DNA of 63,956 nt, counting the filler, from Reticulomyxa filosa (lineage: Eukaryota > Protista > Foraminifera): NCBI GenBank assembly GCA_000512085.1. It is 23 parts of 23 records of this genome, joined end to end, with 100 filler letters (N's around TTAATTAATTAA, not from the genome) between each part and the next. Parts side by side here need not be neighbours in the genome. Positions count along the whole stretch, not along the records: positions 52,140 to 56,760 come from ASPP01022343.1; 22 more parts are not named here. The stretch is one strand, 5' to 3'. Of this stretch, positions 1 through 63,956 are shown piece by piece. Position 1 is the first letter of the stretch; each line of letters starts with the position of its first letter. A program made the translations under genes and the position numbers. Under the pieces are notes generated by a model, which did no database searches, was not told where the DNA came from, and worked only from the letters and a program-made list of their open reading frames with translations.

Positions 1-810
1 TGTTGGCTCAATGCACAAAAATAATCAACTTGAATATGAAATAATATTATTATAAAAAAAACTTTTTTTGTTGGTTTAATTTTTTTTTTCATTTGCGGAA
101 AACCAAAGGATGTTGTTTTCAAGTTTTTTACCGGTTTTGAAAAACTATTTTTATTGAGCGGATGGTGTAAAAACAATAATATAAAACATTTGACGCCAAA
201 TTTTTTTTTTTTAAGAGGGAACATTTTTCAGTTTACCGAGTGGAACGAATCAAAATTGTTATGTTTTATCAGAAGAAGTATTCAAATTTTTGTTGGTGGT
301 TATATTTGTAATTTAAATACTCTTGTCTTAATTTGTTTTCTTTAGTTAAGCAAAAATAAGAATTTTCAATCTCCTAAAAATAAGTATTTAACAAAAGCGA
401 ATAACTAAACATAATTTTGTCTTAGTGACATCGTTTCTCTCCAGAAGAAATAAAATCCAAATATGCAACTCTAATCACACATAAAAGTTTACTAATAGCG
501 ACATAATTTTTAAATTATTTTTTTTGTTAAATTAGCAATTATCTTTTTTTAAATCACAATTATATTGATTGATCCATAATTATTTCTCATAAAAAGTGCA
601 AGCGCATATTAATAATTGATACAAACAATATTAATGATCGATCCATTTTTTTAAACATTATCATTTTTTTATCCTCAAACAAAAAAAAGTAACTCAATAT
701 TTTTTTCGCAAATCATAATTCGTTGTAATTGGAGCTGAAAAATTTTCTTCCTTTTTCCCCTGCGCTTTTAACGCCTTTAGTAGGGTTCTCTGTTTGATTC
801 CACCAGTTCC

Positions 811-3800
811 ATGGCTTTTTTTACCTTAAATAATTTAGTCGTTTCGAGCTTACTTTTCTTCAGTAGTTTGGCAAACACAGTTACAAATTGTGAGATACAG
901 GATACACAATGGGAAGTCGAATATATTGGAAAAGAAGCAGTGAATGAAATTGTGACATGTTTTCAATATAATATCATTATTAATGGTATTTTTATATTTT
1001 TGAGAAGACTTTTATCGTTTAAAAAAAAGTAGGAAATAAACTGTAATTATTTAAGAGAATATGAAAAACTTTATACTGTAAAAAAAATCGATATGAAAAA
1101 AAATTATATAGTGGATCCAAAAAAAAGATGTGGTAGTGATTTGAAAAGTTATATAATCGAAGCACCGGACAAATGTCAAGAAAGAAAACACCAAATAAAC
1201 TGGAAACAGCATTTAAACTCCTTATCAAGTGGGACAAAATACCACGTCACTGACGATGTCGCCAATGTCATATCAGGCTATGAGATAGTATCAAATTTTC
1301 AGTTGCATGGCTCTCAAGCTCAAAAAATTTGTTTGAACAACGTCACTGACGTGGCTCAAGGCTGCGTCAGATTGAAAAGTGAGCAACATGCCACAAGCAA
1401 ATGCAATTTCCCCATTCCCGATGTGTGTACCTTTACAACTAAGTTAAAGTGATACATTTCAACATGTTCAAAAAAAAAAGGGACATCTTTAGGGAAAAAT
1501 TCGTAGTTTAACTCCAAGTATTATTCATTTTAAAAAACAACAAACATAAAACTGACTGTAAAAAACAGACCAATTTTACCAAAAGCTGAGATTTTTACAG
1601 ACGAGCATAATGAATTGTTTCGAAGACGAAGATTTGTTCAAGCGAGTGCACGGAAACCAAGTGTACCTCCGACAAACACTCCAACAAATGTTCCAACAAA
1701 TAAACCGGTTTATGCAACTACCGATAAACCAAGTCAAATAAATACAAAAAAAACGACTTTAAATCCAACGAAATCACCAGTAAAATGCCCCACTGCAGTA
1801 TCTACTGAAAAACCGACGCAATCAACCACTCGGCAACCAACTACATATCCAACGAATAAACCAACAACCCAAAAACCGACTACCCAGGCACCCTCCAAAA
1901 AATTGACTCAAAAACCAACACAATCACCAACCAACCGACCAACTAATCAACCAACCAATCGGCCAACCAATCAACCAACCAACCGACCAACTAATCGGCC
2001 AACCAATCGGCCAACTAATCAACCCACTCAAAAACCAACAAACAAGCCAACTAATCGCCCAACAAGTAAACCAACGCGACATCCATCCAAATCACCGACT
2101 AACCAACCAACCAATCGACCCACTCAAAAGCCGACAAATGAGCCCACTGACCGTCCGACAAATAAACCTACGACTAATCAACCGACCAACAGACTCACTC
2201 AAAAACCTACGTATATCCAAACTGACTCACCGACCAACATGCCAACGAACAAACCGAGTCACTCCAATCCCAAATACCCGAGTCAAGAGCCGACTGATAG
2301 TCCTACCTATAAATTCACTCGAAGCACCACAAACAAACCCACCAAGTCACCTCCCACGCAAATACCGACAAAAACTCCAACCAACCTTCCTACATATAAG
2401 CCAACTCGACTTCAAACTAACAAGCCTACTGAAGCCTCTTCAACTGCGATTCCAACATATAAGCCCAGCCATTCCGAGATGAAAAATCCAACACATGCTC
2501 CAACAAATGTTTTTACCACAAACAAGCCGACATATATTCAAAGTCCATCGAAACATGCTTCAACTGGATCGCCAACCCAAAATGGACATCCATCTCGAGA
2601 TTACACCGAGAAACCGTCTGGGCATTCCATGGAAGATTATCCATATAGTTCAGCAGAAAGCTCAGAACATGGCCGAGGAGAAGGTACAGAAGGAGATTCC
2701 AAGCAAAGTTCGGAAAGCACAGAAGAAAATCTAACAGAGGACTCAACAGAAAGCTCGGAGGACAATATGGAAGGTGACTCCAAAGAAAGTTCAGAGGGAA
2801 GCGCAAGCGACGGCTCACAAACGAGCTCAGAATACAACCCAACAGAAAATGGCTCCGAGGAAAGTGCAGAAGAGAGTCACTCAACAACTATGGAGCCAAC
2901 TTCATTCCAAACAAAAAAGCCGAGTTGGATAGACAAAGAGGCAGAGCTACCTGCTCATCATGGTACTAACAAACCGACGAACAGAAATCCGAGTCAAATT
3001 CCTACAAGCATTCCAGTTTCGCATCCAAGCTACGAGAAAACAGAGAAGCCAAGCCAACAAAAACAACCGACTCCAGGTTATCCTGGAGTCAAACCCAGTC
3101 ATTGGAAACCAGATACACCTACACGTGTCCCAATCCAAACGACAGAAAAACAGTCCACGGAAAGTCCGTCCTGTGATCTCAACAGCAAAACGACAAAAAG
3201 TCCAACTCCAATTTTTACAAAAAATCCAACTCAAAAGCCGTCTTACAAGCCAACGATCTCTCCTACCGACAATCCAACCAACATGCCGACACAAAAACCA
3301 ACTAAACAACCCACTACAAAACCGACCAACAAACCGACTCCATCTCCTACTAACACTCCAACTAAGAAGCCTACGAAATTTCCAACAAAACAACCGACTG
3401 AAAATCCCACGCAAAATCCGACCAAGATACCGACTCTATTTCCAACATGGAATCCCACCAATCAACCAACGGAAATGCCAACGGAAATGCCAACGGACAT
3501 GCCAACGGACATCCAACGCAATCCAACGCAAATACCAACGGATTATCCGACTCAAATGCCAACGGATCATCCAACTCGAATGCCAACAGATCATCCAACT
3601 CGAATGCCAACTGATGATCCAACACGAATACCATCCAAGTCACCAACACAAAATCCAACCGAACATCCCACGTTCAATCCAACAAATGAACCGACTCCAT
3701 TCCCCACAGATAATCCCACTCGATTACCCACTGACTCACCGACAAACGGTCCAACGAAGCAACCGACACAAAGCCCCACCAAAAATCCTACGAATACGCC

Positions 3801-6102
3801 AACAATCATGCCGACAAGCATTCCAACACAAGCTCCAAGTTTTGAGCCTACAAAGGCACCAACTGATAATCCAACTCCGACTCCAACTCAAATGCCGTCG
3901 AAATCACCGACGGAAAATCCAACGAGAAATCCGACAGAGCAACCGAGCATTTTCCCAACAAACATGCCAAGTCACAATCCGACTGTAACACCAACAATGA
4001 GTCCCAGTAAAACTCCAACAAGTAACCCAACGAATAATCCGACAAATATTCCTACAAAGAATCCAACAAATAGTCCAACTAATAATCCAACGAGAAATCC
4101 AACTAATAACCCAACTAATAATCCGACAAACAATCCTACAAGTAATCCGACAAATAGTCCAACAAATAACCCAACAAACAATCCAACAAATAGTCCAACG
4201 AATAATCCAACGAACAATCCTACAAACAGTCCAACAAATAACCCAACGAATAGCCCTACAAACAATCCAACAAATAATCCAACAAATAGTCCAACGAACA
4301 ACCCTACAAATAACCCAACAAACAATCCAACAAATAACCCTACAAATAATCCAACAAACAGTCCAACGTCAAACCCTACCAAAGAACCGACCAATTCCCC
4401 TTCGAATGAGCCCACTCCAAATCCAACAAGTAATCCCACTCTATCTCCAAGTGAGACTCCAACAAGCAATCCGACCAAAATACCGACATTATTTCCGACG
4501 TGGAATCCCACGAAAAATCCTACAGATACACCGACAGCCACTCCAACCGACGTTCCAACTCAAATGCCGACGTTGACGCCCACCAATTTACCTTCGAAAC
4601 AACCCACGATAAGTCCAAGCGACAATCCTACGAATTTTCCAACCGCAAACCCAACGAACATGCCGACTCCAAATCCGACTCAGCTTCCCACCAAAGTGCC
4701 AACCTTTAATCCAACCGCTTCACCTTCTAACGAGCCCACTCCAAATCCAACTGAAAACCCCACTCAAACGCCGACAAAGTTTCCAACTGACATACCGACA
4801 CAAAATCCCACTCTTTCGCCTTCCAACTCTCCAACTTCGTTTCCTACAAAGAATCCAACAGTATCGCCCACTAACAATCCGACCAAAAGACCGACTTTGT
4901 TTCCAACTTGGAGTCCCTCCAAAAATCCAACCGAAACACCTACTGACGTTCCTACCCAAACTCCAACATTGACACCAACAAACTTGCCTTCCAGACAGCC
5001 AACAACGAGTCCAAGCAACAATCCAACAAAGCTACCGACCGAGTTTCCAACTCAACAGCCGACTGATTCTCCGACAGATAGCCCAACGAATATGCCATCA
5101 AAGTCACCCACTCCAAATCCAACAGAAAATCCTACACAAATACCGACGCAATCTCCGACATATAACCCCACTGATATGCCCACCAAAAATCCCACTCCAA
5201 ATCCGACCAACGAACCGACTCTACCCCCCTCTGAGGCTCCGACACAGCTACCCACTGAACTTCCGACGCAACAACCAACCGAAACACCAACAAAAAATCC
5301 AACCAAGAATCCAACTCTATTTCCAACATGGAGTCCCACCAAAAATCCTACGGATACACCAACAGTAATGCCAACGGAAAATCCAACAAAGTCGCCGAGC
5401 TTTCAACCTACGCAAATGCCAACGGACAATCCGACTTCAACTCCAACCCAAACTCCGTCAAAATCACCAACTCAAAGTCCAACCGAAACTCCGACTCACT
5501 TTCCAACGAAAAACCCAACAAACACGCCCACTGAGAACCCAACGCAACTTCCCACCAAGTTTCCAACTGCTTTTCCAACAAACAATCCAACGAAGAGACC
5601 GACTCTATTTCCAACTCGGAGTCCCACCGAAAATCCAACCGAAATGCCATCCAAATCGCCAACGCAAAATCCAACGAATATGCCTACAGAAACCCCACTA
5701 TAGAGCCAACTTTATCTCCTACTGATAGTCCAACCCATATACCTACGGAATTTCCAACAAAACAGCCGACTGAAAATCCCACTAAAAATCCAACCAAAAC
5801 ACCAACGTGGAGTCCCACTAAAAATCCCACCAATCAACCAACGGAAATGCCAACGGATCATCCGACTCAAATGCCAACAGATAATCCAACACGAATGCCA
5901 ACAGATCATCCAACTCAAATACCGACTGATCATCCAACCCGAATGCCAACTAATCATCCGACTCGAATGCCGTCAAAATCACCAAGTGAGAATCCAACTC
6001 GTAATCCTACGCGTTTACCAACACGTCATCCAAGTAAAAACCCGTCAAGATCTCCAACTAAAAACCCGTCAAGATCTCCAACTAAAAACCCGACGAGAAT
6101 AC
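811..6102 (+). CDS. Secreted Pro/Thr (xPTxx) repeat mucin-like protein with an N-terminal Cys-containing domain; 3' partial
   Basis: Phase-consistent exons 811-985, 1112-1442 and 1569 onward, with GT-AG introns. Signal-peptide-like start MAFFTLNNLVVSSLLFFSSLA. More than 1300 aa of PTxx repeats. The stop at 5701-5703 follows a 1-nt loss near 5690, and the repeats continue in another frame to the contig end. Confidence 0.85.
4010..4380 (+). repeat. 12-bp coding tandem repeat (NPTN/SPTN)
   Basis: About 30 near-perfect AAY-CCN-ACN-AAY units inside the PT-repeat gene. Confidence 0.9.
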
Positions 6103-6202
6103 NNNNNNNNNNNNNNNNNNNNNNNNNNNNNNNNNNNNNNNNNNNNTTAATTAATTAANNNNNNNNNNNNNNNNNNNNNNNNNNNNNNNNNNNNNNNNNN
6201 NN
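6103..6202. other. Artificial contig linker (44 N + TTAATTAATTAA + 44 N), first of 22
   Basis: Identical 100-bp linkers start at 6103, 10750, 14273, 16026, 22371, 23906, 25909, 27518, 28618, 30093, 31718, 33027, 37183, 40078, 41225, 42831, 44814, 49371, 50896, 52040, 56761 and 58296. The core gives stops in all six frames. Confidence 0.99.
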
Positions 6203-6659
6203 CTGAAACGGAAGGACGTTCAATGAGAAATAAAGCCATTTTAAGGAAAATTAGAAAAAGTTTATGGCAAATGAATGTATTTGTGAAATTATTCAAAGTT
6301 GATTGAAAATGCAATTTGTTTTGTTTTGTGTATCATCATATCTTAATACAGAAAAAGTTTGTCTTTTTCAATCAAAAAAAAATTATTTCACTTAAAAAGA
6401 TTAGATATAATAAATAAATAAATTTTTAAAAAATATAATCTCCAAACAAGAACAAGTGTGTTCGGAGCTTTCAGTTATGCAAAGATGCTCACTTACATTT
6501 CTCAATCTTTTATATAATCAAATTTATATCGGCCTATATTTTGTATTTCATTTTATTGATTGAGTGAGAAAGGGATTATTATTTTAAAAAATTGATTTGT
6601 TTCATCTTGACTTGTAGACAATTAATCAAGATTTGAAACTCCTTCAAAAAAATATAACT

Positions 6660-7217
6660 TTACAATTCCAATCTCTTGCAAATACGCTTGTGCAATTTGA
6701 TGTTGTTCCTTAATAAATCTATTCAGGCTGAGACTGTCCTCTGACATGTTCGTCTAGACTTTTCAACAAGAGTTTAAAAACTCGACGATCGACATGTCTT
6801 TCCAAATATCATTATCCAAGCGACCAATTTTAATGATTGTCATGAATTTGATGAAATAATGGTCCATGCATTTGGAAATCGAAACTCCATTTCATCGACC
6901 TTTTTGACAACACATTCCAAGTTGTAATGGCATTCATCAATGACCAATTCGGACAAATGAGTGAATTCCTCCTTGGAAAGGTACTTCAACTGGTCGTAGT
7001 CGATAATCACGAGACGTCCATTGAACATGAGCAAGATGTTATCGGGGTTAGTGTCTCCATTGAACTTCTCGTTTTTGAAGGTTTGACACTTGTGCACCAA
7101 AATTGTCTTTAGAAAACGCACTTGATTTTGCATCACTGGTGCATCATACGGTAGATATGGCACTGACGCTGACAGGCTGTCGGGCCACATTAGCGGGATA
7201 CACAGTAGAGTAAGCAT
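6660..7217 (-). pseudogene. Kinase-fold relic
   Basis: NGDTNPDNILL...LVIIDYD resembles the catalytic loop (HxDxxPxN) and DFG strand. No N-lobe, and the downstream frame is broken. Confidence 0.35.
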
Positions 7218-10200
7218 GAAATTGAGTAAAATGTTAGTGTGTTGTACAAATCTATCAGCTTCTTTAATGTGTAAGATAGAAGAAAGTTATCATACAACAA
7301 ACATGAAGGGTGAGAAAAAAATTCTGCTCAAAACCAAAAAAAGTTGACGAAAATTTTTTTGAAAAAGTGTTGTTCATTTACTTATTTTTTGAACATATCA
7401 CACTTTATACATAAATTGTAATTTTTGTACAATTTGAACAAGTGCAAACTTTTATTTTCACTGTAATAATAGCAAAAATTTATGTTATGAAAGAGGATAT
7501 GGTAAATGATAGTTTATTGATATTAAACACAAATTCAAAAAAATCATTACGTGACTTCTTACTTTATGTCATTTTATATAACAAATTGATATGTCAACAC
7601 AATTAATAATGCATTTGTCATAATGTTGTTTTAAAGTCATTGGATAAATTTGACTCTTTCATCAAATGTTTACAATATGACAAGAAAAAAAAGAAACAGT
7701 TTTGAAATTGCCAATAATACAGACGATTCTACAAGTACAAACATTACCAAACAAGCAGTTATGTAGGATTGTACTTACAAATGATAAAAGGCACAAGCAA
7801 CATCAGAATTCATTGCCATCATTGTAAAGGTATACGTCATTTGTTTATTTTTCGTCTGGAGAGTGGAAGAGAAGGCCAAACAAATAAATTCCACAAACTG
7901 CCCGAAGGCCTTTCCCACAATGAAAAGAAGTTACTTTTTGATCAAATTTTTTTGAAAAGTCAAACCTCTTGTCTCTGTTTGATGAGAGAATTGATGAAAA
8001 ATAATTCTCTTTATCTGTTTGAAAAAATTGATCGCTTTGACAAACAAAAATAACAAACATTTTTGAGAGATTCTCATTTATCAAGATTTATTGCTACATT
8101 TCCACTGTAACAAAACAATAATTCTAAACCACATTTTTAAAAAAAAACAACAATATTATTACAATTTCTCTCTGAAATGCATTGCAAATAGATATCGATT
8201 ACGCCGTGTAACAATTTAATTGTTGCACCACTTCAATCAGCTGTTTTCCTTCTTTTTGAGATAATGATTGTCCAATTATACATAAGGATGAACACAAATA
8301 TCATACAAAGAAATTTATTATTTGCTGACGTCCAAATACTTTATTTCAAAAATGGCAACGACATCATCAAATAACAAATAAGTTTTTGCGAAGATAGACA
8401 AAGTAATCCTTTATGACGTATATTCTTTTATCATTATCATTTGTTATATTTTTGCACTGTTGTAATTAGGATTGATAATTCATTTAAAACTTATCGTGGT
8501 TTATCCAAAAAGACAGACTTATTCATTTTCGGAGCTTCAGTATACTTTTGATGATTTAACTTTGTATGATTATACAAAACAAAAACACTTGGAAGAAAAG
8601 AGAAAAGGAAAACCAAAAACCAATGGCAAATTATTGTGGATGCGTTTGAGATATATTCAATACTTTGCATAGAATTTATTCAAGTTCATTGAATAATTCA
8701 CAATCCAATTACAAAAGGAAGAATACGTATTTGCCGATAAAGAGTTTGACATTGTCAAAACTGTGAGATTTGATATTCGAATAAGGCAAATGAAATCATT
8801 CATATAGCCAATTTCAGAATCTTGTTAAACATTATCATTGCATATAATTCTTTAGAATTTATTGAATTAAAAATATATTCAACTCTTAAAAAATGTGTAT
8901 TGAATGTGCTGATTTCTGAACATATACATTTAAATAAATAGATTAATGAGTCCATAACATTTATATTACATACGAATAATTCAATCGAAGAAATGAAATA
9001 AAATAAGTTTATTTTGAATGAATATTATATTTTTAATTTGAAAAGGTATTTACGTTAAATAATGTCATAATTGACAACATAAATTAAATTTTGCTTTAAT
9101 TGGTAAATCAATTAAGATTATCATATTCAATTTGATGTTAAATATTTAATAGACTTTATTCGTTCGAAAATAAGTACATTAATGACACTTTTTTTACAAA
9201 AATATTATCATTATACTTAATAAAGATTTTTGCACAATTTAAATATTGAGAAATTTTAAGCACCACAATAAAATAAGCCGAAAATGTGCTTAACAGCATA
9301 AAATTGTTGTTAATGACAATAATTTTGCTCCCTTTAAATTAGATACTAAGAGAGTTTATTTGCTTTCTTTCATGCAAATTGATTTTTCTGATACAAAAGC
9401 TCAAATTTCAAATAAAAAAAAAAAATCAAAATAAATTACAATATCTGCAAACTAAGTTTTGTTTTATTTGATATTTTTTTGATAGCTATTTGATATTTGA
9501 TTGCAAGACACAATGCGTTATCTATTGTCCGCGGAATTATCCGAGAAACGAACTTGTTCATTTTCGGATTTTAAATGAAAACATCTTTTGAGTCCATCAG
9601 AAGGATGTGCGCATTACAAAAAGTCGAAGACTTTTGAAGTATTTTCGTTTAGCTTTAATAACAAAATAACGGAAAGCTATACTATAATATCGTGTTTGCA
9701 GAAAAACGCTGACATGCGAAAGAATATACGTTATAAAGGATTTTTTTCTACATAAACATTATCTCAAAAAAGAGGAACACAGTTGATTGGAACGGTGCAC
9801 AAATGTCATCAACGTATATTCGTGTCGTTTGTTGGATTTATTTCAGAGACAAAGCTGTAATGTGATTTAGAATTAATAAAATTTTGATAAGTGTAAGAAT
9901 TTCTCAACTACACAATATTGCAAAACCGACATTAAATAAATAAAAATAATCAAATTAACATTTCATTTGAAAAATTTTTGTAATGAAAGCAAACACAAAA
10001 CACAAAAACGTTACAGTAGTTCTTTGTTTAAAATGTTTATTTCATCTACTTGTTTTGCATCAACTCTCAAAAAAATCAATCAAAAAGTATCTTTTGTTGT
10101 GTTTATTCATAATTTTACTTTTCGTCATGGTAAAGATTTTTGGCAATCTGTGTTCGTTGCCTTTCCTACTTGGAGTTCATTTGTTTGTCCTTCATTCGAA

Positions 10201-10992
10201 GAGTGGAAGAGCAGACAAAATAATTTATTTATACATTTATGATACTTGAAAAGTTATACAAACAAGTTTACTGAGCTGATTGTCAATTGATTCTGACGTC
10301 ACTTGTTTTTCTGCATTCATTTTTGTAATTCAATCTCAATGATCATTGCTTGTGATATTTGTGATGTTTGTACTTATTACTTTGCCGATATTCAAATAAA
10401 TCAAATGAAATCATTTTATAACAACTTCAAATCTTTTTTAATATTATTTTTGCATAGAATTAGTCGACTTAAAGACATACGAAACTCTTTAAAAATGTGT
10501 CTTAAATGTGCTTATTTCTGAACGTAGGCTTATTTATTTACAATAATAATATATATTTATCTGAATGGATGGATGCTATTTTTATTTGTGAGCTGAAAAA
10601 GAAACGTGAATTATTAAAATAAGCAATATTCACAAAAATTGGCTGGAATGAATATGTTAATGAAATGACTTGTCTTCTTTGTTATTTACATGAACAATGT
10701 TCAAATTTCGTAATAAGCATCAGATCTTTGTTGCAAAAGACAATTCTGTNNNNNNNNNNNNNNNNNNNNNNNNNNNNNNNNNNNNNNNNNNNNTTAATTA
10801 ATTAANNNNNNNNNNNNNNNNNNNNNNNNNNNNNNNNNNNNNNNNNNNNAGAATCTTTTGAGTAATCCAAAAGAGTGACTAAATAGACTAATTTTGTATT
10901 ATTCAAACGCGCTCCCTACATATTCTCACGTTTTGTTACTGTTTGGTTTACTCCTTGATGAAATCAGAAGAAGAGGGAAAGCAGATAGTGAC

Positions 10993-12468
10993 TCAATTTT
11001 TTTTTGCATGTTTGCCGCGATAAGTTCGCAACATGACAAAAGAAAACAGTGCATAGGCTACAAAGCCCAATATCCATAATTTTACATTGTAAACAGGAGG
11101 GGTTGGAAACGTAGGAGCGACTTTGACAATTAAGGCCAGCTCCAAAACAACAATTAAGATGAGTATCCAGAGTTGTGATCCAATTTTTGTTGCACTCCTG
11201 GTAGGTGATGAACAAATAGTACTGATGCATGGACGCCAAAACCACCAAGGTTAACAATATCAACCGATATAAATTAATCGAATGTTCTGTTGGAATCCAT
11301 AGCCACAGCTTTAACAAAAATGCATTCATATCCACCAACGCCCCAAGCAGAATCACCAAATGCATGTGGAACCATCGCTTTATACTAGAACGTGGTTCCC
11401 ATTGGATTGGATCCAATTTGAACTGTGTTTATTTGTTGAGATACACTAATAAGTTCAATTAACTTAACAAAAAAAAAAAAAAAAATTCTACATATATAAT
11501 GACAAAAAAAAAAAAAACAATATGTTTGAAAAAAAAGCCATTACAACGTATCATACCGGTGTAAATTGCAAAGCAAAGCGTTTAAATTTCCCTGCAATTG
11601 TTTTGTAGTGGAACACCGAATGGAATTCATACTCTTGCATTTCAAGATAGCGAATCAAGTACAGCCCTAACTCTATTCCACCACCGTTACAGATTAGCAC
11701 ATCCAATATCCATTGGTCCCACCAACACTCGGCAAAGTTTGGAATAAAGTATTTAGTTGACAATTCTACAATTTCCCACAGTATTGAACTGATCCACAAT
11801 ACGCTTCGATCTGTGCTTGTGTAATTCAATATGTTTGTGTATAGAGCCTTTTTTTTTGTCGAGTAAAAAAAAAAATTTTGGGACAAAGGGGGGGGGGGGA
11901 CACTTTTTTTTTTTTTTTTTTTGAAGACCCAACTTCTTATTATTAAAGCTTTCACAAGCCATCCCAGAAAATGAGCAAACACAAATCTGTCCATTACACC
12001 AACAATTGCGTTCCATGACAATTCACAATCTGTGGCATAACTCCTTTCTGGCAGTTTCACACCCAGTTGTGGATCCAACCATTTTAGGCTTTCTCGTGCA
12101 CCCATTGGAGTTTGAAACAATAAAAATACCAGTACCAAACAGTAGATCACCGATACACCAAAAACCAAACGCCAGAATATCGGATGAGGGCGAATGTAAG
12201 GGCCACACGGAAATGTCAACGACCCAATCGCCAAAAATACAAAAATACACATGTACAAACCTCTCCTTTCATCTGTTGATTCCTGCGCAAAGGCGAAAAA
12301 TAATATCATTGCTATCACGAAACACAACAAGGTTACACTGTGTGTTTCGTATAGCCATGGCACTTCTACGTCGACCACAGGAGCATTATCATGAAAATTT
12401 GGAGACCTGCGTTGATGTGTGGCAGGTAATACTTCTTTGTCGGATCCATTGGGTTTTTTTCTGCTCAT
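10993..12468 (-). CDS. PTDSS: Phosphatidylserine synthase, base-exchange type (PTDSS1/2 family)
   Basis: Motifs GPYIRPHPIFWR, DRFVFAHFLGW, PNFAECWWDQWILDVLICNGGG and DMNAFLLKLWLWIP. Exons 12468-11934, 11810-11557 and 11422-10993. One extra base in a homopolymer near 11185; removing it restores KIGSQLWILILIVVLE. Confidence 0.93.
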
Positions 12469-12792
12469 TTTTTTTTTGTTTTACTTTTTACCAGGCTGCA
12501 ATTTGTGTTCACAAACGAACACACTTTTTTGATTGATTATCAGTGCCAATACTGCAGTTTACACAATATTTTTAAAATCTATTAAAAAATAAAATAACAA
12601 GAACATTTAATGTAATTGCATTATTTTACAAGTAGAGATTATTTTGTAAAAACACATGTTTGACTTTGATAATTTGTTCTGTGTTTGCTGTTTTGTAGCC
12701 ACTTGGCGTTTTTTATTGGACACTGTTTACTTGTTCAAGTTAAAAAAAGAGGGGAGGAAAACTTTTTTGTGTCTAACGAATCAGCACACAAA

Positions 12793-14272
12793 ATGACACA
12801 ATCTCAAACAGATCATTTTCTTTCATTGTTCCAACAAAATCTAGCAGAGATGAAAGGGAATATGGAGTCATCACATTGGAAAACGGTTTGGAATGTGTAC
12901 TGATTTCAGACCCAAAAACTGACAAGGCAGCGGCAGGTAAGGTACAGTTTGAGGAGGAAAGGGGGGGAGGGGGGGGGGAGAAAACTCAAACTGTTTGAGG
13001 AGGATCAATGACAAATAAAAATGGACAGCATTGAGTGTACTTGTTGGGCATTACGCAGATCCGGAAGAAATTCCAGGGCTGGCACACTTCTTGGAACATG
13101 TGCGTAAACGTAACACATCAATAAACACGTTAGCTACTATGAAGTGACACGTAGTTTGTAATTAAAAAAAAAAAAAAAACTAATAATAATAAAAAAAAAA
13201 AATGAAAAGATGCTGTTTTTAGGAACAGAAAAGTATCCAATTGAGGGTGAGTACAGCCGTTTTTTAAAAAGCCATGGTGGTAGCTGTAACGCGTCAACAG
13301 GGATGCAAGAGACGCGTTATCAATTTGACGTACACAAAGACCATTTAGTGGGTGCATTAGACCGATTTGCACAATTTTTCATTTCACCACTTTTTACAGA
13401 ATCGGCAACGTCACGTGAAATGAATGCCATCCACAACGAATATGCAAACAATTTGCATAGCGACTCACATAGAATGTACCAAATGACCAAGTACTTAGCC
13501 CGCTCCGATCACCCTTTTCACAAATTTGGTACTGGCAATATCCACACATTACGCGATAATCTCGCCAAAGATATCGATCTTCGCAAAGAGTTGCTTAACT
13601 TTTACAAAGAGTATTACTCAGGTAATAAATAAATACGTATACACATAACTATTTTATTTATAGAATATGTATGTATATATATATATATATATATGTATAT
13701 GTATTTGTAGCGTCGATAATGAAACTAGCAATTCTTGGACAAGAAAAATTGGAAGAGTTGGCACAATATGCAAAAGAAAAGTTTTCGGAAATTAAAAACA
13801 CTGACCGAACAGCCCCCACGTATAGCAATGACGTGTTTGATTTTAGTGCCTTTCCTGCTTTGTACAAAATTGTGCCGATCAAAGAAAAGCGTGACTTGTT
13901 GATAAGCTGGCCGATGGAATCCTGTCAGTCTTATTTCATGGAAAGACCACACGCTTTGCTTTCCTTTTGCTTGGGTCATGAAGGGCCAGGGTAAGTTACA
14001 TACGTACGTAATGCATATATATATGTAAAAATGGAAAAAAGCAATTCCAAACTCTGAAAATCATTTGCCTCCGTTTCATAGGTCCATTTTAGCATTGCTG
14101 AAAAAGTTGGGATATGCCACACATCTGTCAGCTGGTTTGGAGCATAACACTCCTCAATTTGCAATGGTGTGTATTGGAACAAAGTCAAATGCTTTGTTTG
14201 TTATATCTTGTTATTTTGTTAAAATATAATGCTTTGTGAGGTTTGTTTATGTATGCATATATATATATATAT
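12793..14272 (+). CDS. IDE: Insulysin / insulin-degrading enzyme (peptidase M16A), 3' partial
   Basis: LENGLECVLISDPKTDKAAA, inverted zinc motif GLAHFLEHMLFLGTEKYP, ALDRFAQFFISPLF, HPFHKFGTGN and LGHEGPG. Exons 12793-12936, 13029-13099, 13210-13621 and further exons. Indel near 12820. Confidence 0.93.
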
Positions 14273-14689
14273 NNNNNNNNNNNNNNNNNNNNNNNNNNNN
14301 NNNNNNNNNNNNNNNNTTAATTAATTAANNNNNNNNNNNNNNNNNNNNNNNNNNNNNNNNNNNNNNNNNNNNTTATATAATATCTTGCCAACAAGTAGAA
14401 CAACGTTCAAAAGCACCCCCCCACGTCAAACTTGTTACTTCCGAAAAAAGGTGACAATAGATCACTATCTGAAGAGTATTTCGAACTTTTTTGCCAGAAT
14501 TTGAAGGAAAGACTTGTATTTTGTAATTGAACAGGAAAAATTTTAACAAAATATTTTTTTTTTTTTGGAAAAGTGAACTTCAGCAAAAGACCAAGATTTG
14601 TCCCACGCTTGGCAAAAAGAGCAATACAAAATCTACATATTAGTCTTTTATTTATATAAAAAAATAAAAAAAATTCATCATTTCATTTT

Positions 14690-16025
14690 GGTGGAATTTT
14701 TTTTAATTGAGAAATAGAGAAGAAAATATCGTAGGACGTAGTATCTTGACTCTCAACACAATACCATTCCCCTCCATTACTTTTTTGAATACGAATTTCG
14801 GATTTCATGTAACATTTGGTTCAGTGAATATCCCTCCTTGCACATTTCCACGATGACTTCTTTGGTGCATTTGCTGAATAACAGAGAATCATTGACAATA
14901 TGTCCTTTGGTGGTGGACCAAATTGTGAAAAAGCCATAGTCATTGTGTCCGTGATACAACCGTTGCTTGGTATCTTCTGGTCTCCCTCGCATTCCAATGA
15001 TGTGAGACTTTGGCATCTTTTTACCTCGACAAGCGTTAATGATGAATATTTTGGGAATATCTTTTAATGATGACATTTCTTCACAATTAAAATCAGAACG
15101 AATTTTATCGATAGAAAGTGAATCTCCTTCACTTGTCGCCAGAACGTCTCCGTCATCACCATGACCACTAAGGATAAAGATTAGTCCATCATAGCCATTT
15201 GCATTTCTTCGGAGCTTGGACTTATAAATGACTTTATCCAAAAACTCTTGCGCATCAACTTTGGTCATTTTTAGTTTGTCTTTGCACACAAACTCATACT
15301 TTAATGTTGTTTCAAACAATTCCCTAAAATTGGCTAAATCGTCTTTTACATTTTCAAGACTATCATATTCACTCTTTTCCTCATATTCACCAATTGCAAT
15401 CATTACCACAAGTGCATTTTGTATTATTTTTATTTACCTTGCACATGATTTCTCCAAATCAATTTAAGTGATGGCTCCATTTGTTGGAAAACTTTGTAAA
15501 CGTCTTCATTGGATTTGATCACTCCAAAATTCATATCAACCACATCCATTTTCATTTTTAACATGTTTTCACATTCTTCGTCGTTTAAACATTGAACAAC
15601 TTGGCTAAGCAGCTCTTTCAAGCTCAAATTGTGTAAGCAGATTGATTCTTTTCTGTCATTAATTGTTAAATATGCTGTCCATATTATATTTTGCTCATTA
15701 CAATCATTTGCAACAATTCTAAAAGAAGGAACTGTTCTCAGTTGATGAGCCCCTTCAATTACTGCCAAATTAGGTCTTACAGGGATTTTCAATACAAATG
15801 AAGATTCATAATGTTGTTTCAGTTTGAATTGTAAGTAATGAGATTTACCAAATTCTCCGATTAAACACATATATTTTAATTCCTCACTTAACACCCTTTG
15901 ATTTTTTGATAACATTGCATCTACTTGTTCAATAATTGGATCAATTCTTAAATCAAATAATTTCATCCATAGTCGGCAAGACAGTTCCAAATAATCGCGA
16001 TCATAATTATGTCTTTCCTCCTCCC
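14690..16025 (-). CDS. HSP70-like (HSPA12-type) C-terminal segment fused to a caspase-like C14 peptidase domain; 5' partial
   Basis: MCLIGEFGKSHYLQ...IPVRPNLAVIEGA matches the HSPA12-type adenosine/connect motifs. Catalytic dyad ILSGHG and KIFIINACRG. A 1-nt indel near 15430 joins ORFs 15430-15990 and 14777-15409, and a second near 14790 extends the protein to GGEWYCVESQDTTSYDIFF. The 3' end is approximate. Confidence 0.8.
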
Positions 16026-16125
16026 NNNNNNNNNNNNNNNNNNNNNNNNNNNNNNNNNNNNNNNNNNNNTTAATTAATTAANNNNNNNNNNNNNNNNNNN
16101 NNNNNNNNNNNNNNNNNNNNNNNNN

Positions 16126-16545
16126 TGTAATTTTTGTTGGTTTGTTTGTTTGTTTTCCTATGTCACGTTTGAATGTGATGGAGGCGGAATATTCTCGGAA
16201 ATAAAGTAAAATAACATAAACACAAACTGAAAAAGGCTCTTTTGGATTTAGTAGATATGCTTCAAATAGGTGCACAGGCACCAACACAAAGTTTCCGTGC
16301 TGTTGGAAGTTCTGCTTTGTGGCTAGTCCAATCCCTTTGTTTTGACACAATTGGTAATGTGCTTGGAGTTGTTTTATCTCCCTTTGCATCCTTCGATTGC
16401 ATGCTTTCAATTGACTGTTTTCTATTATCACTGCTGGCAAATTATACTCCATATTTTTCATTTCCTCGCCTGATAATGTTTCGGATAATGATATATTTCT
16501 CATTGCTGTCGATTTGCTTTGCTACACGTTTTATTTTTTTTGTAC
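16126..16545 (-). CDS. Hypothetical protein fragment with a short coiled coil
   Basis: ORF 16078-16503 (ENSQLKACNRRMQREIKQLQ) flanked by intron-like AT-rich DNA. No family recognised. Confidence 0.35.
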
Positions 16546-17326
16546 CCGTAGGATGGGATTTATTTATTTATTTTTTATATCTACATATATTTATTCATTT
16601 ATTTATTTATATGCTTATGTATACGTCAGAAACTCTCTTTTTCAAGAACAAAACTCATACATTATTTGATAAGGGACTTCTCCCGGATGATCCACTCTTG
16701 GTCAAAGACATTTGCAACATTGTGCAAGAGTTATACTTTTGCGCCGAATATATATTTCGGTACTTATAATAAAATTGTTCACTTTCAAATACGGGGAAGG
16801 AGAGGCTAGATCATGTTCTATTCAAGATCATGTCTTTGTTTTTTTTAAAATTCGACCTTTGGGTTCTTCCTCTCGAACAGTGGGAGGCAACTCTTTCTGC
16901 TCTGTGCACGTGTTTTCTTAATAATAATAAAAAAGAAATTAGAATACAAGTGATATTCAATAAAGTACAGACACTTAATGCTGCTTGCTTAAATAAAGCA
17001 AGTTGTCAAACAAAGATCAAATTGTAATCTAAAAGTGCAATGCAATATTAAATGTTTGAAAAATGAGAGAAGGAAACTGTTACCATGCTTTCAAACAGAA
17101 AAACTTAAACAATAGAAAGAAGAGTTAATACGAATTGTTTGTCCAACTTGCAATCGCTGAAAAATTTAAAACAAATGGAATTTGTTGTTAGAAAAGTTCC
17201 TCATAATTGGTAAAATATCTAAACTACCAAGAAAACGATAACATTCCTGCTTCACAAATTTTTGAAAAGTGAAACAAGTAGGTTCGACGGAGCAACTATT
17301 AAAAAAAAAAGGAAAAGAAAACAAAA

Positions 17327-18170
17327 TTATTTGACAACAGTGACCGGACAACGGCAATGTTCGGTGACATATTTGGAGACACTGCCTAATAACCATGACT
17401 TCAATCCAGAAAACCCACGACTTCCGACCACGCACTGATCTGCATTAATGGACGCTGCAACTTTGACAATGACATCACCGATTTGAGTTGCAGTTGTTCC
17501 TGACAAAGCTGGGATAAGTAATGATAAGACATGAATGCTTTTCTTTTCTTGTGTTTTTTCTTTCTTTGAATTTTCCAAATGTTCGTGATACATACTTTCT
17601 AACATTTGTTTGGCTTTTTCAAATCGATTTTTATTATGTTGGTGAACTTCTTCATCATCAACAGGCAATGGTACCACAGGTACATATTCACCGGTCTCCA
17701 TTATAGCCTTTTATTATTATTATTATTGTTGTCATTTAAATAAAATACATTTAATTTTTTTTTTTTAAAGGGTCTGTTAACATTTTTATAAAAAAAAATT
17801 AACGTCGCAAATATCATTTCCACTTAATTCTTCTTGCCACATTGAGAAAAGGACAACAATATCTCCATTTCGAACAATTTGATCATGCGACCATTGAATC
17901 ACCTTTGAGGAAATTGGACTGTTGTCCACGCTTATCAATATCACCCGATGGTCCTCTATTTTTCACAATTCAAAATATTTCATCTTGTCTTGTTCACTTA
18001 TTTTAAGGATTTGCTGTGTGTTGTCTTGTTTAACTTTCTTCACTTTTCTTGATCTTTTCGATATCTCCTAAGATCTGTTCGAGCAAATCCTTGCTTTTCA
18101 AATCGACAGCACTTTTGTCGCCTGTTTTCTCTTCATGGGGAATCACTTCATGTTTCAGAGGCTCTGACAT
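17327..18170 (-). CDS. Universal stress protein (UspA family)
   Basis: Three exons. N-terminal RVILISVDNS strand and C-terminal VVGSRGFSGLKSWLLGSVSKYVTEHCRCPVTVVK signature. Confidence 0.9.
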
Positions 18171-18418
18171 TGTTTTGCAGTATTTTCTGTTCTTTTTCTA
18201 GGGGTTTTTTTACAAACTTTTCCTGGAGCCGACATTAAACTACTTCGCGACTGTTTATGTGTAGTAGTAAATGGTTTTTTGGAAAAAAAGAGCAGCTACA
18301 TCTATTATAGGCCATTGAACGTGTGGCAACCGATTCTAAATACAATAGATACGCACTGTATTGTTTTTTGCAGTCGGAAAAACTCAAAAAAGATTTCCCA
18401 AGATTATCAGAATACGTG

Positions 18419-19858
18419 ATGACCCACGAAGGTTATTCTTGGTTATTTTGTTTTACTTTGTATTTCATTACAATTACATTGGGATTGCACACTAATAAAC
18501 TTGTCTTTGCTGAACTTGGGTAGAACAGAAGAAGCAAGCTTCTTAGTGTTGATATTGGATTGTAATCCATTGTTTTGGATAAAGCAACAACAGCAAAAAG
18601 AATCACAATTCTCAATAGATCAATATTTGAACAGTATTTGCATGTTTGTGAATGCATTCCTGACATTGCATCGTGGAAACAAATTAGCAATATTTGGAAT
18701 AACGCCAAGGCTATCCAAATTATTATACATATCGCCAGTGGCAGACATCACAGAAAGTGAAAACGCAGACGGCATGATTCAAGCTTCGGAATTCGAATTT
18801 GCGGAAATGAACGAATCTATTCGAAAACAAGTATCCAAATTGATAGAGCATTGTTACAAAGGCGACTCTCCCGCAAGTGGGATTACGTCAAAAAAAAAAA
18901 AAAGCAAAACAACACACACGCGCACATTCGCATACTCCCTTCCTTTCTCTCTCTCTGATGAATACGAACATATAAATATATGTATACGTAACCTCTCATC
19001 ATAATATACATATAGGTGGAGGTTCATTGTTGGCTGGTGCATTGTCTCATGGACTGTGTGGTTAGTACCTTTTTTATTTGTTTATGTGTCTCGTCTGTAC
19101 ATAACTCGAAAGAAAGAAAACCTTCGATCGAACAACAAAAAAAAACGTGTGAATAATACAAAAAGTGTTGAATCGAGTTACAATAAGGGATTTGACCCAA
19201 ATAATTCCTCGAATATTAGTAATGAATGTATCTCATGATATTTCATCCCAATACATCCCGATCATGAATTGCATCTTTTCTGCACAAAAAAGAGTTTTGT
19301 ATGTTTGAATGAAAATAAATAAATAAATTAATATTTGCTTTCATTGTTGGCTGCTATCTTTTGAAATAAAGATGTTTTATATTAACATTATACACATGCA
19401 TATGAATGTGCAAAAAAAAAAAGAATGTTGTAATAGACGCTTGCGTCTTATGTAAAGAGGAATCAACCTTTTTGGAACAAGCCACGTTGCTTTGTGACGG
19501 GATATACTCTCGACCTTTGATATTTGGTGGATTGTTGCAACATTTATTGATGACATACTTATCACCACCGTCGGTTCGTAAACACTTGGCTCTACCTTTG
19601 CAGAAAAAAATTGATTTGCGAGCATCTTGCTTTTGTCATCACACCATCTTGGACATGGGCTTTGTTTGTCCTGTTTGTCTCAGCAGTTCACAGTCTCCAA
19701 CATTATTTTATCTTATTTTTTTGTCTTGCTCCACATATAGTGTCACATGTGCAAATAACAACATATTTCAAAAAACAATAGTTTTTTGCGCATCCAGGCC
19801 CAGTTGCCGTACTTGTGGAACCCGATTTCCTCGACAACATACATTTACAAAAGAATAG
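18419..19858 (+). CDS. GTF2H3: TFIIH p34 subunit (Tfb4/GTF2H3)
   Basis: SFLVLILDCNPLFW, FVNAFLTLHRGNKLAI, IDAC...FLEQA...GIY and the C-terminal Zn finger DLRASCFCH...GFVCPVCLS..FC...C..CGT. Multi-exon. Confidence 0.92.
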
Positions 19859-22800
19859 AAATTGTTTGCATTTGAAATGTACTTTATGAACTATTTTAAT
19901 TGAGAACATTTCGCAATATAAAAAGTGCAAACGGATTGGGAACTTTCCTTTACCTTTAAAAAATAAAAGCATAATCTTGTTTTTCAAAAGACATTTTCGA
20001 ATATATATTCAATTGCAAGCTTCTAGCTCCAAAAAAGTCACAATCACTGTCGTTTTAACATATAATAAAGTTATTGGAAACCATTTTGCATTTACCATAT
20101 AGTTAATAAAATAAATAACTTCTTGATATGGCTCAGGTGCTGCGCTACTAGTACTCAAATTAGTAATTGCTATATCTGAGTCTGATTGTATAAAAAAATA
20201 AAATTATACATCGAGAAATATTATACATTTAATGCTTATTTATAATGTTAAGACTTGTAAAAAAAAAAGTAAGCTTGTGAGGTTTTAAGAATAGATTTCA
20301 AGAAGATTGATTTTAAACAGTAAATGTGTATGGCAATTAAAAAATAAACAATTTTTCAAAAACACGACAAAAAAAACTGAACAATATGGAACTAAGAGCA
20401 TTTTAGATTGTGTGATCTGTGTAAGGACATAGATAAGTATCCTTTTTGATTTCTGAACATCTATCTTATTTAGACAAATAGTTGATATCATTAAATATTG
20501 TCAATAGCAGTATTAAGTGCGGGCTACCAGAGGTGATGTCTCAACACAGCAGCAATTTTCACATCTACATCGTGACAACATATTAGTCCACAACAAAAAG
20601 GACAAACTCTAAACGTTTATCACATCATGTACATACTACAAATCGTCGAATTCACAAGAGTCAACTTCACTACAATGTACAAATCGTTATTTTTCTTTTT
20701 TTTGTTATAAGTTATTAATTATTATAAGATGTACAAATAAACAAATAAGTGTATATACATACTTTTTTAAATATAGCTATTTTTTAAAATTTACATAGAC
20801 AATTGACATTATGATATTTATATGTGATGCAATATAAAAAAAATTTAATATGTTCAATTAATCGAAAATGCAATCAAGTGACAACAGTACTATACTGCGT
20901 GATGACGACAGCGACAATACAATAGACATATATTTGATGTTTGGTGAGTATATGGCCAATGTTCGCATTGCCACAACAAATGAATTTAAACACTTTTTGA
21001 ACAAGTTTGTTTTTGTCTACTTGCTTTCTATAAGCGATGATTTATATTGTGTTTTTATACATACACATGCTATTATGGAAAAAAAAAAATATAATAATAG
21101 AAAAAAATGAAATATTATGAAAAAAAAGGTTAATAAAGAAAAAAAAAGAATATTTGATATTTTTTTTTATAGTTGACATAATGCTATAACATTATGTAGT
21201 AATCACAGTTAGAAATCTTTTTTGTGTGTTTGTCTAAAAAATAAACTATGAAAACATAATTTTGACATATAAACGAAACTGTCCAGTCTTTGATAGTATA
21301 TCGAGATCCAACGCAATATAAAACTCAAACTCAAACTATGCTTCGATATTCACTACAAGAAATCTGAAAATTCACAGTTTTTTATCATATGCGTTCGATT
21401 CAAATGTTGTCGCATTGTATTCAACTTTTTGGCTAGTGTCAGCATAAACTGTATGCACATAAATGTATTTAGATCCATTTACGAAAATATTGAAGGAACT
21501 GTTTTATCTTCATTTTTAATTTCTAATTTACTCAAAACACTTGTTGTCTTTTCTTTCTATCCAAACAATTCAAATTAATTTGTTTGTTTTTTTTATCTAA
21601 GGTAATACACTAGATCCACAAAGCAAGTTGATGATGAACCAAGTGATGGAACCACAAATGAAAATGAAGAAAACGTACGCAAAAATATTGGAGCAAATAC
21701 TGCATCATTGACTGATAACTGATAAATCAAAAATTGATTGTAACTTATTTTTACGGAGGCATATACACTCATATGATTGAATTTATTAATAATTAAAAAA
21801 AGGAACATGATCGCTCGCTGGAAACCTGAAGACTTTTGAAAGTATTGATTGTAGAGAACCTGGAGCGGAAAAGCACGTTTTAAGAAAGTAAGAATGCGTT
21901 TTTGAAACTTAGATTAAAACGAAACAACTTTGTATATTTGGAGTCATACTGACCCGTTGTGACGTAAGTAGTATCACTACATGATATTGAAACATTGATT
22001 CGAATATTGGTCAACAGAAACTGATGTCAACAGAACTGGAGATGCAATACTTTCTGAAGAAATTTTTGAGCAGAAATATTTAACAATCTCCGCACTGCAA
22101 CAAAATATTCAATTAAATAGTCTTTTGTTGTGAGATTTAATATGCTCCAAGATTTAAAACAGCTACAAATAACTCAAGAAAGTATTACATTTTCAGTATC
22201 TTTAGTATATATTTTTGATCAAAATGCGATTCAATACAATTCTAGGAAATGGTTTTTTGATCTCCAAGACAAACGACCAGAAATGTTACAGATTTTACGA
22301 AAAATTATCAATACGTGTACATTAACAAATTGTTTTGTGCAAAGAACAAGTTTGTAAGAGCTGTTGCTGCNNNNNNNNNNNNNNNNNNNNNNNNNNNNNN
22401 NNNNNNNNNNNNNNTTAATTAATTAANNNNNNNNNNNNNNNNNNNNNNNNNNNNNNNNNNNNNNNNNNNNCCCCCCTTTTTTTGAACGCTTAAAACGCAA
22501 TTACGTAATTGATGAGCAAGAAAGTAAAAAAAAATGGACACCATATCGTGTGGACATTGCTTAATAGTGTTTAATAGGACAATAATAATTCCAACTATGT
22601 TTGGTTGATATTGCCACAAGAAGAAAAACATCCAATGACTATAAAAATCATGTATTTTTAAATACCCTTGTATACGAAAATTAAAACAGATACTTTTAAG
22701 GGAATTGCATTTATCAAGTCTAGTTCTTTCTTTCTTTCATCAAAAACAATTACAAAAAATTTACTTCAAGCATAGGATCATCAAACAATAGAATCAGTTT

Positions 22801-23089
22801 ATTTTGAGTGTTTTAATTTTTGTTTTATCACTTCAGCCACTTTTCCAAGAAAATATTGCTTTTGAGCTTGTTAATTATTCACACAACTGCTTGCTCATTT
22901 GTGAGTAGTTTCTTTTTTGATGATAAATCAAAAGTTTGCTTTATTCATTTAATTACTTTTAGTTTATGCAATAATTTTTATTCGATAAAGCCATGAAATA
23001 TAAAAATTGTTATGACAAAACGTCAAACTAGTAAAAAGGCCATAATAGATATAATACAAATAAATATTCTTGTAACAATAATCAAGAAT

Positions 23090-23290
23090 AAACGAATTAT
23101 GACTCTGATTACTTGTTTTAACTTTTTTCCTTTCAAATGAAATGAATTAAGCAATTACAACCAATAGATCCCTTTATAGACAGTCACAATCATTCAATTA
23201 TCATTGGAAGAGATAATGATAATTATAAAGAAGTGCGTGCATTGATTGGTGAAATCAACAATCATTTGTTATTTATGATGTTGTTTTGTA
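23090..23290 (+). pseudogene. Kelch-like family fragment
   Basis: Encodes HSIIIGRDNDNYKEVRALIG..NNHLLF, matching 35700-35800. Flanks are broken. Confidence 0.7.
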
Positions 23291-23697
23291 AAAATGTGGC
23301 AACAATTTTCAATTCATCAAATACCTGTTTGTGGCTCTAAATTGAATGATTCAGTCTAAAAATGATTTGCAAACGATTGACTGGGATTTTAAAAAAAAAC
23401 TTTGTATTACTCAAATATATTTGTGAATTTGCATAATTTTCAGTACAATTTCATTATAAGCAAATTCTCAGTCATACTTATTTAAGGTCATTATAGTTCA
23501 TTTAAAACTGATTGCAGTCCAACTATGTACCACACCAATATTTTTTCACCGGAATTTCACTCTGTGCTTGCAATTCATTTGACTATCGTCCCAGACTGGT
23601 TTGGTTATGTCGAATTTTTAAACATCAATTTATTTTTTTTATAAACCCTTAGCTCTTCAGTCATCATTCATTATGTAATACAATGCTAAACATCATA

Positions 23698-23830
23698 TAG
23701 TAGGTCGCAAAGAAAACTGAACGCCTAAAACGATATCATATGATGATAATTGATTTTCTCAATGAAAAATAAACATTTAGACCTAATCTTTTTTTTATTT
23801 TAAAAAAATATATACAAATCTTGTAGTTTC
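23698..23830 (-). repeat. Dispersed repeat family A copy
   Basis: Its reverse complement aligns with 56941-57072. Confidence 0.7.
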
Positions 23831-24149
23831 TAAATATGAAATTGGTTTTTTAATACCTTTTTTTTGTTATTTGAAAGAATGGTGATTTCATCCAACAAAA
23901 AAAAANNNNNNNNNNNNNNNNNNNNNNNNNNNNNNNNNNNNNNNNNNNNTTAATTAATTAANNNNNNNNNNNNNNNNNNNNNNNNNNNNNNNNNNNNNNN
24001 NNNNNTAGTTTGATTACCCATGTTGTTGATGTTACTGAAGTTTTTTAAGAAGACAAACAAGAACTTTATCTTTCAAAATATAGTTTACCGTTATGTTAAA
24101 AAAATGTATTTTATGGCTTTTTATATAAGGAAACATCAGAATAACAGCA

Positions 24150-24860
24150 ATATGTTATTCTCCTATCTTACCCTTTCTTTTGCTTTTAACAATTTTTTAT
24201 ATTTTGGATATCTATGCACAATTTCCTGTTTAGTAAACTTGTATTTCTGTAATCAATTTGATGCTAACTGTTTTGCAAAAATCTCTAAGAGCAGGTATTT
24301 TATACTCGATATCTTTGCTGTGTTAATCAGGGGGCCCACGAGCAATCTTTTCGAAATCTTCATCATTTCTAATACAAAGATAGAGAGGATTATCAAGCCC
24401 AATTTCCTGCAAAGGGTCAGTCAAATTATCCAATTAAATTTACTTAGACAGCATAGCAGACATAGTTGATTCCCCAAATTTTATTCCTTGCACAAAGTCG
24501 AACATCTTGCACGCACTAAAGCTAACGACTTTTGAAATTTTGTACTCATTTCAATTGTCTTCAGTAGTTGCGATGTAACACTCTGACAACAGTCAGTAAT
24601 ATGTTTGCAGAACTGTTCACTCTGTGGCGGCATTGCTGCCGGTTTTCTTTTTTTTTTTTAAAGCAATAACACTTTTTAGTTTTAAAAGAATTGAAAAATT
24701 AAATACAAATTTTGATAGCATCGGTTAATGGTCTGTGCCAATTTATAGTTTGTTCCCATAGTACCATAGGCTTTGTACATCAACATTGCAGCATTTTCAA
24801 TTCCAGAAGCACAGTTTTTAATCGCGCTCATTTGCTTTTTTGCCTTAAAGCCAAAATCTA
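24150..24860 (-). pseudogene. Degraded multi-exon gene of unknown family
   Basis: Coding-like blocks (MSAIKNCASGIENAAMLMYKAYG..., PPQSEQFCKHITDCCQSV...) interrupted by stops and frameshifts. Confidence 0.3.
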
Positions 24861-25614
24861 AAAAAAAAAGAGGATGGAGAAAGAGGGGAAGGGAAAAAAG
24901 GGCTCAACAAAGAAGTTAGATCTCTGCGCAACATATTTTGATTAATAAATCATTTTGAATTCCAATATTCAAATACATTTTACCAGTCATATCAACAATT
25001 TTACCATATAAAGATTATTTAAAGACATAAAGATAATATCCAAAAAAATCATGTTTGCTTATATAATATATAATTTGATGAATTTCAAAGTAAAATAACA
25101 ATTGATGTTCATTTAGTATTAAGAAATATGAAAAGAAACAATTGAATTGTAATCTTTTGAACATTGAGTGCATTGAATTTATTAAAATTAGTCTTTTAGT
25201 ATAATTTCATTTTTTTTAAAAAATAATGTAAAATTGAAGTAATGTTTTTATTTCCAGAATCATAACCTTCCATTCATCAAATTTAAAACTTGTCATTTTT
25301 TTGATCAGTCAACAAATGAATATTACTATTATAAATTATAATTTGTGCGAAACATAAAAAAATAATTTATTCTCTTTCCAGTTGTCTCGATATACAAAAA
25401 AAGATATTTACAAATAATTGCTTTTTTCAATCCATTTGAGATATCAAGTAACTTATTCATAAATTCATAAATGAATTATTCTTCTTTTTCATTAGGAAAA
25501 AAAATAAATCAAACAACTCCAAATTTTAAAATAAATAATTTTAAAAATTGAAATTAAAACAAAATTTGATAACGTCTTTTCAGTTCAAAAAAATTTGAAA
25601 TTTAGACAAAAAAT

Positions 25615-25908
25615 TTATCCCCAAACACATATTCGACCATTTTTTGAACCATAATATAAATGAATACCACAATTATCTTTTGATTTATTTACTTTCTTTT
25701 TCAATGATACTAATTTAAGACACAATATTTCATCATCGTCATCATTTCTATCGATCATATATAATTCTCCCTTATTTGATCGAATATCCCAAAAACGAAT
25801 TGTATTATCACTTGATCCAGAACATATCACATTTGAATTACCAATACTATTCTTTATTACAAATGGTGAATATTCAACAGCATATACAGTATTTGTATAT
25901 CCATTGAA
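25615..25908 (-). CDS. WD40-repeat protein, C-terminal fragment
   Basis: VEYSPF...ICSGSSDNTIRFWDIR...YGSKNGRICVWG*. Truncated by the contig edge. Confidence 0.88.
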   Translation of the reverse strand, partial: FNGYTNTVYAVEYSPFVIKNSIGNSNVICSGSSDNTIRFWDIRSNKGELYMIDRNDDDDEILCLKLVSLKKKVNKSKDNCGIHLYYGSKNGRICVWG

Positions 25909-26008
25909 NNNNNNNNNNNNNNNNNNNNNNNNNNNNNNNNNNNNNNNNNNNNTTAATTAATTAANNNNNNNNNNNNNNNNNNNNNNNNNNNNNNNNNNNN
26001 NNNNNNNN

Positions 26009-26345
26009 AATTCTCGGGTTGTGCAGACAATGGTGACACCACGAGCTCGTTCCTCTTTTGATCGATCCAAATAGAAGGCAAACAAAAACGAATCTTTGCC
26101 TAATTCTTGGGCTTCTTTCTTCAATTTTTCCAATTCTCTGTCACTCATACCTCCCAGTTCGAATAACAAACGACCAGTAGTCGTGGATTTGCCTGCATCG
26201 ACGTGTCCTGTTTAAAGAAAATTACCACACATTTTCTTTTTTTTTTTTGCGAATTTTTTTCTTTTTTTTAAAACAAAAAGAAAAACCACTTACCGACGAT
26301 GACAATTCCCAAATGTTTCTTTCCTTGTTTAGGATCAGCTGCCAT
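26009..26345 (-). CDS. EFL: Elongation factor-like GTPase (EFL), N-terminal part
   Basis: Exons 26345-26294 and 26207-26009. [33 protein letters not shown] and RGVTIVCTT are EFL-type, unlike canonical eEF1A (GHLIYKCGG, KYAWVLD, GITIDI). Confidence 0.88.
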
Positions 26346-26688
26346 TATTGTTAGCTAAAATAGGAGAATGTAAATTAGAAAAGAGGGAGAGCCCAAAAAC
26401 AAATCGCAAAGATTTTTTTAGAAAAACCCCTAAAATTCTTGAATTTTTCTTGGGTGGTTTTGCAGTCTCATTATGTGGTTTTTTTGTAATTACAAAAGGT
26501 ACTAATTCAAAATGAAGCACGTAAATGCTTTCATATTAAAAGTACAGCATTATTTCTTTATGTTTATAATCATTTTTTGTGTTAAGCCGTGCCAAAAACC
26601 TGAACTTCTAGTTGCACGTGGAAACACTGCTGCTCGAAGTGTATAAGAGCACAAACCTGCTGACAAAAAGGGATAAACATTTAGATTG

Positions 26689-27517
26689 ATGAGCGAAGAG
26701 TCAATTCGAGTGTTAGGACGATTTCGTCCAATAAGTAGTTCCGAAAGACGTCATGCAGAAGAAGAGGTAAGGTTTTTTAGTGCTTGTCTCTGTCTACTTT
26801 TCTTTTTTTTTTTTCCCTTCATATTTCATGTTATGAAATGTCCCGTTAGTAGGAGGAGAAAAAAAAAAAGTGAGTACATTTTGAATATGTACCCCCCAAC
26901 GAATATGAGAAAAAGTGTAATAAAAAAATAAAAATAGAGGTTGACAGACATGCCTCCAGTATATCTGGACTCGCAAAGTGTGAGACTGGCACGAGACAAT
27001 GAAAACTCACAGAAGCCATACAAATGTACATTGGACCGAATATTTTCATCGGAGTCGACCCAAGCAGAAGCGTTTGTACAAATTGGCAAACCAATGGTGG
27101 ACGCAGCTTTGGAAGGGTACAATGCAACGATTTTTTGCTATGGCCAAAGTGGGGCAGGCAAATCATTTACAGTTTCGACAATAAGCTACAAATAGTCTCA
27201 ATCAATTATATATACATATATACATATATGTATATATATATATATATGCATACACACACACCAAAAAAGATGTTCGGACCGGAAACATCGGACAAAGAAA
27301 GAGCAGTTGACAAAGAACTGAATGGAATCGTGCCTCGATGTATCGAGTACTTGCTGCAGTGTTTGACGGAGCGAACGAATATGATGTCGAGGGCATTTAG
27401 TGCGACGGATGATGACGATGATCAAGATGATGATGATGATGATGATGAACAGGAGGATGACAAGGCCCCATCCATTATCAAAGAATGGAAAGTCTACGTG
27501 GAGTTTATCCAAATTTA
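26689..27517 (+). CDS. Kinesin motor protein, N-terminal part
   Basis: IRVLGRFRP, LDRIF, GYNATIFCYGQSGAGKSFT|MFG, GIVPR and VEFIQI. Two introns and an Asp-rich loop. Confidence 0.92.
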
Positions 27518-27888
27518 NNNNNNNNNNNNNNNNNNNNNNNNNNNNNNNNNNNNNNNNNNNNTTAATTAATTAANNNNNNNNNNNNNNNNNNNNNNNNNNN
27601 NNNNNNNNNNNNNNNNNAAAAAAAAAAAGTAGTAATAAGAAAAAAAAATAAAGGTAGTAATAAAAAAAAAGTATACTAAAAAGAAAAAAGAAAAAAGAAA
27701 AAGAAAAAAAAGAAAAAAAAAAAGAGTAAAGAACAAAGATGATAAATGAAAAAAAAATTGGATTTGAAATAATTATTTTTTTTTAATATTTAAAAAGTGG
27801 TTGTATCCCGCGCGGGATAACATTAGTTAAGTAAGTTTTCTCTTTGTGTGTGTTTGTTTAAAAAATGTATGTGTTGTTGAATGTTATA

Positions 27889-28617
27889 GAATCCGAAGGC
27901 TGGCAAATCGTTTGTGTGGAAGCATTATATCAAAATTTTTCGATGCAGCGAGAAGTGAATAATGCAATGGATCAAAAGGTAAAGTGACCGTGGGCAAATA
28001 CCAAATGTTTGTGTGTTGTTTGTTTGTATATACATTGGTGACTAAATCAAATGCCAAAAGCAAGTAAAAAAAACAAAAATAGATCAAATAAACGACATGG
28101 TTGGAAATATTGGAATTCGACGTTTCCTTCGCTGCGAGAGCAGTTGCAATGAATTATCAATGGTCAACTTTGTGCTATCCATAACACTTCACATCAAGTG
28201 TCTGATTGGGAAAAAGGCCAGCTTGTTATTGAGCCAACCTATAAATGGTGTGAATTTTCATCCTAGACTACAAACAAACTATAGAGCACACCATTTTATA
28301 TCTGCGCACTTGTATATTTTAAAAAAAGAATATTATATACCTGTTTTGTTTGGAAAAAAAAAAATAATAATAATACAAAAAAATAATTAGTACAAGTAAG
28401 TTCGAAGTGCAATGGGCATCCACAGGAATTGTACAAGTCGATTTCAAGCACAAATTTAGTGGTCAAGCCAGTAATGAAAAGAAAAAATATTCGACATTGC
28501 GATCGAGCAACCACTACATCGGAAGAATCATCCTATGTAAGAACGGTTCAATTTAGCTTTGTCGAAACTCCAAGACATTGGCAAGAAAGAAGAGAAAGAG
28601 TAGGACGGTGATGAAGA
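27889..28617 (+). pseudogene. Degraded exons of an unknown gene
   Basis: Coding-like segments between AG/GT signals, with in-frame stops. Confidence 0.25.
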
Positions 28618-28717
28618 NNNNNNNNNNNNNNNNNNNNNNNNNNNNNNNNNNNNNNNNNNNNTTAATTAATTAANNNNNNNNNNNNNNNNNNNNNNNNNNN
28701 NNNNNNNNNNNNNNNNN

Positions 28718-29487
28718 TGACAACCCCAAGCTCAAGCTGGTGACCGCGGTCGAGCTCGGCTACCAGGGCCTCACCATCAACCTGTCCAACGGACCGAAGG
28801 CCGATACGCCGCTGGCCAAGGATGCCCGTGTCCGCCAGGCCTTCGAACTGTCGATCGACCGCGAGGCACTGAACCAGGTCGTCTTCAACGGCGAGTTCGT
28901 CGTCGGCAACCAGTGGATCAACCCGAGCAACCCGTACTATCAGCAGGCTTTCCCGGTGCCTAAGCGCGACGTCGTCAAGGCGAAGGCGCTGCTGAAGGAA
29001 GCGGGCGTCAGCGGCCGCATGTCGCTCGACCTCATGGTGCCGAACAACCCCGAGACCCGGCAGGTCGCCGAGGTGCTCCAGTCGATGGTCGCGGAGACCG
29101 GCTTCGACCTCAAGATCCGCGTCACCGAGTTCGCGACCTCGCTGAAGCAATCCGAGAGCGGCGACTATCAGCTCTATCTCATCGGCTGGTCGGGCCGCAG
29201 CGACCCCGACGGCAATTCCTACATTTTTCCATGTCTGCGGCCAGCCGCAGAACAATTCCGGCTATTGCGACAAGGAAGTCGACGCCTGGCACAACGAGGC
29301 GCGCATCAAGAGCGACCCTGCGGAGCGCAAGAAGATCTACGAGAAGATCACCGCCAAGTACCTGCCCGAAGGCTCGATCAAGTATCTCTACCATCGTCGC
29401 GTCCTGGTCGCGCTTTCCGACCGGGTCGATGGCTACAAGCAGATGCCCGACGGGCTGATCCGCGTCGTCGGCGTCAAACTGAAGTAA
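28718..29487 (+). CDS. Bacterial peptide ABC transporter substrate-binding protein (family 5, DppA/OppA-like), 5' partial
   Basis: High GC, no introns. DARVRQAFELSIDREAL and GWSGRSDPD. Indel near 29228; the true C-terminus is PDGLIRVVGVKLK*. Confidence 0.9.
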
Positions 29488-29491
29488 AACC

Positions 29492-30092
29492 TTGCTGACC
29501 TTCCTCTCCCAGCGACTGCTGCAGATCATCCCGACGCTGATCCTGGTGTCGATGCTGATCTTCGGCCTGCAGCAGCTCCTGCCGGGCGACCCGGCGCTGA
29601 TCATGGCGGGAGAGGAGCGCGACCCGAAGGTGCTCGAGGAGATCCGCGAGCAGTACCGGCTGAACGAGCCGATCCCCGTCCAGTACTTCTACTGGATAAA
29701 GGGCGTTCTCTCCGGGAACCTGGGCGAGTCGATGCGGCTCAAGAGTTCGGTGTCGTCGCTGGTCGCCGAGAAGCTGCCGGTGACTCTCCAGCTCGCCGCC
29801 ATGGCGCTGATCGTGGCGTTCGGTATCGGCATCCCGGCCGGCATCATCTCGGCGGTGAAGAAGGACACCGCCTGGGACTACGGCGCCAATATCTTCGCCC
29901 TGTGGGGGCTCAGCACGCCCAATTTCTGGCTGGGCATCCTGATGATCTTCCTGTTCTCGGTGACGCTCGGCTGGCTGCCGGCCTCGGGCTACGTCCGGCT
30001 GGGCGAGGACTGGCGCGCCAGCCTCGCCACCACGGTGATGCCGGCCTTGTGCTGGGCAATGCCATCGCCGCCGTGCTGATGCGCCACACGCG
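29492..30092 (+). CDS. dppB: Bacterial peptide ABC transporter permease (DppB/OppB-like), 3' partial
   Basis: TTG start 4 nt after the binding-protein stop. LLPGDPA, QYFYWIKGVLSGNLGES, KLPVTLQL and PNFWLG. Confidence 0.88.
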
Positions 30093-30384
30093 NNNNNNNN
30101 NNNNNNNNNNNNNNNNNNNNNNNNNNNNNNNNNNNNTTAATTAATTAANNNNNNNNNNNNNNNNNNNNNNNNNNNNNNNNNNNNNNNNNNNNTATCAAAA
30201 AAATTTGTTAACTGATTGGATTCTTTTTGAATGAGCAAAATATTTTTGATTGAATTTACAAAGCTGACCAGATCAAATTTTGTCAATTTTAATAATATCA
30301 TTTTTGGCATTGATTCCTTCTCTATTTATAATCTTTATATTTATCTTTGAGTGTATAACATTTTCTTTGGTAAAAATTTCCAAA

Positions 30385-30560
30385 TGAGAAATTCGTGTTG
30401 CGTAGCACACGTTGAGATTCCTTAAGTAGAGTGGAAAATTCCTTCAAACTTTCAAAGGAGTTGAAGTGATAATATGGACTTTGTTCAGTTTGTCTTTTTT
30501 GTTAATGTTGCTGAATTTTTTTAAAAAAAGGGATGTGACACGATCCTTTTTGGAGAAACA
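30385..30560 (-). pseudogene. 5' fragment of a Kelch-like gene with its upstream motif
   Basis: Reverse complement matches 35205-35415 (CAGCAACATTAACAA...ACAAACTGAACAAAGTC...GAAAGTTTGAAGGA). The start codon is lost. Confidence 0.7.
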
Positions 30561-30864
30561 AAAAAAAGAGTTTGTGTAGCAACAAATTATTCAAAAAAAT
30601 GCGACGAATGTTTTCTTCAACAATTTCATCTAATTGATATTGAAAGCGCAGTCAACAAAAATAATTCAGTTATTTCTTTGGCAAGTACAATAAAATAATT
30701 AAATTATTTTTATTATGAACAAGAAATTGTACATGTCAACAAATTAATGAAAATTTTGACCTTTTTTATGTATCAACAGTTTTACTCCATTTTTTTTTGG
30801 ATATCAACAATTTCAAGATTGTTCACTCCGTTTTTTTTTTTCTTAAGTACATTCTCTATCTTAA

Positions 30865-31717
30865 ATGGAACGACTCCAACAATCATACAGCACAATTGAA
30901 GAAGAAATTATCTCGAGGGGTCCTTCCAACTTAGAATTGTTTTTCTCCAAAAAAGGAACTGATACAAAAAGTTCTAGAATTTTTAGCCTTCATATCTGTT
31001 AGTATTTTTTTTTTTTCTTAAAAAGAATGTCAGAAATATTCAAAAGTCGGTCAGGACCAAAGCCAACAAGCTTAGATTGGAACCTAAAACAGTTTTTTCA
31101 AGACTTTTGCAAGTCTCCGCAGAAAGGGTTGAAAGAAGTTAAAAAGTTATTGTCAAGAGCTGCAGATGTTGATCCTCAAACTGGACAACCTTTGCATGAA
31201 CACAAAATCCACGGGTATTTTATTTTAATTATTTTTTTTTCACCCCTTTTCTATCATCGTTCGATACGCAAAATCGCAACATTTCTATTTAAAAAAAAAG
31301 ATTTATAGAATTAGGTGGAGCAGCAAAAATAAAAGAGTTATTAGATCAATATCAATCAAAAGAAGATAAAGAAGGTGTTCACAGATGTTTAAAATTACTT
31401 AGTAATAATTATTTTCCATTCGACAATGAACTTATAGTGAATGAACTAAAAATGATTGATTTTTTGATTACTTTGCAAAAACAATCATGGATAAAATCCG
31501 ATTCCATTATTGTTAATGAAATTGATATTATTTTAACTCGATGGAATAAAATTATAGAAACTAGTTTTACTCAAGAAGTAAAACTACAAAGAGTCGGGTT
31601 TTATGAAAATGAAAATAAACAAGAAATAGTAAATTGTATTAGATATTCTCCAGCAGATCCAGTTATACAAATTTCATATTCAGAAATAACTCTTTTTCAA
31701 AGTTAATTATTTATCTT
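30865..31717 (+). CDS. Hypothetical protein, at least 3 exons, 3' partial
   Basis: Open exons near 30865-30997, 31026-31214 and 31309-31702, separated by short GT-AG introns. Confidence 0.55.
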
Positions 31718-31817
31718 NNNNNNNNNNNNNNNNNNNNNNNNNNNNNNNNNNNNNNNNNNNNTTAATTAATTAANNNNNNNNNNNNNNNNNNNNNNNNNNN
31801 NNNNNNNNNNNNNNNNN

Positions 31818-32612
31818 CCAAATCCTGTGTCCACATTCAAAAAGCAAAATAAAAAGAAGAAGAAAAAAAGAAAGATTCTTTAAAAAAATAGTTAACAAAA
31901 GATTGCTTGCGTGCGAAGATGCCTGCCACGATCCAATTTCCAACACTTTTGCCTCCTCTTTTTTTTCTTTCATTTTTTTTGGTTAGCTCTTGCACTTGCG
32001 TTTGCAATTTAATAATTTGAAGTCTCATATCTTTTAGCATTTCATTCACAAGATCGATCTCACTTTGTTCCACTTCTTTGAGGGCCAATGCATAATTGGC
32101 TGTGAATAGCCCAGTATCATGTTCAATAATTATCACCAATTGATCCCCTTTGTTAAAGATGGAACTCACTTTTGATGGCTCCAGTTCTGTCTCAGATCTC
32201 AGGTACCCTTACAAGGCCCATGTCCGACGAAGTATAGCGACACACATACAAGAAAAATTCAAATTGGAATTTGTTTGCAATTTCTCTTTTTCTCCCCTCC
32301 CCTTGTTCAATCAATGGATATCCTTTTGCAAAAGTTATTTGTTCATACCAATTTCTACTCTTGCTTTTGATGCGCCCTGAGTCGCGGTTTGAATTATTTT
32401 TTGAATAGTCTCCAATTTTAGGTTTTGATAAAATCCACTCTTCAGAAGATCATCACGGTAAACTTTCCAGTGAATAGTCTCTTTGTTATTAAATCACGAC
32501 ACGTTATTTCCAACTGGTCCTTTAACACATATGCTGTCACTTCAAAATTACTTCCCTCTGTACTTCCTGGTGTTTTCTTTTCCTCAGCTTTTCCTGGTTC
32601 ATCCATACTCAT
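31818..32612 (-). CDS. Possible SAS-6/CCDC61/XRCC4-type head domain followed by a coiled coil
   Basis: LEITCRDLITKRLFTGKFT...LETIQKIIQTA...RVEIGY...QLVIIIEHDTGLFTANYALAL, then heptads. One intron and probable indels. Family assigned by pattern only. Confidence 0.45.
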
Positions 32613-33126
32613 TTTTACTATTTTGCTTTTAAAAAAAGAAGTTGTTTGGGGATTCTACTTTTTTTGGGTAAAAACTAAAATACAAAGAACATTTCATAAC
32701 ACTTTAAGAATATTCACAAAGTTAGCTAAAATTTATTTCTAGACTAAGTTTTGTAAGTATAAGTAATAAACTTAACTGTAATAAAATAAATTATATTATT
32801 AAAAAAATAATTTTTAAAAGTGTAGTTCATGTGCTGATTTTTGTGGACACTTGTATATTTAAATTAGTTTATGATTATATAATTAGAAAATTGTTTATAT
32901 TCAATTGTACTTTTTTTATATTTATTTTTTTCTATTTAATCAAAATGGTATATCATAAGTGAAGTAAATAATATTATCATTGTATATGTACGACACTTCT
33001 TTTTAAAAAAATTTTTAATAAAAAAANNNNNNNNNNNNNNNNNNNNNNNNNNNNNNNNNNNNNNNNNNNNTTAATTAATTAANNNNNNNNNNNNNNNNNN
33101 NNNNNNNNNNNNNNNNNNNNNNNNNN

Positions 33127-33420
33127 CAATGGACATACAGATACTGTATGGTGTGTTGAATATTCACCATTTGTAATAAAGAATAGTAGTGGTGATTCAA
33201 ATGTAATTTGTTCTGGATCAAGTGATAATACAATTCGTTTTTGGGATATTCGATCAAATAAGATTGAATTGCACGTGATGGAAGTAGATGAGGGAATATT
33301 ATGTCTTAAATTTATAAAATTGATAAAGAAAGTAAATAATAATGAGCAAAAACTAAATGACGATAGCTGTATTAATTTATGCATGGCTCGAACAAAGGTT
33401 TAATTTGTATTCGAAGATGA
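33127..33420 (+). CDS. WD40-repeat protein, C-terminal fragment
   Basis: GHTDTVWCVEYSPF...ICSGSSDNTIRFWDIR, a paralogue of 25615-25908. Indel near the end. Confidence 0.8.
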
Positions 33421-33550
33421 ACAATTGATAAATTTTGTTTTGAATGAAGTATCTTTTTGTTTGACTGTATTATCAATACAGTGTTTTGTATAGTATTTTT
33501 ATAATATGTTTCCAAGTTAAATATATGCTAGATCAAAACCAAAATGATAT

Positions 33551-33636
33551 TTAAAAACTACACTATTTGTAGATATTTTTTAAATAAAAAAAAAATTAGA
33601 TCTGAATGTTGTTTTTTCATGAAGAAAATCATTATC
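33551..33636 (+). repeat. Dispersed repeat family A copy (partial)
   Basis: TTAAAAACTAC...GTAGATATTTTT...ATTAG...TTTTTCATGAAGAAAATCA is shared with 56941-57020. Confidence 0.65.
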
Positions 33637-34199
33637 TGTATTATCCATCATGAATATAATTTGTTTGATTTTAGACAACACAAAAAACACATTTCAACAT
33701 TACATTCTTCCTTTTTTTGTCTTTGTTTTCAGTCTTCTATTTTTTACGATTTTGTTTGTTTCATTCTCATTCTCCTTTTCATCGTCATCATCTTACTCTT
33801 GTTTCCCTTCATCTTTTTTTACTTCTAATTTAATCTTTTTTTCATTTCTTTATTCAATCGCTCCATTACTTGAGTTTTCATGCCATTAAATTTTGAAAGA
33901 AATTTGTAAGAAATAAATTTTGACATTAAAACAGAATAAAGTCTTAAGAAGGTTGGATAATCGCAAGAGTTTCATTGCAATTTTTTATTAAAAATGAATA
34001 AGTATATTGATTGAATTATGTAAATCATGCTCCCGTGGCAAGAGTAGATCCACTTGACCAACTTTTTTGTCTCTTCAATGAATATTTTTTGAACATACGC
34101 AAATTGACAAATTTTTTAAAAATTTACAAAAATCAATAAAAATGAAATAAAAACAAAAATCATAGCGATAACTGTTTCATCAAAATAAATAAGTAAATA

Positions 34200-34845
34200 A
34201 TTATTACCAATTGTGAATATGAGTTCGCACTTCTGTCATTTTATCATCTTCTCCTCCAATAATGGGTATATGACTTTCTTCTTCACTTAATATTGCAACA
34301 CAATAACACAATGGACCGTGTAAAGTGTCTTCGCGAATTGAATACTTGTGCAATGTTTTGAAAGAGTAGTACCATTCCAACTACATCTACCAAAAAACAA
34401 GGTGACATCATTGATACACACATGCATATCCATAAATGTTGCAATATAATCAAAAACAGGTAGTTTATGAAATTGAAAATTATTGTTATCTTCATCACAT
34501 TTAATTGATAATCCTTTCTTTTCATAAATTTTTCTTCAAATGAAAGAGATTCAAAAGTCAACAAAGTGATTTGATTGCTGTGTTTGCTGTTGTTATCTAT
34601 CAATTTTACTATAAATTGTCCATCTAATGTAACATGACTTGGATACTCACAAATAAATTTGTATTCGTTTTTGATGGTATGATAAGAACAATCATCGTTG
34701 TAATAACATCCACAAATGATGATTTCGTGTTTGTGTAGCACACATTGAGATAAAGTGGAGTGGGCAGTTTCTGCAAACTTTGAAAAGAGGTATTAAGATA
34801 TTGACTTTGTTTAATTTCTCTTTCAGAAGGTTTTTGGGTTCCCAT
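34200..34845 (-). pseudogene. Kelch-like family pseudogene
   Basis: Collinear with 35270-36331 (FQSLQKLPTPL, LHKHEIIICG, YHTIKNEYKFICEYPS), with frameshifts and an internal deletion. Confidence 0.85.
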
Positions 34846-35269
34846 GTTGTCAATGTTAAATAGTTTTTAACTTTTTCTTTATAAAAAAGGGACGTGAATA
34901 ACCCTTTTGAAAAAAAACGAAAAAGCAGCAAATTCAAACGTTGAATTGATATAATTTTTTGTCTTTTTGTAATTATTACCTTAATGTTATCATTGCAGTA
35001 ATGGACACAAATATTTACTTTGTTTTGTTAAGAGTAGCTAAGTGATATTGTCTTTATGTTCTTGGGTCTATTTAAAATAATTACAATTATGAGATTTTCT
35101 GTGAAATAAAAAGATATTAATCAAAGTTTGTTGATTTCCATTTTCTAATTAATTCATTTTAAAAGTTGGATTATTGTTTGATTTGTTTTTGTTTATTTTT
35201 TCAAAGGGGTCACATCCCCTCTTTTTTTAAAAAAAGTTAAATTAAAAAAAATTCAGCTACATTAACAAC

Positions 35270-36521
35270 ATGGCTAATCGAAATACATCTCCTGAAAAAC
35301 AAACTGAACAAAGTCAACATATTAATACTTCAACTCCCTTTCAAAGTTTGAAGGATTTGCCCATTACACTTTCTCAATCTCAATGTGTTCTACACAAACA
35401 CGAAATCCTCATTTGCGGGGGTTATGGTCGAAGAGCTTGTTATTCTTATCATACACTCAAAAACGAATACAAGTTTATCTGTGAGTATCCAAGTGATGTT
35501 TACTTAGAGGGACACTGTGTGGTGAAACTGGTGGATAACAACAACGACAAAGATAGCGATAAAATCACTTTGTTGTCTTTTGGATCTAATTTTGATGGAG
35601 ACTATAGACATACATTGGTGATGAAATATGTAAGTGTTTGGAGTAATGACAGCAGTGAAAATGAAATAAATAAATCAAACAATTACAATCAATGGGTTCC
35701 TTTCACAGACAATCAAAATCATCCAATTATCATTGGAGATAATGATAACTATGTAGGAGTACGTGCAGTGATAGGTGGAAGTAACAATCATTTGTTATTT
35801 ATCACTTATTGGGAAAAAAATATTAGCGTATTTAATTTAAATACATTTCAAGTTATCAATGACGATACTTTACCAATTGATCCTTATATTTATTATCATT
35901 GCTTTGTATCAAATTCAGAAAATGAACAAGAAAAAAATAAGGAAAAAATTTATGAAATGCTGTTATTTTATGAAGATATAAGATTATCAATTGAATATGA
36001 TGAAGATAATAACAATTTTCAATTTTATGAATTAACTGTTTGTGATGATATTGAGCCACTCCATAATTATGCATATGTTTGCATCAGTGATACCATTTTC
36101 TTCTTTGGTGGAAATTGTTATAACAATCGTTCAAAATCAGTATATAAGTATTTAATTCGAGAAAACAAATTGATGACATTTGAAAACACTTTACCCAGTC
36201 CATTAGAATATTGTGCTGCAATACTGAATGAAGAAGACAATAATATACACATCATTGGAGGAATAGATAATGAAGGCAAAGAATTAACTCACATGAAGAC
36301 TAAAGTGCGTATATGGGATGCTTCACAGTTGGTAATGATTTTTTTTTTTGATAGAATAAAATAAATTTTAATACAAAACTGATTAACAAATAATAAACAA
36401 TGAACAGTCAAAAAACGAAATAAAATTTATTATTCAACATTGGATTGGAAATTTAATGATAAAATTAGGATGGATTGATGATTTTGATCGAATTATTTTC
36501 AAATACAGTAGGATGAAATAA
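35270..36521 (+). CDS. Kelch-like beta-propeller protein
   Basis: Exons 35270-36331 and 36408-36521. Repeated GG motifs (ILICGG, AVIGG, FFFGG, IHIIGG) and tail IQHWI...LGWIDDFDRII. Confidence 0.85.
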
Positions 36522-37299
36522 AATTTGACAAATAGGAATAATTCTATCAAAGATAAGAAAATAAAAAATAAATAAAGTAATTATTAAATTATACTAGATT
36601 CTCTTTTTACTTACTTGATCTTAATGAATTAAAACAAATTATTGTCAATGCATTCACCCCCAAACATAAATTAACATAACTATTACAATTTGAAGTATGC
36701 TCATTGTTATTTGCGTGATTGCATTAAGAAACATCAAATATTTTAAAAATTAAATACGTTTATTGTTTATAGCAAAAATAGACAATGAGATAACATAGTT
36801 TTAAAAGCCAACAAAAAATAAAATATTATTATTGCAAATTGAAAATTCTCTTCAAAAAAACCTTTATGCGAAGATGGGGCGATGTTTCCCAAAATAAAAC
36901 AAAAATGAGGATTCTCTGCCTTCTTTTAAATCAATATAATTTCATTTTGAAAATTGAAAATGCTTACGGCTATTCATTTAAGAGATTTTATAATCTGTTT
37001 GTTTGTAAAAAGAAGTTATAACATGTTAAACAAAATAACTATGAAATTTTTGAATATGTCAATGATATTGATAAATTCGATCTTGCTTTAGATATATTTC
37101 CCTCTTTTACAGAACATTTTGGATAACATTAGACAAAATAGAATTGTCCCAATTGTTAATAAATAAATCATACTCTTTGTAANNNNNNNNNNNNNNNNNN
37201 NNNNNNNNNNNNNNNNNNNNNNNNNNTTAATTAATTAANNNNNNNNNNNNNNNNNNNNNNNNNNNNNNNNNNNNNNNNNNNNTATATTGTTAAAAAAAA

Positions 37300-38560
37300 T
37301 GGAATATGGTGCAGATGTTGAAGGAGGCAATCACATATGGCTGTCGAGTGAGCCACTTTCATATGGAACTATTCTTCCGATGTCGTGTCTCCAATTTGGC
37401 GATAATCAAGTCAAGATCATTATCAAATAAGAAGATAAAGATTGTGCAGAAAAAGATTATTCCAATGCCATTCCATCGTTGGATTTGTGTTAAAAAGATC
37501 GTAGGTTTTGCGCGTCCTTAACACAGACCAATTTCATATAGTGCGTTCCCTCAATGGAATTTACTTAGATAGTTTGTGACAATATCAAGAGCATTACCAA
37601 TGATAATGACAGACACAGTCTATGTTCTCTTCTATTAATTTGTCAATTCAAGACATTGGACTAGTATTATGTGCGCCAATATTTGAGTTCCGCTGCTGTT
37701 GGTGTACGATGAAAAGATTTCATGTTGTTACGTTATTTATTACAAAAAGCAACAATATTATGCCAATCGATAATTGGATTGACTATTCAAAAGTTGATCC
37801 ATTATTTCCAATCAAAACAAAGCTCGGATATTGTCGATGTGTTGGCGGCACTGGGCCCTGATGAATGGATAAGTGGCAATATTTTGTATCAGCAGCCTAG
37901 CTCTCTCTATCTACTAGCAACTCTACCAAAGAACTCGCCGCGTGGATACGAACAACTTTTCCGTTTCCAAAAACTAAAGCACTCAAATTCGAAAATTGGA
38001 AGGGTCTGCCATCGATAAGATCGCCATTCAAAAAAATGGTAGCTCTAGTGAAAGAGCTTTTCAATGATATAAGCCTCCCCGCCAAGTCAGTTCAATTGTC
38101 CAAAATATTGTGATACTTGGTGGAGCATTATCATTGGAAGCAATGCACGCGCGTTCCAACACAAGAACTCAATATATTTGGTTGGTCATTTGTGCGCCTG
38201 CTCTCTTTCCTGTTATCGATGCTATAATTTGTGCTCGGGTTCATTGCTTGAAAAAGTTTTTTTTTGTGTGTATATATTTAATATATAACATCTTTTTACG
38301 TATACGTATTATTTATTTTTTATGTGTATAGTGAGTTGCTTGAAATTTTTGAATAGATATTCAATGGTGTCAAATGGAAATTACAGTCGTTGCTGTCAAT
38401 ATTGTCATTGGCGCCGAAGTGAACCTCCGCAAAAATGGCGATAGAACAGCAATGGTGTGCGTCGATTATGGATCATGATATTATGTTTTGCATAACGTAT
38501 AATTTGGGAGGGGAAATGTAAAGGTCCATATCGTGCTCATGATTAATTGAATTTGATGCG
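37300..38560 (+). pseudogene. Frame-disrupted fragment of a large unknown gene
   Basis: Coding-like composition across ORFs 37722-38018 and neighbours, with multiple frameshifts. Confidence 0.3.
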
Positions 38561-39549
38561 CTTCGCAACCTATGTTTTCAAGTTATAACTTTTTTTATAA
38601 TGTGATTGGAAAACATTTAAACACGCACGATAAATACACACTTATATAACATAGGGTCGATACCGTCTGTCGAGCAATTGGAAAGTGGCTGTAGTTGTGG
38701 TGCCAGCAAAGTTTAAACAACACCAAGTGACGGCATGTTCGATCCAGTATTTGACTTGCCTCAAATGTTTGCCCAAAAAATGTCCGCTTTTTTGGAATTG
38801 TAGTTTGTTCGTATTTTTGGAATGATAATCTTGACATTCCCATCTTTATCATCAAATTAAATTTCTCTCACAAAATTTCTGAATTTAAATATTTGAGTTT
38901 TTGCTAAGGCTATCTATGGCAATTGTACAGCAATCAATCACGAACAACTTTTCTTAGGGCTAAAAACAATCAATATTTCAAATTACAAAATTAGTTGATC
39001 TTTCACAAATTGTTAAAAAATATTGAAAAGGTCTGAATTTATTAAATTTTCAAATAAAATTTCAAAAAAAAAATTCGGTGGAACTTTTTACTTGCACTTT
39101 TCCACCAGCCTTTTGTAATTCATATGCAACGCAAACATATCCAAAAAGCACGCGGCAAAAAGATTGAAAAACAAAAAAAATAAAAAAAAATTATAACAAA
39201 CCAATGTATGGTATTAAATGTAACCCTTGACTGGCAAGGCCCAAGAAATTAAACGAGAAATGATCAAAACAATGATGTGTCAATGTCGATGTTATTAATG
39301 TATGGTACCTGTGCAATTTCCAATCTTTTATCGAAAACACAAAATGATCAGTCAGCGTTTCTTTTGACACTGGATACGAGGAAAAGTTATCATTGTTTAA
39401 TCCTTCCTGTTTGCAATTTTGCGTTTGTTCTCTTAAAAAAGTGAACCATTTTGTACGATATTGTCCAAAGACAAACCAACGCTCTACCATTCTTTTTTTG
39501 TTCTTCTCATCTCATTCATATCTTCATATTAAATACCTTTTTAAGAATA

Positions 39550-39845
39550 AATGGATATTGAAGGCTTATTGAATGAGTTGCCACAAACAAGTGTATGTTG
39601 ATATTCATCCCCGTTTACTTATCCTTCCCTTTTTTTTCTGTCTTGTTCTGGCTTTTTTTTTCCCATTAAAAAAGCTTTCTCTAAGAGCAACATGAACAAG
39701 TAAAGAAAAAGTTTGCTAAGCAAGCAATTGATAAAACAGCACCGAAAACACAATGCTTTTCAAATATTGCAAAGAATTGGACGAGAACTTCTCAACAACG
39801 ACAACAAAAAAATGTATTGATTTTGTCAAAGTTGTTACACCTAAG
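39550..39845 (+). CDS. Hypothetical protein, 5' exons
   Basis: MDIEGLLNELPQT, an intron, then EQHEQVKKKFAKQAID...KVVTPK followed by GT. Confidence 0.3.
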
Positions 39846-40177
39846 GTTTCTTCTCTTGTGAACACAACAATTCCATTTCTATCAAATTAAAATTTGGTGA
39901 AAAGAAAATAAAAGAAGGGGGGAGAGTGGGAAATGGTGGCATGGATCCTTCTAAATATGCCTTCAAGCCATATTTTTCAATAAAAGAGCTTTCATGTTCA
40001 AACAATTGGTCCCACCTTTCCACGCCAGTTGTTTTGAAAAGTGAGTAGCAAATGCTCATAGACCAAAACAAAGCATTNNNNNNNNNNNNNNNNNNNNNNN
40101 NNNNNNNNNNNNNNNNNNNNNTTAATTAATTAANNNNNNNNNNNNNNNNNNNNNNNNNNNNNNNNNNNNNNNNNNNN

Positions 40178-40580
40178 TCGAAACATCAGAAAAAGAAGTT
40201 TTTAACACGCAAAAACTGTCACAGTAAGAAAAGTGTGGACAACTTCTCTCAAAGGTGGTAACGTGCAACAAGCGGACTCTGCGTTTATAATAGCAGTGAC
40301 AACACCAAAAGAAGGTATTGAAAAAAACGAGAAGATGGACAAAAACATGAACAAGCTGACAACGAGCAATAACAATAACAATATCAACAACAAGAACAAT
40401 GCCAACAACAAGAGCAATGGTGTGTCCCATTCCAACCTGAACAACTCCTCGTCGTATTATTCAAAAGATGAGCACGAATGGAAAGGAAGAGGTCTGGACG
40501 AGATCAAGTCGGAGGCATGTCTATTTCTAATGAAGCCGTCAAAGGGCAGTGGTCACAATAATGACAATGGCAATGCGTGA
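40178..40580 (+). CDS. Asn-rich low-complexity protein fragment
   Basis: ORF 40233-40580 with an AAC/AAT-rich tract. Confidence 0.35.
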
Positions 40581-41324
40581 TTGCGCAACACTGAGAAGAT
40601 GGAAAAGCTAAGAGGCCCATACCAACGAACACCATAAAAACGAAAAAGTCGAAGAAGAGGAACTATAAAAAAAAAATTAAAGTCTAAAATTGCAATCAAA
40701 ATCGAGCACAAAAGCAACCAGGATTAATGGAGGGGAGAAGAACACTTTGCTGTCCATGTTATGAACCACTATGATCGAATGAATGATGAGCAGCCATATC
40801 CACGCCTTGAAATGCGAACTGTTGGATTATATTTTTCATCTCCAACGCTTTTGTATTTTGAAGTAAATTTATATTTATGATCATTTTTCCAGCTTTGCTT
40901 TTCGAACCAAATTAATCAATTATATTCTTTTCTATCAAAAGACAATGCTCAAGTGTGTGTGTGATTTCTTTCTTTTGTATATTAGGACAACACTTTTATC
41001 ATAATCAAATATAAATAATAATACTAAACTTAAATATAGAATGCTACGTATGGCTTGTTTCTGCTGACTAATCAATATACGTATTTAAATAAATCTATTT
41101 AAAGAAGACGCGGTATCTATCAATTCTATAAAAAGAAGAAAGAAACTTAATATAGCTGACATTACAAATTTATCTTTATATTATATTTATATTTATATTT
41201 ATAATATTTATGAATGATGAAATANNNNNNNNNNNNNNNNNNNNNNNNNNNNNNNNNNNNNNNNNNNNTTAATTAATTAANNNNNNNNNNNNNNNNNNNN
41301 NNNNNNNNNNNNNNNNNNNNNNNN

Positions 41325-42780
41325 TGTTGTTGTTCAATGTGTTCCTTTTTTTCTTCTTTTTCTTCTGTTTTCAAAAATTCGGTTACATATTGATAACAAT
41401 CAAATGTCTCTTGTTTCTCATTATCATTGGTATCTATGTGTGGATAATTATTGGCCTGTAATGGGATATATGTTTCAAGTGCTTGCGCTATAGCAATATC
41501 TTCTTCCATTTCTTGCTTTCTTGCTTCTTGCAATAATAATGCAAAATCGGCACAACTTGCTGGATATTTATCTCCAATAACATATTTTTTGTAATACTCG
41601 TATAAAGTCACATAAATGGCCTTTCCTTTCTTTTTCTCTGGAGCAAATGTACAAAGTTGTTCATACACAAAATGTGCCATTTTTAATGGTATATTGCCAT
41701 TAATTTCTGCTTCACTCTTTTTGGATAATTGAGGTGGTTTCAATATTCCAATATCTAAATGAGATTTATAATGACTGGATAAACTGTGTATTTCTTTGTC
41801 ATCAATCCATTCGCAGATAATATCATTGATCTTGGTTAACGTTTTATCACTTGCCTTTTTCATTTCTTCATCTTCGGAATTTGTTGATTTCCATGCTTGA
41901 ATGTGTTCATAGAATAGATGACTTAATTTTGGGTTTTCAATTACAGTATATCCTTGCAATGTTGTAAAGCTTTTCAGTGTTGCTTGCATTTCAATATATA
42001 CATCATATTTTGGAAGATACAGTTTGATATTATGGAATTTGTAATGTGTTTTTGATTGTCTCTGAAAGAAATCTTCGTCTTCAGAAACAGTGAAATTAAA
42101 TCTGTCATCCTTCATCACGGCCACCGCTGCTTGCAATTTGGTTGGATTATCACACAAAATTGTGAAGCTGCCAATGTTAAATACTTGATTGTAATCTCCA
42201 TTGTAATCATACCGAATCTTTTCCAACAGTCTTGCCTTATCTCCCACTTTTGATGGTTTTACCACTGTTATCTGATATTTTTGAATTCGGTCACCAAATT
42301 CATGATATCCATACTTGTCATTGCAGCTTCACTTCGCGCGATCAAATCCTCCAAACTCGTTGCATGTTGTTTAATTTTTCTAGCTTTCAATTGATAAGAC
42401 AATCCGGAATTGATGCGATGGGAGCTTTGATAATAATTGCCCTTCATTGGCGTGGAACCAAAGAAAGAAATGGAATATTCTGAGTTGAAAAATATCGCCT
42501 TCACAACCAATGTAACTGTTGTTTGCTTACAAGCTGGACAGCAAAACGATGTTTTGTCCGAAGCAAATGAGACATCACCAAATCCAAGATTTGCCCATAC
42601 GAGCAACTTTATCTTTGCAGTCAAGCAATCCGCATTTGTGCAATAGCCTTGCAAATTTATTCCAGGTTTAATTTCCCCAACCTCCGTCTTTCCTTCTTCT
42701 TTTGTCAGAATGTTCTCTTTTTGTTTGGTTTCTTCATTCTTTGTTGATTCTTCATTTTCTTTTGTCTTTTTTTCATTAAT

Positions 42781-42786
<6 letters not shown>
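41325..42786 (-). CDS. Cys4 Zn-binding domain + RelA/SpoT-like nucleotidyltransferase domain protein, probably upstream of a NACHT domain; partial
   Basis: ORFs 42268-42786 and 41273-42265 are joined by a 1-nt indel near 42280. Zn-type motif PGINLQGYCTNADC...CPAC, followed by RLLEKIRYDY, FNIGSFTI, DFF, HYKFHN, IEMQAT and SHLFYE. Confidence 0.65.
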
Positions 42787-42830
<44 letters not shown>

Positions 42831-43039
42831 NNNNNNNNNNNNNNNNNNNNNNNNNNNNNNNNNNNNNNNNNNNNTTAATTAATTAANNNNNNNNNNNNNN
42901 NNNNNNNNNNNNNNNNNNNNNNNNNNNNNNCGGACAAAGAATAGGGTACGTCTTTTTTTTTTTTTTTTTTTTGTTTGGCCTTGTTTGGTCTGCTTGATTG
43001 GTAATCACATATACATATATATATATATATGTATATACA

Positions 43040-44740
43040 ACTGAGATCAGATGGGACAAACATCATTACTATACGCATGCTTCGTGCAAGAGTACATGGA
43101 ACTCGAAGCGTTGCATCTGCTGTTGCCTTCTGACGTAAAGAAAGACGACGAAAAATTAGAGTTCTTTCAACAAACTGATTTAGTTTTGTTTTGTTTTTTT
43201 TTCTACTTATTTAAAAAATAAAAATAAAAAAATGACAAACAAATGGAATTGTAATTACGATTGATGATCCCTTTCCCTTCTCCTCTCTCTCTTCAAAGAA
43301 TGGTAACACAATGCTGCATTTGGCAATTCTAAACCAAAATTCAAACTACCTTTCTCGCCTGCGAGCATTGCAATCACTCATTCCGCCGGACTGCTATCAA
43401 ATGCTTCTTGCAAAACGAAATAAGGTTTGTTTTTTAAGGTGAGTGTGTGTGTGTGTGTGAGATGTGATGCATAAGGAGAGGGAAGTGGAGGGAGCTTTGA
43501 TCGTCTGTTTTGCAATGGACTTGCGTCTTTGGTCATAGAGTAACTGCACTCCTTTGATGGAAGCATTTGCAAATCAAGAACAAACAGGTTTCCTTATGAT
43601 GAGTTTACTCTTGCCCTCCAAGTTTCAAAACGACTCCGAATTTTGGAAATTGACCGACAAAGTTATATCTATAAAGATAATAATATAAACAAACACTTTA
43701 TGACAAGCAAATGGAAATAATATATCATTGTTAATTTATTCACTGCTACGTATATGTGTGTGTTTTTGGGATGGGTGGGAAAAAAAAAAAAAACAAGTAT
43801 GGAGATTCGATATTTGCCTTAGCAGTAAAAAATCCAAAACCACATTGCATCTCTCGCTTGCAGACATTGAATCAATATATACCTGCTGATGTCTTATACA
43901 GTATGAAGGTATGACTGTGCGGAACTTTTCTTGCTTCCCACTTACTTTGCTCTATTTGTATACGTACACTCGCGCATGTGCACATGTGTGAATACCCTCT
44001 CCTCCCGTCTCTTCCCCTTCCCGAAATAGTCACAATCCCTTCCATTAATCTACGCATGCCAATATCGAGATGATTTTGACGACAACATGCTCAAATTGTT
44101 GATCCCAAAGACATTGGAGCGAAGTGCCGGGATCTGGTTATATAAATACCCCAAAACCGGGAATTGCTTGTTGCATGCCGCAATTCAAAATAGTAACTTC
44201 AACTGTCTTAAGCGTCTGCAAGTGCTTAAAAGTACAATGCCAGTTCAGTTTTATGACGAATTGATCCTTGCCACGAATAAAGTTATAGCTATAATCCCAA
44301 GCTGTTTTCTTCACATACAAAAAAAAAAAAAAAAGAGCATATGAACAATATGACCCTCTCTCTCTCTCTCTCTCCTCCCCTCCCCCCCTCCCCTTCCCGG
44401 AAAACAGGATCATCAAACTCCGCTGATGTATGCTTGCAATATGGTGGCCGAGCCTCTCGGCGAAGGGCTGTTCGAAATGTTGCTACCGCAATCTCCAGAT
44501 GAAAGGAGCTCAGCGTATTGGGAAACACAAGACACGGTTAAAAGAAAAAAAAAAATGAACTGTTTGTAATCGTTGGAATAGAAATAGTCACAACACATAC
44601 TTTTTTTTAATGACACATAACAGAGAGGACGCACTTTAGTGGAACTGGCGTTGTGCAACACCAAAGGAGACGTCGTGGAACGCGTGAAAACGATCAAGAA
44701 GAATATGCCCAAAAAGAATTTTCACTCCATTATTGTTACG
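43040..44740 (+). CDS. Divergent ankyrin-like repeat protein, multi-exon, partial
   Basis: Exons NGNTMLHLAILNQN, TGNCLLHAAIQNSN and RGRTLVELALCN follow the GxTxLHxA pattern. Confidence 0.65.
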
Positions 44741-44959
44741 TCATCATATTTTTCATTGCATTTGCATATATATACATCTTTTTTTTTTTTATCATATACC
44801 AATCGGTGTGGGGNNNNNNNNNNNNNNNNNNNNNNNNNNNNNNNNNNNNNNNNNNNNTTAATTAATTAANNNNNNNNNNNNNNNNNNNNNNNNNNNNNNN
44901 NNNNNNNNNNNNNTTTTTTTTTTTGTCTGTTACAAATAAACAAAAACTGTTAAAATTAT

Positions 44960-45411
44960 AAAGAGATTTGGTGCGTACCATTTCAATTGCTTTTATTGAT
45001 TATCTCAAATCAACATTTGGTGACAAATAGCAACAATCAAAATACAGTCTGTGGACTATTTAAGATTTTCAAAATCCTCACAACTTGAGAGAAGTTTTGA
45101 AAAGTTGAAAGAAAAAAAGAAATGAAGTTTCAATTCTTTTTTTTAAATGTGTATAAATATAAACAGCTTTGTGATTTGTGTCAATTGTGATATATTCTGG
45201 ATCATGTGATAATACAATTCGTTTGGGATATTCGATTAAATAAGAATGAATTGTGTGTGATCAAGGAGATGGTGAAGATAATGGAATATCATATCTTAAA
45301 TTTGTATCTTTGAAAAGGAAAGAGAAGAATAACGAAAATGCAAATAATGGCACATAAGATTTGAACTTGTGTTATAGTTTATTAGGATGTTCCATTCGCA
45401 TTTGGGAATAA
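44960..45411 (+). pseudogene. WD40 family pseudogene
   Basis: SGSCDNTIR...WDIR...IRIWE* with indels and stops. Confidence 0.75.
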
Positions 45412-45670
45412 CTTACTTTTGTTCAATAAATAATGGATATGTTTTTTTTGCAAAGTTCGATTTAATTTGAGCACAATCATTTGTTTTTTTCTATTTTATT
45501 AGTTGTTGAAAAAGTCAAAAAAAAACGAAAATGGTGCAGATTTCAGCAAGATGAAAATGTTATCAAATAACAATAATCTCCAATGTGTTTAAGTATAATA
45601 TTTTTCATAACTATAAATCAATATACAGTAATTTGCAAAAAAATAGGAAGTCTAAAATGCTACTTTATGA

Positions 45671-45731
45671 AGATAATTGATTTTTCATGAAAAACAAGCA
45701 ATTAATCCTAATTTTCTTAAAAAATATCTAC
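45671..45731 (-). repeat. Dispersed repeat family A copy (partial)
   Basis: ATAATTGATTTTTCATGAAAAA...CCTAATT...AAAAAATATCTAC matches 23747-23815. Confidence 0.55.
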
Positions 45732-45734
45732 ATT

Positions 45735-46330
45735 AAAAGTATGTACATGTTGGTTTGAGCAATTTGGATGTAAACATTTTTGTTTCGAAAGAGATTTAGA
45801 ACAACATTTAATTGAAAACATGAAATAACATTTTGAATTAGTAACTAATATCGTGCAAAAACAACAAGTGATGTTTTGTTATATATTTGATGTTTTAATC
45901 AAACATCAAATATATGAAAATATAAAAAATTTGAAATTAAAAAAAAGTACATAATGAAAAAAAAAATAAAAGTAAGAAATATCAAAATGAATGATAGCAA
46001 TTCAATCTTAAAACAACAACTGGTATGTTTTATTTTCTTATTTCTATTTCACAATATAAGCAAATAATAAATAATAAATCAGAACAATCAAACAATTGAA
46101 ATTGAACAATTGAAAAAAGAACTTAAATTAAAAAATGAAAGACTTTATCAAATTGATGGAAATGATAATGAAGAAAAAAAGGAAAATAATTTCAATATGT
46201 CAAACTTTAATTTATTTAGTTCACCTGGATTAGTAGATACTACAGTTGAAGATGCATTACAAAAAATTGAAGTAATATTAATTTCAATGAAGATGTTAAT
46301 GGAACGAAGCGCAAATTGCTCATTGTAGTA
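45735..46330 (+). pseudogene. TRAF-type Zn-finger / coiled-coil gene remnant
   Basis: CWFEQFGCKHFCFERDLEQHLIENMK*HFELV, followed by coiled-coil exons. Confidence 0.5.
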
Positions 46331-47338
46331 GATCATATGAAGTAAAGAAATGTATAGTAGATCACGAAATCCTACATATTACATTCATAGAAAAAATTAT
46401 AAGTAATGAGGAATTGAATTTAATAATTTAATTGTAAATAGTTATTTATATAAATTATCTGTTATTATTGAAGGATTTTGGAAATGTATGATCGAAGATA
46501 ATTCAAAAGAAACAAAACGATTGGATAACAAGACATTACAATTTATATTTAAATCAATAATAAATAAAAATACATATGCTACTGTTTGTAGAACTTTATC
46601 AGGATTAAAAAAAAAAATGATTTAAATAACGTATTTGCTTATCCATATATTCTTTGGTCATTAAATAATAATTTATTTGGTGAAAATGAGCAATATGAAC
46701 AATTTATTGTATTTGATTATAAACCACCAAATGTATTATAAGCATTTAATAATAAAATTGGAGTGCTACAGGCGACATAGTTGCAAGGTTGCTGCTAATT
46801 ATCGCAACAAAAAATAAATATAACAAGTTAATATATTATTGATTAACGTGTTAATATGTTATTATATTTTTATAAATGAAACAAAATAATCAAAAATAAA
46901 GAAAAGACAATAGAGCTAAAGATAAACAAAAGCATTGGAAAGGGTATAACACAAGAAGAAAGTGAAATCAATCTAAAATTAGCGATATATGTTAATATGA
47001 AATGTACAAAAGAAAATGAAAAACAGATATTTTTACGTCATGAACAAGAAACTTTACATTGTAGCATGTATGCTAAAGAAGTATTAGAATATAGTTGTGA
47101 TAAGTTAGGAATCATCGAAGTAATGATAATAATGACATGATAAAGAGACTAAATGCAAAACAGCATATGCCAATAATGAATTATGCTATTTTAGTTAATC
47201 CAATACACCAAATTGCGAGCTACATAATTTGGACTGTGTCTAGGGTTGGTATGTTAGTTGCATATACTAGATTTGTATGGATTGAGATCGATAATATTGA
47301 TTAGGGAAAAAAGTAATTTAATAAAGATTCATAAAATG

Positions 47339-47443
47339 ATACAGATCCTTAAAAGCGTTTTTCTTTTAACAGATTTATTGTGAAAAAAATAAAGTTCAGG
47401 ATCCAGTTAAAACTAAATTGTTGAATCCTTAAAATCAATTTTC
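47339..47443 (+). repeat. Dispersed repeat family B copy
   Basis: ATACAGATCCTT...TTCAGGATCCA...GAATCCTTAAA is shared with 59471-59572. Confidence 0.75.
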
Positions 47444-48026
47444 TTATCGAAAACAATACACTGATTTGTTATTTTATGTGTTGATTCATATTTCATGTGT
47501 TTTTCAATTTGTTTTTTGAAATGTTTTATCGGAATTACTAATAGTTCATCTGTATAATATCAATATGCTTACGTGTTCTAAGTTGTGAATTAAGATAATA
47601 TGATTTGCGAAATTTTTGACATTATGGTCTCATGCATGAGTTGGATATTGAAAACATTCAATATAAAAATTAGAAATTTCATCACGAATAGATAAATTTT
47701 CGCTTTTAAATTTTTTAGATTCACTTTGTAAATCAACCATTTGATATTGACAAAAAAGCATTAATTCAAAAATGACAAAATACTTTCATCTTATAATATA
47801 ATATCTGAAAATTCAATTTTTTTATTAAGGTTTTGAATCGTTATTCTAATTTCTGTGATTTTTTTATCTATATCATCCACTAATTGCTCAATCTTTTTTT
47901 GGTTATTTTCAGTTGTTTCTTTTAATATTTAATTGTTTTCCAGAGAAAAGAATGATTTAATTCTTCGCAGTGAGGACATTTTGTGAATAGGTTCAATTCA
48001 TGTACAATCTTTTTTAGGTTAGCTTA

Positions 48027-49087
48027 TTACATGTTTTTTGTTTTTTCTTTTAATGCCGCATCAACTTTCCGTGGTATGTCTTCAATGATGGAATCAGGGG
48101 ATGTCACCATCATTTGACGGACGGTTTTTGCGATAGATTTATCGTTGGTTGCTTTTATGGCGTTCTCGAACTTTACGAGAATTTTTGCCATATCGGATAT
48201 GATGGCAAGTATTTCTATAAATAATACTTCCATTCTTGCTTTAGCAATTACTTTTTTTGTTTTCTCGTTTACAATGTCATCAGTATCCATGAACATTGTA
48301 TAGTCGCAATAAGAATTTTTTAATATTACTTTTTTTTCATCCTTCTAAAAAAAGGAGTAATTTGGATATATCGATTTGAATATTAATTGAATGTTGCAGA
48401 CTGACAACAAGGAATTTGTTGATTGATTGCAGTGCCAACAAAGGAATGTTGCAGACTAACAATAAGTGAATTGCCCATTGGAATATGTTGAATTTTGTTG
48501 TGGAAGATAGACTATGTATTTGCTCGTCGGCACTTTCAGCGCAGTGCAAGTATTTGAAGTTCATTACCAACACATTCAACGTCCACCACTTTGTCAGCCA
48601 AAATAATCCAAGTACATCTTTTGCAATAACATACATACAAGAATTTTTTTTAAAAAAAAGGTTGGAGAATTTTTTTTTTTTTAAGTTAACTTTCAATCCA
48701 AGGTGCTATTTCTTGTTTGTAAAAAGCCAATAGGTTTTCTTTACTTTTGAGAGTATTGCTTTCCAACGTCTTGGGGGGAATATGCATTTGTTTTTGAATG
48801 GTATGTTTAGTCAATTGTTTATGTGTATCGTCAGCGCTTTCAGCGCAATGCAAGTATTTGAAGTTCATCATCAACACGTTCAACATCCACCACTTCGTTA
48901 CTCTCGTCGCCAAAACAATCCAAAAACATAGAAATATAGCAAATACTTTTCCAATACTATTGTTTGTGTTTCGTCATTTCCATTTGCATTCTTACTCATT
49001 TGTACCTTTTTCATCCGCATTCGCTTGAGCAGATCGTACATGCTTCAAGAACGAATGCACAAACTTTTTTTCTCTTTCTTGAGCCAT
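48027..49087 (-). CDS. Hypothetical multi-exon protein with an internal duplication
   Basis: Start MAQEREKKFVHSFLKH. Two copies of TKWWxLNVLxMNFKYLHCAESAD. Last exon is ORF 48027-48296. Confidence 0.5.
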
Positions 49088-49169
49088 TGGCAAACTTACA
49101 GTAGAGATGTTAATGTTGATTATGACACATGATTTATTTTATTATTGACTCCCCTTCCAACTAAAACTT

Positions 49170-49281
49170 TAAAATGTTCTTTTTCAAAAAAAAAGACTAA
49201 CAAGATTTTTAATTTTTTGTTTTATTTACATCATTATATTAAAAATCTTGTTAGTCATTTTTTTTGAAAAAGAACATTTTA
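49170..49281. repeat. Inverted repeat, 44-bp arms (1 mismatch), 24-nt loop
   Basis: 49170-49213 is the reverse complement of 49238-49281 except at one position. Confidence 0.92.
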
Positions 49282-50017
49282 TAAACTATTTCGTAGTCAA
49301 CTTTTAAAAATGTGTAGTTATTGACGACAAATTTGAGGAGGAGCAATACATTTAAGAGTGCCCAAAGTCANNNNNNNNNNNNNNNNNNNNNNNNNNNNNN
49401 NNNNNNNNNNNNNNTTAATTAATTAANNNNNNNNNNNNNNNNNNNNNNNNNNNNNNNNNNNNNNNNNNNNCTTATTTTTCCTTTTTCAGTTTTATATGGT
49501 AATAACAAAAAAATCAATTCTATTTAATTTGTTAATTTCATCAAACAAGAACAAATAATTTTCAATATTTCAAACTGAATTACATTTTTAATGTAAATTA
49601 CGTACAAGTTAAAAAAAATATAAAATTGTTGAAACAGACATAATTAATAACAACAACAAAAATTACACTAGCAAATTTTAATTTAATTCATGTTTTGGGA
49701 ATGCAATAGCATTCTTGTAAGTTTTGCAACTTTTACTGGACATTCAACTTTTAATTTTCATAAACAATATCTCCACTTTTGCGATGTTCGGAGTTAGTTG
49801 AATTAAATTTGGTTTCCTTCATTCGGTTGAAGCAATCTATTAAAAAAAAAATTTATTTTAAAATCAGAAGATAAAGTGAAAAAAAATTCATTAAATCTTA
49901 CCTATGTGATTGCTATGTTGTGTAATGACCATTGAACTTCCAAATGGCAAGTGTTGCTTTGAATGAGCAATTTTACATTGACTACCACCATATCAATCTA
50001 CTACAATGATTTTGAAG

Positions 50018-50501
50018 TCAAATGTTTTGAGTGAGTGTATATACGAAGGCTCCCATAAACTCTATCCAATCCATAAGCAGCACCGGAAATAATCCGCACT
50101 CAATAATTTCATTCTGAGAAAAATACAATATCCCAATTATATGAGCGCTTTTCCTTTTATCGGCTCTAATGCCGTCACGAAGGACACACTTTAGAGACCA
50201 TTTTCGCACATCATTTGATACTGTCGTGACTGCGCGAACATAGTTTGTACGCACCACAAACTCTGTTGCTTCTTCATTCTTTGATTGCTCGTATCTTGAG
50301 CAATTTCTTTCTTTCTCTTCCTTGATATCCTCCACTTGGCGACGTTCTTAAGACTTGGAAACGAGCCAACGAAATAACTTTTAAATCTTCTTTCGTATTC
50401 AACATCACGAACCCCCAACACGTTGAGATCTCTTGTTTTCTATGGCGAGGTCTCAAAATTTCCGCAACACGTCATTTTGGGCATTACCCAAAGGGGGTCA
50501 T
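50018..50501 (-). pseudogene. Frameshifted hypothetical gene
   Basis: Three overlapping short ORFs in different frames with coding-like composition. Confidence 0.3.
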
Positions 50502-52139
50502 CCCAATATCAAACAAATTAATTGAACGAAAACTTCGATTTTCTCTATCATTTTATCAAAAAATGTTCATTTGTTCAATCAAAAAAATAATAGAACTAGC
50601 ATATTTTTGCTTTCAATTGTATTTATTGATTGTTTTTTTATTTTTTTTCAACAGCGTTTCAAAGTGGATTTTAAAAAAAAACCTAGCTAATTGAAATAAC
50701 TTATTGTTATGTAGAAAAAAATCAAATTTATTCTCTTCATTAATTTAACAAATCAAAAATAAAAACAGAACGACTGATGTTTTTGAGCAGTCCAAGTATG
50801 TGTTGAGCCAAATATCATATACCCTGAACTTTTGGAAAGTACAGCAAGTATTACGACTGCCTTCAACACCTTTCCTCCAAGTACAGCAGCCACTCNNNNN
50901 NNNNNNNNNNNNNNNNNNNNNNNNNNNNNNNNNNNNNNNTTAATTAATTAANNNNNNNNNNNNNNNNNNNNNNNNNNNNNNNNNNNNNNNNNNNNACGAT
51001 TGACTTTACTGTCTATTGTCGAAAAAAATCCATCTAGCAATGCTTGATCATGATAGTTTCTGCAGTCTTCGACTAAAGATTAATTTTAGTAAGAAATTGT
51101 TCAGGGATTGGAATTTCAACATTGTCAGCCTTATCATCGATACCAGGGATTTCTACGTTCATTGCAGACACATTGAAAATGTAAATATCCAGTGCAGCAT
51201 TAAATACTTTTTTGGTCAAAACAATGCGTGCATATTGACTTTTATCAACTGTAATTGATTGTGTCTATCAGTGTGCATTCAATAACACATAATTATATAA
51301 ATGTATAATTAGAAATCACTTTAACAAGATATTACCTTGCTTGTAACATATTTTCCATCATTGTAAGTTCTACAATAAACCGTTTTTCAACAACTTTATT
51401 TCAGAATGGACTTTCTTACGCTTTAATGCGCTTTTTTTTTGATGTTTCTGTCACTATTCTTGTTCTATTTCATTTTTTCAAATACTTTTTTAAAAAAAGA
51501 TTAAGTTAAAAATAATATATATTACTTCTTAACATTTCTAAGACAAGTATCAATTTTTTCTAATTTTCCTTTGACGTTTTTGAATTCGCCTTTGGATTAG
51601 ATATGCTACATATTATATGTTATATACGCACATATATATGCACCTTTTTTTTTAAATTTCGACTTGTTACTGTTATTTAATAAATTGACAAAAACACAAC
51701 TCAACTTTGATTGTCTTGTAATTGTTTTGTTCATAAAAAAATCGACAATTCAGTTGGTATGTCTTTTTGCCAATGTTTCCAACGCAGCTGCGTCGTTATT
51801 TTTGTTAAACACTGTGTTTGATATGATCCATCAAATCAACACAAAGTTTACACGTTCGTGAGCCGATGGACCATCGTTTTGGATGTCCAATGACTTGAAA
51901 GTAGACATATCAGCACATCGTCTGAGTCAATATTATGCAAAAGGAGTGAAAAAAAAAGATATTAATTTCCATATTCTTGCAAATGTGAAGCAAACCCAAC
52001 TTTGCAGCGTCTGACAAAATCTTCAATTCGTGTGCCCACNNNNNNNNNNNNNNNNNNNNNNNNNNNNNNNNNNNNNNNNNNNNTTAATTAATTAANNNNN
52101 NNNNNNNNNNNNNNNNNNNNNNNNNNNNNNNNNNNNNNN

Positions 52140-54620
52140 GGCCGGGGCCCTATACATAACAATAATATTATAATATTATTATAATATATATAAACAAAAA
52201 CAAAAACAAAATAACAAAACTTTTTTTTTTTGTTTGATGGGCTGGAGCCCGTTAGAGACGGGTCGGAGCCCGTTGGAGCACGAGTAGGTTGCTGGGGCCC
52301 TATGAACGATAATAAAATTAGTATTATAATTAATACATAAAACAAACAATCAAAACTTTTTATTTTTTTGTTGAGACGGGTGGGAACCCGTGGTCGAGAG
52401 CGGGTGGTGTTTCGGAGGCAGGGGCCCTAAAAAGCAATAACAAATCCGTTATAACATTTTAAAAAAAAAAAAAATCAAAACTTTTTTTTTATTTGGTTGA
52501 CACGGGTTGGAAACCCGTTGACGCGCTGGAACGGGGGTTCGAGGCACCGGGGCCCTATAAATAATAATTTTATTATTAATATGAGATTAAAAAACAAAAA
52601 CAAAACAACAAAACTTTTTTTTTTTTGTTTGATGGGTTCTAAACCCGTTTTGCTCGCTTGTTGCGGGCCACAGGGCCAGTGTCACAGGTGCACTATAAAT
52701 AATAATCAAAATATATTTGTAATCAAAAACAAAACAAACAAAGCTTTTTATTTATTTACATTAGTTGTGCCTTGGTCGCGTGCTGGATTGCGGTCTCGGA
52801 GCATTGAATCTATTTGGAAAATAGTTTATCTTATTGTTGATATGAATTTTAAAAAATAGATCAAAACTTTTTTTTATTTTGTTGGATGCTGGTTGGAGAC
52901 TGTTGGAAGCGCAAATAATTGACTGTGCGCCGTTGCACTGTAAACAGTGATCATATCATAATATGATTATATTAATAATAAATGAATAAGATATGTAATC
53001 ATACCTTTTTTTGTTGGATGGGTTTTGAACCCGTAATTTGATGTTATCGGGAGGGGGTCTTTGAGGCAGCTCCCTGTGAGTACAATAGTGAGTTTTAATT
53101 ACTAGAAAGATAACATAAAATAGATCAATACTTTCTTTTTGTTGTTGGTAACGGGTTGGAGACCCGTTTGAGCGCGCAGGAGGTGGCCGTTGCATTGGAG
53201 CTATATAAACAATTATATGCGTAATAATCAGCAATAAATAAAACAAATAAACAAAACTTATTATTGTCAATGCGGGTTTTGACCCGTGGTCGCGCAGGAT
53301 TTGGTCGGATTTACTGCGGCCCTATAAATAATAATTATATTATTTTTATTATATTAAAAAACAAATGCACAACAAAACTTTTTTTGTTTGAAGGGTTTTA
53401 AACCCGTAGTTGGTGGTCTCGGATGTGGCCCTATATACACATAATAATCTTTAATAATAATATAAATAATAAAAGATAAATCAAAACTTTTTTATATTTT
53501 TGTCGGAAGCGGGTTGGAGATCAGTTGGGGCACGCAGTATGTAGTTGGGGCATTTGACACCTATAAATAATTATATTGTAATAATAATAATAATTAATTA
53601 ATAAAACAAATAAGCAAAACTTTTTTTTTTTTTATTGATGCGGGCTGGTAGCACGTGATTGGTCGCGCGGTATTTGGCTCGGAGCGCCACGGACCTATAA
53701 ATAATAATATCATTATTATTATAATATAAAAGAACACAAAACAAAATAACAAAACTTTTTTTTTTGTTTGATGGGCTGGAGCCCGTTAGAGATGGGTCGG
53801 AGCCCGTTGGAACATGCTGTTGATTGAGGGGGCCCTATAGACAATAATAATTTTTAATTATAGTAAATAAATTAAAGAAACAAGCAAAACTTTTTTTTAA
53901 TTTTATTGAGACGGGTTGGGAACCCACTGTGGATAGCGCAGGTCGGGTTTCGGTGTGGTGGCTCTATAACACAATAACAGGACCGTTATAATAATTTTAA
54001 AGATATATGCATATATCAATACTTTTTTTTTATTTATTTGACACGGGTTTTAAACCCTTGATGCGCTGGAGCGTGTTCGATGCGCTGGGGCCTATTAATT
54101 GTTATTATTATTATTATTATTATATAAAATAATAAAAATAAAACAGCAAAACTTTATTTTTTTTCTTTGTGAGCGGGTTACAACCCGTTGGACGCTGGCA
54201 ATTGCCACTTGGCCATGCGATTGTCACTGTTCTCCTATAAGTTGCGACAATAGTATGTTTATAAAGAAAAGCAAAACAAAACAAAATTAACTTTTTTTTT
54301 TGCACTGGTCGATGGACTCGTGCTCTGTAAAAATATTATTTTGGTGTTGCTGTCAGCAAAAAATAAATAAATAAATCTAAACTTTTTGTTGACGGGTTTT
54401 AAGCCCGGAGTTGCGGCTTGGAGCCGCTTGGCATTGGTGTTATTATAAATAATAACCCCGATACCAAATTTATAAAAACATCCCGAATGTTTTTTCGGGC
54501 TTTGTGCCCGTTCTTTGTGCCTGGATGTCATTTTGCACCTATGAAAAAAAAATTTTAAAGTATTGTTACACACATATACACACATAAATACTAAACTTTT
54601 TTTTTTGGGCAATCATTGTA
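52140..54620 (-). repeat. Tandem array of ~20 micro-exon/intron-like units (~125-130 bp period)
   Basis: Minus-strand unit: YAG | GC-rich 35-80 nt ending ACGGG-N6/7-CCCRY..CAAC-A-run | GTTTTG or GTATTG | AT-rich 55-75 nt. Confidence 0.88.
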
Positions 54621-55031
54621 AGCCCTTTGTTTGGGGATGGTGTTGCTTTCGCAACAACAGAATGTAGTGATTGTACTACATTACACCATCCCATATTTTG
54701 TTGGAGGGTCGGCTTGACGTTGACGTCAGTGCCGATTGTTTGTGGATTGTGTGTGGTGTGTGGTGTGTGTATGGGGAGTTGGGGGTATTGTGTGTGTGTG
54801 GTATGGTAGTTGTTGAGTTGGACGTTGAGCATGGTGTGATGGGGTGGGATGGAGTCTGACAAGGGATGGAGTTGGATGATGTGGTGTTGAGTGCTGCGGC
54901 ATTGATTGTGATGATGGATGATGATGCAACATGGGCGTCAAGCCCTTAAATTGATGTTGGTGCGATATGCACCTGCTTTCAGGAGCAATGATGTGGTGAT
55001 AGCGTTCAAATAGTTTTAGCACGGGGTACAC
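54600..55031 (-). other. His/Pro/Thr-rich putative leading exon of the array
   Basis: Overlapping ORFs 54726-55031 and 54566-54862. Ends in GCCC-A-run|GTTTAG, like the array units. Confidence 0.4.
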
Positions 55032-56940
55032 GACAAATAAACGTGTATGGGTTGGACGTGTTTACAGTGTGATGCTAATTGACTGTGAAGTGTGGCAACA
55101 CAACGACAAGGTTGGATTGCATCATCGATTTACAGAAATGGCAAATTAGCTGTTAATTTTGTGTGTCTGCTACTTGTAAAGGTTCGAAAACAAACGGAAG
55201 CTCGGCTACAAACATTGTCAAAAACTTTTGGTTGTTTGTGAGATTGCTTTTTGAAAATAGCTTGAACAATTAATTGGTAATTATTAATAGATTATTTGCG
55301 CAGAATTTTCGCACTTGTGTTTTACTCATCAAAAAAAATTCGCATTGAGAAATGCACTAATAAAAAAAAGTTAATTCATTAAAAAAATAGTCCACACACA
55401 CGTTGCACCGTGCCTTTGAACCAAAACGCAACAACAAATTGTGTGAACGGCACAAAGCAGTGGACACGTCCTTAGTGGTTCTCAACCTCGCTTGCGTCAA
55501 GATCACTAAAAGGCAGGCCACCGCCTCTCAAAAAATTCATGCGGCTGGGCAAGTATAAGCTCCAAGCAATTTTTTTGTTCCGAGAACAAATGCCTATGAT
55601 GGAAGGCCTCAACCGCACATTTTTGTGGGTCACCAGTTTCATCGAAAAGGCCAACGAAATAAGACCTGGCCAATGTTTATTCCGAAAGGGTAGGTCCATC
55701 TGGTTTGCAATCTAGATTTCACAAACAAACTCTTTTTTTTTTTTTTTTTTTTGAAAGGGGACATGATGGGGGACGGAAAAAAAGAGAACCGAGATACCCA
55801 AAAAAAAATTCTCAAAAACCACTTCTACGTAATTGCACACATTGTCTGTTTGTTTTTAATTATCGTCGTCTTACCTATATATTCTGGCACGTGATAATAT
55901 TTTATTTATTCTTAGGGCGTGGTAAGAACAAGCAAGGACGTGACGATGAAAATTATCTTTTTCAAATATTTTCATTAGCAACCCCTTGACGTAGAATTCG
56001 CAGCTTCTAAAACTGCACTCCAAATCTCCATTAATGCTAAGTGCGCCAGTACTTTCTTTGGCCAATGTTAAGTTCTGGTCTTTGGATCAGAGACTCTTCG
56101 ACAGACCGAGATTTTATCCGTTGCTTCCTCTTTTGCTGACGACAGCGTTTCCAAGGCCCTCGTGATTCTTGTGCTAATGTATTAGTTTTGCTTTGATGTG
56201 GCCATAATCGCACTTTTGTCTTGATTGTCATCTTGTCTATTGAATTATGGGGTAATTAGTTTTTTTCAAAAAGACTTGGTACAGCTTTACTTCCCCAAAA
56301 GAAAAGAACAAACACCATTGTTAAAAAAATAATGTTATTTATGAATTAGTAAGAGTTGTGAAGTATTTGAAAGATGATCGAACACTTTTATAACTTTCAT
56401 TCAATTATAAAAATCACATATAAAATTGCAAATTTACATACTTGCTTTTCCTTGTTTCACTACGACAATATTTCTTATATAATTGTCAGCTATTACAAAA
56501 TACTTAAAATTCAAGGAGATACAGTCAAAATATTGCCTATGTAATAATCAAAACAAAACTGGACAAGGGTCCAAAAGAGAGTGAGCGAAAGATGAGACAA
56601 AGGAAAAATAAGTTTTTTTGGAATTATAATAACATAAGGCTATTTTCAAAGATGCCAAGCTCATATAGAGACATAATATGCTACTTCTGTCTATTTTGGA
56701 TGGCCGCATCCGTTCTTGGGTATGTTGCAATTACCAGTTTCTTAAAGGAGTGGAACTCAGNNNNNNNNNNNNNNNNNNNNNNNNNNNNNNNNNNNNNNNN
56801 NNNNTTAATTAATTAANNNNNNNNNNNNNNNNNNNNNNNNNNNNNNNNNNNNNNNNNNNNTATTTTAAATATCAAAATTTTGAAATATCAATTAAAAAAA
56901 TTAATAATAAAGAAAATTAGCAAAAAAAAAAATTTTAATA

Positions 56941-57072
56941 TTTAAAAACTACAAGATTAGTAGATATTTTTTTAAAAAAAAATTAGGTTTAAATCTTTAT
57001 TTTTCATGAAGAAAATCAATTCTCTTCATATAGTGCCATTTAGGTATGGCAGTCTTTTTTGCAATCTACTGT
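56941..57072 (+). repeat. Dispersed repeat family A copy
   Basis: Near-identical to 58681-58792 on a different contig (TTCTCTTCATATAGTGCCATTTAGGTATGG...GCAATCTACTGT). Confidence 0.85.
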
Positions 57073-58162
57073 ATTTATCAATCGATTGGTGAAATTTTGG
57101 TGAAATAACTTTGCAGTGTGACGAAGCTAGGCGCGTTTTTCCAGGCTGTACAATATAAACTTATACATTACTCCGCTTGCACCCACTCGGCTAGTCTTTT
57201 TATGGAAAACTTGTTTACAAACGTACATAAAAAAAAGGTTGAAACGCCAGTTGGGACGTGATTTTTATATGTAATTGCAGAGTTTTGATTTAAGGTGGAA
57301 TGAAGTTATGTGTATATTTATTTCTTTATTTAAACTCAAATTAACCTTTTTCGTTCTGCCTTTAATCAAACTTAAATTTTTTTTTTTGTGTGCTCAAACA
57401 TTATTATATTAATAAAAGTGATTGTCCAAAATATAATTATTTAATAACAAGAAGTCACAAATATTTTCTGCCTTAAATATTATAAGAAGATTCAATTTTT
57501 TGATTTGTCATTGTTTATCTTATTTAGAAATATAAACAACAGAATTTTTATTTTTTTTTATCTTTTGATAAACATTAAAAATTTCAACAATGTGCGTAAA
57601 TCCAATTACGCATAAAGTTCTTATACAACACAACATTTCAAAATCAAGTGTTTTGTATTCAACTGAATTTTTCTCCTTATTTGAAAACAGTTTGTTTAGT
57701 TTTGTTATTTTCTTCTTCATTTTTAATAATTATTACAAGAATACCAAACTCACTGCCTTGATTGTAACAAACACTTGTGAATCAATCAAAAACATTTTTC
57801 TTCATACAATAACACAAAGTTTTTTATTTACTTGTAAACACTTTTTTTGGAGTCGACAATAGTTCTTTTTAAAGGTTATTTGGGTTTATGGAAAAATATT
57901 TGTACATGAATAAAGCATTTCCCTTTTTTCTTGTTCATATTAAATTTTTTATATTTCACTTTTGCCGTAAGACATACAACAAATTTTATGCAAGGATAAT
58001 AACACTATTCTCGTGTCATGGATATTACTGTTGATCCACAAATGCAATTTTTGTTTGAACGAAGTATTTTTCAATAAAAACTTTATTTTTGTAAATTTCT
58101 AAATCAAGTTTCTGAACCTTCAACATAATAAAAAAGGAGTTTATTTTGAAATTTACTTCATC

Positions 58163-58287
58163 ATGCTTGCACAACTTCAACAAACGTTTCCTAACATAGC
58201 TGAAGAGGTTGTCTTACAGGCATGGAAGACGTGTATGGAAAACGCTGCTAGGACAAAAGATGTCTTAACTTGGCTAACAGAAAACAC
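58163..58287 (+). CDS. First exon of a protein with a CUE-like N-terminus
   Basis: MLAQLQQTFPNIAEEVVLQAWKTCMENAARTKDVLTWL has the FP motif and ends at a GTAA donor. Confidence 0.4.
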
Positions 58288-58680
58288 GTAACAATNNNNN
58301 NNNNNNNNNNNNNNNNNNNNNNNNNNNNNNNNNNNNNNNTTAATTAATTAANNNNNNNNNNNNNNNNNNNNNNNNNNNNNNNNNNNNNNNNNNNNTTTCA
58401 ATTTTTCAAAAAAACTGTGTTTGATTCAACATCACATTAAGGTTTTTTGAAGAGAATTTTCAATTTGCTGTAGATTCTGAAAAAAGAACGATATATTTTA
58501 TCGTACATATTCAAATATTCCTTGTTTATTTTTGATACGTATTTGAGTGTTCAACTATTTGGAAAATCAATGGATTATTACTTAATGCAATCAAGTTACC
58601 TTTTATTATTGTTGATTTAATCAATCCTTTTTTTTTCTTCCAAGTGCCGTTTTAGGTATCAATTTTACTTTGCATTCTAC

Positions 58681-58792
58681 TGTATATATTTTTTAAAAAA
58701 ATTAGGTTTAAATTTTTAATTTTCATGGAGAAAATCGATTCTCTTCATATAGTGCCATTTAGGTATGGTAGTTTTTTTTGCAATCTACTGTA
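58681..58792 (+). repeat. Dispersed repeat family A copy
   Basis: Near-identical to 56959-57072. Confidence 0.85.
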
Positions 58793-59470
58793 AGAAATGA
58801 AAGTATTTTTGTTTGAAAAGTTTTATTAAAAGAAAGTAAGATAATAAAATACAGACCAAATAAATGTAATAACAAAAAGATGTTCTTTTAAAACCGCAAA
58901 ATGTATTAAATGATCTGCATTCATATGCATGTCCAAAATACGCAAATTTACTTCTTCAAAAAAGAATGTATAGATAGCTATATATCTTTAAAAATCACAT
59001 TGCCGTCCAGGTTTAAACGTCAGCACTTTGATTACCAAACAATATTTTTAAATCAAAAATCATTTTAATAAAGTGATTTTTCGACTTTTTTACTTTCTTA
59101 CTTCGAGATTAACAAATCCATTATAGATTCGATAAACACTGTTTTTTAAAGTCATTTGTGAGCATTTTATGTTTTAGCTGTCAATATTTTGAAGTTTATG
59201 TTTTTCATATGATTTTTTAAAACTATTTTTTGGTGAAGTATTGTTCAAAAAAAGACTATTAAATCTTTTCAACTTTACTTCATCAAATTGTTGATTAAAT
59301 TTGCATTCACAACAAAAAGTACAAAACAAGTATCAACGTCTTATGCTATAAATAAAAAACGATCGCTTGATCATATAGTTTAATTTTAATTCGTTTTGTT
59401 AAACATAAAAGAATAAACTTCACACATTACCCGAAACGTTCTTCAATACTTCTTTTAATATAACAATTTT

Positions 59471-59572
59471 ATACAGATCCTTGAAAACACTTTTCTTTTA
59501 ATAGATTTTTGTGAGAAATAAAATTCAGGATCCAAGTGATCTAATTTTTGTCGAATCCTTAAAGTTAATTTT
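59471..59572 (+). repeat. Dispersed repeat family B copy
   Basis: Matches 47339-47443. Confidence 0.75.
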
Positions 59573-61689
59573 CTATGTAAATATCGAATTTGTATTATAA
59601 TTGGATAAAAGCGAAATTTAGTATACCAGATTGTTGTCAATATTTTTGTTTTGTTTATGTACAAGCGCAATCAAAAGAAGTGCAGACACAAGAAGAAACA
59701 GTATTCAGAATTAAATTTTACGAATAAATATTGATTAAATTTTTTTATCTTCTTGTTGTTTATTTTCTTTAACTGATTTGGTAATTTAATCAAAATATTT
59801 GTTTTGCCAGTTTAAGCATTTTCTTCGTCTTTGGATGATCTGTCGAAGAATCATTTCAATTTGTTGCACATTTTTCAAAAATTCATTGTATTGATAGTTC
59901 AAATATCGGATTATTTGATAAATACTTAATTAATAAGTTCTTTGTTAAACATTTAATTTTGATTATATTATTCAAGTACATTTGCACATGATTTGCGAAT
60001 ATCATAACAAATTATGGTTTTATACATAAATACTAATTTGGCATCGCCTGAACAATAATATAAATAAACACCATTATCCTTAAATTTAATATTTTTAATT
60101 TAAAATGATATTCTAAATTTTCAATCAAGTGTTGCTTTAAATTTTTCCTTTGGCAAAAATATCTATATCCAAATGATATAAACTAGCAATTACATTTCTT
60201 TAAAGGACATATAATATCCAAATGATGATTTAAATATTGCTTCTAAAAATTACATTTAACTTTATCATCAGTATTTTTTTCTGGTGTTTTTAATGTTGCT
60301 TCGTATTGCAAAGGATATATAACCTTCAATTTATTGACAATATATGGCAATGTTTTTGATTTAAGATAACTTTAACAATTATGATAAATGTTATTATTAT
60401 TACTTTTGAGAACTGTCTAAGATAACTTTCTCCAGCAACTATGGTTTAATATCTTTGTATTGTTCACAAATAATTTCAATTTGATTGTTTTGCAACTTTG
60501 TTGCAAAACTGTCAAAAAAGAATGTCTACTTTATCTTTACTTTTTATTTTTAATATATAATTTGATCAAAACATGAACTGTTGGAAGATTCTGGAATTGA
60601 TCAGTTTGAACGGTTCCACATAAAATGTATCATTATTTAATGATATAAAATATTGTTTTTTTTTAAGGGTTGGATATATATCACATTTTGTTTTTTAAAA
60701 AAATTTTTGTTAGAGTATTAAAACACAATTGTCATATCAACAAAGTTTTTATTTTAAAGTAAAGATAGAGCATACAAATATATTATCTATTATTATGATA
60801 TTCCAAAGAAATAAGTATAATTTCATTTATCTGTTTTACTTTTTTTTCACCTTCAAAAGATTTCTATTTACTAAATAAATATACGCATTTGTTTTTGAAA
60901 AGGAAAGAGATATTTATTCATTTTTTCAAAATAAATAATCACTTCATTGAAAATGAATGGAACTAAAAAAAAATCTTTATTGCCTTTTTGATAATCTTAG
61001 TCTTTGAGCACATTTTGCGAAAATAATTATTTGTTATTCGTTTTTACAGTTACATTTTTTAAACTAAAAGTATTACAAAAAAAGTACTAAGAAATATTTT
61101 TTGAAAATGCCTTAAAAAAAATCTAATATTAACTTTCAAAAATTTATAAAGGTTTCTAATTTTAAAATATTTTGTAAAGATTAAAAAAAATAATTGACAA
61201 CTATACTTAACACTGAGTATCTAAAAAAAATTTCTGATTCACATGTATGGAAGACGATATGTGAATATGAAACATGACCAGACAGTACGTGTGTCTATGG
61301 AAAGCATTGTCAGATTAACGGGAAAAGATATGTCCAACTGGACAACAAAAGGAATTCTGAATAATGTTATCAAAAACACGTATAAAAAACCAAGCATTTC
61401 AATTTCATATGTTTTATGCATTATGTAACACTGAATAATGAACAAATTGAACAGAAGAATTTTAAAAGTATTACTGGTTTCCAAAATGAAACAAGCAATA
61501 AATATTGCTTACATAATATTATAGGTACTCTTACTATATACATAGAGACATTTTTTAAAAAAGAAACAGCATGTGTTATACAATATAGCAATGTGAAAAT
61601 AGGCACACAAGAAGGAGATGAATTAACATAAAATTTCCATGGATGCATTCTGCAAAAATTTTGATCCTGTGCCATTCCAGGCTTCTTTG

Positions 61690-61932
61690 CTATTGTCATT
61701 TGTATCGCTCCAGGTTCCTGTGATATTTTTGATTATTGCATCATTTCTGGCTCCTGTAACATCTCTTGATTTTGTGTCATTTATGTCAGTTGTGTTATTT
61801 CTGTCATTGGTGGCATTACTGATATTTGTGTTATTTTGACATTGGCCATTCCTATCATTGGTGTCATCCCTGTTATTTGTATCATTACTGTCATTGGTAT
61901 TGTTCCTGTCATTGGTGTCATTACTTTCCATT
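61690..61932 (-). repeat. Degenerate 9-bp-based repeat (AATGACANN) encoding Asn-Asp-Thr/Arg
   Basis: ORF 61623-61931: NDTNDRNNTNDSNDTNNRDDTNDR. Confidence 0.7.
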
Positions 61933-62880
61933 GAATCCTGAAAGAATTAAATTGCTATGTTCATTATATAAGCATATAAACAATTTTCTCTTTCATTTTT
62001 TAACCAAAAAAGAGAAATCCTAATTTGACATAGCAAAATTCCAAAAAACAATTTCTTTCCGTTTGAAGAAGCATATGAAAATAGCATATTTTATTGAGAA
62101 TAAGATCATACCATTTGGTATGAATGTTTCTGACATCAGAGAAATCATTGTAGTAAGTAATATCAATATTAAATTCTGAAGAGTTTGGTAATATTTTTAC
62201 TTTTAATTGTACCATAATAAAATTTTAAATACTTCAATTCTGTTGTCGTCCAATAACACGATCATTTGATTTGCATAATCAAATATAATTTCATATTCTT
62301 GGAATATCTGATTTGAGTTACATAAAACATAATCCAATGTTGAATACATAACGAATAACCTCTTTATTTTTTTGAATTGTAAAATATATACATATACTGT
62401 ATATTGATCCATCAACAATAATAAAAATTGAATCCTTTTTGATAATATTTGCTTTTTTTTTGAAATGCAAATGTCTTTGATTAATTCTCCATAATCAATA
62501 AAACATTACCAAAGCAGCATATTTTAACTGGCATTTATATTGTAAATTGTTGTGTAAACAAGTGATACTGATTCAGCGATATTTAGCCTTTTGGAATAAT
62601 GTAAGACTTTATGTAATACATGCAAACACATATTTCTTAATATTTCAAATTCACAATCTAATGTAATCCTATATGACAAACAATAATAACATTTATCACA
62701 CAAATGAATATATATTTTTAACCTTTTAATGTCTTTGATACAATAAAATGGCTTCAATTTGAAAAAACTCATAAAATAAATTTGTTTACATTCGTTCCAT
62801 GTTTTTATAAGTGTTGAATTATTGATGCATTCGTTAAATTCTTCCACTAGTTTCATTAAATCTTTTGGATAATGATACAT
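61933..62880 (-). pseudogene. Degraded gene upstream of the NDT repeat
   Basis: Successive short ORFs (62524-62880, 62203-62418, 62000-62215) in shifting frames. Confidence 0.3.
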
Positions 62881-63956
62881 AATTGATATTATAATGTTCT
62901 TGAATGAAAAGTGTAGGATTATTTTTTTTTAAAAAAAAAGGAAAAAAAGACGAAAATTAAATGAATGATGAAATGAATGATTGCCTTTTTTCAACAAAGT
63001 TTACAGGAATTATTTTTAAAAATTGTTCAGCTAAGAAACAGACCATCAAAGAAATTACATTTAAAAGTTAAACCTTGATAATATTTTTTGAAAAGAAATT
63101 AAAGTTTTAGATTTTAAAAATATCATGAATTGTTGTCTGTATTTTTAAAATTGTAAATAAAACAAGTCGTTTCTAACTTTTATTTGCGAGCAACACGATA
63201 ACAAAAAAATTGAAAAAGGAAAACCATAGATTAAAAAGTTCTGTTAATATATTTATGTATTCTTCACAAGATGAGCATATGGAAATGTGATAAGAACAGG
63301 CCCCCTCACTTGGGAAATTGTAGTAGACAAGTTTAAGCTTTCGTCAAAGCAGATAGAAGTGTTGCATATGTCCAATGCATTTTATGAGAGTCTGTTAGAC
63401 GAAATAAAAAAAGTAGAACATCAAATTCTTATTTACATACTGTACATTGGACAAGGCATTGGAGCAAAGCCAGAGTTGACAGTAATATCGTGATAGAGTA
63501 CAGTCTATGACTGCGCAGCATGGATGCGAATGCGTACTATCTAAGCACATATCTCCGATCATTGGTTACAATTCAACCGTCGACATTCGATTATTTCGCT
63601 CACCGTATCTCAGTTGTAAAACTATTTACACAAAAAAAAACATATATACATATATATTTTGTGTGTGAACTAATATATGGTCGTCGAAGACAAAACGGAC
63701 ATATATTACCACGTTGAAAAGAAAAGATGTAATACATTGTCAGTTCATTATTATCAAGAAAATACCAGTCACTAGGGAACAATCAGACTCAAACTCAAAC
63801 TCAATCCTCCACCTGCTATCATTGAAGCCAAAGAAGATTGTTATGAAGTACCTGCTGTCACTCACCAAGCCACTCAATCACAAAGTATTAGTATTAGCAA
63901 TTCTAAATTACAAGTGGCTTCACATAATACTACTTAATATCCTTTTTTTTTTATTT

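What the first reader, a model, noticed from the sequence alone, without database searches (positions are those of the whole stretch)
52140..54620. Array of ~20 hairpin-bearing micro-exon-like cassettes with conserved splice signals but no shared reading frame
Seen on the minus strand: nearly every unit has a TAG/CAG acceptor, a variable GC-rich 5' part, a constant 3' part ACGGG-N6/7-CCCRY..CAAC plus an A-run, a GTTTTG/GTATTG donor and an AT-rich spacer. The constant part is palindromic (plus strand ACGGGTTGGAAACCCGT 52502-52518, ACGGGTTGGAGACCCGT 53151-53167, GGGCTGGAGCCC 52239-52250), and the inner pair switches T-A to C-G in some units. Loop and exon lengths shift frame, and several units contain stops. 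Hypotheses: (a) a spliced structured ncRNA or small-RNA precursor array with a constant handle and variable segment; (b) an alternatively spliced cassette library encoding Pro-rich PxRP..GLxP(V/I)..KK peptides with basic ends; (c) a decayed or error-ridden exon-repeat gene in which the hairpin is a by-product of Gly-x-x-Pro codons. No cas gene, reverse transcriptase or transposase is visible on the contig.
Basis: partly seen in the sequence, partly recalled or inferred. Interest (0 to 1): 0.75.

Follow-up and report, generated by a model that had tools for sequence, protein, structure and literature searches.

The report
Duplicated exons read in rotating frames
In a likely foraminiferan genome, about twenty copies of one short exon-plus-intron unit lie in tandem, and joining them at their splice signals while leaving out two broken exons gives one stop-free frame in which look-alike exons are read in all three reading frames, so this is likely a gene for a basic, predicted unfolded protein whose composition rather than sequence would be under selection.

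Summary
The array is real: 19 AT-rich introns (52-71 nt, all GY...YAG) separate 18 whole C/A-rich exons ending in an A-run; 14 of 19 repeat units carry GGG-N6/7-CCC. Spliced as assembled, leaving out only the two exons that are closed in every frame, 16 of 18 exons form one stop-free frame with no A-run correction (P 3e-4 to 7e-4 under four nulls; 0 of 26 stop triplets in frame). The shared motif is read in frames 0/1/2 in 6/7/4 units, and duplicated blocks keep junction phase despite many 1-2 nt indels. The hairpin shows no convincing covariation, and exon composition matches a Pro/Thr-rich gene in the window. Best reading: a protein gene (480+ aa, pI 11, predicted disordered, a lysine cluster per exon) that evolves by compensated frameshifts, the exon-end A-run giving Lys in any frame. 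Against: no codon periodicity, no homologue, two closed exons, and with nothing skipped the test is not significant (P 0.15). No RNA data were available. The scan had not noted this on other DNA.

The parts
54597..54937 (-). Upstream exon: 113 open codons in phase with the chain at donor 54596; first in-frame ATG at 54832; ends in a GGGC-N11-GCCC hairpin variant and an A-run. Its 5' part may be read in another frame (ATG 54931, stop near 54728).
   Evidence: true start not established
54383..54538 (-). Composite exon (156 nt, enters at phase 1): two units joined by a 40-nt former intron (54479-54440) that has no AG and is stop-free in the chain frame
54292..54324 (-). Short exon, 33 nt, phase 1, no hairpin
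54153..54234 (-). Exon, 82 nt, phase 1
54023..54091 (-). Closed exon 1: 69 nt, phase-neutral, stops in all three frames; one TAA in the chain frame inside the hairpin loop; an internal GT at 54055 would give an open 36-nt exon
53891..53963 (-). Exon, 73 nt, phase 0
53756..53834 (-). Exon, 79 nt, phase 2, two hairpin motifs (21-nt internal duplication)
53621..53694 (-). Exon, 74 nt, phase 1, hairpin 5' arm broken
53488..53560 (-). Exon, 73 nt, phase 2, hairpin 5' arm broken
53379..53430 (-). Exon, 52 nt, phase 1
53258..53321 (-). Exon, 64 nt, phase 0
53132..53200 (-). Exon, 69 nt, phase 2
53005..53073 (-). Exon, 69 nt, phase 2
52868..52937 (-). Exon, 70 nt, phase 2, hairpin broken
52745..52809 (-). 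Closed exon 2: 65 nt, stops in all frames, no hairpin, followed by the only GC donor; must be skipped or trimmed (an internal GC at 52770 would give an open 39-nt exon) for the frame to go on, or else ends the protein
52615..52692 (-). Exon, 78 nt, phase 1; copy of 54234 in the second block
52482..52554 (-). Exon, 73 nt, phase 1; open copy of closed exon 54091
52357..52426 (-). Exon, 70 nt, phase 0; copy of 53963
52221..52299 (-). Exon, 79 nt, phase 2; 90% DNA-identical copy of 53834, mostly read in another frame
52140..52149 (-). First 10 nt of a further exon, cut by the end of the assembly piece
52150..54596 (-). Span holding the 19 introns (52-71 nt, GY...YAG; each coordinate pair is)

Best explanation
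The array is likely one protein-coding gene built by tandem duplication of a roughly 130-bp intron-plus-exon unit, whose exons, joined at their GT-AG sites with the two closed exons left out, form one stop-free frame although look-alike exons are read in all three frames, and it would encode a strongly basic protein predicted to be unfolded. Shown by the sequence: the splice signals, the duplications, the open chain, the rotation of frames, and the 1-2 nt indels between duplicates with junction phase kept. Inferred: (1) the short AT-rich introns are removed constitutively and the two closed exons are skipped or trimmed; (2) selection keeps the frame open but not the amino-acid sequence, which is cheap here because C/A-rich, T-poor DNA gives about the same Pro/Thr/Ser/Gln/Asn/Arg mix in every frame and the exon-end A-run gives Lys in every frame; (3) slippage in that A-run is one ready way to cancel an indel in the same exon, so a frameshift recodes part of one exon only; (4) the product, a chain of lysine clusters spaced about 25 residues apart by proline-rich linkers, binds polyanions such as nucleic acid or tubulin tails by charge pattern, as a histone H1 tail or a basic microtubule-associated protein does (analogy recalled, untested). 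The hairpin is most simply a relic of the ancestral unit.
For: Open chain with zero junction corrections: 0 of 300 dinucleotide shuffles did as well; 145 of 200,000 exon-order permutations, 63 of 200,000 random A-run lengths; with free skipping allowed to the null, 21 and 36 of 50,000 kept 16 of 18 exons. 0 of 26 stop triplets in the kept exons are in frame, 13 and 13 fall in the other two frames, 0 of 10 tail TAAs are in frame. Acceptors were fixed, before the frame test, and are the first YAG at least 35 nt after each donor; 7 of 9 nearby alternative AGs close the chain. The upstream 113-codon frame meets the chain in phase. The opposite strand is closed in 11 of 18 exons, as in its null. 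Motif read in frames 0/1/2 in 6/7/4 of 17 units; 53834 and 52299 are 90% identical in DNA but share codon position in 26 of 78 aligned columns and 9 of 25 residues. Three duplicate pairs differ by 29 substitutions and 11 indels of 1-2 nt, yet the blocks keep phase. Exon bases A36 C31 G17 T15 match the Pro/Thr-repeat gene of the window, A39 C33 G12 T15. K+R 18-22%, P 11-12%, S+T 15-17%, D+E 3% in all three frames; product 480 aa to the end of the piece, pI 11.2, 98 K+R against 12 D+E, no hydrophobic segment.
Against: Two of 18 exons have no open frame; with all exons included 5 of 18 are closed, which 15% of nulls match (7,606 of 50,000), so the result rests on leaving out 52809; the first 13 exons alone give P 0.003 and the last four alone P 0.10. 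No codon periodicity (GC 0.57/0.58/0.56) and no clear codon-usage advantage of the chain frame (differences within 2 standard errors). The 5' part of the upstream exon shows periodicity for another frame. No homologue, family or gene model was found, though these searches are weak for such sequence. Only one of the duplicate pairs (53834/52299) shows a plain one-indel-plus-A-run compensation; the others have several indels and alignments depend on gap scores. An older duplicate pair does not keep phase at its end (53560/53200). The binding function is an analogy only.
Confidence: 0.5

Rival explanations
1. Same origin and same frame-rotating history, but this copy has recently died or is a null allele: the TAA in exon 54091 ends the frame after about 180 residues and exon 52809 decayed earlier.
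For: Exon 54091 has intact GT-AG sites and a phase-neutral length, as expected if it was in the frame until lately; its duplicate 52554 is open with TCC where it has TAA. Skipping is less usual where introns are this short (general knowledge).
Against: Only one in-frame stop in the first 13 exons and none in the last four; an internal GT gives an in-frame escape; all 19 splice pairs are intact.
Confidence: 0.2
2. The RNA is the working part (an array of small hairpins for an RNA-binding protein or for exon recognition) and the frame is kept open only to shield a many-exon transcript from nonsense-mediated decay.
For: The motif is kept at a fixed place in units read in three frames, which protein-level selection cannot explain today; inner pair Watson-Crick in 15 of 17 against 10.8 expected (P 0.014, chosen after the fact, relatedness ignored); hairpin variants with other loop lengths at 54933 and at the end of the upstream exon; no codon periodicity.
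Against: Whole-hairpin pairing 77.8% against 76.7% shuffled, 191 of 500 shuffles as high; covariation score reached by 99 of 500 (the 12 seven-base-loop segments); 79 of 102 against 76.2, P 0.15; outer pairs broken in 7 and 8 of 19 segments; 5 of 19 units lack the motif; mean folding z about -0.9 on both strands and no consensus fold; C far exceeds G and A far exceeds T, unlike paired RNA.
Confidence: 0.12
3. A polyprotein precursor or cassette library: each exon gives a short proline-rich basic peptide released at the Lys-Lys end, and frameshifts are a source of peptide diversity.
For: 19 runs of two or more basic residues, about one per exon end; high indel rate between duplicates.
Against: No hydrophobic segment, hence no signal peptide, in the 480 residues from ATG 54832 (highest 19-residue hydropathy 0.49), though the true 5' end is unknown; 11 of 18 exons are not multiples of three, so free skipping is not tolerated; no acidic spacers or conserved mature motif.
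Confidence: 0.1
4. A spliced non-coding or non-functional tandem repeat in which the open frame is chance.
For: T-poor exons are open in about two of three frames anyway (32 open frames against 33.3 shuffled); I made analysis choices (skip rule, retained 40-nt segment); no codon signal, no homologue.
Against: Chain P of 3e-4 to 7e-4 even when the null may skip any exon; phase kept across duplicated blocks.
Confidence: 0.08

Closest known systems
[quoted passage not shown]
   Same: Indels of 1-2 nt that cancel each other and recode the stretch between them while the frame stays open.
   Different: There: 624 candidate and 6 high-confidence genes among 21,208 vertebrate and 15,283 insect genes, spans of 7-99 nt, found between species. 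Here: many such events among paralogous exons of one gene, with a lysine-coding A-run at each exon end; no transcript or protein support.
Frameshifts in protein tandem repeats (Osmanli et al. 2025, PMC12871928; abstract, outline and 12 passages read)
   Same: Tandem repeats as frameshift hotspots; shifted repeats gain positive and lose negative charge in eukaryotes, as this product shows (K+R 20%, D+E 3%).
   Different: That study compares annotated repeats with their computed shifted frames; in the passages seen it does not describe a gene whose duplicated exons are read in all three frames; the word 'intron' does not occur in its main text.
One-repeat-per-exon structural genes (titin PEVK, elastin, fibrillar collagen; recalled, not from a call)
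   Same: Tandem duplication of an exon-intron unit; low-complexity, proline- and lysine-rich, disordered product.
   Different: Their exons are symmetrical and repeat a peptide; here 11 of 18 exons are asymmetrical and the DNA repeat does not give a peptide repeat.
Dscam mutually exclusive exon clusters and schistosome micro-exon genes (recalled)
   Same: Arrays of short duplicated exons with intact splice sites.
   Different: They need equal phase or lengths in multiples of three; entry phases here are 0, 1 and 2 and the open frame needs consecutive joining.
Spliced long non-coding RNAs with repeated exonic modules (FIRRE type; recalled)
   Same: A repeated motif carried exon by exon.
   Different: An open frame runs through the junctions here and the hairpin lacks covariation.

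Membership tests
Spliceosomal multi-exon protein gene | GT/GC donors and YAG acceptors around AT-rich introns | tested here: met
   19 of 19 and 19 of 19; host genes of the window use similar donors and TAG acceptors
Spliceosomal multi-exon protein gene | One stop-free frame across junctions | tested here: inconclusive
   Met for 16 of 18 exons (P 3e-4 to 7e-4); not met with all exons included (P 0.15)
Spliceosomal multi-exon protein gene | Codon periodicity, codon bias or excess of synonymous change in the frame | tested here: not met
   GC 0.57/0.58/0.56; codon-usage score within 2 SE of the other frames
Spliceosomal multi-exon protein gene | Spliced transcript and protein detected | not testable with these tools
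   No run was listed
Compensatory-frameshift evolution (pCFM) | Indels not divisible by three whose sum restores the frame | tested here: met
   11 indels of 1-2 nt in three duplicate pairs; nets 0, -3, and +4 offset by 4 nt in the neighbouring exon; alignments depend on gap scores
Compensatory-frameshift evolution (pCFM) | Seen in several species or backed by mRNA or protein | not testable with these tools
   No relative found
One-repeat-per-exon genes (titin PEVK, collagen type) | Symmetrical exons that repeat one peptide | tested here: not met
   7 of 18 exons are multiples of three; motif read in frames 0/1/2 in 6/7/4 units
Mutually exclusive or cassette exon arrays (Dscam, MEG) | Equal entry and exit phase, or lengths in multiples of three | tested here: not met
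   Entry phase of the motif frame 0, 1 and 2; lengths
Structured non-coding RNA array | Base pairs kept by covariation | tested here: not met
   191 and 99 of 500 shuffles as high; P 0.15; only the inner pair shows a weak signal (P 0.014)
Structured non-coding RNA array | Match to a known RNA family | tested here: not met
   No match at gathering score; best is Histone3 at 20.2 bits against a cut-off of 34
tRNA array or tRNA-derived element | Cloverleaf with acceptor stem, D and T arms | tested here: not met
   ARAGORN at relaxed threshold finds no intronless tRNA in the array; its mitochondrial mode across the piece, which is noise; no tRNA family in Rfam scans
H/ACA guide RNA | Long hairpin with a pocket 14-16 nt before an ACA box (definition recalled) | tested here: not met
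   ACA or ATA lies only 2-5 nt after a 5-6 bp stem
CRISPR-like repeat-spacer array | Constant repeats with unrelated spacers and nearby cas genes | tested here: not met
   Variable parts are homologous to each other; eukaryotic piece of 4.6 kb with no long ORF besides this one
Secreted multi-peptide precursor | Signal peptide and dibasic cleavage sites | tested here: inconclusive
   19 basic runs present; no hydrophobic segment from ATG 54832, but the 5' end is uncertain

The most novel reading that the evidence does not exclude
A living gene that has escaped sequence-level selection altogether: its duplicated exons rotate freely among the three reading frames, each closed by a slippery A-run that both writes a lysine cluster in any frame and re-tunes the frame after every indel, so that only the open frame and the charge pattern of the protein are inherited.
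Probability: 0.3. Interest if true: 0.75.

Novelty: new variant of a known kind. Interest (0 to 1): 0.52.

Why it matters
Compensated frameshifts are held to be rare (6 high-confidence genes in a survey of about 36,000 vertebrate and insect genes, PMC8935012). One gene that holds many of them among its own duplicated exons would be a natural experiment on whether a disordered protein can be selected for composition and charge spacing alone, and it offers a direct test: recode exons into their other open frame and ask whether function stays. It also warns that such genes are invisible to codon-based gene finders and homology searches, and are easily filed as non-coding RNA or pseudogene. If the open frame proves to be chance or dead, this is an ordinary tandem exon repeat.

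Tried and rejected
No whole genome is held for this window, so other copies in the genome could not be sought. No sequencing run was listed; this is no evidence on expression, and no reads could be laid. Rfam scans found nothing at family thresholds. The tRNA idea (5-bp stem with 7-nt TT-NNN-AA loop, TTCGA on the plus strand) was dropped: no cloverleaf, and the loop pattern follows from the palindrome. A second, upstream stem (4-6 bp, loop 9-22) was not significant (155 against 144.8, P about 0.1; 15 of 19 units tested, four short or degenerate ones left out). RNAalifold gave no consensus on either strand. The inverse reading (GC blocks as introns, A-run AG as acceptor) was dropped: most GC blocks lack a GT start and 4 of 19 AT blocks have no open frame. 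An ancestral Gly-x-x-Pro frame is inconclusive: it has the highest synonymous share over the whole core (0.22 against 0.17 and 0.10) but not over the 3' part alone (0.14 against 0.22 and 0.11). Protein searches: motif-frame alignment, no hit at E 10; profile against 1.84 billion representatives, 4 hits, all unrelated repeat proteins on inspection; upstream exon and first array exon, no hit at E 1 among longer proteins; Pfam 0 of 10 array peptides; Atlas no usable hit. DNA patterns: 0 matches in viral contigs and metagenome contigs. A unit profile found no copy elsewhere in the window (best outside E 0.68). Earlier notes of the scan: nothing alike by sequence, place or words. Ten paper searches showed no description of this locus or of exons rotating through three frames; the library lacks most subscription papers, including the genome paper (Glockner et al. 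2014), which I saw only as a reference and whose annotation and supplements may bear on this. No structure was predicted because the product is predicted to be disordered and exists only as a spliced join.

Full report
Setting. The window is a string of assembly pieces joined by 22 spacers of N44-12 bases-N44. The array lies on the piece 52140-56760 and runs off its end at 52140. The window holds AT-rich eukaryotic genes (insulinase, Kelch-repeat and caspase-domain families by Pfam). Earlier notes of the scan on the same genome name the foraminifer Reticulomyxa filosa (AI notes, not verified by me beyond consistency). Published tables give that assembly as 50,809 pieces, N50 3.6 kb, 35% GC, mean intron 87 bp, 2 introns per gene (passages of PMC10245619 and PMC13746701).

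The observation. On the minus strand 19 AT-rich segments of 52-71 nt start with GT (18) or GC (1) directly after an A-run and end in TAG (16) or CAG (3). Between them lie 18 whole exons and the first 10 nt of another. The first exon (156 nt) is two units fused through a 40-nt former intron without AG, which makes 19 units. GGG-N6/7-CCC occurs in 14 of 19 units, against 0.7 in shuffles. The 5' parts align with each other, and four units recur about 1535 bp downstream at 75-90% identity, with introns at 71-90%. So this is a tandem duplication of an intron-exon unit with a later block duplication, not a repeat-spacer array.

The RNA reading. Rfam gave nothing at family thresholds. Single units fold only slightly better than shuffles, mean z -0.84 on the minus and -0.95 on the plus strand, and the alignment has no consensus structure. 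In the 12 seven-base-loop segments 77.8% of cells pair against 76.7% shuffled, and 99 of 500 shuffles reach the covariation score. A second stem upstream was not significant. The exons are rich in C and A, not in G (A36 C31 G17 T15), like the Pro/Thr-repeat gene at 1534-5703 (A39 C33 G12 T15).

The frame test. Exon by exon there is no excess of open frames (32 against 33.3), and a frame anchored on the CCC codon enters at all three phases and holds stops. The chain gives a different answer. With acceptors fixed beforehand (in every case the first YAG at least 35 nt after the donor) and with only the two exons that are closed in all frames left out (54091-54023 and 52809-52745), one frame runs through the other 16 exons without a stop and without changing any A-run (0 of 300 shuffles). 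It is matched by 145 of 200,000 order permutations and 63 of 200,000 random A-run lengths; when the null may skip any exons, 36 and 21 of 50,000 keep 16 of 18. None of 26 stop triplets is in frame, 13 and 13 are in the other two frames, and none of 10 TAAs in the A-rich tails is in frame. The one long open frame upstream (113 codons) meets the chain in phase, the retained 40-nt segment is open in it, 7 of 9 nearby alternative AGs close it, and the opposite strand behaves as its null. The limits: with every exon included 5 of 18 are closed (P 0.15); the first 13 exons alone, with the single unavoidable stop, give P 0.003, and the last four alone P 0.10. The second closed exon carries the only GC donor and has lost the hairpin, as a long-skipped exon would. 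The first is phase-neutral with one in-frame TAA in the loop. In-frame internal donors exist in both, but their use is conjecture.

Rotation of frames. In the chain the shared motif is read as G-x-x-P in 6 units, one base on in 7 and two bases on in 4. Exons 53834 and 52299 are 90% identical in DNA, enter and leave at the same phase, yet share codon position in only 26 of 78 columns because a 1-nt loss near the 5' end is offset by one more A in the tail. Three duplicate pairs differ by 29 substitutions and 11 indels, all of 1-2 nt, with nets of 0, -3 and +4, the last offset by the neighbouring exon. An older pair does not keep its exit phase. The chain frame has no codon periodicity and no clear codon bias. 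That is evidence against an ordinary gene, and it is also what frequent frame changes would leave. Whether the unit once coded a G-x-x-P peptide is unresolved.

Product and mechanism. From the in-frame ATG at 54832 the product has 480 residues up to the end of the piece, pI 11.2, 98 Lys+Arg against 12 Asp+Glu, 19 runs of two or more basic residues, no hydrophobic segment, and it lies on the unfolded side of the charge-hydropathy boundary; its make-up is nearly the same in all three frames. The start is uncertain, since the 5' part of the upstream exon shows periodicity for another frame. I infer that selection keeps splicing and an open frame, that A-run slippage can repair the frame locally, and that the protein acts by charge pattern on polyanions. 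The last step is an analogy from memory (histone H1 tails, basic microtubule-associated proteins), with no test here. No homologue was found by five protein searches, Pfam or the Atlas, and no DNA relative by four pattern scans; these are weak negatives.

Comparison. It works like compensatory frameshift evolution (PMC8935012: abstract, outline, section 5; 6 high-confidence genes among 36,491 analysed) acting on a tandem repeat (PMC12871928: abstract, outline, 12 passages; shifted repeats gain basic and lose acidic residues). PMC7084103 was seen only in a search listing. It fails the defining tests of symmetrical exon-repeat genes, cassette clusters, tRNA, H/ACA and CRISPR-like arrays. Ten searches of the paper library found no account of this locus or of this architecture; the genome paper itself was not available.

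Verdict. Observation partly confirmed; interpretation partly supported. Odds: living frame-rotating protein gene 0.5, recently dead copy of one 0.2, RNA-level function with a shielding frame 0.12, peptide precursor 0.1, chance 0.08. New variant of a known kind; interest 0.52, held down by one locus, one assembly and no expression data.

Noticed in passing
window 28674-30092: A piece with about 63% GC that encodes a bacterial peptide ABC transporter binding protein and permease (PF00496, PF19300), likely bacterial DNA in the assembly.
   Followed up: partly
window 13208-13209, 19422-19423, 27268-27269 (+): Three introns of conserved host genes appear to end in an A-run plus AG instead of a pyrimidine tract (exon borders read from recalled protein motifs). 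Every exon end of the array therefore also looks like such an acceptor.
   Followed up: partly
window 1534-6102 (+): A 1389-codon Pro/Thr/Asn repeat (mucin-like) frame whose repeats go on in another frame after about 5700 (ORF 5535-6158), a real frameshift or an assembly slip.
   Followed up: no
window 54479-54440 (-): A 40-nt former intron without AG, stop-free in the chain frame, folds into a long hairpin with the next unit: a possible case of an intron turned into exon.
   Followed up: partly
window 54928-54971 and 55076-55087 (-): Upstream stretches resemble decayed units: an AG-GTGC start with a GGGC-N5-GCCC hairpin, and a 12-nt exact match to exon 52937; the unit profile did not score them.
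   Followed up: partly
window 54729-54931 (-): A 67-codon His/Pro/Thr-rich frame from an ATG overlaps the upstream exon in another frame and has the better codon periodicity; no Pfam match.
   Followed up: partly
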